A stretch of DNA of 64,000 nt. Origin: the human T2T-CHM13v2.0 reference genome, Homo sapiens. Both the position numbers and the translations under genes were made by a program. How positions within the stretch are numbered: position 1 is the stretch's first letter; each line of letters starts with the position of its first letter. Positions 1 through 64,000 of the stretch are shown here, one piece after another. The notes beneath the pieces were generated by a model. The model was given only the letters and a program-made list of their open reading frames with translations, was not told where the DNA came from and did no database searches. The stretch lies in the NCBI RefSeq assembly GCF_009914755.1, contig NC_060929.1; one strand, written 5' to 3'.

Positions 1-506
1 TCTAGAGCCAGGGATGGCTCTCTCCCTCCTCTATGCTCAGCCCTCACCCTGACCATCATTCTACAGGGATACTCTGCAAGGTGCAGGCTAATGTGAACTA
101 TGAATGTCCACTGAGAAAGTCACATTTTAAAATTGTAAATTTAACTGATATACTCCTCCTCCCAATAGGACAGATAACATGTTACTAAGGTTCTGAGTGT
201 CATCTAACTTTGTTTCTCTTCTGCCTCAAGAAATCTAACAAGTAGTTTTGGTATTAATATCTGCGTTGGAGTACTTCCTTATATCTTACTTTGGACGTAA
301 GTTTTAGAACCTAAAACTAGGAGTCATTGAGTGAGTGCTATAATGACCGAATATTTGTTTCAAAGTGCATTGCGTTGCTTCTTTCCTGTGATCCTTGACG
401 ATAGGATTTGAAACCCAACATCTATCTACTCATTCTGATTCAGAGGCTCAAGGGCATTAAGTAATAGATATCCAACATAAGAGACCCACAACAATGGTCC
501 TATAGT

Positions 507-512
507 TTTATT
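507..512 (-). terminator. Candidate polyadenylation signal (AATAAA) of the TGF-beta-like gene
   Basis: TTTATT on + strand; first AATAAA I found downstream of the minus-strand stop at 1229 (~720-nt 3'UTR). Confidence 0.35.
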
Positions 513-1228
513 AAAGATAGTGAAAAAGCTAATATCAAGTTCCTTAAATGATAGTGAGACAAACTTTCCATGAGGCCAGAGGCCCCCTCTGTCAGTCAAG
601 CAACATCCTCTACTCTCAGGCTCCCATCTGACACCAGGTTGTGAAGGCCTTGGGGCCCTTTACCCATGACTAGCCCATGACAGAATGCTTTCTTCCACAG
701 AGTCTTCACTCCCTCTAAAGAGGCCAGGAGTGTTAGGTGAGGAGGAATGTACATGCTGAGGTCAGTTCTGGACCAGCCCCAGGCCAATGGTACAGAGAAG
801 GATGATAGCAGCTGAATGGCTCAGAAAGAGTCCAAAGCCAGCTTAACACTGGTAACAATTTTACCCCTACCCCAAGAGCTGACATGCGTCCAATTCCAGT
901 TCCTCTTTCCCCACCTAAATGATCCCAGAGGTGGCACTAAGCCCAGCCCACTCACAATCTAGGACAGCGATAGTCAGACATCTCAATGGGCCCAGCTTCC
1001 CAGTAGTAGGAGTGACTGAGAACAGCACTAGGGGGCCCCTGCCACATCAAAGAGAAGCATCTATGAGGGGTTACTGCCATAATGCCAACCTTCTTGCTGT
1101 GCTTTGAGAAACAAACCAAATCCCACCTCCCTTCAAAGAGCTCTACTTGCTATGAAAAGTAATCCCACCCCCTACTAAAGTCCTGAGACTTAGGTGGCCC
1201 TGAGGCCAGTAGGAGGCTTTGGGGTATC

Positions 1229-1375
1229 TCAAGAGCAGCCACACTTCTCCACCAAGGAAGTGTTCACATAGTGCACACTCATCTTGTGTTCGTCATCCTG
1301 GACCATCAGGGAGAAGAGTCTGACCATGGTGGGACGGCAGGTCTGGAAGAGCCAGGGACAGGTAGGTACTGCCCT
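1229..1375 (-). CDS. TGF-beta-superfamily-like gene, last coding exon (RAVPTCPWLFQTCRPT...SLVEKCGCS*)
   Basis: Acceptor ttgtttctgcag|AGG, phase 0; ends in the family-typical C-x-P-x29-C-G-C-x-stop with the same C5-C6 spacing (31 aa) as BMP2. Confidence 0.85.
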   Translation of the reverse strand, partial: RAVPTCPWLFQTCRPTMVRLFSLMVQDDEHKMSVHYVNTSLVEKCGCS

Positions 1376-1727
1376 CTGCAGAAACAAATGGCAGAATGGT
1401 GAGTGCCTCATAGCCACAGCCTCATATCTAAGGGCATCAGTAGACTTGTCAGGGATACATGGGAAGGGAGAAGGAGGGCCTGGGGAGAAGCTGCTGGATC
1501 AGGGCTGTTTCAGAACAATCTTTAGGAAGCTGATGTTTCTTATGAATAAAGATAAGGGATAAGGTCACAGGGCGGGGAAGATGCTACACACTGCATCAGT
1601 GCTAGATTACATAATTACCAACTTCAATGGCTTCCTTGACTCAAAAGGAGCCAGGCCTAGAGAGTTGAGCACTTAGTGCTATCCCAATATGACCCCAGAA
1701 GAGAAAGAACGAGGCTCCATGTCTTAC

Positions 1728-2392
1728 CTTATAGCACTCAAAGCTGGAATGACGGAGCTCACTGTTGAGGGCCGGGCAGGTCCCCTGACAGTAAGAGAAG
1801 CTGAGAGTCTTGGGTGCAACAATACACTCGCCCCAGGCAGCTCTGTGAAGGTTCACCTTGCGATCCTGCAGATGGCAGAGCTTCTCTGCTGGAAAGATAT
1901 CCTGGCCATGGCCTATCTCCCGGCGATTCTGGCCCGGGATCCCCAGGATCAGCTGCTCCACATTAGAGATTAAGGGTTTCTGGACATAAGGCAGGTGAAA
2001 CAGAGGTGGCTGTGTGTGGGACAAGGTCACGAACAGCAACACTACGTCTTGTTTCCTTTCGGTACTGGAACATTCATTCAGGCTGGCATCAGCGACATCA
2101 GTGGCTGGAATCTTTGTCTCTGCCAAGAGGGTGGGCACCACCTCCATCCAATACGTGAGTAAACAGTAGATATCCAATAATGACCCTCCCTCTGACTGGT
2201 AGGATGAAAAGATAATGGGGAAAGATCCCAGAAGGAATCTTTGGAGGCCCCTTCTATGGTCCTCGAACTCTAGAACAAGCTCAGTGGCATGGGGGACAAT
2301 GGGCACCCAAGCCCATAACTTTATCAAGGAAACCCCCAAGAAGGAAACTGCCTCAAAACAGAGAAGCCAGTAGCTGTGTAGGAACTATGAGC
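1728..2392 (-). CDS. TGF-beta-superfamily-like gene, middle exon (prodomain plus N-terminal half of cystine knot); 5' boundary ambiguous (2392, 2384 or 2373)
   Basis: Open frame 2384-1728; prodomain-like LDIYCLLTYW (cf. BMP2 FDVTPAVMRW); dibasic NRR; C-x28-C-x-G-x-C with W..xIVAP in BMP register; donor AAG|GTAAGA phase 0 in frame with last exon. Confidence 0.8.
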
Positions 2393-2995
2393 CTGTAGGG
2401 AAAGAAGAGTGGAAGCTCCAGGAGGCCACTATCGTGGAAAGTCCCACCTCCCTTTCAGCTTCTTACTCCCCACTACCCAGCCGGGCAGGACAGGACAAAG
2501 ACTTAGCAGTCTCAGCTTGTCAAAGTCAGTGCTTAGTCCACAGCAGCCAGGGATGGACTGAGGTTCCTCAACTCCCATCACCCTACCCCTGGAATTAAGT
2601 CAGAATGATTGCCCTAGTACTGAAAATCATTCCAGTCACCATGACCTAAGACAAGCCACTTGCCCTGTTTATCTCCCAAAACACTATAGTTGCCCAGCCC
2701 AGCAGCTGTGTACTTCACACTTTAGAGCATCCTTACACACAGAACTTTAGGGCATCAGCCATAAAGCTTAAAGACATCCTACATACCAAGCCTGCAGAGC
2801 TGAAACCAGGAAGCAGATTCCATTTCTGCTAGACCAGCTGAAGAATATTCTGTACCCAACTCCTTGCTCTACTCACAAGAGCCCTTAATATCTGTTGTCA
2901 TTTACACCCCATTCCCTGACCAGCCCCACAAAATGCTGCCAGGCAGCTTCTGGATCACTCCTTCCCTGGCAAAGACCAGCGCTCCAGCTACTTAC

Positions 2996-3180
2996 TTTTG
3001 AATATGAGGGTAAAACCATGTTGCCTGGCAGAAAAAAATCTCATTTATGTGGGAAGGCAGCATCGGGTTGGGACAGTCAAACGTCTCTACTGAGCTCAAA
3101 CACATGCACCAAAGACCCAGAGCCAAGAGCCCAGGAATGAGCCAGGAGCTGCCACTTCTCCCACAGCCACCCTCCAACAT
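2996..3180 (-). CDS. TGF-beta-superfamily-like gene, probable first coding exon (signal peptide)
   Basis: ATG at 3180, hydrophobic WLIPGLLALGLWCMCLSS stretch, consensus donor AA|GTAAGT at 2996/2995. Confidence 0.6.
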
Positions 3181-3216
3181 ACCTGCTCTCAGAAGCGGGG
3201 CTTCCCCTTCGCTGTC

Positions 3217-3232
3217 TTTAAATATCCACGTG
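3217..3232 (-). promoter_or_regulatory. Putative core promoter: E-box CACGTG followed by TATA-like TATTTAAA
   Basis: CACGTG 3227-3232 and TATTTAAA 3224-3217, about 40 bp upstream of ATG 3180. Confidence 0.45.
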
Positions 3233-3569
3233 CCCAGCTGTAGGCCCTATTCTAACCCCCCACAGCTTGTAGCTGATCACGCATTCAAGAGAAATTAAAT
3301 TCAAGTGAGAGAAACTCTCACTCCCAGAACAACTTCAATACCAACTCCTGTTTACAGAATGGAGGTGCAAGAAGTGATAATACAGATTGTGTTTCTCAAA
3401 TGCAACCTCGAAAACACAAGTACATAATTAGTGAATAGATGCACTTATGTGGAAGACACGCTCTGACAGACTGTGTTGGTCCAAATGCTGGAAACAAGGA
3501 CAAGTATGCACAGTTTGCAAGTTACAAACACTCCATTTAACTCACCTTTGTGTTCTTAGACTTTAGCTA

Positions 3570-3732
3570 ACACCAGAAATCACCTAGAGCATTTGTTAAG
3601 ACATAGATTGCTAGGCCCCATTCCCAGAGTTTCTGATTCAGTAGGTCTTAAATGAGGTTCAAGAATTTACCTCTCTAGTAAGTTGCCAGGTGATGCTGAT
3701 AATGCTGGTTCTGAGACCGCTTTGAAAATCAC
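3570..3732. mobile_element. MER5-type (hAT-Charlie) DNA transposon remnant
   Basis: cagagtttctgattcagtaggtct...ccaggtgatgctgat motif typical of MER5A. Confidence 0.7.
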
Positions 3733-4242
3733 TCATCCACATTACTTATGCCATAACTAGTACATAGAAGATGCCCAATAAGTGTATTTTGATTCATTGA
3801 TAATACACTATACTTAGTGTGTTTGTGGTTCTGAAATTTTTTTAAACAGAAACAAACAAACAAAAAAAACTCCTTCAGGTTAAAAGGATGAAATTCACTA
3901 AATCTGAAAATACCAGATTCTTATGTGGGAAGTACCCAACATAAGAAAAGTAGCATTTGGGATTCATGCTCCCAACATTCTTTTGTTTTCTTTTCGGAGA
4001 GTACAAATCAAGATCTTCAAAAAATAACATATACGAGAAGCCAATATAGTCTTCTTCATGTTTCCTAACACTTAACAAATTATTATGAGCATATTATATA
4101 TAAATATAGTGTAGGAATAATCTGTCCATTAAACATACAGAGTAAGGCATCCTTCATTAACAAATTAACCTGCATTTCACAATATTTGCTTTTCTTAAAA
4201 GACCAAATCACATTGACACGTACAATAAAAGTTTAGTTTCTC

Positions 4243-4535
<293 letters not shown>

Positions 4536-4659
4536 TTATTCTCATTAAGAAATTCAATGTCCCAAATTATGTAAATAAGTACACCATAAGTAATGGTAAT
4601 CAGAACAGTCCATCTTTAGAAAGCTTGCTGTGTAAATTCTTTAGTTAATGTTAGTGAAA

Positions 4660-4775
4660 CAAGCTTATGAGGTAGGTGTGATTATTCTTGTTTTGTGGAT
4701 GGGGAAACTGAGGAAAGAGTAAGTAATGACCTGCCCACGGCAGGGCTGAGTCAGTTGTCCGTGCAGAATAGATTC
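4660..4775. mobile_element. MIR remnant
   Basis: gaggtaggt...gatggggaaactgagg MIR core. Confidence 0.6.
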
Positions 4776-6100
4776 TATGTTAAGACAATTCCTTTGGGTT
4801 TTTGTTCCTTAAATACGAAGAAATACAGAACAAAAGCAAAGGATAAAATAATTCAATTTAGGAAAACAAGCTTTGGTAAAAGGAAAAGGAATAGGAATAG
4901 GTTTTTTTTTTTAAGTTGAGAACAGAATTCTTTAAAAGCTAATAATTTGTGTGCCTAAGGTTCCCACTAATTATCCCTACCTCGTCTGTGTTATTTTTCT
5001 AATCAATGAGAGGTTGATGATAACTTTTTTTTGAGCTTATATTCTTTGCTTTTTAATGAGCAGGTTCTTATGGAACCCCAATTAAATATGTAGTGAGCTT
5101 ATGGAATTTCTAGCAAATGTGGCTTTCCTTTTTGTTTAGATAAATTAATCTCCAAATTATCAGCAAGAGGAAAGGGGGCAGTTCCCATCTAATCCCCAGG
5201 CCTTCCCTAAACGGCTTCAAGTGTGAATGTGTTAAGTAAAATCCTTCATGAATTTGTAAATTGCTTTAAATAAAACCTCAATAATAATCTTGGATGAGAA
5301 GCTTGTTTTACTAATTTATAGCTAAGCAGCTGTTGTTTTGTTAGCATCTTCAGCTTCATTTACACAAGAAAATCTGAAAATGAATCATGCAGACAGGAGA
5401 GACCTGATTGCACTCTACAGTAAACGTTTTTGTATGCTCGTCTCATAGGATGTTGAAAAGTAAACACCAAAAAAGACCATTCATCAACCATCACACTGGA
5501 GAAAATGTTGGCCAATGATATGTTCAGCTTATATTTCAATAGATTTTATATTTCATGTGTCACTGCCAAGCTACAATTGAGTGTGTATGATGAAAATGCA
5601 TGCTAGCAAAATATGAGCCAACTTCTCTGAGGCCCTGCAAAACCTATCAAGTGCCTCATCAGGGAAGAAGGAAGCATTGACTGCTCAAGTCATTGACTCT
5701 AGTATGCCTGTATCCTCACCATTCAGCTCTGTCAATTTAGATGTGGTAAGAATCAGAAGCAGATGAAAAGTATATAGTTGATAATATGCTCAGTGTCTTC
5801 TTAGACTTGGGATAATATACATAAAGGTGTCTCATAAACTATAAATTGCAAGTCCTTTCTGTGGGTAGGGTATCACATATTTATTTAATGCAATAATCTT
5901 TAAGTTTTTTGTTGAGTGCCCTAACAGTAAAAAAATAAAATAAAATAAACATTTTACCCCAATGTCTACATATGGGTTTATTCATTAATAAACTACATAT
6001 GTATACTAATATACATATATATTAATGAGATGCACATATATATACATATAAGATACATAAAAATGGCGATTGAAAAAGGATATGAAAATTAAATAGGAGG

Positions 6101-6419
<319 letters not shown>

Positions 6420-6549
6420 CTAAGTAGGAATTCATTTTCTAGTATTTCTACTATTTTTTTCCTGCTCCCAGCAGATCATCTTAGGAGACTACTGCTTTAA
6501 TGGATAAGTTCATTTTGAAAAGTAGGGGTGATAATTATAATTAACATTT

Positions 6550-12673
<6,124 letters not shown>

Positions 12674-12689
12674 TATAATTAACATTTAC

Positions 12690-12920
12690 ATAGTGTATGT
12701 AAATACTGCTAAATATTACTAATTCCAGTTCTTTACATATATTAACTTGTTTTACCTTGGTATCAGCCTTATGCAACAGGTATAATTATTATCTCCACTT
12801 CACAGATGATGAAATTGAGGTACAGACTGATCACCTAACTTGTCCACGGCTACACAATTACCAAGTATCAGGGGTAGGATTTAAACCTAGGCAGTCTGGA
12901 GCTAGAATCTAGCTCATCTA
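12690..12920. mobile_element. MIR remnant
   Basis: attattatctccacttcacagatgatgaaattgagg...ggatttaaacctaggcagtctg. Confidence 0.65.
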
Positions 12921-12999
12921 AAACCTGAAGGCCTGGCAAGGTATTATCATGCTAATCAGTAAGTAATCAGGATGCCTATGCATTAGCTTCCATAACACC

Positions 13000-13190
13000 T
13001 GCATAATCGCATGTATCTTACTATATTGTAATTGTTGCTTTGAATACTTGCCTCCCCTGTTAAACTGAAAACTGCTTTAGAACAAGGACTGAAGTAGTTT
13101 TGTATTTACATAACAGTATTGAGCACAGTGCCTGGTACCTAAAAAGTATGTGGTAGGCGCTTGTTGGATGGATAGTTGGATGAAAGAAAA
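13000..13190 (-). mobile_element. L2 3'-end remnant
   Basis: gagcacagtgcctggtacctaa...ttgttggatggat. Confidence 0.5.
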
Positions 13191-13936
13191 AACAATTTTT
13201 AAAAATGGATGGATGGATAGATGGATTTATCCCAACTTACTAGATAGCCATTGGAATTTGAATGTCCTTGAAATAGGGATGAAAATCTCACCTAACAATA
13301 AAAATATTCACAGACTTTCTTCTTAATGAGCTAATTCTCTCTTGCTAACCAACATATAGAAAAAAAATTATCTCTTGATGTTATCCAAGCCTTTTCAGGG
13401 AGGAAATACTATCCCACTCATGAGCATTTCAAACCCTGCAGAAACCAAAAAAGGTGAAAAAGAAAGGAATGTTGTTTATGGAAATAATACGTCTTGTCAG
13501 GAATTTGTGTTTTATCTCATAAAAAGAACAAAACAAAAAGAGAATCTGCCTTATGCTCTGGCATCAACAGGAAACCTAGTTCATTACAAATGTAGCCTGG
13601 ATACCTCCAGGGGAAGAAAAAGATGAGTGAATGAATGAATGGATAATAGACTTGCCTTTTCTGAAGTGGAATCCAGGTTTTAATCCAGTCTTAATCCACT
13701 GTATGTGGTAACAGTTGCATTAGTAATATGCTTTGTCACAACACAAACTACCCAGACTGTTAAGACTGTTGGACGTTTATACTCAAACCAAGAGTCTATG
13801 TTTTATTCATTTTGAGTGGCACAAATCAGCGCTGAGATATGGGAACTAAACCTTGAAAAGTTTCCTCCTATATTTGAAGCTGGAAAAACTTCAAGGCACT
13901 TTGATTCAAATACACATTCTATTAAAATGTGTATCT

Positions 13937-14043
13937 TGCTTAAGCCCAGGAGGTGGAGGCTGCAGTGAGCAGAGATCATGCCACTGCACTCTAGCACTCC
14001 AGCCTGGGCAATAGAGCAAAACCTTGTCTCAAAAAAAAAAAAA
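13937..14043 (+). mobile_element. Alu 3' fragment
   Basis: Right-arm end plus A-tail; small internal duplication cactctagcactccagc. Confidence 0.85.
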
Positions 14044-14569
14044 GTGTATATATTTCATACCAATTGCTTCTGTACTTAGTGTAGCTTAAGATACAAAAGC
14101 CTCTGAATCAAAACAGTAACTGCAGAATTGCTTTTACAAGTCTAATGATGTACTCAATGTAATGTGATAGGTTTCATCTAAATAATGTATAATTTTATCT
14201 GTTTTCCATTGCTTTATATTCTGTCAAATGGAAAACAGTTCTATAGAAGTCAAATTCTGGACTTCCTTTGTTATAACTATATTTCAGCTGATTAGTGTTG
14301 TTCTTTGGGACTTTCTTTTAGCAATCAGATACAATTACCATTGTTCTATAACACTGACTACCAAACTTGTTATTTCACTCTGAGAGCTGTGCCTGTCTTG
14401 TCTTTATTTTTCTCTCTTCGGGATAATATCCACTGTAGTGTCCATAAATCTTTACTGAAGGGATTCACTATTAAACTACTTAGCAAAGTTAGTATTCTTT
14501 AAAGATATTGTTTGTTTTAATGAGTAGAGAGGAGGGCAGAGTTCTGCCACATTAAGTGTAGTTAAGAGG

Positions 14570-14785
14570 ACCCTCAACACAGCATCGACATCACCTAAGA
14601 GCATCTTAGAAATGCAGAATCTCAGAACTTTCAGACTTTAATGTGCATTTGAACCAACTGCGGATGTTAAAAAGCAGATTCTGATTCAGGAGGTCTGGGG
14701 TGGGGCCCGAGATTCTGCAGTTTGATGAGCTCACAGGTGATGTCTACACAGCCAGTCCTCAAGCCACCTCCTGAGTAGCAAGACC
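14570..14785. mobile_element. MER5-type DNA transposon remnant(s)
   Basis: gcagattctgattcaggaggtctggggtggggcccgagattctgca motif. Confidence 0.65.
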
Positions 14786-15240
14786 TAGGGAAAGAGCCCA
14801 TGATGATATCGCACTTACCACGTATCTGACTAAAACAAAGAGATTTAATAAGATAAGTAGTTGTTAAATAAAGATTTACTTAGCACATAGTCTATGACTA
14901 ATCCTTTTATGATTGAGTTATTTGACTTTAGATAGACCATAAGACTTCCGTTTATTATCCTTTTCTATTTAATGAACATAGTACTTCAATTTGTTTTCCA
15001 ATAATGTTTACATTCGACCTTTGTATTCATTTTATGCATTCTATTTGTCATGTTACCTAAGGCCAGACAACCGTCATTTGAAATAGTTATTTTTAAGAGA
15101 TAGAACCAAATACGTAAAGATATAATTTTCAAGTAAAGAAAAAACTGGTGTTTTCTTAAAAAATTTAAATCTTGTTATGATTTAATACTAGTTACATGTT
15201 GTAGGAAACAAAACCAAGTAAAGAAATTACGGCAGTCTTC

Positions 15241-15244
<4 letters not shown>

Positions 15245-15281
<37 letters not shown>

Positions 15282-15564
15282 TTTTGAGACAGAGTCTGTC
15301 TTTGTCGCCCAGGCTGAAGTGCAGTGGTGCATCTCAGCTCACTGCAACCTCTGCCTCCCAGTTTCAAGTGATTCTCCTGCCTCAGCCTCCTGAATAGCTG
15401 GGACTACAAGTGTGTGCAACCACGCCTGGCTAATTTTTGTATTTTTAGTAGAGACGGGATTTCACCATGTTGTTCAGGCTCGTCTTGAACTCCTGACCTG
15501 GTGATTTGCCCTCCTCAGCCTCCCAAAGTTCTGGGATTACAGGTGTGCACCACCGTGCCCGGCC
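15245..15564 (-). mobile_element. AluS with (TTTA)n tail
   Basis: Full reverse Alu; TSD-like gcagtct(t/c)caatt on both sides. Confidence 0.95.
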
Positions 15565-15714
15565 AGCAGTCTCCAATTCTAACTTGTTAGTACAAACCTT
15601 GGAAAACCACCTAATTGATTGCCTCACCAGGTTCCTCATCTATAAAATAGGCTTAAATTTAAGTTTCCTCAAGGCATTGATGTCAAGAGATACTAACAAA
15701 ACATGTTGGTTCCT

Positions 15715-15905
15715 CTGGTTCTGAAAGTGTGGTCCTAGGACAAGCAGCATCAGCATCCCTGGGAATTTATTGGAGAAACAAATTTTCAGACCACACCCAA
15801 GCCCAAGACCTACTGAATCAAAAACTTGGGGTGGAGGCAAGAAATCTACATTTTTAACAAGTCCTCAGGTGATTCTGATATATGTTACAATGTTAGAACC
15901 ACTGC
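15715..15905. mobile_element. MER5A
   Basis: gtgtggtcc...gcagcatcagcatccctgggaatt...gacctactgaatcaaaaact. Confidence 0.75.
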
Positions 15906-16068
15906 AGTCTCTATAGAGCACAGTAACGATAACTCTCAATCAGTGGAGGAAGGGGTATACTATTCTAACTAGCAATCCATATGGAACAGTAAATTAGGCC
16001 GTATTAAATCAGGAACAATAAATTAGGGCTTACCTCACAATATTACACGTTTAAATCTATGCTGATTA

Positions 16069-17400
<1,332 letters not shown>

Positions 17401-17402
17401 TT

Positions 17403-17701
17403 GGCCAGGTACCATGGCTCACGCCTGTAATCCCACACTTTGTAAGGCTGAGGCGGGTGAATCACGAGGTCAAGAGATCAAGAGATCAAGACTATCCTGG
17501 CCAACATAGTGAAACACCATCTCTACTAAAATTACAAAACTTAGCTGGGCTTGGTGGTACACACCTGTAGTCCCAGCTACTCGGGAGGCTGAGGCAGGAG
17601 AATCACTTGAACTCGGGAGACGGAGGTTGCCTGAGCTGAGATTGTGCCACTGCACTCCAGCCTGGATGATAGAGCAAGACTCCATCTCAAAAAAAAAAAA
17701 A
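17403..17701 (+). mobile_element. AluS (Sc-like)
   Basis: Full Alu; internal duplication tcaagagatcaagagatcaag. Confidence 0.95.
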
Positions 17702-17752
17702 TGTTTCATTTATTTCTGTGTTCCTAAAATTTTGTTTCAAGTAGTCAACTAA

Positions 17753-18110
<358 letters not shown>

Positions 18111-19007
18111 TAATTTAAAAAGTAGAAAACTTAATTTTTCTTAACTTTCGTTGTGATATGAAATATCTATAAAATTATGAAGAAAATGAAAACAAAAAAA
18201 TGTACAAACAAAACCTTTTAGCTGATTATGGAGCAGGGTAAACACAAAAGAAGAGGATTTCCTGTATTTTTTGGTGGTGGGGTGTGAGGGGTGTAGAAAT
18301 GGATTTAAAGGCTATAAAGGAACAAAAGAGGTCAGTAATTTATCCCCCAAAAATCCATGTAGGAGGCAGTTCTTGAATAAAGACAGAAGTGGTTGTTCAG
18401 CTTTCAGAAACATCTGGGCCCTAATTCCAATTGATTTCTTTCTGGTAGGAAAAGTTCTCCACATGTATACTTCTCATAGTTCCTTTCAGCCTCTAAAACA
18501 TTATCTTAATTTTAGATAATACCTGCAAAAATTGGATTCAACTTGTGTATTGAGAGCTAAAGAATTTTCATGTGACTTTATACATATAGTGTGTGGCTTC
18601 TTGTAGCCAGACCCTTGGGAGGCCCTAAACATTGAAAAGATGATGGAGTCCTACCATCCCACCAGTGGTAATTCAACATTTTATTATGATGCAAAATTTC
18701 CATGCATGCTGAAATCAATAGAGTTTCTTCCAACATTTTTTGTGCAAAGTTCTGAACAAATCTGTCAAAGCTAACTTGTTTATTTTTAGGGTGGGGGTGC
18801 CCCTGCTTTGCTGGTGCCCTGAACATGTCATAATCTGTTGGGCATCTTGCACTGGCTCAGCTATCAATTAGGGAGCTAAAGGGCTCTTTAAAGCAATCCA
18901 TAATTTTAAACCTACCAGGTGACTAGGAAAGACTACTAAAGGTTGCTAAGTTTTCTCACTGGTTTCAAGACTCAGATTCTAGTCTGAAGCAGCAAACATC
19001 CAAGTAA

Positions 19008-19405
<398 letters not shown>

Positions 19406-19760
19406 AACATCAGTGGAATTTCGAACTGTGACCTTCTGAATATGCTACATGAACCCTTTTTTAAAAGAGACCGTACAGCCTCAGGACTGTCTTTGTTATG
19501 TTTGATAAAATGCAGTTACTAAAAGAAAATTGCTGAAATACTTTTCCCAGCCAATGCTACAGATATCTTTGCAAATAAAGGTCATGTAAGAATATGAACA
19601 TTTATGTTTCAGAAATAAATTTAGTTGTACCAGTGGGTATAGCTTTAAACCAATTAATTTTAAGTCTATGTAATCTTACCAAAGGGCTATTTTTATGAAC
19701 TGGTTTTAGCAAACTTGTTGCAGGCAGAAACTGTCTTTCTATGATATTCTATGCAATACC

Positions 19761-20862
19761 TGCTATGGTTTGAATGTGTCTCCTCCAAAATTCAAGTGTT
19801 GCCAATGTAACAGAATTAAGACGTGGGGCCTTTACCATAATTTAAAAATAAAAAAATAGTATGTGGTGAAAAGGGAACACCTTTACACTGCTGGTGGGAA
19901 TGTAAACTAGTACAACCACTACGGAAAACAGTGCAGAGATTCCTTAAAGAACTAAAAGTAGATCTGCCATTTGATCCAGCAATCCCACTACTGGTTATCT
20001 ACCCAGAAGAAAAGAAGTCATTATACAAAAAAGATACCTGCACACGCATGTTTATAGCAGCACAATTTGCAATTGCAAAAATATGGAATCAGCCCAAATG
20101 CCCATTAGTCAATGAATGGATAAAGTCAACATATATGTGTATATACATATATAGTATATGTATACACACACCACATTTATGTGTGTATATATGTATACAT
20201 ATATACACATACCACATTTATGTGTGTATATATATGTGTGTGTGCACACACACACCATGGAATACTATTCAGCCATAAAAAGGAAAGAAATAATGGCATT
20301 CACAGCAACCTGGATGGAATTGAGACCATTTTTCTAAGTGAAGTAACTCAAGAATGGAAGACAAAACATCGTATGTTCTCACTTATAAGTGGGACCTAAG
20401 CTATGAATATGCAAAGGCCTAAGAGTGACACAATGGACTTTGGGTACTTAGTGGAGAAGGGTGGGAAGGGGGCACGGGATAAAAGACTACACATTGGGTA
20501 CAGTGTACACTGCTGGGGTGATGGGTGTACCAAAATCTCAGAAATCACCACTAAAGAACTTATCCGTGTAACCAAACGCCACGTGTTCCCCAAAAACCTG
20601 TTTTAAAAAGGGGTGGGGCCTTTAAGAGGTGATAGATCCTCCCTCAAGAATGGGATTAAGGTGCTTATAAAAGAGGCTTCACACAGCATTCAGCCCTCTC
20701 TTGCCTTCTGCATAGAAGGATGCGGCAAAAAGGCCCCTACCAGATGCTGGCATCTTTATCTTGAACTTCCCAGTCTCCAGAACTGTGAGAAAATACATTC
20801 CTATTCTTTATAAATTACCTAGTTTTAGGTATGTTGTTGTAGCACCACAAATAGATTAATAT
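19761..20862. mobile_element. MST-type MaLR solo LTR interrupted by an L1 insertion
   Basis: tgctatggtttgaatgtgtc start; resumes at ~20607 and ends with ccagtctccagaactgtgagaaa...ttgttgtagcaccacaaatagattaa. Confidence 0.75.
19835..20606 (+). mobile_element. 5'-truncated L1PB-like 3' end nested in the LTR
   Basis: ORF2 C-terminal remnant ([11 protein letters not shown]...WNQPKCP), L1PB-type 3'UTR; TSD gtggggccttta on both sides. Confidence 0.85.
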
Positions 20863-20966
20863 AGAACCCAAGGAGGTGGCAAGATAAATATTTGGTTGTT
20901 ACATTGCACATCATAACAAGTCACTTGTTTTCAAGTCAGGTAAAAACGTTCAAAAGTAAATGAGCT

Positions 20967-21315
<349 letters not shown>

Positions 21316-21458
21316 TTAAAAACGAATCACATTATACTAAATGAAAAGTATTTGCTGAGGCCTTTTTTACAAAAGTATTTTGAGCCTCCAAGATGGTTTG
21401 ATAAATCCATGAACTGTCAATCAATCAATTTATCAATCTGTGTTTTCAATCCCTGTTG

Positions 21459-21995
21459 CAGTAGTCCCCCCATATCCTTGAGGGATGCATTTCAAGACCC
21501 CCAGTAAATGCCTGAAACCATGGATAGTACCAAATAGTACCCTATGCAGTATATACTGCCTTTTCATATACATACATACCTATGATAAAGTTTAACTTAT
21601 AAATCAGGCACAGTAAGAGATTAACAACAATAACTAATAATAAAATAGAGCAATTATAGGAATATATCAGCGTTACTGCTCTTGAGCTTTGGGGCCATTA
21701 TGAAGTAAAATAAAGGTGACTTGAACACAAGAAGCACTGTAATACTGAAACAGCAGATCTGATCAGTGAAACAGCTCCTAAATGACTAACAGGTGGGCCT
21801 CTACAGGTCAAACATCCCACATAAGATAGAGCAGGACAGCTTGAGATTTCATTGTGATACTCAGAATGGTATGCAAGTGAAAACCTGTGAATGGTTTCTG
21901 GTATTTTTCATTTAATATTTTTGGACTGCAGTTTACTGTGGATTAAAAAAACACACACACAGAAAGCAAAAGCGCAGATGAGAAGGAACTACCGT
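21459..21995. mobile_element. MER44-like (TcMar-Tigger) DNA transposon
   Basis: cagtagtccccccatatcc...caagacccccagtaaatgcctgaaacc start and degenerate inverted end. Confidence 0.7.
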
Positions 21996-22013
21996 ATATG
22001 AAAAGAATCATGA

Positions 22014-22482
<469 letters not shown>

Positions 22483-22662
22483 GAGTAGAATATTAAAAAG
22501 CATAAGGTATAGGTTTTGCCCTTAGTTTGTAATTTGGTCAGGAAGAAATGCTTAAGTACATTAAAACATAAATTGCAACATAGAAAAGCAACACAAAAGC
22601 GACAGAAGAAATGGATGACCAGTGGTCAAATCAGTAATATAAACACTAAGTAAACATAATGT

Positions 22663-22955
22663 GGCCGGGCACGGTGGTTCAGGACTATAATCCCAGCACT
22701 TTGGGAGGCTGAGGCAGGCAGATCTCTTGATCTCAGGAGTTTGAGACCAGGCCGGGCAACATGATGAAACCCTGTCTCTACAAAAAATACAAAAATTAGC
22801 TGGGCGTGGTGGCATGTGCCTATATTCCCAACTACTTGGGAGGTTGAGTGGGGAGGATTGCTTGAATCCAGGAGGTTGAGGTTGCAGTAAGCAGAGATTG
22901 TGCCTTCACACTCCAGCCTGGGTGACAGAGTAAGACCCTGTCTCAAAAACAAAAA
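22663..22955 (+). mobile_element. AluJ-like
   Basis: Full Alu with ggaggattgcttga diagnostic. Confidence 0.9.
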
Positions 22956-23697
22956 TAATGCTTTCAGAAGAGAAATCATTGCAGAGCAAAACTGTGTATG
23001 TGAAAGTTTCATTATTTAACCAAGAAACACTGAAAGAGGCAAACACAGCAGCCTCACAACAGTTTGGCAAGAGTGTTCCCTTGCTCCAATGTTATGGCCA
23101 AACTTGTAGGTCAAAACTATTGGGTATTTACACGTCTTTCAGATAGCGAATTAAGATCATGAATTGAAGAATGATTGGGGTAAACAAGCTACGCTTGAAA
23201 AACCAAAATGCAGAGAGCACCTTGCACACCTTCCTGAGAACAGGAGATGGGAGGAAGAAAAACAGAGATGAAAACTGAGAGCAGATTAAGGGGTACATCA
23301 GAGAATCAGTTTCTGGGGAACCTAAAATACCTATCATTTGAAATATTGACAATATGGTGACATTGAACTCAATGTTTTAAATTTATTTCCTCGCTTTTTA
23401 AATACAGGTGTCAAGAGCTGAGCTAATCATGCACCTCAGCTCACCACACAGTCCTCAGACGGTGGAAGAGCCCTTGTTTCTCTATGTATTCATTTACTTA
23501 TTCCCTTTTATCCCCATGTGTCACTCACTGTTCCCCCTTTCCTCATGGACAGCCATTCTGCCGTGTTTAATATGTACGGTGACATTTCCATGTTCTTACA
23601 AAATGCATATTATTGTTTTGCCTGTATTTTTTGTAGCAGCTTCATGAAGATATCATTTACATACTACCTAATTCACTCATTTAAAGTGTACAGTTCA

Positions 23698-23993
23698 GGC
23701 CAGGCATGCTCACCTGTAATCCCAGCACTTTGGGAGGCCAAGGTATGAGGCTCACTTGAGCCCAGGAGTTTGAGACCACCCTGGGCAAAAGAGCAAGCTG
23801 CCATCTTTAAAAAAAAAAAAAAAAATTAGCCAGGTATGGTGGTGGGTGCCTGTAGTCCCAGATATTCAGGAGGCTAGGGAGGGAAGATCCTTTGACCCCA
23901 GGAGGTCAAGGTTGCCGTGAGCTATGATCGAGCCACTGCACTCTAGCCTGGGTGAGACCCAGACTCTAGACAGAGTGAGACCCTGTTTCCAAA
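23698..23993 (+). mobile_element. AluJ-like
   Basis: Diverged full Alu. Confidence 0.9.
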
Positions 23994-24058
23994 ATTAAAT
24001 TAAGTTAAATTAAAAAGTATACAATTCAGTACAGTTTAATTAAATTAAATTAAAAAGT

Positions 24059-24436
<378 letters not shown>

Positions 24437-25895
24437 TCATTGCAAAAAAAAACCCTTGTGTTCACTAAGGAGCCACTCCCCATTCCCCCCTCTGCCTAAA
24501 CTCTGGCAACCACTAATCTGCTTTCTGGCTCTATGGATTTGCTTATTCTGGACATTTCATATCAGTGGAATCATATATCATGTGGTCTTTTCTGTCTGTC
24601 TCCTTTCACTTAGCAAGTTTTCAAGGTTAATCCATGTTATAGCATTTATTAGTACTTCATTCCTTTTTATGGCTGAATAATATTTTATTGTATATATTTA
24701 TCATATTTTACTTTATCCATTCATCAGTTAATGGACATTTGAGTTGTTTTACCTTTGGACTATTATGAATAATGCTTCTATTAATATTCATATACGAGTT
24801 TTTGTGTAGGCATATGTTTTCAATTCTCATGGGTGTATACCTAGGAGTGGAATTTCTGGGCCATATGGTAACTCTATATTTAATAATTTGAGTAATCATC
24901 AAACTGTTTTCCAAAGGGGCTAGATGATTTACACCAGCAATTTCTTTACAATCTCACTGAGATGGACACTTACTATCTGTCCATTTTTTTCTAGCCATCA
25001 TAGTGGGTATGGAATGGTATTGCATTGTGCTTTTGGTTTGTATTTGCCTGATAGGTAACAATGTCGGGCATCTTTTCACATGCTCATTTCCATTTGTACA
25101 TCTTCTTTGGAAAAATGTCCATTTCAATCTTTTGCCCATTTATAAATTGAGTTTGTATCTTTTTATTATTGAGTTGTAAGAATTCTTCGTATATTCTAGA
25201 TAGAAGTCTTTTATCAGGATTGTCTTTTCAATCTCCAAATAGTGTCCTTTGAAACACAAATTATTAAAATTTTGATGAAGTCTAATTTGTCTATTTTGTT
25301 GTTGTTGCTTGTGGCTTTAGTGTCAGATATAGGTTTATTTCTGGATTCCCAATTCTACTGATCTATATGTCTGTTTTTATGCCAGTACCACCCTGTCTTA
25401 ATTACTGCTTTGAAAGATTGTAAGATTTGAAATCAGAAAGTGTGAGTCTTCTACATTTTTCTTCTTTTTCAAGATAGTTTGGGTGCATATATTTTGATTT
25501 ATAACATATTTTATTTTTTAACCACATGTGTTTTTTACAGTTGATTTAAATCAAAGTCCCTGTAATAATTGTATTTAAAAACCGCCTTTTCTTCTTTGTA
25601 GAGATATTCTGGCCATTTTCTTTCCAGGATTGACATAGACCCAAAGGTCCCCTTGCTAGAGCTGGCTGAGGCAACACTCTTGAACAACCCTTTCTGCGAT
25701 GGTGGCAGTTCTTCCTTCTTCCTCAAAGTCTGTTCTTAAACCAGGTCCCTTCTCTTGGCATTGTTTTTTTTACTTTTAATTTTTTAAAATCTTAGACATA
25801 GAATTTTGTTAAACCTCTTGAGAACTTCGGGACAATTGCTGTGTCTCTGATCATTCCATTTGAACTGCTCAAACTGAAAGTCAGTGAATGCCTTA

Positions 25896-26231
<336 letters not shown>

Positions 26232-29129
26232 TTATATATATATATAATGCACACAGAGACAAGAGCACAAATCATGATATTGCTATGTACATATATATTT
26301 ACTTTATGCAAATAATATTGTGAGAGACATAAACATATATATGTGTGTATATGTGTTTTCCACATACAACTCCTTTCATAACTGGCAAAATGTAAATTTG
26401 ATTTCGATCGCCCACAGAGTGTACATTTTAATTTCAAACAAACAGTCCCTTACCTGTTTTTTGGCACTAGGTTATCTCTATTGACTATTTTTGTGTCTTG
26501 TGGAGCACAGGTTCCCTGGTGCTACCACAAAGGCTATGCCACCAATCCTGAGACTAGTGGCCAGCTGTTGCCTGGTACCATTTGTGATTGTCAGCTAAAA
26601 TTCTGAAAGCAAAGTAAAGTGTGGTGAGTGGATTTACCCGGAATGAGAGACTTTGTTGTTTTCTAAAATTTTAAACTATCCAATATATATCTCAAGAAAT
26701 TATGTTTTTAAAAAATGGTAAAAATACTTTCCAAAAAACTGAAAAAAAGTGAGTAACATTTTGCTCACATAAAAATCATGGTGTTTGGAGAGGCTCCCTC
26801 TGCCTATTTTGAACAGAGTAACAGTGTCAATGCAAGTCACCTCTATCTTTGGTGAATGGGAGTGGCCAAGGCTCTTCAGGTAACAGTGACAGAAAACTGA
26901 CATGACATGACAACACTCTAAACAAAAGACATGCTATTTATGCCCATAATAAATCACTTGCCTTATACCACTTATGAATGCCCTTCTAGTATTTTGAAAA
27001 TAAATTGAGGTATTCAGTTTTTATTAGTATAACATTGATTTTTTTTTTTTTACACGCTCACTAGATGAGCATTGACCAAATATTTAGATAATACCTGTTG
27101 GGAAAGTGCTGAATTACTAGCCTGCCTGAGAATCCCACACATTTCAGTCCAAGAAAACCTTCCTCAAATTTTCCATCTCCCATCAGAGGAGCTGCAAAAG
27201 GGTCTGAAGAAGTTTGGATAGGGAGCCAGTGTGAACACAAGCCGAGATTTTCAGAAGGTAGCCACCGAGGCATGTTGTGGAGAGCAGTTGTTCCAGGTTT
27301 ATGGAAGGGCCAAGAAGAGCACATTCAAGGGGTTGTCTGATGGCAGGGCCATTGTGATTTGCAAAGCACCCCATAGGTTTCACCAATGGACAAAGAAGGA
27401 CATTTACAGATACAGACCACCTGGGAATTCTGAGTGTACAAATGCACAGATGAAGTCACTAACTTACTTGACACTTTAGAACAGTGTAAAGTGCCAGTCA
27501 TGAATATTGGAAAGGATATGTTATGATACAGGGGTAATCTTGATAAATACACATTCCCAAGAACAAAACTCCTGCTGTGTATAGAGGGTTTAGGAATAAA
27601 CCCTGGCTTCTACGGAGTGAATTAATAACCACAGAGGAGCAGAACTGGATGAAGACATTTAGAAATTGAAAACAGCAATATCACAGCTAACACTTTAGGG
27701 AAAAAAATTGTTTTGATGGATGAATAGTGGCCATAAACATGTAAACGCTGATCCCTTATGCAACTCAAATTACAATTTAATTCTACTGGGAGGATGGGGG
27801 TAATATCTTGAGGAGGGAGGGAGGGAAGGAGGGAGGGAGGAAAGGGGACTAGATCCTCTTCTACTCTAGTGAGAAGACAACAGAGAATTACTGGAATGAA
27901 ATAATAAGTGGTAACACTGTACATTAATAGATACGTAAAAATAAACATTAAAAATAAGCAGCCAAAGGAGAGCAGATGACAGCAGTCATCTCTTTGGTAG
28001 GGGTGTGAGGTGGGAATGTGGGAAGGGAAGCAGAAGACCACTACTTTTTATATCAAAACTTACAGAACCATTTGAGTTCTTAAACTACTTTTATTGATAA
28101 AACTTTTTAAAAGGAGAAGGAGGAAGAACAAGAGGGGAGGGGAGAGGAATTGAGACAACAAATGAGTAAACTATCTGAATAATCCAGGAACAACTAAACT
28201 CTGGTAAAAGGATGGAATGGGGAAAAATGGAATTGAAAGGAGTTTCTTAGGAAACACAGAAAAGATTTAGTGCTTGAATGTGGAGGAGAGATGCTGAGAT
28301 GGTTGAAGTCTCAAGTCAGTTTATTGGGAGAATAGGATATATTTAGAGAAAAATAAACTAACATATCACACAAATTGACAATCTCATGCAATCAGCGCAT
28401 CATATACTACATTGTTTTCTAATCGTGTAACTGTAGAATTTAGCACTTTATTTGTACAGGGCTATCATTTTCATGAACTACATCATAAACATGATCATTA
28501 TGTAGCATCCATAATTGGCGAATAGCACAGCATACCACAATGGACAGTGCAGTTCAGAGAGAGAATGTGAACGGGATTAGAAAAGAGTCACTATGAATGA
28601 AAATGATTGGGAAATAATTCCAAAGGAAAGAGAATATGAGCAGGCAATAGGTCTGTTTAACAGTCCATTTATCAAATAATTTGCCAAATGACAAATTTGC
28701 TAAAATTTGTCAGAAAATTCATTTGTAGCAGTGTCACCCCAAGAGACATCCACATAGCCAGGAGCAGAAAGGGACACAGGTGTCTAAACTGTGAGATTGG
28801 TAGCCCAGATTGATAGACATTTGAGGAGTCTAACAAATCTCTAGCTACAGTGCTATAATAAAGCTTTAAGGAAACTAAAATGTGGGGAAAGTCTCCACTT
28901 AATGTGATAAATTGATGCCTCAGCAAATCAGTTTGTGGAATTGATTTTTGCTAAACTGGCTTGTGGCAAACTCACTGCCAATGAATTGATTTTTGCTATG
29001 TGGGCCTGCTTCAACATCTAGAACTGAAATGTGTAAACACTGATTCCATTCTGCAGCCCCCAACCCAATGATCTTGAATCCTTTTTTACTGCAACCTGCA
29101 GTAAGGAATACACTTTACACCATAACTAT

Positions 29130-29166
29130 GCACACATGCACGCATGTACACACACACACACACACA
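29130..29166. repeat. (CA)n-rich microsatellite
   Basis: Directly visible. Confidence 0.85.
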
Positions 29167-29672
29167 TGAAACAAAAGAATCACATTGTCCTTACTTCAGA
29201 CAATGCACTCTGATACTTTCTATTGTATTTCTTTTCTTCTTTTCTTAAAAAAAATACTGGCTTAAACCTGCAGTTTAGAAAACCTTATAACAGCAAACCT
29301 GTTTAAACTTGATTATATAGTGGAAGGCCAATATTTCTATAGAACCAAACATATGTTTAACACTTTTGGAGAAAATAATGATTGCAATTCCAATTTCGTG
29401 TTCTGTGATACAATTCTCCACTGCAATGTGCTGCGCTGCTCTAAATTCTGCTGTGGGACTGTGGGGAGATCTTGCAGCTCCAGATCCCTGGTATGCCTGC
29501 CATGGCCCGACGGGTGGCTGGTTAAGGAGCTAGGAGGGACATACCTTGATCCTAAGATACCTCACTAATTGTCCTTTTCCTTTTCTACCAAATCTACCTG
29601 TTTCACTCTCCACTGCTAGAACTTGCTATCTGCCACCTTTAGGAGCTGCACTTTTCCTTATTGAACTAATAA

Positions 29673-30603
<931 letters not shown>

Positions 30604-31749
30604 TGATGTAATTTCTAATTCAGTAACATGTTAAGTATCTGAGGGGAAAATGATTTAAAAAACATATGCCAAGTGCTATTGTATATCTCTCCATTTCACC
30701 ATGCATTTAAACAAGTTAGATACTGATTGTACTTCAAGTGTAAAATGCTGAAGGCCTATTCTGTCCTTTTGAGTTCAATTAAATTTTTAATTACTCAGTG
30801 AAAGGAGACACATGGGGAAGAAGAGGTGACATTTCACCAAGGATTTTCCCAAAATTAAGAGTTGAAGAACAATGAGATTTTCATCTGCTACTGTTCACTA
30901 ATGATGAAACAATGCTTTTTTATGAGCTCATTTTGTTCCCATATTTTTTCAGTTTTGACCATTTGTCCATCTCCGAAGGACTTGTATCAGCCCTACTGGA
31001 AACTAATAGGAAAGATTAGCATCAAAGACAAAGAATAAGTAAAATCCTTGCCTGTTTTCAGGTATTCACAATTTCTGGGATTATATCCTTTGCAGCTGGA
31101 GCTCTCCATATTGGAGTCAGCCCAAAATTTAATTTAGGGAGAAAGTTTGATTAACATTCCTTCAGTTACGAGGCCTTTATAAAGCAGTGTTTTCTTGGCA
31201 CCTTTGTTAGATTTTTTTTTCCTTCCTTATCCATGCAAGTATTTTTAGAAGAAGGAGGAGGAAAGGATGGAGCCAAACTTTGAAACAGATTTACTAAGAA
31301 GGTGGATGTGAAGAACTTAGTTTGCAAAGCTGAGAAAATATAAAACTGAAAGTATTATATCAGTATTTGAGTACCCTGAATACACACTATACATGTTGAA
31401 TAATTCTAGTGAAATAGGTAAAAATCTGTGTTGAAACTCCAGTGCCCCGTTAAAACATAATTCTAATGAGGAGAGATGGCAGTTGTGGTCCCTGTTTGAG
31501 TTATTCAGGATCATTCAGAGAAATTCACTTTTGCCACCAACTAACGTTCTAACCCTAGCAAACTGCTGGGAAATTTGATGCTACTCCTTGAAATAGGACT
31601 GGTCGAAGACTGTGGGTGATTACTACACTATCGCTATCCAAAAGACCTTCAACTGCATGGTACCTGATAGGCACTTGATAAATATTTATTGACTGATTAA
31701 GCAGTGCCTGATTATAGTACAAAGGATATATTTATTCCTCCTGGAAGCA

Positions 31750-31975
31750 GCAGTGTGTAGTGACAAAATACTGAATTTAGAATTAGAAGCCTATCCTACC
31801 AATTTGCCAGCTAAGTGATTTGGGAAAATATTTTTAAAATCTAAGGTTCTATTTTCAAGTCTGTAAAATGAGAAGAATTATGTCTACCTTGAAGAAGAGT
31901 TGTGGGAGAATTAAATGGAGTGACAGTATGCAAAATGCCTGACACACAAGAGTTCTCAGCAAATGCTAGTTGAAT
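31750..31975. mobile_element. MIR remnant
   Basis: ctgtaaaatgagaagaat...aaaatgcctgacacac. Confidence 0.55.
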
Positions 31976-34900
31976 TGAATTCTAGATTACTCATTCTCGG
32001 GAAGGAATTCATCTCTAATTTTAGTCTTTCCATCAATAAATTTGATAAGTTTATTTTGTTTTCTGGATTATTGAGTAGTCCTCCTCCCTTCAAAAATAAT
32101 CAACTCATTTTGGGCAAAGTACAGAAGAAGCAAGTAAGAATAAAAGGAATATTAAATATTGCAATGGCAATAAAAAGAATTAAAATCTTTGCGATATGAA
32201 TAAGCTCACAGAGCAGCCCAGACTTTTTGGTGTACATTGTCAAGGAAGGCAGTGAATCCAATAATGTTAATAACTTCCCTATGTATATAAGGGCAACTGC
32301 AGACTTTCAGAGAGAACCCAACCCATTGTAATTTTATGCCATCCTCTTATTAAGAATGGCCTCTTGACAGTTACCTAAGCTCATATTATCATCCTTGATT
32401 AAATTAATATGAGAAGGATGACAAGTGCTGAGATACTTCCCTTCAAATAAGATGAAAACAGCATCCAAGGAATAAGGAAGAAATACAAGCGAAGAGGTCA
32501 AAAATCAGCTGAGTTAGCAGGGGCCACTCTAAACAGATGCTCAGCCTCTCAGGAGACTGACAGCTCCAGTATGCGATGGGCCAGGCAGTTTGGGAGCTGC
32601 CCCTTCCTTCTGCCAGACCAGATGATGATTAGCAACTGACACATGAATAGGAATAGCTGGGCCTGGGCCTGAAACTGCAGGGAGGGGCACTGGTCCCAGC
32701 CAACAAGCCTGCAAAGCAGTTGGAGAATAGAAAAATGCAAATGTCCTAGGTCTCCTCAGCCATTAATTCAGAATCTAAGTACTGGTATATAGTTAGCTGT
32801 TTCAGGAAGATAAAGAACTGCTTTTAGAAAAAGATAGCCATTTACAAATCAGCTTAGGATTGTTCTTATATTTCAGAAGCTTTTTATTTCCAATAACATT
32901 TCTATAGAATATCACCCCTGAACATGTTAATATTTGAACAAATTTTAAAAACCTAAATCTTCCTGGAATTAGGTTGTACTCATTTTGCCAATATCCTACT
33001 TCTAATGGAGAAGGTGAATCATTAAGACAAAATTTAGGGAACCTCTGAGATATCAAAATTGATTTAAAATAACATGAAAAATTGTATTTCCATGGTCTTA
33101 CTTTGCCTAACCCAATGGTTTCTTCCCTTTAAACGAGTTGGCATCCCAATGTTTTCACATATACTAATGAGCTAACAACAATACTCATGGATTTTATACT
33201 AATCTATTTAGAAATAAAGAAGATAGCCTTGTGATTTTACCAGCATTTGAAGCACTCCTCAAAGAAAAATCATTCTTAGTTTATTTTGCCTCTCTCAGAC
33301 TGGGATAGGATATGGCTTGCTCTGTAGCCCACGAAACAGAGTGAAGAGCTTCTGTCTCAGCTTCCACAGATTACCATGTTCTATTACAGTTGGCACAGCA
33401 GATTCTCTGCCCACTAAATCATCTGAAGCAACAGATGGATCCCACAATTGCCAATAAATATTTGTGAAGGGGGAGGCTTTCTGCAGAGATTTCCTGTGTT
33501 TTAGAGCTTTTGCTGCAATGATACTTTTAGTTTTTCATCTTAGAAATTATTTTTCTTTGTAATTTGAGATGGAAGTCAATGATGAGTATCGTCTTAGGAT
33601 GTGCAGAGCAGTACTAAATTAAAACCAAAAACCAAGATTCTCTCATCTCATGTGTTGTTTTCAGTTTGTTTTTTGAGCTTAGCACCTCACATCTTCTTGG
33701 TCTACCTTTTACTTCTGCTCTGGCGGCAGCTCACTGTGGCCCCACAGCATCTCACTCTAGCCCCACCCTGTTATGGCTCACTTCTGCCCCAGGTGAAGGT
33801 GCCAGTGGTAAGCCGATTGCCTTCTGCACAGGCACAAAGCTTGAAACGTGGAAGGGTAACACCTCCTGGCCCAGAGCTTGTCCACTGAAGACAGGAGCTG
33901 AAGGGTAAATGTTACCCTACCCTCTCCCATTTCTCCAGTGTATAATGTGAGGCACCTTCCACACAGCTCCCCAGATGGGCCCAGAGGGACTGAGCCCCAA
34001 CCGTCCATGACGGTGGAAATCAACTGGATAAGGCCCCCCAGGCCTGGTTTTCACCTCCCTCACTCCTGTTTCCTCATCTCAGGATCTGCTTTCAAGGGAC
34101 ACAGATTAAACTCCTACCAATGGTGACTGTTTCTTTTGTCCTTAGCAAATACCAGACATTATCCACTTTTTAAAGTGTTTTCAGTCTGGCAGGAAATAAA
34201 TGTCACCATTTTCATCTGCATGTGTGATTATTAGTAAGTGAAAGAGAAAACACTTTTAAAAATCACAAGTAAACCACAATAAAAAATCAGTAGTTTCTCC
34301 TAAGATAAAAACCAATACTTTGTTGCCTCTTCCCCCAACCCAGATGAAGGTATTACTTTCTGATTTTCACACGACAAATATGGTACCAAGGAAACAACAT
34401 ACCAGAAGTCTTTTCCTACTACCTTATAGCTCTTGAAATGTTAAGACAGGACCAGGAAATGATGGGTATTATTTGAATTTGGGCCTTTGTCTATATGTGA
34501 CGGACTTTCATAAACTGTTAGAGACGGACTAGATGTTAAATATCACCAAGTTGAGTATTCCGGCTTAGAAAAATGGAGACACTAAGACCCAGTGAAGAGA
34601 AGTAATGGAGAGACTTGCCACCTGTGACACAGACAAGGGTAGCCCTGGCCTGGAACTCCTGACTCTTTGGTGCTTTTCCTGCTAAGCCATGTTGTCCTTT
34701 CTTCAGAAATTGATCATTTGGCTTTCCCACAACATCCTCACTTGTGGTATCTTATAAGACCACATTTACTACTGAAATAAGAAATGTTATAATTTCACCA
34801 TAAAGGCATCACAAAGAACGATTTTTTAAAGAAAAATATCCAGAGACATGATATCTTTGTAGGAAACATTATTATGGTGAGCTCCAGAGAGAGCTTTCTG

Positions 34901-35039
34901 AAGGGTCCCAAACTGCAATTTATTACTGGAATACTGGGATCCTAGTTCAAAGGTGACATAAAATATGAGGTCAGCATGAGTATCTAAAATACACAAGACA
35001 AACTGAAAGTTGCTAACACAAAATCAAGACCAATAAATA

Positions 35040-35336
35040 GGCCAGGCACAGTGGCTCATTTCTGTAATCCCAGCACTTTGGGAGGCCGAGGCAGCAGATC
35101 ACTTGAGATCAAGAGTTCAAGACCAGTTTGGCCAACATGGTGAAACCCCATCTCTACTAAAAATACAAAAATGATCTGGGTGTGGTGGCGCATGCTTGTA
35201 ATCCCAGCTACTTGGGGGGCTGAGGCATGAGAACAGCTTGAACCCAGGAAGCAGAGATTGCAGTGAGCCTTGCAAGATCCCACCACTGCATTCCAGCTTG
35301 GGTGACAGAGTGAGACTCCATCTCAAAAAAAAAAAA
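35040..35336 (+). mobile_element. AluS
   Basis: Full Alu. Confidence 0.95.
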
Positions 35337-35991
35337 TCAATTAATAAAAAGTGTCAGAGATCTTAAATTTTTTAGAAGCCTATACCTACCAGCATCATAA
35401 GGGAGCCTGGACATCTAGATCTCACAAGACTACATTACAGAGTTAACTTCGTCTCTTTGGATATGTTAGAGATTTACCTTAAGTTTTCACATGTACAGTT
35501 TTTACTTATTATAATAAAACTATTTAAAATAATGAAAGTTAAAAGTTATTGAAGGTGATTCATATATTTAGGACAAGTGACTTTTAAATGCATAATTTAA
35601 ACTCCTATTATGGTTAGTTAACCTATAATAACTCTGTTGAGTTTGTTTCAGCCATATATTATTTCAGCTAGAGAAGAGCTAATATTTGCAAGGAATCTAC
35701 TAAATTCTATGCATTTTAGAGAATTTCAACTTTATTTATTGCTATCCCCTGTCCTACTTTGAGTTCCTCCAAAAGGGGACCTTCAGATGGGATTCCAGTT
35801 CAAATAGTTGACTCAGGAGGTGAAGGAAACACTGCATGGGAGTGGGAAAGTGAGACAGAGAAGGCAGCCAGTAAAGGTGTTTTTCCAAACTGGCTACTAC
35901 TGTGGGCAACTACAGCCTAACCCTGCTGGAAAATAAAATCCAGAAGCCTTTGTAGAACATACCCGAGTTGTCCTACCCAAAGGGCAAGAGA

Positions 35992-36196
35992 GGTAGTATG
36001 TTGGTCAGTTTTTAGCAGCCAGCTCTGGAAGAAGATGGGAGAGCTCTGATTTGTAACATTTGCCAGTTTCTGTAGTGTAAATGCTCCCACCATGGCCAAT
36101 TTCAAGCACCAATGTGACATCGTTGAACTTAGAGTTTGGAAGAGGGCTGCACTCTAGGCTCTCAAGTTGATGGAAGCCACCTCCAGCACACCATCT
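35992..36196. mobile_element. MER63-like (hAT) DNA transposon
   Basis: gtgtaaatgctcccaccatggccaatttcaagc...ctccagcacacca. Confidence 0.7.
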
Positions 36197-36564
36197 GCAA
36201 CTTGCATCATTGGCTAAGGACTGCTTAGGATTACGAGCAGAGCCCACTTCTAGCCGGCCATATACTCAGCAAATTGAGTGTCGCAAGCCAGACAGATACA
36301 GGTGCTGCCGTGGAAATCTGGCTTATGTGCACCAAGGTAGTGGTAAGGTGAAAGGAAAAGGGCAAGGCCCCAACAGTGACTACTACATCCCCGTATTAAT
36401 GATGACTAAAGTGTGTACGGCTTGCCAAAAGTCACACAATCATGGAGGAGCTGAGATTCAAACACAGGCCTGGCTGATAGCAAAGCCTTCTAGTCTGTGT
36501 CATGCTGTTCCTCCTATAGAAAGCTGTACATCTCACAATGCCTTAGTGAACAAATAAAACTGTA

Positions 36565-36940
36565 TTGTGTTACTTAGGGTCAATTATTCTGCTCTAACAA
36601 GTAGATCTAAATAGGCAATGGCTTAAGACAAAGGAATTATATTTGTGGGTGGGAACTCGAATTATCTAGGGGACTGTCCTCCATCCAGTCATTCAGGGAC
36701 CCTTTCACTCTGTTTCTCTGCCATCCTCTGGGCCATGATAGTCATCTGTATTCAGCTGTGCCATTTCTTGAAATCTATGGCTCACATGCTGTTGATGAGA
36801 ACTAGTCACATGGCCATATGTAGCTGCAAGGCAGGCTGGAAAACTTAGCCACTGGCTAGGCAAGTGCTTCCCCACTACAGCTGCATGGCAATGGCTGGGG
36901 ATAAGGACTTTGGTTGACAGCTAACCATCTCTATCACAGT
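36565..36940. mobile_element. MLT1-type MaLR LTR remnant
   Basis: aatggcttaagaca...agaactagtcacatggcc...agctgcaaggcaggctggaaa. Confidence 0.55.
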
Positions 36941-37324
36941 TTCCCATAGAGTCTTTAGGATATTATTGTTTTCCATTTCTTTGTATAATGAATTTTAATA
37001 TCTATAGTAATTCAAAGGTAAATTTTTATGTCTAGTTTATGAAGATTTTTCAAAAATAAAATTTGAAACAGCTTGCTACTTTGAGTTACAAAAATAATGC
37101 AGAGTGTAGTATCCCTTTCTCTATTCAAAGGGGTATGTACTGGTGAAGACCTTCATGGTAATATTTTCACTTGAGAAGCTTAAGGCATTAGAGAACGAAA
37201 GCTGTATTGACGCAAGAACACTGAAAGAACTCATAAATAGGTTTCTCACTAAGAAAATAGCAGCTAACCATAGAAAAACAACAAAGATATTTTACATATA
37301 TTATGTTATCATGATGGATACACA

Positions 37325-37550
37325 TTGCAGCTTTGAGGTTAAAAGAATGGGCTGTGGGCCCAGAATATCTAAGTTCAAATCTCACCCCTACTGACTCTGA
37401 ATAGTCTTGGTTAAGTTACTTAACCTCTCTGCTTCAGTTTCTTCACCTGGAAAATGGCGATGGCGACAGTGCCTACCTCACAGGGTTATTGTGTTGATTA
37501 AATAAGTTAATATACATGAGGCACTTATCACTGTAATGGCACATAGTAAT
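37325..37550. mobile_element. MIR
   Basis: aagttacttaacctctctgcttcagtttcttcacctggaaaatgg...cctacctcacagggtt. Confidence 0.75.
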
Positions 37551-40082
37551 GTTTAATATGTTTATATTTAATGATAATTTTAAACACCTTTTGTTCTCCA
37601 GAAACTTCCCAGGATCCTCTTCCCCAAACCTTTCAGGTTTGTTTTGTGTTGCAGGTGGTACACACACCTAGAGACATTTTGCTTTCCTTTTATGGGCTTC
37701 TATCCTAATATTCAATGCCTTTCAATTGTATGACCCCCAGCTCCACCCTGACCACAGTCTACTCCTCAAGGGTCCACCTCTTCCCTCACTCTACCAACAA
37801 TCCCTTCCCCTCACAGAGGCCCCTGAAGTGCACTTTTAAGACCTGAGTTTACTACCCCTCATTTTCCTTAAACTTTCCTGAGTCTTCGTTGCAAAACTTT
37901 CTGCTTCTTTTCTGCCATTCTATTTTTCTGCCTTTTAGATTCCCAGTTTCCCTGATCCCCTATTCCCGCCAATTGCCCCCAGTAAGAGACTCAGAATATA
38001 GATAGAGATAAATTCTTATCTTTTTCTAAAATGAATGCACAATTGAATTCGCAGATGAGGTAGTTTTATTTCAAGGAAGGGGAACTCCCTGTTAGGGAGG
38101 GAGTGTTGTGATTAAAGGTCAAATCCTAAGAACTCTTAGACAGTTGGTGTTTCGTAACCATCTAAATCAACTCCTGTTCACTGAGCATCTACTGCATGCA
38201 AGGCACCGAGGTAGGGACCCTGTGGAGGTGAGATGATGAAAACGAAATGGTCTCTGCTCCAGGGTCTCATAGGAATTGGAAAATGTGCACACAGACACAA
38301 GTGGCTCCAATGCAAGGCAGGCTTTGTAAATATCCAGAGGAAAAGGGCATTGTCTTGTTTTCTCTGCTCCCAGCACCTCTTATGCCTCCCAGAAAAGGGC
38401 CTGCCCCTTAGCAGGTGCTTAGCAGTACCTCCCTCGGACCTGGGCAGGAGACTACCCCTGGCCCTGTGTTTTAGAGTACATGATGTGTCACAAATTTGGA
38501 AATAGAAATAGACTCAAGAACACACAGCTGCCCTGATCACTGGGATCTAGTGCACAGTGGTGGCTGGGCAAACATCTGCTCTGGCGATCAACACTAGTGA
38601 GCCCCAGGGAAGCGCAGCTTCACATGCCTTGCCCCAGGGCCTTCAAATGTCAAAAAGTTTTGTGGATGTTGATGCTGCCACTGATGTTGGAAACAACACC
38701 ACTTTGGACACAGGGAGGACCTCACAGGTAGAAGTGTTCAGTAAGAGAAGAGAGAAATCCGCTAACTTGTCAAATGTCTTCCCTCACATAACAGAAACGC
38801 AATGGATTCCTGAATAACATGTCACGTCCTGGTTGTCTGAGAGTCCATGTTCTTGTTTCCCTTTGTGTTCCATTTCATGGATCCCTAACTACTCACAATA
38901 TATGGGCAATATTAACAACATTTGCACACGAACACTAAGGAATATTTTGCAGTATTAAGCATTATGTGTGACTTAGATTTGTATTTATATAGATTTGACA
39001 AAACATTTAAAGTATGTTGTCCATACATTAGCAACTATGTGGCTCTTGAATGCTAGAAGTTCAAATAGTTTTATTTTAATAAAATATTTGATAATCAAAT
39101 TTTCAAAAGTTTTAGAAGTTCAGCTTTATTTAAATCATTTTTATTTAAAATTTTGATGTTTGTCAAATTTGTATTTTGAATTGATTTTTACCTTTTAATA
39201 ATGATAGATCATTGGATTGTTTCAAGTGACTGAACACAAATTATGTGAAATATCTTAATATAACAACATAATTAGTAATTTTGTTGAAATTAAAGCTAGA
39301 AAATTAATTTCATAAAAAAATTGCAAATTACGTGTCTTTATTCCTCATCCAAACATTGTCAGCCCATTAATGGGCTGCAATTAAATACAACTGTCTTTGA
39401 TATTTTGTCATATCAGTCATATGAAAGCCATAACTTTACATACAATATTCAATTTTGTCTTTATAAAAGTATACTTATCAAAGTGGGAACCTAGAACATA
39501 TTTTACTTACTGTTGGCTTACATTTTAACTTTTAAATAATTAAAAATGTTGTAAGGGGCCTCTATCTGTATTCTCACCCCAACCCTGAAAACGTTAGGAA
39601 AGGGATTGGCCCAGGGGTAGTGTAGTGAGGGTTTTAGGAGTGAAGTGGATTTAAGGAAGTGTTTTCAGGAGAAGAGGAAAGAGAGCACGATATATTCCTA
39701 ACTAGGGGCAACTGGTATTTGTGGCTGGAGCCCAGGCCTCAGGACAGGATGTACTATGGTGAGAACTGAACTGTCAATGGTGGAAAGTAAGGGAGATGAT
39801 AGACTGAGAGTTCCATGAGGGTAAAAGGTCATATCTACTTTGATCTCTAGGGTATGTACAGTGTCTAGCACATAGGAGGTAATGCACTTGATATTTGTTG
39901 AATGAATCAAAGAATGTAGATTCCATACTCTATGCAATGTGGAACCATTAAAGGGTTTGAGGAGAGAGGACAGAATCAGAAATGTAGTTGAGAAAGGTAA
40001 CTCCAACAATAGTGGCTAAAATGTATTTGAAAAGGTAGCTAGGAGAGGTGGAAAGACTAATTTTCTTAGTTATATGTTACTA

Positions 40083-40424
40083 CAGTCATGCACCACTTAA
40101 TGACTGGAATACATTTGATACATTCCAAGAAATGCATCATTAGGTGATTTTGTCATTGTGTGAACATCATAGAGTGTATGTACACAAATCTGGATAGTAT
40201 AGCCTACTACACACATAAGCTATATGGTATAGCTTACTGCTCCTAGGCTACAAACCTATATAGCATGTGACTGTGCTGAATACTGTAGGCAGTGTAACAC
40301 AATGGTAAGTATTTGGGTATCCAAATATATCTAAACATAGAAAATGTACAGTAAAAACATGGCATTATAATCTTCTGGGACCACCATCATATATGTGGTC
40401 CCTCATTATGCAGCACATGACTAT
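40083..40424. mobile_element. Tigger3a-like DNA transposon
   Basis: TIR-like cagtcatgc...gcacatgact; internal tatagcctactacacac...ctcctaggctacaaacct. Confidence 0.8.
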
Positions 40425-40555
40425 AATTTATATCCATTGCATTTCTTATTTCCTGAACATACACATGTGGATTATTTTTCTTATATATTAATCCTGACCT
40501 AATCAAGCATTTAACAATCCATAAAACTCATTGGTGTTAGGTACTATAGTTCTAG

Positions 40556-40860
40556 GTCTGCACTGTCCAATACGTCAGCTACCTGTGACCTTTGAGCACT
40601 CAAAATGTGGCTAGTCTGAATTAAGATATTAGAAATGGTCAGTGTAAAACACACACCAGATTTCAAAGCGCCAGAAAAGAGAAACTATCTCATTCGTAAT
40701 ACGTTATACATTGATTGATTACTCGTGGAAATAATTTTTTGGATACGTTATGTAAAATAAAATGCATTATTGAAATTAATTTCACCTGGTTTTAAATGTA
40801 TCTACTAGAAAATTTAATATTATATATGTGGCTTGCACTATATTTTGTTAGACAGCACTC
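40556..40860. mobile_element. MER33/MER3-like (hAT-Charlie)
   Basis: gcactgtccaata...gagcactcaaaatgtggctagt...agacagcact. Confidence 0.7.
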
Positions 40861-40884
40861 TTCTAGTGCATGATAATTTTTGAA

Positions 40885-41192
40885 AATTTTTATTTATTTA
40901 TTTATTTTTAGAGACAGGGTGTTGCTCTGTGGCCCAGGCTGGAGTGCAGTGGTGTGATTATGCACCTTGCAGTCTGGAACTCCAGGGCATAATCCACCGT
41001 CCCATCTCAGCTTCCTGAGTACCTGAGACTACAGGCGTGTGCCACCATGCCCAGCTAATTTTTTTTTTAATTTTTGTAGAGATGAGGGTCTCACTATGTC
41101 ACCCAGGCTGGCCTCAAACTCCAGGCCTCAAGTAACCCTACTGTCTCGGCTTTCCAAAGTGCTGGGATTACAGGCGTGAGCCACTGTGCCCA
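40885..41192 (-). mobile_element. AluJ-like
   Basis: Reverse diverged Alu. Confidence 0.9.
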
Positions 41193-42068
41193 ACCCCATG
41201 CCAACTTTGTATACCTCTTTATAGCAGCTTTGGCCATAAAACAATGGAAATCAATTGCAAAGTGAAGGTGCAAATGTTGCAAAAGATGCAGAAGTGAACA
41301 GAGCCAATGAAAGTGGTCCTGAACTGCTCAGGTCACATGCAAAGCCTTGTGAATGCAGGATTCAGCAGAGTTGGACCAGGAAGTTGGTAAAAGGAAGAAA
41401 AAACTGACAAGGACACTAGTCTAAAAAAAGCAATTGAGTATTACAGGAGGATCTTGGGAAAATGTATGAACCCTTCAAATATTGTTTGCAAAAATGATAG
41501 CCCTCACTAAGCCACAAAGGTCAAATGGAAAAAGAGTATCTCAGCATGCATCAAAAAACAGCAACTACGATGGCCATTCAAAGAATTCAGAGAATCAGTG
41601 CAAGATTGTAAAGTGAGAAGAATTTTGCTTACTCTGAGGCAAATTAAATTTAATAAGTTGTAGTTGTGTTCTTAAATATAAAATCCCAAGTACTTTTCAT
41701 TATTTATTATAAAAATTAATTTCTGATTTTAAGAACATGCAAATACATGCAAAATGTTTAGAAGGTTTATTAATAAGAGGGAATCATACGTATCTCTTAA
41801 GTATTTTACTTTAGCTTAAAACATATAAACAACAGTGTTTTGTTTTGGTTGGTTTGGGGTTTTTTTGGTCAATATTTGGCTGTAAGGCTTTAGTCTTTAA
41901 AATGTGGGTTCACCGTTTAGAGTTCCATGTATCTTTCACATCATCTACAATTTTCAGTTTTAGTTTTTTTAAAGTGACTACTGATAGATACCTGCAAAGT
42001 AAATTCTTCCCAATCTTTCATAATGGTCATACCCACAACTAATTTGACAGATTTTTTCAGTGCCTCGC

Positions 42069-42369
42069 CTCAAATACTTCCTATTAACATATGGTAAAGG
42101 AAGAACACCCTTTCAATTAAGCATGTCCTCTGATCATTTTTCTCTTAAAAAATCAGTGTGTCCATATGCAAATGCATAATGACAACCTGAATATTCACAT
42201 AAGTGATTAAAATAAAAATGACTAGAAGCATCAAAAACTATTGGAAAGACTGGCACTTAGGTTTCCCCGTGGTGGTATGCGGTGGCTGGGAAGAAGTTAG
42301 AGAATTGTTAACTAGTTGATAAGTGTTGCACTGGGTACTGCCTCACTTTGATCCCCAGTTTCAATCACT
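42069..42369 (+). repeat. Copy 1 of a ~300-bp diverged direct repeat
   Basis: Collinear with 43651-43944. Confidence 0.9.
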
Positions 42370-43650
42370 TTTCTCTCAAAGCATTTCACTTCATTTTCAC
42401 TGGAACAACTTTCTTTTCGCACACACATACTCATGTTTTTAAATTTAATAATCAATTGTGTAATATTTAATTAAATTTCACAAGGAACATTGTAATAGGT
42501 GGAATCAAGTTTGGGAACAAGCACAATGGATTCTCATGGGACCCATAACTCACCTAGTGGGAACAGAAGTATGCAGGTGCACACCAGCCGCTGGCCTGAG
42601 CATTTATTGTGCTGTATCATCCCTCTGCATGTTGTACACCACACAGTAATGGCTGGTATCTGTTACTGGATGAGTCAGCTAAATGGAGGCTGGTTAAGAG
42701 ACCTTCTACTATAATGTCATTTACAGTGCCCTTGTAGGGAACCAATTATCCCACTGATGACAGGATTTTCTGACTTAGAACATCTGAAAACACCTGGGAA
42801 GTATGTTGTCTGGAAAGAACATGCAGAAACCAAATTCTAGCCCCAGCACTCCTGCAAGTATTCCATAATAAATATTTGTAAGCTTGAAAGAACACCAGCT
42901 TTTACCCTATTCTCAAGGTTATATTATTCTTTTATGTTTATCTGAGGTATAGATCTCACAAACAGCCATGAATATGTGAATACATTCACATACTGATGGA
43001 TCTGGAATTCTACCAGTCAGCCTGATAAATACCCACTAATAAAAATATCTGTAGATTGGAATATTTTGTTTATTCATTTTTGTAGAAATGAAAAACAACA
43101 AACAATATCCTCAGAGAAGAAAAATTCCTGCATATGCACAGTAGGTGCTTACTAAATATATGATGAATGATGTACAGGCTGAAATATTTCTCCCAATGTA
43201 TATTATGTCTGCTCATTCTAATATTTGTGATATTTATGTACAGTGAGGAAATGCCCAGTGTCAAAGTGGATCCTCAACGTGAATATGCTGCAGGAACTGA
43301 AGTGTGATGTAGGCAGTTTCCAGAAGCACTATGTGGAGGCAGTGATCTGTAATGCACTGGTATTAAGGTTATTGAAATGGTCATGAAATTGCCATGAAAT
43401 TGCATGCGTGAAATCATTGCAAGGTTTACGTCCCAGTGAGGATGGAAATGAAGAGCTTGGAAACAGGAATTGGAGCTTTCAGTCTAGAAACAACCTTGGA
43501 AGAAATACAAGTCTCCTGAATGTTATTAAATAAATCATATTAAGAGAATTCAGAGCCTACAGTACTTGATATTTGACATCCACCTCTCTGCAGTAACATA
43601 GCAGGACTGAAGAGCACCAAAACCAGCTAGAGTCTTAATCACGCATTAGA

Positions 43651-43944
43651 CTCAGAAACTTCTGTTAACATATGGCAGAGGGAGAACACCCTTTTCAGTT
43701 AAGCATGTCCTTTGATTCTCTCTTTAAGAAATCAGTGTGTCCATATGCAGATGCATAATGACAACCTGAATATTTACGTAAACAAAGAAAAAAATGACTC
43801 AAAGCAACAAAAACTGTGGGAAAATACCAACACTTAGGTTTCTCCATGGTAATACGTGGTGGATGGAGGAAGTGAGAGAATTGTAGCTAGTTCATAGTGC
43901 TGCGCTGGGTAGCCCTCTCCCTTTGATCCCCAGTTTCAACCACT
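43651..43944 (+). repeat. Copy 2 of a ~300-bp diverged direct repeat
   Basis: Collinear with 42069-42369. Confidence 0.9.
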
Positions 43945-45362
43945 GTACAAACAGTCAAAAATCAGTTTTGCTGGAATCTCCTTTTTACTCTGCTACTCTG
44001 GCTAAAGTCTTCCACTTACTTTTCTCACTTACAGGTACCTGAATATGTGCGTGCAAATGTAAAAGTCTTTAGATCAAAATAGGAACAAGGAAAGTTTATC
44101 CGTTTCAGTTTAGGATTTGGTGGGTGTGGCAACCCAGGAAGACCTGAGAAATAACCACTGTTTGGTTTGAATGATACATTTGACTGCCATTAAAATAGCA
44201 TATAATTATAGCCTAAATGTAGACTTAATTTTTAACAGATTTATCTGAACTTTCAAAATTTGTACCGTTGGGTGTAACGATCTAAAACTATCTTATGGGA
44301 GATGTTACAGCAGTTTTCAAATCATTGAGCTAATATGAAATCTGGACTTTTTAAAACCCCTCTGATCTAACCTGGTTACGCAGTTAACATTGTATCTGGG
44401 AAAGGGGCTTTCATTTTACCTAGTCTCCAGAAGTCAATGGAATTATTCTGTAAATAGTTCAGGCTTTTGTCTAAATATGTGAAGACTGACAAGACTATCT
44501 CCGTGAGAATCCGCACCCCCCCACCCCAACCTCCCCCCTCCTTAATCATGTTTCACAAAGTAAATCTATAGACGTTCCTCCTGGGTTTTGGGAGATTCCC
44601 CATCCTAAACAAACCAGCTGGAGGAAAGGAAAGGAAGGAAGAAATAAACGCAACACAGAAGTTCTCCTCAGTTGACAAAAGGTCAAAAATCATTAACGTG
44701 TAAATGTTGCTTTTTCCATCCCAAAGCACCTTCTCACGTAGAATCCAGGGACTAGGAGGACTCACAACGCAGCGATGGGCAGCCAGGCCCTGCAGGAGTG
44801 GGGACAGAGGGAACCCGGCCGGTGGCCCGACCCTGCAGGGAAGAAGGACGTGCGGCGAGAAGCATCGGATTCGGGGAGGGCCGGGGGTGACATTACCGAG
44901 CACTTCCTGGCACAGCGCTGGTCCCCTCCCCAAACGCGCTATATGTGGTTCTGTACGGGACTGCCTTTCCCAAAGACAGCCAAGGAAAAACTAAAGATCG
45001 ACGGGGACACCCGCCTCCCTTCCTCGCCCCAACGGTTTCTCAGAGGCTGTGGGGACTTGGTGAGGGTAGGGGGTAGTTGTCCCAAATCAGCAGCTTCAGG
45101 ATGTAAGGTATTACAGAAAACTTTGAAGTTTTGTTATCTGTAGCACAGGGACAGGGGTGGGACAATAGAGAAGGAATGTTTTCTTTTCAAAAGAAAACAC
45201 AAACAAAACTTTATTTTTCTGGTCCGCGGCAGCCTGTCTGCTGAACGTTGACTTGCTTTCGCTTTGCAGCAGGCGACGGTCCCGGGCGCCACCTGCGCGT
45301 CGGTGGGAGGCTGGTCCACGCCCGGGTCCCCCGACGCCCACTGCAAAGGGCAGTGCGAATGA

Positions 45363-46382
<1,020 letters not shown>

Positions 46383-49300
46383 TGAGCAGCACGGCCGGGG
46401 TCGCGGCGGGGACTTGGAGAGCGGGTAGAGGGCAATGAATGAACCCCGGGCACCATGCACGGCGTCCCGGGGTTCAGCGCAGCGAGGCTACGCGCCGCTC
46501 GCCGGGACCTACGCCCCTGAGCACCCCCCGACCCCTTCGGAGTCGGGCGGCGCCCCGGACCCAGCCTGGGGGACCGGACGGGGACGTGCGGAAGAGTTTG
46601 TTATTGTTTGCAGACATGTGACAGGCGTGCGAGCCTCTCTGCGGGGAACCGTTGCGAAAAGGTGTAGGGGGCCACGGCTGGCTTTGTGGGACTCCTGGAA
46701 TCGGGGCTCTCCGAGGAGCCCGGGGGCGGGGCACGGCCCTGCGGCGGCGCCCCCGGACGGGTGTCCCCGGGGCAAAGGCACTGGGGGGCGAGGCCCGAGC
46801 CTGAGGCGGGCGGTGGTCGGAAGAGGGGCGGGGTGGGTGAGAAGCCCGAGGTCGGGTGGGAGACTGAGAGGACCGAAGAGAAAGTAGCAGGTCCCAGCGG
46901 CCGTGACAGGCAGAGCCCCTCGGCCCGCCCGGGACTCGAGTCCCTAGGCAGATACCGCGGGCTGGGCCCGGACGCAGGCGGCGCGCCCCCAGCGCCGGCC
47001 GCAGGGCTCCAGGAGGACGGCTCGGTAACGCCTGTCAAAGCCGTGCGGCGGGAGGCTGCACACTCGCGGAGGCTTGCAGTCTTTTAGGAAGTGCGGTTTG
47101 TCTAATTGCAGCCCCCAAGGGGCTTTGAGTGTTCCTGGGAATGCGAACTGCACTGCTAAGTCACTTGAGTGACTTCTGTTTGGAGTTTGAATTTGGCCTT
47201 TGAAGTTTGCATTTGGCGGAGTGGTGTAAGAGCCAGGACCGGATGTGTCAGCCATTCAGTTTCAAAGCAGTGGTGACTGCTCCCCGCAGCCCCTCCGGCT
47301 TGGCCCGGGGACTGCGGCGCGGGTGCAGTGCTTCCTGCTCGGTGCCCTGGCGCGGGCCGCCCGCTGAATTCCAGGGGCCGCAGTGCGGTGGGCTTCGGCT
47401 CAGATGCGTCTTCTGGTGCATATGAAGTACAGTATGTGTAAGGTAATTTAGACCAGCGGTTTATTGGCCTCGCCCATTTTTGGCTACTGGAAATTTTTAT
47501 GTTAAAGGAAATTCTTTTAAGTGTGACAGCTACATCCTTGTTTGTTTGTTTTTTAAAAACCTGATTAACGTATGCAAAGTACAAAGTCTTGATGGGTATT
47601 TTGAGTTGCTGGAAATGTTTTTGTGATAGTCCCTCGTGGCCCTGTAGAATTCCCTGACCTTTATTATGAGAAGAAAGCGTGTCATTTTGTGAGACGAATT
47701 TGACAGTAGGAGTCCTTGGTTTGGATTCATTATCTAAAGTGATCTGGCATTTTTTGTGCATTTGATTATTTGCTTAAAATCACGATCCATTTAGTATTTG
47801 GAAGTCCCCTTCCTCTCCCCAAGAACTAAAAAATATGCTTCGCACTGTACCATGGCACTACTGAGACCAAAGGAGATTTGTGACTGATACAGTTTTGTGT
47901 GCACTTGTACATGTAATTTATTCTTACAAGAGTTATGTACCTCTATAGTTTTCCCATTTCTGTGCAGATTGTATTAAAACTTAACTGGAATAATTCTTTG
48001 AAGGCAACTTCTACTTTAAATGAATTCCAGATAAAAATTTTTAACCCCAAATTTAAGAAATTGTATCTATTGAGACCTAACTTTTTGGATACAATAAATA
48101 ATTTAGCAAACGTCAGCATTCTAGTACTCTTAATGAGCTGTGAATATAGTAGAAGAGCATCCACTGTAAAAATAATGTACTGAAATTGTTTAATGTTGTC
48201 TCTTGACACAAAATAAGAGGACTAAGGTGGAGGCAGATAGAATTTAGGGACTAAGTAATCCATGCTTAGTATTTGCGTTTTGTAACCGAGGTTTTTTCCC
48301 CTTTGCTTAAGGTGTAGATTATAATTGCACAGTATAAGAAAATAATGGTCTTGTAAGGATAATCTTTTTTAAAGAAATTATTTTTACGAGTCAGAATGCT
48401 GTTGGTTTATCCCAAATGTCATACGTAAAGATTTCATTTATAGTAAAATGTTGATTCCCTAACCTTATGAAATATAGTGAATTTTTTTTTCTTAACAATT
48501 GGGTTGAAATTCATTTGAATCTGTTCGTATAAAACTTTGTGGGGAAAGGGCTTGTATCTTATTTGAGTGTGTATATTTTGTATTGCATGTTGGTTATGCT
48601 ACACTATTACTTACCATTTAAAGTTTTAGGAAAAAAAACCCTTAATTATAGCCAACTCAATAAAATATCAATTGAACTTTATGTTTTACTTTTTTTTGAC
48701 AGTTAAGTTACATTCATACTTCCAAGAGGAAAATCTAAGATTTTGAAATATTTGAGAGTTCTGTGATCTTTTTTTTAATTTTAGAATTTCCTTCTGATCT
48801 TTGAATGTAGAAAATATACTTTGAATTAGAATTTATATAAATAAATAATACTCGTATTTAAATAGAAGATTTTAAGTTTGTCCCTCTTTTTCAGGGTGAT
48901 AGCTGAAATCAGTGAAAGTGCCTGTAAGTGGCGCCCAAGGGTTTGGAATTTTTCCTTATATTACAGAATTTAGGGGCTTTTTCTTCCTATTTACTGTCTT
49001 TGAAGAAAAATTACAGTGTTACTCGCCATTGAACAGCCTATTGTGAGTTTGGTAGATATAATTACCCCATCCTATTTTTGTAACTTAAAAAACCAAACTA
49101 TCAATTTGCTGGCCCCGTGAAAGAACAAGATATGCTGTACTTGTTAATGTTAGTTTTTGTTTAAAACTAAAGGTATTTCACAGGCTGCTTTTATATCCTC
49201 ATATAGCCCTCAGATTTCACTTCCTTTTTAAAGCTATTAGGCTAAAAATATGATTTAGTGACCTTTTACTAAAGAGGAGGTATAGGAGCATTATTACCTA

Positions 49301-50499
49301 AAAATTACTCTTAAAATATTAAGTGGGTGACTTTATAAAAATAAAGGTAGTCACATAAGTTAGTCTTCCGTGAATTTGTAAGTTTTTAGTTAAGAATGGT
49401 GTCAGTTTCATTTTAAATCAGATAAGAAAATTAATGCATTCTTCAAAGATGAACCTTAATATAATTCTGGAAGAGAAATATAAGAGCTAGAATTGTTGCC
49501 AACTTTTATTTTCTTTTCATATCTGATTTTGGCAGGAGTGACTGGTTAACCAACATTCCTTAATATACGATTTCCAATGCACTAAAACTCCATTTTGTTA
49601 GATACGAAAAACAGGAAGTAGCCCTGTTCATTGATATTCATTTACAACTTCCATAGCACCTCGAGCATAATATGTTGCATATTTTAGAAATGGCCACTGA
49701 CTTGTCAACTTGCAGATTTCAAAATGTGGGAAGAAAGGAGTGTTTTTTTGCTTTCAACAAGAGCAAAAAAAAACCAGCTACAGCTTGCCTAGGCTGAGTC
49801 GGCTAATCAGTCCTTGACACTGGCTGTGTGCATCCCAAAGGAAGAAATGAGGGGGTGGCAAGGTAGTTAATGGGGAATGGATTACCATGAGGAAAAATAT
49901 GGGGCATTCAGAAATGCTCTCAGGTAGAAAGCACCTCTTTTGCATTTTGTACTCCAGTCATCTTCTTGGGTTGAGGGCTGTCTGTTACACAGAAGGCGAT
50001 GGGAAAATGTGTCATGGAAAAGTAGTAGTCTCTAGAGGCTGCTTAGGAACTGCGTGTATATTACACCTCTAATCTTGGAATTCTTTGCTTCTATCAAATA
50101 TATCAAGTATAGACTTGGTTGTTTTCCTTAGTCCTTGCCTCTTTCTATATCCTAAGTTAAAAGCTAAAGCAACTTAAACATGTAAATGGTAGACTATTAA
50201 TGTGAGGAAATGTGTAAGATTAGGAGTAACCCAAAGTTGTCTTTAAGAAATTATTTAAGAACATGTTTAATCATGAAAGAAATAATCAGGGCCGGAATTA
50301 GTAAATGGTTCATTGCAAAGCATGAGATTAGTCAGATACTCTTTTCAGTTTGCAAAAATATATTAGGATTTTATCTGTGGCTTAAAACATACTCATTGAG
50401 CATATAGATATGCCTAGATACCTTTTACATAATCAACTCTTTTGCCTTCTGTGTGTGTGTATGATATCTATTATATGTATTATATATATGTTTATATAT

Positions 50500-50670
50500 A
50501 ATCTCATTTGATCATCACTGCAGCCCCCTAAGATAGTGTAATTTCTGTTTTCTGTAGGTGCAAACTCATCTGAGATGGTAAAGCCTCATGATTACACAAC
50601 TAGAAGACAGCTAGGATTCAATCCCAAGTCAGACTGACTCCACAGTCCATTTCTTTCCACTACTCTGCTT
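50500..50670. mobile_element. MIR remnant
   Basis: aatctcatttgatcatcac...ggattcaatcccaagtcagactgactcc. Confidence 0.6.
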
Positions 50671-51879
50671 CTTCCATTTTCTTTTTTCAAATTAATAATC
50701 AAATTAATTGATTATTTTTAAGGAGAAATTTGTTTTGCAGGCATTCTAATAGACCATGAGCTAGGTCTCTACCCTGTGCTAAGTTTGCCTGTTAATGTAT
50801 ATAATAGGTATGTTTCTGTAACCTGGCCTTGTATATGTAATACAAGTAAACTGTATTTGGATCACCCTATCATGTCAGCCAAAGAGGGTTAGTCATTAGT
50901 GTTGAATGTTTCTTAGATTTATTGATTTGTGCTGTATTAAATCATAAGTGAAAGGAGATAAGCTGAAATTAATATGGTTCATTCATGGTAATCACACAGG
51001 AAGAGAAACTTTTACTATTGCTAGACCCTACCCCTTTGTTATTGTTTTAGATTTCATCCATTCAACATTTATGAACTTCTGCAAGGTGGTGGTCTTGAGT
51101 GGTGGAGAAAAAGATCATGAGTGCACAAGCTGTTTCTGTCGGTAGGTTGTAGTATGAACATGTTTCACAATACCGTGTTAAGTGCTATAAGAGAGATGGG
51201 GATACAGAGGGGATACAACATATTAGTTTCAAACTATTTCTGCCTATTTTCTGATAAGAATATATACAAAACTGCATGTTCAGGCATGTTTTTTTTTCTT
51301 CCAAGGGAAAATTAAAAAGGAGATACGGGGAGCAAGAAATTCAACATCTGCTACTGCTAGTTCTGAAATTCTGTCTTTATTATTAGTAACAGCAACTCTA
51401 CTAGTTACGAAAACAACATGGAGAAATATAAAATATTCTTTAGGGCATAAGATGATCAAGAAGATAGCCTTGTCTTTATTTACTCTATGGCATGTCATTG
51501 GTGATTGAGTTATGTTTGGTATGGAAGGGAGTTCTGTATTGTTAGTGATTGAGTCCTTTGGAATACCAGGCTGGTTTGATGCAGATGTTAATTTGATCGA
51601 GATGTCGAGATGTTGTAGCATACTAAGGGGAATTGTTAAAACTCACCAAGTGTATAATTCTGCAAGTACACATCTGTCACCTGGGAATTACTAAGCCACC
51701 AGACCTCTTGAAGCCTGGAGAAAGTGCTTGGAGCCACATGGGACAGCCTACACAGTACTGTAGTTAGTACGTTAACTAAGTTCATCACTTGTAAGCATAA
51801 TGATGGATAGACATGGAGTGAGAACAGGGTCAGTACTGGGGTGTAGGTGGAAGCTTTGCTCTTGACAGATGTTATCATT

Positions 51880-52008
51880 ACTTTTCTTTTTTTATTTTTA
51901 AATTAGAAATGGGTTCTCACTATGTTGCCCAGGCTGGAATCGAACTCCTGGGCTCAGGTGATCTTTCCACATAGCTGGAACTATGGGTGCAAGCCACTGT
52001 GTCTGGCT
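51880..52008 (-). mobile_element. Alu monomer (FLAM-like)
   Basis: tctcactatgttgcccaggctgg...ctcctgggctcaggtgat, single arm. Confidence 0.75.
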
Positions 52009-52344
52009 TTACTTTTCTTCATTGCCTAAACAATAATTTAAGTTATATGTTAACACATAATCTTCAAACTGGTCTTATGGTATTCTGAATACTAAACATC
52101 AGTTGTTAACAGACCAGGAACTTTATCTGATTCTTTGCACCATCTCCCAGCATCTAGACTAGTGTCTGGCACCCATGAATATTAGGTACCCAGAAATGTT
52201 AACATGAATTAATTTTCCAAAAGTGGTTAAATTAGTATATCTGAAGATTAACTTACTGTAGTGAGATTTTAATCATGATCTAGCTTAAGACGAGTTTTGA
52301 AGGCAAGAACTGTCTTTTTTTAGGAGTTTTTGTATATCGTTTGG

Positions 52345-52656
<312 letters not shown>

Positions 52657-52849
52657 TGATGTTTAATAGCAGTAGTTGGCATTTAGCAAGCAGTCATTGA
52701 TAATATTGACCAATTTTATGTAATGTGAGCCTTCTAATAATTAGTGTAGTTACAAAATAATTGGAGCCATGCTCAAACTGTCAAATATTGAGAAAACTGA
52801 ATTCCTGGTATTTGAAAGTGTCTAATTATTTGCGTTAATTGGTAAGCCC

Positions 52850-53900
52850 CTCCTGATTTTCTACTTAACCATGACACTTCTTCCGTGGCGCCCATCTTCA
52901 TTCTCTTGAACATTGATACTGGAAGATTCCCAGGGTGGTCCTAGGCCTTCTCTCATTCTGTCTTGTCGATCCCCACCCCAGTCTTATTAATGCCCTTAGA
53001 TCAGTTATGGACCATTTACAAATGATTGCAGAGTTTATTGTCCTAACCATGATCTCTCCTAAAGTCCAGACCTACACCTGGCTACATGACTTCTGCGCAG
53101 TCAGATGTCTAAAACCAAATTAAAGATCTTCCCTAAACCTTCTCCTAACATGTTCCCTGCTCATTAAATGGCAGAACCAGAACCCAGGAGTCACCCTTGA
53201 CACCTCCTCCTCTCACCTCGTCAGATTCAGTCCATCCTTAGGTGCTGGCAGTTTGACCTGTTATCACACCCCTAGCCAGGTGCCCATTGTCTCTCATTTC
53301 CACTAACTTAGTGGCCTCCTTGCCTGATCCCTGTGTCCTTTCTCCTTTGCTGTCCGTTCCAATCTGTATTAGATGGCCAGAGTGATCATTTCCAAATGTA
53401 AATCTGATCATAACTTCCTCCCTCCAGAAAAGTAAATGTAATTTAATTTTAAGATGTTCAGATGGCTTCCATTTGGATAAAGACCAGGAAATCTTTAACA
53501 TGCCTGACCGAGTCCCTGCCCGGTTGGGCCCCTGTCTGCTTCTCCAGGCCCATCTCAGCTCACACTTGCCCTTGTTCCGTGGCAGGGTTGCGTGCTTTCA
53601 TTTCCTCAGACTCACTCACTGCCTTCTTCTATAGGGCCCTCACATGCTCCCTCTGCCAGGAACACTGTTTTTCCATAAAGTCAGCTCATCGTTGTTAAAA
53701 TCTTAACTCATTGACACTTCCTCAGGGAAGCTTTCCCTCATCCACCCAGACTGGCTTTGTAGCAGGGTGTCCCTACTGTCAGTGTTGTGCTTTTACATTT
53801 GTTACCTCATTTGATGAATGACTGCCTTCCCCCTAGCACCTAGCAGGATGCCTGGCATAGGGTAGACACTGCATAAATATTTATTGAATAAATGAATGAG
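52850..53900 (-). mobile_element. L2 remnant
   Basis: ggagtcacccttgacacctcctcc; cagagtgatcatt; cacttcctcagggaagctt; 3' end tgcctggcatag...taaatatttattgaataaatgaatg. Confidence 0.75.
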
Positions 53901-55326
53901 AGGGATAATGGCATGGCATGTTCAAATTAGTGGATCCACTGTTTTTCCTGTTTAGTCAGACGTAGTTTAGGACATAGCTGAAAAGGTGTTAAATGGCAAA
54001 AGTCTAGACTATGGTGTTTCAACACTGTAGATTTGTGATAGACTCATTCAGAGGTACCTGGACTTGTAGACGTGCCTGGTGGCTCGAGTGAAATAGGACA
54101 GCTTAATGTAGTAGAGAGCAAATAGCTATACTGCATGACAACTTTATAGGTAAGAAGAGTCTGCTATGTGTATATAATTATTCTGTACTTAATAGGGAGT
54201 TAAGAGTGCGTGTGTGTATATATATGCATTTATATATTCACACATACATCTGTGAATAAATATACACATAAAGGTGTCATGCATTAATATAATTATTCTT
54301 ATTTTTAAAGTTCTCAGAATGTCATCTAAACTTAAGATATCATTTTTAGAATTCTTATCTGATAACCCTACTTCATCCAAAATTCATTAATTTGATCATA
54401 ATTCAACTTGGGATAAATAAAAGTTCACATTTCCATTGAAGAAAATATTTGTTAGGCAAGTACTCCATGAGATTGCAGAAGCCAAGAACCCATGTAACAA
54501 AACATTTCAAAGTTTACTGTTGGTAAGTAAACCCAGCAGCCTCTCTTATCTAGAACATGGGTTAGCACTAAGAAGTAAGAAAAAATACTCTAAGCAGCCA
54601 AAGGACCTGTAACAAAATATGTGCTTTGAAGCACTTTGATTTTACACTTAGTAGAGTTCCCAGGGCATTTGCTCAGGATTGATACTTATTTCAGATGTTG
54701 TTCATGCAGTGTTGTTCATGTGGTGTTCCTAACATGCAGCAATTAGAAGCAGCCAGTTAGAAGGGGTGGCGGTGTGAGTCCTGCAAGAGGCAGGTTCCCC
54801 AAAGGCAGCAGTGTTGGCACACCTGACAGTGAGAGGAGAGAGGGAGAATAGGACTCAAAACATTGCAGTCGGGGGCCACCTAGCATTGGTACAATTAGTT
54901 CCATCTAGGGTAGCCTCTGCCATTTAAAAATATACTCAGTGAAGTGAAGTTGGAAAGCTTGTAATATAGATTAAGGAAAATTACTATCCAAGATAGTTAT
55001 AGAAAGTGTCTTGATCTTTGAAGTGGTAAACCTCTAACTGTTCTGTAAGATGTATTTCTGTAGCCTTGATGATACTGAATAAATATGTACTTTAGAATTA
55101 CATAAAAATGGATGCTGCTTACCGAATGTCTTATCTATTATCTATGTGGAGAAATCTTTTTTGTTATTGTTGACCTGAGTCATCTTATACCTTGCAGTTT
55201 CTTTAAAATGCATAATAATCACCACTACCACTAATATACTGATCTTTTCCGGTTTTTTAAAAAAAAAATTTATTTTTTTTTTTGAGACGGAGTCTTAAAG
55301 ATATTTTTCTTGCTCCAAGGGTCTAG

Positions 55327-55650
<324 letters not shown>

Positions 55651-56291
55651 TAAATAACCAAATTTCAAGTTTTGTACAAAGATTGAAGGAAAGCTAGTCT
55701 TTAACCAGGAAGAAAAGGATTTGTTAAGAGATTATCAGCCGTATCTTTGCTGACTCATTGATACTGTGGTGCCTAAGACATCTTGGCTTTTGTGACAGAA
55801 TCCTGCATACAACTTTCTCCAGGATAGTTCCTCCAGGAGGGACCCCTCTGCCAGGCACTGTGGCAGTCACATGTCCAGGCTGCATCTCTGCCCTGCTCAG
55901 CCTCTTCATCCTTGCATTCAGATCTCCATGTGGTTTAGGGTGCCCATCAGGGTAAACACTGCCATTGTCTCTTTAATTGCTGTGCTCTTACTCTTCTGGC
56001 TTTCACACCTTCAGCTTCCAATCAGTCACCAGTTCTTGTTATTGCCACTCTCCTAGTAGCCTGAGAATCCATCCAACTTCCTCCACTGCCATGACTGCTA
56101 ACCCAGGGTCAGGCCACTGTCAACCCACTGTCAACCTTTTCTTCACCCTCAGAATGAAGTCCAGACTCCATAATGCAGTTCAGAAACCCTTAGGACTCAG
56201 GCTTCTGCTCACTTTCAGCAGCCCCTCAGAATGGTCTGCTCCCGTCATTTCGGCATCGTGCTCAGTTTTAGTCCCTCAACTGACCCTTCTT

Positions 56292-56437
56292 CTTTTTTTT
56301 TTTTAAAGAAAACAATTTTTATTTAAAAATTTATTTTATAAGAAGTATTGGCATGAATACATAGATAAGGCATTTGAAATGGCTTCTCTGGTTGGACTGT
56401 TGACCAGCTGAATTCCAGCTCTGTCCTGCAGCTGATC
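56292..56437 (-). pseudogene. Short retroposed poly-A+ non-repeat fragment (processed-pseudogene 3' stub or orphan transduction)
   Basis: Poly-T, AATAAA on the minus strand 14 nt from the tail, TSD acccttctt at 56283-56291 and 56438-56446. Confidence 0.55.
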
Positions 56438-57887
56438 ACCCTTCTTTCTCGGCGTGCCCAATGCTCTTACCTCTATCTAGAATACTCTTTCCAGCTCCGT
56501 GGTGAGGTTTTGTTTGTTTTGTTTTTATTCTCTTTGCAATAAAGAATTATTGGTATTCCACTAAAAAATAAATGTGGCTTTGTAGAAATCAGTGCTGTAC
56601 TGTGAATTCTGCCGAGCTCTGGTTTAACAAGTTCCTCGATATCTGAGTTAGATTTGCTACTTTTAAGCCTTTTTAGTTTTTTTCTCTATCATTGTACATG
56701 TAGTCAGGTCTTTCTGAACGACAGTGTTCACAAAGAGATGTTTGTAAAGCACACATTATTGTAAAGTGAATCAGATTTTCTTATTTTGTGTTAAAAGCTC
56801 AGAGATGTGGTCTCAAAATGTTGCTGCCAACCTACATATTACTGTCCTTGAGAATAATCCGAGACCTTCACAGGTCAGACAACAGATGTGCTCAGATACT
56901 TCAAGCAGAGAGCTTGATGACGATGTAAGCATCACAAGATTTATGTCAGCTGCTGGACCTCCACAGACAGGGTCCCAGCAAGCTGACAGGTTGTAGGTGA
57001 GCAAGCACGTTAGATGTGCAGGTCACTCACATCCCTTTTTGTGGGATCAATGGATGTTCTTTCCTGAGAAATGAAAGGGCAGATGAGTAAGCATGCTAGA
57101 GCATGTGTCTTCAGTCCTGCTGTCACTCCTGAGGAGATGTCCATGCCTTCAAGAAACACTCAGAGCTGCCAGCCAGGCACCAAGGTGCTGGGGACACAGC
57201 AGGAGGGAAGTCTCCATCACTTGCCTGTGGAGGAGCTTACCTGATGACAGACAGTGCAGGCCCCCGTCCACTGTGAGTCGGGGAGGCATCAGGAGGCTTT
57301 TTTGGGAAATGTGAGGTGGAGCACCAAGCCAAGTCCCGATAAACGTGGAGGAATGAACCAGGTGAAAGGAACTTGCAAGGAGGTTTTGTGGCCTAGGGGT
57401 GGGTGGAGAACACACAGGCCCAGAAATCAGCAGTCTTAGGATGGCATGGAGGACTGCAAGTGTAGTTCAGGTAACTCGGCCAGAGTGGAGGCAGGGTCCA
57501 GGGACCAAGCTGGGACACGATTTCTGGCTCTGGCCAGAGAGAGAGCCACGCAGAGCTCTCTGCCTCGTATTGCCCCCACTGGCCAATCCTTGAATCTCAG
57601 CGCTTAGGACAAAATAAAAAAGCCTTTGTAATTTGACAGGTAACCACAGAGTGTTAGGAAGTGGGTCAGGAGGCCCCAAGAAGGATTTACATCAGAGCTG
57701 GGACAAGACAGTCTGGGGTCACAAATCTGGGAGCTGTGGCTTTTGTACTTCAGTAGCTCCATGTAGTTTCAGAGGTTCACAGATTGGGAAGTGTTCTCAT
57801 GGCAAAATGAATTCCATCCACTGTGGTCCTGAATGTGGTTTTGGAACTACATGTTTCCATTTCAGAGACCATGCACTGTAGTGATTA

Positions 57888-58195
<308 letters not shown>

Positions 58196-59479
58196 GAACC
58201 TGGGCCCTAGGAATTAGACCTGTTAGCTACTTGGACCCCAGGGAAGTCACTTCTCTGAACCTTGAATTTCTTGTCTCTAAAATGGGGTCGTTGGTGGTAT
58301 AATGAAGCACCATTCTTGATCCAGAAAAGTATTCAGTTAATACTAACTGTAGATAATACTCTTGCAAGTAACTGTCTATGCTCACTACTTAAACCTTTAA
58401 CCTTTTAGAATGAGGTTAAGAGCCTCCCCCAAGGTTGCTGTGCTACTTATCACTAGGTTAGCAAAGGCGGTTTGTGTAGATAATACATCATCTTGATAAC
58501 AATACATTTTCCCCTGTTATTTTGAAATGATTTACTAGAAAAATAGAAAATGGCAACTTTCAAAATTCTGTGATATGGGATAAAGCATCTCCTCAGGGTT
58601 CTCATCTCTGTGACCTAATGCAGGTTTCTTGGTCTTCTTTTCTCATCTGTGAAAAGAAAAGGTTGGTTTACATAATCTCTCAGTTCCATTCAAGCTCTAG
58701 CAACTCTCCAAAAATTTAACTTGGAAATTACTTCTTGTGGCTAAATTTAGCTGTAATTATTGAAACAACAATTAGTTTTTTGAACTTAGAAACTCTTGGA
58801 ATTTTAAACCTGGGTAACAACTATAAAGAGAAATGCAAATGAAAAGCAACAAAAGCTTAGAAAAAAGAAATCATGTTTGTCAAGCAACATTAAGTGATGA
58901 GAAAATCTGTTTTTAAAAAAGCGTAATAACTGCTAGGAGAATATTATTTTGCAAATTGGAGAAAATAAATTAGGTCAAAGTCATTAGCATGTTTGTGTTT
59001 AGCAAATACTACCTTAGGGGGCAGTTTTTAAAGTAACTTTAATTTTTTGACAACTTTGCTATTAAAAGCTATCTTTTTCTTCTTAATGTTAATTGTATAA
59101 AGAAGGGACATTTTTGGATATAACCTCTAAAAAAGCTTCTTCTTTGACTTCTTCTTGTGTTTATTTATAAAGACCTTTTTGTAAATAAACATGTATGCAT
59201 CTTTTTAAGTTAAAAATGCATCGCTTGGTAACAATCATATTGCTTCCTAATTGTGAAAATTTACATTTAATTATATTTTGGGGGTTTTTTCATGTAATTT
59301 GGATAGAGTTGACAGCTACTAGAAAATGCAACTGCATTTCACTATTCTATTATTTTGGGCTCAAGTTCTAAAAAATTATGACTTTCAAATAGACTTGGAA
59401 TAAGACTGTTTAACTGATTTAATCATTGTAATTGCACCAACTTGAATCGTATTCACAGAAACCACCTTGCCTATTGCTG

Positions 59480-59804
59480 TTTTTCTTCTTTTTTTTTTTT
59501 TCCTCTTTTTTCTGAGACAGGGTCTCACTCCTTCACCCAGGCTGAAGTGCAGTGACATGATCATGACTCACTGCAGCGTCAACCTTAGCGGGCTCAGTGT
59601 ATCCTTTCACTTCAGCCTCCTGCGTAGCTGGGACCACAGGTGCATGCCACTGTGCCCGGCAAATTTTTTTTTTTTTTTTTTTTGTAGTGACAGAGTTTCG
59701 CCATGTTGCCTAAGCCGGTCTCCAACTCCTGGGCTCAAGCAGTCCACCCGCCTTGGCCTCCCAGAATGCCAGGCTTACAGGTGTGAGCCACCATGCCGAG
59801 CCCG
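59480..59804 (-). mobile_element. AluJ-like
   Basis: Reverse diverged Alu; TSD attgctgttttt. Confidence 0.9.
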
Positions 59805-62744
59805 CATTGCTGTTTTTTATACACTGAACTGAAACTGTTCGTAATTCATTGCAGAGCACACGGACATTCAGCAGTAATTATTTTTTGTCTTGGATTCCTG
59901 GTAGTAAAGAATGCTTGATCCTTCCTGCTTCTGCCCCAACCCATGCTAGTTCTTACTGTTGTGATCAGTTATTAGATATTTATTTGGGGCACTTACTCTG
60001 TGCTGCTAGCACGTGATTTCCAGATAAGGCTGTGATCAGGAATAGAGCAAAGTCTTGAATCTTGGTCACCTCAGCACCATTCTCTAGGTAGTTGTGACTG
60101 ATGGTGATAACTGGCTGTAGGTTTTGTTACCAGTAAATAAGGCAGCTAAGCTGTCATCTGCACAATGCAAACTGAAATCATCCTGCAGTTTTTTAAGTGG
60201 ATAGTAGGACATTCCCTCCATTGCAAGATGATTTGCTAGGAGAGTTTTAAATAGTGCTGAAGACACACGAGAACAAAGCCTTCCCTTTTTGAGCTCAGGT
60301 CCAAAAAAGCAGTTTTGGCATTAAAGAGAAAAGGTTTATGCTCAAGAACTTCTTGCTTTTTCTTCTCCCTCTTACTTCTTGGACTAAGTGTCGGTGATAA
60401 GATACAAAACCGTTGGTGTCTGAAGTACCTCTGAATCCAGCAGCCTTCTAAAGAAATGTTATCAGAATTATATTGTGTAATATAATGCTTTCTTCTTGTT
60501 GAGGATGCCCCAGAATACCGATAGATGTCACAGATTTTGCAGATTATAATTGTGAATTTAAAATTTAAAATGTCATATATTTTAATTACTAAAAACAAAT
60601 TAGTAGACATTTCTTATCTGAGTAGAAGATACTGTTGGCCATAACCTAATCCAAAATGAAATTTTTTTTCCCCAAGTTCCGTCTCTGTTTCTTGTTTTAC
60701 TTTCCCTCTCTCTTTCTTAAACACATACATATACTACCTACCCCACCCCCATGCATATACAGGTCTTTCTAAATTACTGCCTTTTCACTCCACATGACCA
60801 AGTTGTTTTGGGACTTGGTGTTCCAGGTTCAGTAAGCCTCTTACACTGGGTTCTGTGCTATAGAAAAGTTGCTATAGTGCTGGTACACACACATTTTCCT
60901 GTAAATTTCTCAGTTCTTTATTTAAAAATAAATATTTTATAAATCATTTATTGAGCATTGATAGGGTTTGTGTGTGTAATCAGATGCTGTCCTTCTGCTT
61001 TATACTTTGGATTACCTGTACTGTACTTTTTACACCTAGTCTGACTTCCTGTCCTTATACTATTGGGTTACTTCTGCCCCAGCTGTATCATTTTGTGTGT
61101 ATTTAGAGCACATGAGCTAAATCTTATATTGGTTAAAGAGTTTAAAAATCTGTCACAAAATTTTGCCCAAAGACAGAAAATTTTATGTTGTCATTTACTG
61201 TTTTTTTTTTAAATACCTAGTCTAGGATTGATTTTTTTTTTTTGTAATGCACTATGAGAGATTGCCTACATTAAAAGCATTGGTAACAGCACGTAAATGT
61301 TTTGTAAGAAGTTTCTGCGTAAGGAATATAATATATTTAAAATGTTAATTCATTCCCATATGCTTAAGTAGTCATGTGTGTCAGATCTTTTCAAGTACAG
61401 TGTTCTTGCATTAAAATAGCCTAGAAATTTTATTTCTGCATTCCAGTTCTGTCTTCTATAACTTTTTTTTAACCCGTGAAAATGGGATAAAATGTTGGGT
61501 TTTTTTTTTTTTTTTAGGATCATGTGTGTGAATTTGAGGTTCAGAGACTGCAGTCACTGCAGAGACCTGAAAGCCATTACTGTCTGTCCTCTGTGATTAT
61601 ATGTGTCCCCTGTGATTCCCACCTGCAGGATTAGGAATGGGAGGGAGAGCAGGGGGTAGAAAAGGGAAGGTGGCAGAATCCATCGCAAACCAGTGAACTC
61701 CAAAACCTAATCAGGCTTCTTTCTAGGCAGATTCTATGAGAGACGAAGACAGACCACAAAAAACCTAGCCCTAATTTTTTTTTAACCCATGATTTCTAAT
61801 GTTTATCTATTTGTTCATTTTGTAATTCGAGTTTAATCAGACCAACTATCAGGCAGGCATTTAGTTTGCACTTTCAAAAATTGAAACTTACACATTTATT
61901 AAATGATATCCAGAATCATTTCCTTTTTCTTTTAGAACATTAAACATTAATCCTTTTGAGTATTCTCATGTATTTCAAGGTACTTATGATTGCTTATGTA
62001 GGACTAATGCAAAAATTAAATGAATTCCATGAGAATTCTTTTTTGACCTCACAAGAGTTAAGGAGACCTACTTTATGTGAAAGTGAGATTTTTATAGATA
62101 ATACTTTGAAAACCTAAATTACTCTGATACTAAACAGTTTACTGTGTCTGTTAAAGTAAAAAACCTAATTGAATTGCAGTTGAAATTCAAGAGTCTAGAC
62201 ATTCCTTGTGGGCATATTTGATTTCCTCTTTCCCCTTTTAGCTGTTGGAGAGGGAATTGCCAGGTGTCTTTAGTGGAAAGATATTTAACCTGCTGTCTGA
62301 CTGCTTATTGTGGTAGATGAAGTGTTAGCACTGGCTCAGGCTTGTGAGACCGTTCCCCATTACTGTCCTAACACTTTGGCAGGATTTTGAGTAAAGTTAC
62401 TTTATTTAACCTCTTTTGAGTTTGACCTCATCTATGAATTAGAAATAATGATACCCTTCATACTTAGAGAATTTGGGAAGAGCAAATGAGATGATGAATA
62501 TAAAAACCTACCCTTTCAGAAGGGTAAAAATAAAATACTAGGATTTATGGTCATAGCATTTTAGAATTCGGAAGGACAACCTCCTGACTCTAAGCAGTAA
62601 AAGTGGCAAGCAAAGGGGGTTCAGCCATTGTTGAGAGATTTCCTACTTCAGTACAGTGCTGGGTCTGGGATCCAGCCTCAATCATCCTAGTTCACTGTCA
62701 CTCTCCTACTGTACTTATCTGAAATGGCAATAATAGTTAACTTC

Positions 62745-62955
62745 CTCTGTGCTTGGTACACTGGATGCCTTATATAAATTGTCTCATTTAAGTCTTACAT
62801 CATCCTTGTGAATTTTGATTCCCATTTTACATATGAGAAATCAGAGACTGTGAGAGGTGAGGTATCCTGGCAAGGTGGTAGCACAGCTAGTGGGTGGCAA
62901 AGCCTGAAACTGAACCTTAGCAGTTTGACTTCAAGCCTGCGTTCTTAACCTTTAT
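62745..62955. mobile_element. MIR
   Basis: cccattttacatatgagaaatcagagact...cagtttgacttcaagcctgcgttcttaacc. Confidence 0.7.
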
Positions 62956-63174
62956 GATTATCTTTGCATATTTTTTTTAAATCAAGAGGTAAGTTTGTTT
63001 AATCAGAGCACAAATTTTATTATCTTGGAAAAATTATTCATTTCTTTGTCTTAGCTTTTATTCATTCTTCACATAGTGTATTATGAAGTCAAAATCATAT
63101 GTAGTGATGACTTTTTAAATTAAATTATCTATTTAGGTCTTCCAAAAATACAGAAAACATTAGTGAAGCATTTT

Positions 63175-63482
63175 AAGTTTTTGTTTTGTTTTGTTTTTGT
63201 TTTGAGACGGAGTCTCGCTCTGTCACCAGGCTGGAGTGCAGTGGGGCTATCTCAGCTCACTGAAACCTCCACCTCCTGGGTTCAAGTGATTCTCCTGCCT
63301 CAGCCTCCCTAGTAGCTGGGATTACAGGCATGCATCACCGCACCCAGATAATTTTTGTGTTTTTAGTAGAGATGGGGTTTCACCATGTTGGCTAGGATGG
63401 TCTTGATCTCCTGACCTTGTGATCCGCCTGCCTCAGCCTCCCAAAGTGCTGGGATTACAGGCGTGAGCCACCATGCTCTGCC
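63175..63482 (-). mobile_element. AluS (Sc-like) with (TTTTG)n tail
   Basis: Full reverse Alu. Confidence 0.95.
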
Positions 63483-64000
63483 ATCATTTTTTTGTTTTTA
63501 TATGAAGTTCTTCTAAAATAAAGCAAGTTATAAACACAAATACATTTAAATTTCAGTGTTTTTACAAGGCCAGGGAAGAGACGCGGCTTCAGGGAAAAAT
63601 ATGGTTGAACTTTGTTAATACATACATTTTTTTGCCAGCAAAATTGGAGATATGCTTGGTGTGCACATACATTAAAAGCAGTAATTGTTAACACTTTTGG
63701 AGTACTTCACAGAGTGCCTGCCCAGACTGTCTGACATGCTTCTCATTTGGTGCCTACGCAGCCTTGCACAGTAGTAAGGGGAGAGTGAACACTCATGACC
63801 TCCTGCTGTCTATGCACACACTCCCTCCCCCACAGTGCCTCAGCTCACACCTGAGTATCTCTCTGCATGCTCCCAGGGAGCTTCCTGCAGTACCTTAGGC
63901 ATTCTGAAACGTGTGTCTTTACAACAAGACACACTTGTTAAAGCTGTTTACAAATGAGCCTTGGCGGGGGCGGGGAAAGCTGGTTTTCATTTCCAGTTAT

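What the first reader, a model, noticed from the sequence alone, without database searches (positions are those of the whole stretch)
1229..1880. Atypical cysteine pattern: no canonical dimerisation Cys, three extra Cys
Seen: the usual CC pair reads TC (QTCRP), and there are extra cysteines in WGECIV, SFECYK and PTCPW (nine Cys in total), plus an NTS sequon near the C-terminus. Established: GDF3, GDF9, BMP15 and LEFTY also lack the interchain cysteine and act as non-covalent dimers, monomers or antagonists. Inference: the two wrist-region cysteines may form a new intrachain bond or a relocated interchain bond, implying unusual receptor use or antagonist activity.
Basis: partly seen in the sequence, partly recalled or inferred. 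Interest (0 to 1): 0.7.

Follow-up and report, generated by a model that had tools for sequence, protein, structure and literature searches.

The report
Broken human second Nodal-like gene
The odd cysteine pattern is real and shared with other placental mammals, but it lies in a disabled human copy of a fast-evolving, little-known relative of the embryonic signal Nodal, so people make no secreted factor from it.

Summary
On the minus strand, 1728-1877 and 1232-1375 encode the two halves of a TGF-beta cystine-knot domain. It has nine Cys, T-C where the family has C-C, a Cys in place of the second finger Trp, two more wrist Cys and an NTS sequon.

The pattern is not human decay. In 10 eutherian orthologues from three superorders the knot Cys are 10/10 and the three extra Cys are 10/10, 9/10 and 9/10. 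None has C-C, and 0 of 11 has an RXXR site.

The gene is not GDF3-like. It groups with an echidna 'nodal homolog' and an unnamed 330-aa protein inside the vertebrate Nodal clade (100/98). It also shares NODAL's three-exon layout. Two papers I read in passages say mammals have one Nodal gene.

The human copy is disabled. It has an extra T in the signal-peptide exon and a TAG at the third whole codon of exon 2. The RefSeq lncRNA starts after the ATG and skips the prodomain. A chr10 retrocopy shows that a full-length spliced mRNA once existed. The parent gained 14 replacements against the retrocopy's 27.

Disulfide pairing and receptor use remain untested.

The parts
2996..3180 (-). Ancestral exon 1. 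It holds the ATG at 3178-3180 and a signal-peptide-like hydrophobic core, then an extra T in the T-run 3032-3038 that shifts the frame.
   Evidence: The frame from the ATG reads a hydrophobic stretch with mean KD 2.40 over residues 18-28, like rabbit, vole and echidna. After the T-run the orthologous reading continues in another frame. The chr10 retrocopy has one base fewer there. The retrocopy joins 2996 directly to 2392.
1728..2392 (-). Ancestral exon 2, encoding the prodomain and the first half of the mature domain. There is an in-frame TAG at 2385-2387, the third whole codon of the exon.
   Evidence: A 219-codon open frame runs from 2384 to 1728. TAG confirmed. The orthologues covering this codon that I read in the alignment all have Gln. 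The acceptor at 2392 is fixed by the retrocopy junction. The echidna protein P0140 matches window 1746-2375 at E 4.1e-27.
1728..1979 (-). Exon 2 as used by the RefSeq lncRNA NR_172721.1. It uses an internal acceptor that skips most of the prodomain.
   Evidence: Hub gene table. The acceptor context is a pyrimidine-rich tract followed by CAG. The longest ORF of that transcript model is 140 aa. It starts from an out-of-frame ATG in exon 1 and has no signal peptide.
1376..1727 (-). Intron 2 (352 bases, phase 0), lying inside the mature domain.
   Evidence: GT and AG ends. It is absent from the chr10 retrocopy. Human NODAL has a phase-0 intron within one codon of the same alignment position.
1229..1375 (-). 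Coding part of exon 3, the second half of the mature domain. It holds the PTC Cys, T-C in place of C-C, the NTS sequon, the C-G-C end and the TGA stop.
1..1228 (-). Start of the long 3' untranslated part of the last exon, which runs out of the window.
   Evidence: Hub gene table. Window bases 1218 down to 571 match the retrocopy at 82.3% identity.
3217..3224 (-). TATA-like word (TATTTAAA) starting 44 bases upstream of the ancestral ATG. It is a possible former promoter.
   Evidence: Sequence only. Not tested.

Best explanation
Window 1229-3180 (minus strand) is the human copy of a fast-evolving mammalian gene of the Nodal branch of the TGF-beta family. RefSeq's label 'growth/differentiation factor 3' does not fit it.

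Shown here:
- The gene has three coding exons like NODAL.
- Relatives exist in an echidna, in an unnamed 330-aa record, and in rabbit, rodents, tree shrew, desman, mole, aardvark and monkeys.
- The unusual cysteine set is ancestral to eutherians and is kept.
- All eutherian copies lack a convertase site.
- The human copy is disabled upstream of the mature domain by a one-base insertion in exon 1 and an in-frame TAG in exon 2.
- The annotated human transcript starts downstream of the ATG and skips the prodomain.

So in people this is a transcribed unitary pseudogene, and the mature-domain frame is an intact fossil.

Inferred, not shown: where the gene is intact, the product is a secreted glycoprotein that stays an uncleaved pro-protein. 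It has 12 Cys after the signal peptide. It has no canonical inter-chain disulfide, no second finger Trp and a shortened wrist. I think it most likely acts as a non-classical partner or modulator of Nodal-GDF1/3 signalling, not as a classical homodimeric ligand. The gene most likely descends from the bird-type Nodal lineage (Nodal2), but that step is only weakly favoured.
For: Family:
- Pfam TGF_beta hits.
- Foldseek top hits for the model are activin and BMP chains, 90 matches at E <= 0.001.

Orthologues:
- 23 proteins at E <= 0.01 among 191 candidates.
- Mature-domain identity between orders is 67-76%.

Cysteines:
- Knot Cys 10/10.
- WGxC Cys 10/10, against Trp in 19/22 other vertebrate Nodal rows and 50/52 other TGF-beta rows.
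- FEC Cys 9/10 and PTC Cys 9/10.
- First position of C-C is Cys in 0/10.

RXXR within 45 aa before the first knot Cys:
- Eutherians 0/11.
- Monotremes 2/2.
- Other vertebrate Nodal rows 21/22.
- GDF1/3 rows 10/10.
- The C-terminal N-x-S/T sequon is present in 11/11 eutherians.

Nodal placement:
- A profile of the 10 orthologues finds P0035 (E 2e-13) and P0036 (E 3e-12) before any other family.
- P0035 is 88% identical to an echidna 'nodal homolog', P0140.
- P0140's best place in the human genome is this locus, E 4e-27, against 4e-8 for the NODAL exon-2 piece.
- In the careful tree of 45 rows, the eutherian, P0036 and monotreme rows form one clade (100/100) inside the vertebrate Nodal clade (100/98).
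- Holding this clade with the GDF1/3 rows costs 12.1 lnL, p-AU 0.036.
- The intron position and phase match NODAL within one codon.

Human lesions.

Past function:
- The chr10 retrocopy lacks both introns and joins 2996|2392.
- Pairwise dN/dS between parent and retrocopy is 0.55.
- Polarised replacements are 14 in the parent and 27 in the retrocopy, binomial p 0.06. Seven of the 14 are human-only, three of them at sites invariant in 8/8 non-primates.

Precedents for active uncleaved Nodal: abstracts of 10.1101/2021.04.25.441333 and PMC4712875.
Against: - Only 2 of the 12 named eutherian models (rabbit, vole) carry a signal peptide and a full prodomain. Six start at an internal Met, like the old human model. 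So intactness elsewhere rests on few full models.
- No DNA of other species was available, so there is no codon-level selection test across mammals.
- The retrocopy carries TAG at the same codon as the parent. If that is not a parallel change, the gene was already truncated when the retrocopy formed. That clashes with the Gln in Cercocebus and with the slower parent rate.
- The 14 versus 27 contrast is not significant at 0.05. Human and Cercocebus show similar replacement counts since their split, 12 and 9 of 267 sites.
- The Nodal2 affinity is weak. Holding the clade with the Nodal1 anchor rows is not rejected (p-AU 0.103). Placing it outside all other vertebrate Nodal rows is not rejected either (p-AU 0.098). 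A prodomain-only tree is unresolved.
- The locus lies beside MAP3K1, not in the EIF4EBP1/ASH2L/STAR block described for Nodal-related genes (10.1101/483974, passages).
- The human mature-domain frame is intact, and a 140-aa ORF exists in the lncRNA. Translation of some product cannot be excluded.
Confidence: 0.8

Rival explanations
1. The human locus still encodes a working atypical TGF-beta ligand or antagonist.
For: The mature-domain frame is open and all nine Cys and the sequon are kept. The lncRNA model holds a 140-aa ORF that reads into the mature domain. A 188-aa protein model, P0009, once existed.
Against: No available ORF has a signal peptide. The frame from the ancestral ATG breaks at the T-run, and a TAG follows at the third whole codon of exon 2. 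The annotated transcript starts downstream of the ATG (hub table). There are human-only replacements at sites invariant in 8/8 non-primate orthologues, including Leu to Pro next to the CxGxC. RefSeq lists the gene as lncRNA.
Confidence: 0.06
2. The locus is a GDF3 or GDF1 relative, as its RefSeq description says.
For: After the gene's own relatives, the best hits of the orthologue profile are GDF3-like rows P0039-P0041 (E 5e-9 to 1e-8). They also lack the first Cys of C-C.
Against: The tree places the clade inside vertebrate Nodal (100/98). Forcing it with the GDF1/3 rows gives p-AU 0.036. The human GDF1 and GDF3 loci match across the mature domain in one piece, with no intron, whereas this gene and NODAL break at the same place. 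The GDF1/3 rows have RXXR in 10/10.
Confidence: 0.03
3. The cysteine pattern is neutral decay of a dead gene and means nothing.
For: The human copy is a pseudogene, and primate copies show decay. The titi monkey model ends in Alu-like sequence. Human differs from Cercocebus at 21 of 188 residues.
Against: The same pattern is present in 9-10 of 10 orthologues spanning three superorders. All knot Cys are kept, and mature-domain identity between orders is 67-76%.
Confidence: 0.02
4. Origin alternative A: the gene is a duplicate of mammal-type NODAL (Nodal1) made in the mammalian stem, and it then diverged fast.
For: Holding the clade with the Nodal1 anchor rows is not rejected (lnL 7.3 lower, p-AU 0.103). 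The locus is not in the Nodal2 synteny block. The gene is known only from mammals.
Against: The ML tree puts it on the other side of the Nodal1 split (93/74 and 85/98). The six best BLASTP hits of the echidna protein are all rows of the bird-containing group, and five of them align through much of the prodomain. The best Nodal1 row aligns over 137 residues at the mature-domain end only.
Confidence: 0.2
5. Origin alternative B: the gene is a third, old Nodal paralogue kept only in mammals.
For: A tree with all 22 other vertebrate Nodal rows held as one clade excluding it is not rejected (p-AU 0.098). It has a separate chromosomal place.
Against: No non-mammalian member was found among the 118 hits of the profile search or the 16 hits of the P0035 search. 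The ML tree nests it within the Nodal2 side.
Confidence: 0.2

Closest known systems
NODAL (mammal-type, Nodal1; human chr10 locus)
   Same: Both have a TGF-beta cystine knot. Both have three coding exons, with a phase-0 intron in the mature domain within one codon of the same alignment position. The gene lies inside the same vertebrate Nodal clade.
   Different: This gene has no RXXR site, T/A/V/I-C instead of C-C, and Cys instead of the second finger Trp. Its wrist is 3-4 residues shorter and it has two more Cys. The Nodal1-type protein P0099 did not match this locus at E <= 0.001 among the 31 human places listed.
Bird-type Nodal (Nodal2, Nodal-related)
   Same: These are the best BLASTP partners of the echidna protein, P0036 and the rabbit protein, and many of the alignments extend into the prodomain. 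The ML tree puts the clade on this side. Many members have a displaced Cys (C-x-x-C) instead of C-C.
   Different: Passages of 10.1101/483974 and PMC12344233 describe it as absent from all mammals. Its neighbours are given as EIF4EBP1, ASH2L and STAR, whereas this locus lies beside MAP3K1. RXXR is present in these rows. The bird-type protein P0057 finds neither this locus nor any chr8 place other than the one at 97.27 Mb in the human genome (39 places at E <= 1).
GDF3 (also GDF9, BMP15, LEFTY, recalled as lacking the inter-chain Cys)
   Same: The first Cys of the C-C pair is missing. This was seen here for the GDF3-like rows P0039-P0041.
   Different: It is a different branch of the family. 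GDF3 has RXXR and an intron-less mature domain. GDF9, BMP15 and LEFTY were not compared in detail here.
Uncleaved proNodal signalling
   Same: The abstracts report that Nodal can remain unprocessed in active Nodal-Vg1 signalling (10.1101/2021.04.25.441333). They also report that a cleavage-mutant proNodal acts through FGFR3 in chick (PMC4712875). A protein with no convertase site would be permanently in that state.
   Different: In those cases the cleavage site exists and its use is regulated. Here it is absent in 0/11 eutherian copies. No activity of this protein has been tested.

Membership tests
TGF-beta superfamily ligand | Match to the TGF_beta domain profile (PF00019) above the curated cut-off | tested here: met
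   Human exon-2 half 34 bits (cut-off 27). Rabbit 48.9 bits, P0036 68.5 bits, echidna 95.5 bits.
TGF-beta superfamily ligand | Six cystine-knot Cys, including CxGxC and a terminal CxC | tested here: met
   All six are present in human and in 10/10 eutherian orthologues.
TGF-beta superfamily ligand | Inter-chain Cys (first Cys of the C-C pair) | tested here: not met
   Thr in human. Cys in 0/10 eutherians, against 46/52 other family rows.
TGF-beta superfamily ligand | RXXR convertase site between the prodomain and the mature domain | tested here: not met
   0/11 eutherians, against monotremes 2/2, other vertebrate Nodal rows 21/22 and GDF1/3 rows 10/10.
TGF-beta superfamily ligand | Signal peptide in frame with the mature domain | tested here: not met
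   This applies to the human copy. A hydrophobic core follows the ATG, but the frame is lost at the T-run and a TAG follows. Rabbit and vole models have it in frame.
Nodal family | Placement inside the vertebrate Nodal clade | tested here: met
   Support is 100/98 for the clade of 31 rows that holds it, and 99 SH-aLRT in the 76-row quick tree.
Nodal family | NODAL-type gene structure: three coding exons and a phase-0 intron after the N-H-A-x-I-Q position | tested here: met
   The intron lies within one codon of the human NODAL intron. The BMP3 and GDF10 loci also break near there, so the feature is not unique to NODAL.
Nodal family | Signalling through activin receptors with an EGF-CFC co-receptor | not testable with these tools
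   This needs reporter assays.
Nodal2 (bird-type) orthogroup | Sister relation to named Nodal2 sequences in a tree | tested here: inconclusive
   The ML tree favours it (93/74 and 85/98). The alternatives are not rejected (p-AU 0.103 and 0.098). The prodomain-only tree is unresolved.
Nodal2 (bird-type) orthogroup | Neighbours EIF4EBP1, ASH2L and STAR | tested here: not met
   The human neighbours are MAP3K1, SETD9 and MIER3 (hub table). The synteny is as described in 10.1101/483974 (passages). Monotreme synteny could not be examined.
GDF1/GDF3 | Grouping with GDF1/3 and a mature domain in one exon | tested here: not met
   p-AU 0.036 against the grouping. An intron lies in the mature domain, whereas the human GDF1 and GDF3 loci match in one piece.
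Unitary pseudogene (human) | Disabling lesions in the only genomic copy, with intact relatives in other species | tested here: met
   One-base insertion and TAG. Only two places in the human genome match, and the other is an intron-less retrocopy with stops and frameshifts. Full-length rabbit and vole models exist.

The most novel reading that the evidence does not exclude
Mammals did not reduce to a single Nodal gene. A second Nodal-family gene survives from monotremes to placentals. It is most likely the supposedly lost bird-type Nodal2, moved next to MAP3K1. In therians it was rebuilt into a convertase-resistant, permanently 'pro' ligand with a rewired disulfide set: no inter-chain Cys, Cys for the finger Trp, and 12 Cys in the secreted chain. 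It still looks intact in rabbit, several rodents, tree shrew, moles and aardvark, while humans carry only its transcribed wreck and an old retrocopy. It could be an unrecognised modulator of Nodal-GDF1/3 signalling in the embryos or germ lines of model mammals.
Probability: 0.5. Interest if true: 0.8.

Novelty: new variant of a known kind. Interest (0 to 1): 0.6.

Why it matters
Nodal signalling sets up the germ layers and left-right asymmetry. Passages of a 2018 preprint and a 2024 review say mammals have one Nodal gene and lost the second before monotremes split off. The data here point to a further Nodal-family gene in mammals. It has unusual chemistry: no convertase site, no canonical dimer bond and a changed receptor-facing wrist.

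If the gene works in rabbits or rodents, it is an untested player in a much-studied pathway. It would also be a natural experiment in how far a TGF-beta ligand can be remodelled.

For the human genome the practical message is narrower. LOC105378979 is a transcribed pseudogene of that gene, and its 'GDF3' label is misleading. The locus is quoted as the nearest gene of a breast-cancer association signal (PMC7057957, one table row seen).

Tried and rejected
- The C5orf67 lead. The passages describe a gene with a 20-kb second intron. Nothing ties it to this locus, so I dropped it.
- A profile search in the word-indexed protein database returned only the gene's own relatives, 25 hits, and gave no outside link.
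- The AlphaFold2 model of the full rabbit protein with the 10-row alignment gave mean pLDDT 35 and was not used.
- With an 87-row alignment, the human 188-aa model has confident fingers (10-residue blocks 92-94 over residues 91-120, and 92, 94, 91, 93 over 151-188). Its wrist is not confident (blocks 73, 51, 57 over residues 121-150) and shows no helix. No coordinates are returned, so Cys-Cys distances could not be read.
- Counting columns diagnostic for Nodal1 versus Nodal2 found only 2 usable columns, which gives no power.
- The prodomain-only tree was unresolved and carried a long-branch warning.
- The two protein-atlas look-ups gave only generic TGF-beta clusters.
- Plus-strand ORFs 1272-1562 and 1677-1973 have no Pfam family at E <= 0.01.
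- Literature searches that found no description of this gene: 'LOC105378979' (one GWAS table), 'nodal-related' + MAP3K1, Nodal2 + mammals + platypus, TGF-beta + unitary pseudogene + nodal, and 'nodal homolog 2-A' (0 papers).
- Supplements were not read. It may bear on whether monotremes were examined.
Full report
**Observation.** On the minus strand, a 219-codon open frame (2384 to 1728) ends at a GTAAGA donor. A 48-codon frame (1375 to 1232, stop TGA 1229-1231) starts after a pyrimidine tract and CAG. The join is in phase 0.

Pfam TGF_beta matches both halves. The first half scores E 5.3e-8 against profile positions 2-43. The second scores E 1.6e-4 against positions 68-104, which is below the curated cut-off on its own. 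The spliced reading is identical to a database protein of 188 aa, P0009, labelled XP_016865616.1.

The two plus-strand ORFs over the region have no Pfam family.

**Gene model and human lesions.** Upstream, an ATG at 3178-3180 opens a frame with a signal-peptide-like hydrophobic core (mean KD 2.40 over residues 18-28). Rabbit, vole and echidna N-termini look the same.

- In the run of seven T at 3032-3038 the human frame slips. The stretch that matches the orthologues continues in another frame.
- The first whole codons of exon 2 read Ser, then TAG (2385-2387). The orthologues covering this codon that I read in the alignment all have Gln.
- With the ancestral splice sites, the reading from the ATG runs into stops.
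- The RefSeq lncRNA starts at 3098, after the ATG. It uses an internal acceptor at 1979. Its longest ORF is 140 aa, starting from an out-of-frame ATG, with no hydrophobic N-terminus (hub table).

No secreted product can be read from this locus.

**Orthologues and the cysteine pattern.** The exon-2 protein finds 23 proteins at E <= 0.01 among 191 candidates.

- Named models come from Cercocebus, Plecturocebus, rabbit, a vole, Scotinomys, Neotoma, Peromyscus, Phodopus, Meriones, Marmota, Tupaia, Galemys, Talpa and aardvark.
- Automatic names vary: 'nodal homolog', 'nodal-like', 'growth/differentiation factor 3', 'uncharacterized'.
- Only the rabbit (330 aa) and vole (320 aa) models carry the signal peptide and whole prodomain. 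Six models start at an internal Met.

I took ten orthologues with a complete mature domain for the counts. I left out P0022 and P0024, whose C-termini are aberrant, and P0014, P0010, P0015 and the unnamed fragments, which are incomplete. Results:

| Position | Eutherians (10) | Other rows |
|---|---|---|
| Six knot Cys | 10/10 | – |
| Cys replacing the second finger Trp | 10/10 | Trp in 19/22 other vertebrate Nodal rows and 50/52 other TGF-beta rows |
| FEC Cys | 9/10 (Tyr in Peromyscus) | – |
| PTC Cys | 9/10 (Tyr in aardvark) | – |
| First position of C-C is Cys | 0/10 | Cys in 46/52 other family rows |

From:

- RXXR lies within 45 residues before the first knot Cys in 0/11 eutherians, 2/2 monotremes, 21/22 other vertebrate Nodal rows and 10/10 GDF1/3 rows.
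- The C-terminal N-x-S/T sequon is present in 11/11 eutherians.
- After the signal peptide, the rabbit and vole chains hold 12 Cys each, three in the prodomain and nine in the mature domain. The count is even only if the chain stays uncleaved.

Mature-domain identity between orders is 67-76%. The prodomain part is 49-62%.

**What family.**

- A profile of the ten orthologues ranks activin, BMP6, a Nodal/BMP2 chimera and BMP2 about equally among solved structures (E 6e-10 to 1e-6).
- Against 1.84 billion representatives the profile finds 118 proteins at E <= 0.001. After the gene's own fragments come P0035 (E 2e-13) and P0036 (E 3e-12), both matched through prodomain and mature domain. GDF3-like rows follow at about 5e-9.
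- P0035 is 88% identical to an echidna 'nodal homolog', P0140. Its next hits are bird NODAL proteins, at 30-34% identity over 98% of the query.
- In the human genome P0140 matches this locus best (window 1746-2375, E 4e-27, 36% identity). The NODAL exon-2 piece scores only 4e-8.
- A Nodal1-type protein, P0099, matches the three human NODAL exons at 73-91% identity. It anchors that lineage.

In a careful tree of 45 rows and 331 columns:

- The eutherian rows, P0036 and the two monotreme rows form one clade (100/100). Its internal order is monotremes, then P0036, then eutherians (86/38).
- This clade sits inside the vertebrate Nodal clade (100/98).
- It falls on the side that holds the bird sequences (93/74 and 85/98).

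The AU tests gave:

- Holding it with the GDF1/3 rows is rejected at p-AU 0.036.
- Holding it with the Nodal1 anchor rows is not rejected (p-AU 0.103).
- Placing it outside all other vertebrate Nodal rows is not rejected (p-AU 0.098).

The six best BLASTP partners of the echidna protein are all rows of the bird-containing group, and five of them align through much of the prodomain. The best Nodal1 row aligns over 137 residues at the mature-domain end only.

Human NODAL's exon 2 ends after the N-H-A-Y-I-Q stretch, in phase 0. This gene's exon 2 ends within one codon of the aligned position, also in phase 0. The BMP3 and GDF10 loci break nearby too. The GDF1 and GDF3 loci do not break.

Pfam scores fall from echidna (95.5 bits) to P0036 (68.5) to rabbit (48.9). 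That fits stepwise divergence.

**Literature.**

- Passages of 10.1101/483974 say Nodal-related is absent from all mammals examined and is flanked by EIF4EBP1, ASH2L and STAR.
- Section 2.3 of PMC12344233, seen in a passage, says no mammalian Nodal2 orthologue has been identified and that it was lost before monotremes split off.
- Five searches found no description of this gene.
- The bird-type protein P0057 finds no place on chr8 other than the one at 97.27 Mb in the human genome, and does not find this locus.

So a second Nodal-family gene in mammals appears undescribed in what I could search. Whether it is Nodal2 is open.

**A retrocopy as an internal control.** The human genome holds exactly one other copy, on chr10 (locus L015), at 84% identity.

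- It lacks both introns. It joins window 2996 to 2392 and fuses exons 2 and 3. It continues into the 3' untranslated part. So it was copied from a full-length spliced mRNA that included the signal-peptide exon.
- Identity to the parent is 85.0% (exon 1), 84.4% (exon 2), 86.5% (exon 3) and 82.3% (3' part).
- Pairwise dN/dS is 0.55, with dS 0.216 and dN 0.119.
- Polarised by eight non-primate orthologues, the parent lineage has 14 replacements and the retrocopy 27 (binomial p 0.06). Six of the 14 are shared with Cercocebus and seven are human-only. Three of the human-only changes hit sites invariant in 8/8 non-primates, including Leu to Pro next to the CxGxC.
- Human and Cercocebus differ at 25 of 267 sites: 12 human-derived, 9 Cercocebus-derived, 4 unpolarised. 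None of the nine polarised Cercocebus changes lies in the mature domain.
- The retrocopy lacks the extra T, so the insertion is younger than the retrocopy.
- The retrocopy does carry TAG at the same codon. That is either a parallel change or a sign of older truncation. I cannot tell which.

**Structure.** With an 87-row alignment, the human 188-aa model has confident fingers: 10-residue blocks of 92-94 over residues 91-120, and of 92, 94, 91 and 93 over 151-188. The blocks over residues 121-150, which hold two of the extra Cys, score 73, 51 and 57, and no helix is predicted there. Foldseek finds activin and BMP chains. No coordinates are given, so the disulfide pairing stays open.

MAFFT places the PTC Cys in the column of the displaced Cys of C-x-x-C Nodal rows (14/22), at the price of a four-residue insertion. 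An intron-anchored alignment puts the two Cys four residues apart. Their homology is plausible but not shown.

The WGxC and FEC Cys are both absent from P0036 and the monotremes and both present in eutherians. This fits a pair that arose together. Peromyscus keeps one without the other.

From recalled BMP and activin structures, the wrist helix of one chain packs on the finger Trp pair of the other. A cross-chain bond between these two Cys is therefore a hypothesis worth testing. It is not a result.

**Mechanism.**

- Shown: family, gene structure, conservation, loss of the convertase site, and the human lesions.
- Inferred: where intact, the protein is secreted, glycosylated and never cleaved.
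- Two abstracts give precedents. Nodal can stay unprocessed in active Nodal-Vg1 signalling, and exposed cysteines help hold Vg1 as a monomer (10.1101/2021.04.25.441333). A cleavage-mutant proNodal acts through FGFR3 (PMC4712875).
- I therefore favour a permanently 'pro' partner or modulator of Nodal-GDF1/3 signalling. In human the locus is a transcribed pseudogene.

**Caveats.**

- No DNA from other mammals was available.
- Most representative rows are unnamed.
- The Nodal1 anchor has three rows.
- Several unnamed fragments (P0030, P0031, P0038, P0046) lack knot Cys or the C-terminus, which suggests repeated loss.

Noticed in passing
L015 (G000:C10:97706500-97710000), minus strand: This is an intron-less retrocopy of the chr5 gene at 84% identity. 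It has signal-peptide, prodomain and mature parts and 3' untranslated sequence, with stops and frameshifts. P0025 reads like the same copy over the mature domain, and P0026 looks like its counterpart in another species.
   Followed up: yes
window 2385-2387 and the matching codon in L015: Both the parent and the retrocopy read TAG where the other mammals I read have Gln. The cause is either a parallel change or a truncation older than the retrocopy. It is unexplained.
   Followed up: partly
L016 (G000:C22:22598800-22601200), plus strand: This is a TGF-beta-like open frame of 99 aa with C-C and a degraded end, resembling BMP5/6/7-type mature domains. It is probably a processed pseudogene unrelated to this finding.
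   Followed up: no
window 3217-3224, minus strand: A TATA-like word starts 44 bases upstream of the ancestral ATG. The annotated lncRNA start (3098) lies downstream of that ATG.
   Followed up: no
window 2996-3098 + 1728-1979 + 1229-1375 (lncRNA model): The lncRNA's longest ORF (140 aa) starts at an out-of-frame ATG in exon 1. It reads into the whole mature domain in its native frame, without a signal peptide.
   Followed up: partly
protein P0024 (Plecturocebus model): The C-terminus leaves the family sequence shortly before the C-G-C end. It continues in text resembling the Alu-like frames seen in L015, which suggests an insertion in the last exon in that monkey.
   Followed up: no
proteins P0030, P0031, P0032, P0033, P0038, P0046 (unnamed records): These are fragments of the same gene with knot cysteines replaced or the frame lost. 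They suggest that the gene has decayed in several further mammals.
   Followed up: no
human P0009 residue 26 (window about 2069-2071) and the prodomain of the orthologues: A prodomain Cys (the N-E-C motif) is present in 13/13 mammalian members and absent from all 22 other vertebrate Nodal rows. Together with two further prodomain Cys it makes 12 Cys in the secreted rabbit and vole chains.
   Followed up: partly
window 1272-1562 and 1677-1973, plus strand: Antisense open frames of 96 and 98 aa overlap the gene. Neither has a Pfam family at E <= 0.01.
   Followed up: yes

What the first reader, a model, noticed from the sequence alone, without database searches (positions are those of the whole stretch)
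2373..2996. Gene or pseudogene depends on three competing acceptors in three phases
Seen: the exon-1 donor (AA|GTAAGT) is phase 2. The strongest acceptor (ctcttctttccctacag|G, 2392) is phase 1 relative to exon 2, so it frameshifts; the exon-2 frame also has a TAG at 2387-2385. That TAG could itself act as a phase-0 acceptor (2384). A third AG (cctacacag|C, 2373) is phase 2 and restores an uninterrupted ORF (…PHIQ-N-YWLLCFE…). A T7 run in exon 1 (3032-3038) is an obvious slippage site. Inference: either a recently disabled gene (frameshift plus nonsense) or one rescued by a downstream acceptor; it could be polymorphic.
Basis: partly seen in the sequence, partly recalled or inferred. Interest (0 to 1): 0.8.

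Follow-up and report, generated by a model that had tools for sequence, protein, structure and literature searches.

The report
Dead human Nodal-like growth-factor gene
This is the broken human copy of a little-known Nodal-like growth-factor gene that is still intact in rabbits, voles and monkeys, and the apparent puzzle of three competing splice sites comes from a one-base insertion plus a premature stop codon.

Summary
The puzzle itself comes from reading exon 1 in a frame that is already shifted.

The minus strand carries a three-exon TGF-beta-family gene (Pfam TGF_beta split over exons 2 and 3). Intact orthologue models exist in rabbit (330 aa), vole, mole and a monkey.

- **Frameshift:** all 4 models that cover the end of exon 1 read it in the other frame. 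The human T7 run is therefore a +1 insertion.
- **Nonsense codon:** all 7 models that cover the human TAG codon have Gln there.
- **Authentic acceptor:** in the original frame the donor is phase 1, which fits the strong acceptor at 2392.
- **Independent proof:** a full-length processed retrocopy on contig C10 of the same genome joins 2996 directly to 2392. It has six bases where chr5 has T7.

The frame-restoring AG at 2373 is weak, forms part of conserved His-Ser codons, and would replace a conserved segment. A site that close arises in 6.4% of shuffles.

Verdict: a disabled gene in this assembly, ordinary in mechanism. The parent gene family is uncharacterised and Nodal-like, which is mildly interesting.

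The parts
3217..3224 (-). TATTTAAA, a TATA-like box about 31 nt upstream of the 5' end recorded by the retrocopy
   Evidence: Read. The retrocopy's 5' end aligns to about window 3193. Promoter function is inferred, not tested.
2996..3193 (-). Ancestral exon 1. It holds a short 5' UTR, the start codon at 3180-3178, a hydrophobic signal-peptide-like stretch and the start of the prodomain. RefSeq's exon 1 covers only 2996-3098.
   Evidence: aligns with the N-termini of rabbit P0006 and vole P0008; the retrocopy covers 3168-2995 clearly and about 3193 by eye. The signal-peptide call rests on inspection only.
3032..3038 (-). T7 run. One T too many compared with all relatives, giving a +1 frameshift in exon 1.
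   Evidence: the frame from 3032 reads SARQHGFTLIFK; 4 of 4 orthologue models that cover it read this frame; the retrocopy has six bases (TCTTTT) here.
2990..2995 (-). Exon 1 donor gtaagt. Phase 1 in the ancestral frame and phase 2 in the shifted human frame.
2393..2995 (-). Intron 1 (603 nt), absent from the retrocopy.
   Evidence: window 2995-3168 and 1739-2392 abut at L006 7246; the alignment runs across the join.
2392..2394 (-). Authentic acceptor: AG at 2394-2393, first exon base 2392.
   Evidence: 15 of 16 pyrimidines at -20..-5, 10.6 bits, 99.8th percentile of 418 AGs; the retrocopy junction is 2996|2392; the orthologue models read K-S-S/A-Q across it.
2385..2387 (-). TAG nonsense codon, the third codon of exon 2 and codon 64 of the ancestral frame. 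It replaces a conserved Gln.
   Evidence: Gln in 7 of 7 orthologue models that cover the column. The retrocopy also has TAG here, which is unexplained.
2373..2375 (-). The downstream AG (2375-2374, first exon base 2373) that would restore the frame. It is part of the His-Ser codons caC AGc.
   Evidence: -0.9 bits, 81.6th percentile, and a 325-aa open frame if used; chance control. There is no evidence that it is used.
1728..2392 (-). Ancestral exon 2 (665 nt), holding the prodomain and the first half of the TGF-beta domain. It is open apart from the TAG.
   Evidence: Pfam TGF_beta at residues 170-212, E 5.3e-08; orthologues.
1979..1981 (-). Acceptor used by the curated RefSeq lncRNA (first exon base 1979). 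It is out of frame with both exon 1 frames.
   Evidence: Hub gene table; 4.7 bits, with stops after 64 or 66 aa.
1376..1727 (-). Intron 2 (352 nt), phase 0, inside the mature domain (ECYK|RAVP). It lies at the position of NODAL intron 2.
   Evidence: It is absent from the retrocopy.
1229..1375 (-). Coding part of exon 3, the second half of the TGF-beta domain, ending ...EKCGCS and a stop at 1231-1229.
   Evidence: Pfam TGF_beta profile positions 68-104, E 1.6e-04..
493..1228 (-). Ancestral 3' UTR, with AATAAA at 512-507. The retrocopy's homology ends at about 493. RefSeq's exon 3 runs on past the window start.

Best explanation
The locus is the disabled human copy (in this assembly) of a three-exon, secreted Nodal-type TGF-beta-family gene of placental mammals. 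The authentic mRNA ran from about 3193 to 2996, from 2392 to 1728, and from 1375 to about 493. Two lesions break the reading frame. One extra T in the run at 3038-3032 shifts the frame for the last 12 codons of exon 1. A Gln codon three codons into exon 2 has become TAG (2387-2385). The donor looks like phase 2 only because the shifted frame is being read. In the original frame it is phase 1 and matches the strong acceptor at 2392. The two further AGs are ordinary dinucleotides inside coding sequence, not competing splice sites kept by selection. Shown here: the two lesions, the ancestral junction and the family assignment. Inferred: that no protein is made today, that the gene was lost in the hominoid or human lineage, and that loss of constraint came late relative to the birth of the retrocopy.
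For: (1) Family: Pfam TGF_beta is split over exon 2 (E 5.3e-08, 34 bits against a cut-off of 27) and exon 3 (E 1.6e-04). Full-length orthologue models score 46.5-51.4 bits. (2) Orthologues: 23 protein clusters match at E <= 0.001, including rabbit 330 aa, vole 320 aa and Cercocebus 292 aa. A human read-through with X at the two breaks aligns collinearly with them. (3) Frameshift: the other frame from 3032 reads SARQHGFTLIFK. This matches 4 of 4 models that cover the end of exon 1. (4) Nonsense: Gln is present in 7 of 7 models at the TAG column. (5) With one T left out and acceptor 2392, the join is 996 nt (mod 3 = 0) and the only stop is that TAG. (6) The processed retrocopy on C10 lacks both introns and joins 2996 directly to 2392. 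It has six bases at the T run, a decayed A-rich tail 14 nt after the parent's AATAAA, and an 11-nt flanking duplication matching at 10 of 11 positions. (7) 2392 is the best acceptor by a crude matrix, at 10.6 bits against 1.0 (2384) and -0.9 (2373). (8) Parent against retrocopy gives dN/dS 0.58 (bootstrap 0.39-0.86, 324 codons). This is below 1, so the parent lineage was constrained for much of the time since the copy was made. (9) The genome holds no other copy.
Against: Present-day human splicing was not seen. The only transcript information is the hub table, whose one curated transcript uses acceptor 1979 and starts at 3098, so neither 2392 nor 2373 is documented in human RNA. The orthologue proteins are automatic gene models, not sequenced proteins. 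The Cercocebus model starts at an internal Met and lacks the signal peptide, so it may not be intact either. Human and Cercocebus are only 91.1% identical (265 of 291), which is low for such close species. The gene may therefore have been drifting in catarrhines for longer than 'recent' implies. The split of 13 human-side against 8 monkey-side changes is too small to show faster human change, and no formal test was run. The retrocopy carries the same TAG. If that TAG were inherited from the parent mRNA, the nonsense codon would be far older than I infer. Only one haplotype was examined.
Confidence: 0.85

Rival explanations
1. The human gene is still coding. Splicing from 2996 to the downstream acceptor 2373 skips the TAG and, being 19 nt shorter, compensates for the extra T. 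The product would be a 325-aa secreted TGF-beta-like protein.
For:: as-is exon 1 plus 2373 gives 978 nt and an uninterrupted 325-aa frame with the start codon, the hydrophobic N-terminus and the whole TGF-beta domain. Apart from the two lesions the human exons are clean, with all four splice sites canonical and the stop codon in the orthologous place. A frame-restoring AG this close arises in only 6.4% of shuffles.
Against: 2373 scores -0.9 bits against 10.6 for 2392 and lies downstream of it. Its AG is a by-product of the conserved His-Ser codons. The product would replace 19 residues conserved across the orthologue models (SARQHGFT..KSSQFLHS; platypus has a related GFTITPKS stretch) with 13 unrelated ones. 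The curated transcript uses 1979 and starts downstream of the ATG (hub table). The 6.4% figure was chosen after the fact, and 11 of the 50 AGs in the exon restore the frame.
Confidence: 0.04
2. The lesions are polymorphic. Some human haplotypes carry T6 and CAG, and so an intact gene.
For: Mononucleotide runs mutate often (general knowledge). Only one haplotype, this assembly, was read. Apart from the two lesions the frame is intact.
Against: An intact allele needs both lesions absent on the same haplotype. The human protein model in the database (P0009, 188 aa, named XP_016865616.1) starts at an internal Met of exon 2. This suggests the reference it was built on also lacks a full-length frame, though that is an inference. 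No population data were available.
Confidence: 0.05
3. The locus has been taken over as a functional long non-coding RNA, and that role, not coding decay, now shapes it. This reading overlaps the main one and does not exclude it.
For: RefSeq curates it as a lncRNA with a different start (3098), a different exon 2 acceptor (1979) and a much longer 3' end (hub table). The ancestral mRNA recorded by the retrocopy ran from about 3193 to about 493.
Against: No evidence for any RNA function was found here. Transcribed pseudogenes are common. One paper names the locus, and only as the gene nearest to a GWAS signal.
Confidence: 0.06

Closest known systems
NODAL (human locus on contig C10 at 71.30 Mb of the same genome)
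   Same: Three coding exons with a phase-0 intron inside the mature domain at the matching place. NODAL has ...EFHPTNHAYIQ|SLLK, 17 residues after CxGxC. This gene has ...ECYK|RAVP, 16 residues after (rabbit EFHQPNLECHK|R). Mature domains are 34% identical to a Nodal-like protein. There is a weak prodomain match at the FLLGS...LL.YW motif (E 0.028), and a stronger chain through the unnamed relative P0035. NCBI's automatic names for the orthologues are 'nodal homolog 2-A', 'nodal-like' and 'nodal homolog'.
   Different: Very divergent: the branch to the placental family measures 1.7 changes per column. No RxxR cleavage motif occurs before the mature domain in 0 of 12 placental sequences. There is a single Cys where NODAL has CC, and a Cys replaces the second Trp of the WxxW motif (WGECIVAP). 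The gene lies on another chromosome, next to MAP3K1.
GDF3 (the name RefSeq gives the human locus)
   Same: Lacks the interchain cysteine, having xCxP instead of CCxP. GDF3-like proteins are among the best-scoring non-family hits of the profile (about 52 bits).
   Different: The GDF3 mature domain lies in one exon, with two coding pieces in all. Similarity is confined to the mature domain at 29%. In the tree the family does not join the GDF3 locus. GDF3-like P0041 has an RKRR site.
Vertebrate 'Nodal-related' lineage (Opazo et al., bioRxiv 10.1101/483974; passages read)
   Same: A second Nodal-type gene beside NODAL. Monotreme proteins named 'nodal homolog 2-A-like' are the nearest named relatives outside placentals.
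   Different: That paper states that Nodal-related is absent from all mammals examined, and places it between EIF4EBP1 and ASH2L/STAR. This gene lies beside MAP3K1. Orthology to that lineage was not tested here.
Processed pseudogenes as fossils of ancestral mRNAs
   Same: The C10 copy has all the hallmarks: no introns, a poly(A) remnant, a flanking duplication and many disabling changes.
   Different: Nothing unusual, except that it carries the same TAG codon as the parent.

Membership tests
TGF-beta superfamily ligand | TGF_beta cystine-knot domain (Pfam PF00019) at the C-terminus | tested here: met
   human exon 2 scores 34 bits against a cut-off of 27, and exon 3 scores 22.8 bits for the second half; rabbit, vole and monkey models score 46.5-51.4 bits over profile positions 2-104.
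TGF-beta superfamily ligand | Six knot cysteines (C...CxGxC...CxP...CxC) | tested here: met
   CxGxC and C-terminal CxCx are present in the human frame and in 10 of 12 placental sequences. Phodopus and Plecturocebus lose the C-terminal CxC.
TGF-beta superfamily ligand | Dibasic RxxR furin-type site between prodomain and mature domain | tested here: not met
   RxxR occurs in the 45 residues before the first knot Cys in 0 of 12 placental sequences (human has QNRR only). It is present in P0035 (RVKR), Nodal-like P0043 and GDF3-like P0041.
TGF-beta superfamily ligand | Recognisable TGFb_propeptide domain (the Pfam accession is recalled, not from a call) | tested here: not met
   no Pfam family other than TGF_beta for three full-length models at E <= 1.
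TGF-beta superfamily ligand | Interchain cysteine (first C of CCxP) | tested here: not met
   T/A/I/V precedes the knot Cys in all placental members. That this also holds for GDF3, GDF9, BMP15 and Lefty is recalled.
Nodal subfamily | Three-exon gene with a phase-0 intron in the mature domain at the NODAL position | tested here: met
   both introns are phase 0 and lie 17 and 16 residues after CxGxC. The positions coincide if the rabbit EFH is aligned with the NODAL EFH.
Nodal subfamily | Groups with Nodal genes in a phylogeny | tested here: inconclusive
   23 mature domains, 113 columns. The family joins the monotreme 'nodal homolog 2-A-like' proteins (95/89). It sits beside P0035 and the Nodal-like rows, but branches are long and the tool warns of long-branch joins. 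No rooted test was done.
Nodal subfamily | Signals through activin receptors with an EGF-CFC co-receptor | not testable with these tools
   Needs cell assays with an intact orthologue.
GDF3 | Orthology or close kinship to the GDF3 locus (two exons, mature domain unsplit) | tested here: not met
   the GDF3 locus matches in two pieces with the mature domain unbroken; 29% identity, mature domain only; the two are separate in the tree.
Unitary pseudogene | Frame-disrupting lesions at a locus whose orthologues are intact elsewhere, with no intact copy in the same genome | tested here: met
   (two lesions). (full-length models in rabbit and vole). (the only other copy is the broken retrocopy). Whether the orthologues lie at the matching chromosomal position was not tested, because the protein databases give no positions.
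Processed pseudogene (C10 copy) | Intronless copy of the mRNA with a poly(A) remnant and a target-site duplication | tested here: met
   three in-frame stops and several indels.

The most novel reading that the evidence does not exclude
Placental mammals carry a second, extremely divergent Nodal-type ligand gene beside MAP3K1. It has no furin site, no interchain cysteine and an odd WGEC motif. It is still open in rabbit, voles, moles, treeshrew, aardvark and an Old World monkey, but dead in humans, and it did not appear for mouse or rat in these searches. This would contradict the published statement that mammals have a single Nodal-family gene (bioRxiv 10.1101/483974). The gene could be the 'missing' mammalian Nodal-related gene or a further ancient paralogue. 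Its absence from the two main model genomes would explain why it has never been studied.
Probability: 0.4. Interest if true: 0.6.

Novelty: new member of a known kind. Interest (0 to 1): 0.38.

Why it matters
For the finding as written, the result is a clarification. There is no regulated choice among three acceptors. There is an ordinary dead gene whose frame was misread because of a one-base insertion. A processed retrocopy elsewhere in the same genome settles which splice junction the living gene used.

The wider point is modest but real. RefSeq labels the locus a lncRNA named after GDF3, and four searches found no paper that describes the gene. By gene structure it is Nodal-like, and it appears intact in several mammals. 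If it is functional there, the usual count of one Nodal-family ligand in mammals would need revising. Rabbit or vole embryos would then be the place to look for its role. The locus also lies in the MAP3K1 breast-cancer GWAS region, where it is used as a 'nearest gene' label. Knowing that it is a pseudogene helps in reading such tables.

Tried and rejected
- **Structure:** AlphaFold2 on the 12-row orthologue alignment gave mean pLDDT 35.7 and pTM 0.30, with no residue at 70 or above. The model is unusable, so no fold search was run.
- **Branch point:** a yUnAy pattern search in the 68 nt before the 2394 AG found no match, so I make no branch-point argument.
- **Gene conversion as the source of the shared TAG:** the identical run around the TAG is 24 nt (2387-2364), which ranks 7th of 190 runs. 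The flanking human-specific changes are not shared with the retrocopy. There is no sign of conversion, but a very short tract is not excluded. The last print statement of that script failed (sliding windows) and was not repeated.
- **Relative rate, human against Cercocebus:** 13 against 8 polarised changes, with 5 unpolarised. The counts are too few to conclude anything.
- **Named-database profile search:** it returned the same family only, 25 clusters, and only 8000 candidates were scored.
- **Literature:** LOC105378979 gave one GWAS paper. NR_172721 gave none. Orthologue accessions and 'nodal homolog 2-A' gave none. nodal + MAP3K1 + synteny + paralog gave one irrelevant paper. nodal + three exons + intron gave nothing useful.
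- **The chr5 sequence beyond the window start (L007):** it matches the retrocopy region only in Alu-like repeats, so the long RefSeq 3' exon was not part of the ancestral mRNA.
- **Rejected outright:** a chance ORF. Pfam, the orthologues and the retrocopy all exclude it.
Full report
**What is in the sequence.**
On the minus strand of window 1-3400 lies a three-exon gene remnant.
- Exon 1 has a start codon at 3180-3178 and ends CAAAA|gtaagt at 2996.
- A near-ideal acceptor (cttccactcttctttccctacag|G) opens a 665-nt exon at 2392. That exon ends TAAG|gtaaga at 1728.
- A third exon starts at 1375 and reaches a stop at 1231-1229.

The arithmetic is right too. Only the join to 2373 keeps the as-is frame open, giving 978 nt and 325 aa.

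**What the gene is.**
Pfam finds a TGF_beta domain split across exon 2 (E 5.3e-08) and exon 3 (E 1.6e-04). A search of the large protein collection returned 23 clusters at E <= 0.001. They include:
- full-length models from rabbit (330 aa, 'nodal homolog 2-A') and a vole (320 aa, 'nodal-like');
- a 292-aa model from the monkey Cercocebus atys;
- partial models from moles, treeshrew, marmot, gerbil, deer mouse, hamster, aardvark and a titi monkey;
- a 188-aa human model that starts at an internal Met of exon 2.

No mouse or rat entry appeared. That means only 'not seen', because clusters show one name each.

**The puzzle resolved.**
- The four orthologue models that include the end of exon 1 read ...NEIF-(S/V)(A/S/V)RQ(H/R)GFT...KS and then S/A-Q-FLH(S/G)YWLL.
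- Human exon 1 gives exactly this, SARQHGFTLIFK, if read from 3032 in the other frame.
- The human T7 run therefore carries one base too many. In the original frame the donor is phase 1, the split codon is A|GC (Ser), and the partner is 2392.
- With one T left out, exon 1 + 2392 + exon 3 is 996 nt. The only stop is the TAG at codon 64.
- At that column, 7 of 7 orthologue models that cover it have Gln.
- A human read-through with X at these two places aligns end to end with rabbit and vole, without further breaks.

**Independent proof from the same genome.**
Searching the window's own assembly with exon 3 and exon 2 found one further copy, on contig C10 near 97.71 Mb.
- Window 2995-3168, 1739-2392 and 571-1377 match consecutive stretches of that locus at 85.1%, 84.4% and 82.3% identity. 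Both introns are missing, and the first two blocks abut at one base.
- The alignment shows ...CCAAAAGCTCCTAG... across the 2996|2392 join, and GAGATCTTTTCTGCC where chr5 has GAGATTTTTTTCTGC.
- The copy starts at about window 3193, 31 nt after a TATTTAAA box (3224-3217).
- It ends at about window 493, 14 nt after the parent's AATAAA (512-507), and is followed by a 22-nt A-rich stretch.
- It is flanked by an 11-nt repeat matching at 10 of 11 positions.

It is therefore a full-length processed pseudogene, a fossil of the ancestral mRNA. It shows that the mRNA used acceptor 2392 and had a six-base run.

The sequence beyond the window start, which RefSeq includes in its long last exon, matches the copy only in Alu-like repeats.

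**Strength of the rival acceptors.**
I scored the sites with a crude log-odds matrix whose frequencies I recalled from the classical 3' splice-site compilations, so it is approximate.

| First exon base | Score (bits) | Percentile of 418 minus-strand AGs |
|---|---|---|
| 2392 | 10.6 | 99.8 |
| 1375 (exon 3) | 7.0 | 99.0 |
| 1979 (RefSeq) | 4.7 | 96.9 |
| 2384 | 1.0 | 90.9 |
| 2373 | -0.9 | 81.6 |

- The AG at 2375-2374 belongs to the His-Ser codons of the conserved FLHSYW motif.
- 11 of the 50 AGs in exon 2 would restore the frame.
- One as close as 2373 arises in 6.4% of shuffles.
- Use of 2373 would replace 19 conserved residues with 13 unrelated ones.

I therefore treat the 'rescue' as a coincidence, not excluded but unsupported.

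**What happens in humans today.**
I could not see RNA data. The hub table's single curated transcript starts at 3098, downstream of the ancestral ATG. It splices 2996 to 1979 and runs far past the ancestral poly(A) site. 1979 is out of frame with either exon 1 frame, giving stops after 64 or 66 aa. This fits a transcribed pseudogene.

**Timing (inference).**
- Parent against retrocopy gives dN/dS 0.58 (bootstrap 0.39-0.86, 324 codons). If the retrocopy drifted neutrally, the parent lineage averaged roughly 0.16, meaning it was constrained for most of that time.
- Jukes-Cantor distances are 0.15-0.16 in coding parts and 0.18 in the 3' UTR. By recalled primate divergences, the retrocopy is much older than the human-macaque split.
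- Human and Cercocebus differ at 26 of 291 sites. Of these, 13 are derived on the human side, 8 on the monkey side and 5 unpolarised.
- That is high for such close species, and suggests relaxed constraint in catarrhines generally.
- The Cercocebus model lacks the signal peptide.
- The titi monkey model runs into unrelated sequence at its C-terminus.
- The gene may therefore be decaying in several primate lines. I cannot date the human lesions without ape genomes.

**An unexplained detail.**
The retrocopy has TAG at the same codon as the parent, although all seven orthologue models have Gln there.
- The identical run around it is only 24 nt, which ranks 7th of 190 runs.
- The neighbouring human-specific changes are not shared with the retrocopy.
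- The site is not a CpG.

My best guess is a parallel C-to-T change. I put the chance at roughly one in twenty, an estimate from recalled substitution rates that was not computed in any call. A very short conversion tract, or an older TAG, is not excluded.

**Family placement.**
- Against solved structures, the rabbit protein is nearest to inhibin beta B (8.1e-08), a Nodal/BMP2 chimera (1.6e-07) and activin A.
- A profile search of 1.84 billion representatives gave 127 hits at E <= 0.001. Only 16 were below 1e-10.
- The next hits after the family are platypus and echidna 'nodal homolog 2-A-like' proteins (29% identity over 296 residues including the prodomain, E 5e-35).
- An unnamed protein, P0035, also matches (32%, E 2e-41). 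It keeps an RVKR site and in turn matches a Nodal-like protein over both prodomain and mature domain (33%, E 1e-32).
- GDF3-like proteins match the mature domain only (29%).
- Human NODAL has a phase-0 intron at ...AYIQ|SLLK, 17 residues after CxGxC. This gene has one at ...ECYK|RAVP, 16 residues after.
- The GDF3 mature domain is unsplit.
- A tree of 23 mature domains joins the family to the monotreme proteins (95/89) and keeps it apart from GDF3. Branches are very long and the tool warns of long-branch joins.

I conclude that the gene works like, and is probably related to, Nodal rather than GDF3. Membership of the Nodal clade is not proven.

The family is also odd. RxxR is found in 0 of 12 placental sequences, there is no interchain cysteine, and WGEC replaces WxxW.

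**Literature.**
- One paper names the locus, as the gene nearest a breast-cancer signal (passage read).
- The preprint on Nodal-gene evolution states that mammals have one Nodal gene and lack Nodal-related. It does not mention MAP3K1 or monotremes (passages read). Its supplements were not seen and might list mammalian sequences.
- Searches for the transcript accession and for orthologue identifiers found nothing.

**Verdict.**
The mechanism is ordinary. The parent gene family is uncharacterised, and that is the more interesting lead.

Noticed in passing
L006 7426-5416 (G000 contig C10, about 97,706,915-97,708,925, minus strand): A full-length processed retrocopy of this gene. Both introns are missing, and it has an A-rich tail, an 11-nt flanking repeat (10 of 11), an Alu-like insertion in its 3' UTR, three in-frame stops and several indels. 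It records the ancestral transcript's ends and splice junctions.
   Followed up: yes
window 2385-2387 and the matching codon in L006 (about 7239-7237): The parent and the retrocopy both carry TAG at a codon where 7 of 7 orthologue models have Gln. No gene-conversion tract is visible (the identical run is 24 nt, rank 7 of 190) and the site is not a CpG. A parallel mutation is the default reading, but the coincidence is unexplained.
   Followed up: partly
window 3098, 1979 and beyond the window start (hub table) against about 3193, 2392 and about 493: The curated RefSeq lncRNA differs from the ancestral mRNA at all three landmarks. Its start lies downstream of the old ATG, its acceptor lies 413 nt inside the old exon 2, and its 3' end lies several kb past the old AATAAA site.
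   Followed up: partly
orthologue proteins P0005-P0024: The whole placental family lacks an RxxR processing site (0 of 12) and the interchain cysteine. It has a conserved Cys in place of the second Trp of WxxW (WGECIVAP). The last 30 residues are strongly conserved. Such a ligand would have to be secreted or activated in an unusual way.
   Followed up: partly
P0024 (Plecturocebus), P0022 (Phodopus), P0014 (Talpa isoform X2), P0005 (Cercocebus): Several orthologue models look damaged or mis-built. The titi monkey C-terminus runs into repeat-like sequence. The hamster model loses the final CGCS. The mole isoform skips half the mature domain. The monkey model starts at an internal Met without a signal peptide. 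This may mean independent decay in several lineages, or annotation artefacts.
   Followed up: no
P0036 and P0149 (platypus, echidna), P0035 (unnamed): Monotremes have a 'nodal homolog 2-A-like' protein that shares this family's prodomain motifs. An unnamed relative keeps an RVKR site and bridges to Nodal. The published account that mammals lack a second Nodal-type gene does not mention monotremes.
   Followed up: partly
PMC7057957, Table 3: LOC105378979 is listed as the gene nearest to the breast-cancer indel rs112776581 at 5q11.2. The position is given in an older assembly, and I did not map it to the window.
   Followed up: no
window about 4234-4510: An Alu-like repeat that matches about ten copies in the 9.5-kb C10 locus at 72-84% identity. 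This is ordinary.
   Followed up: no
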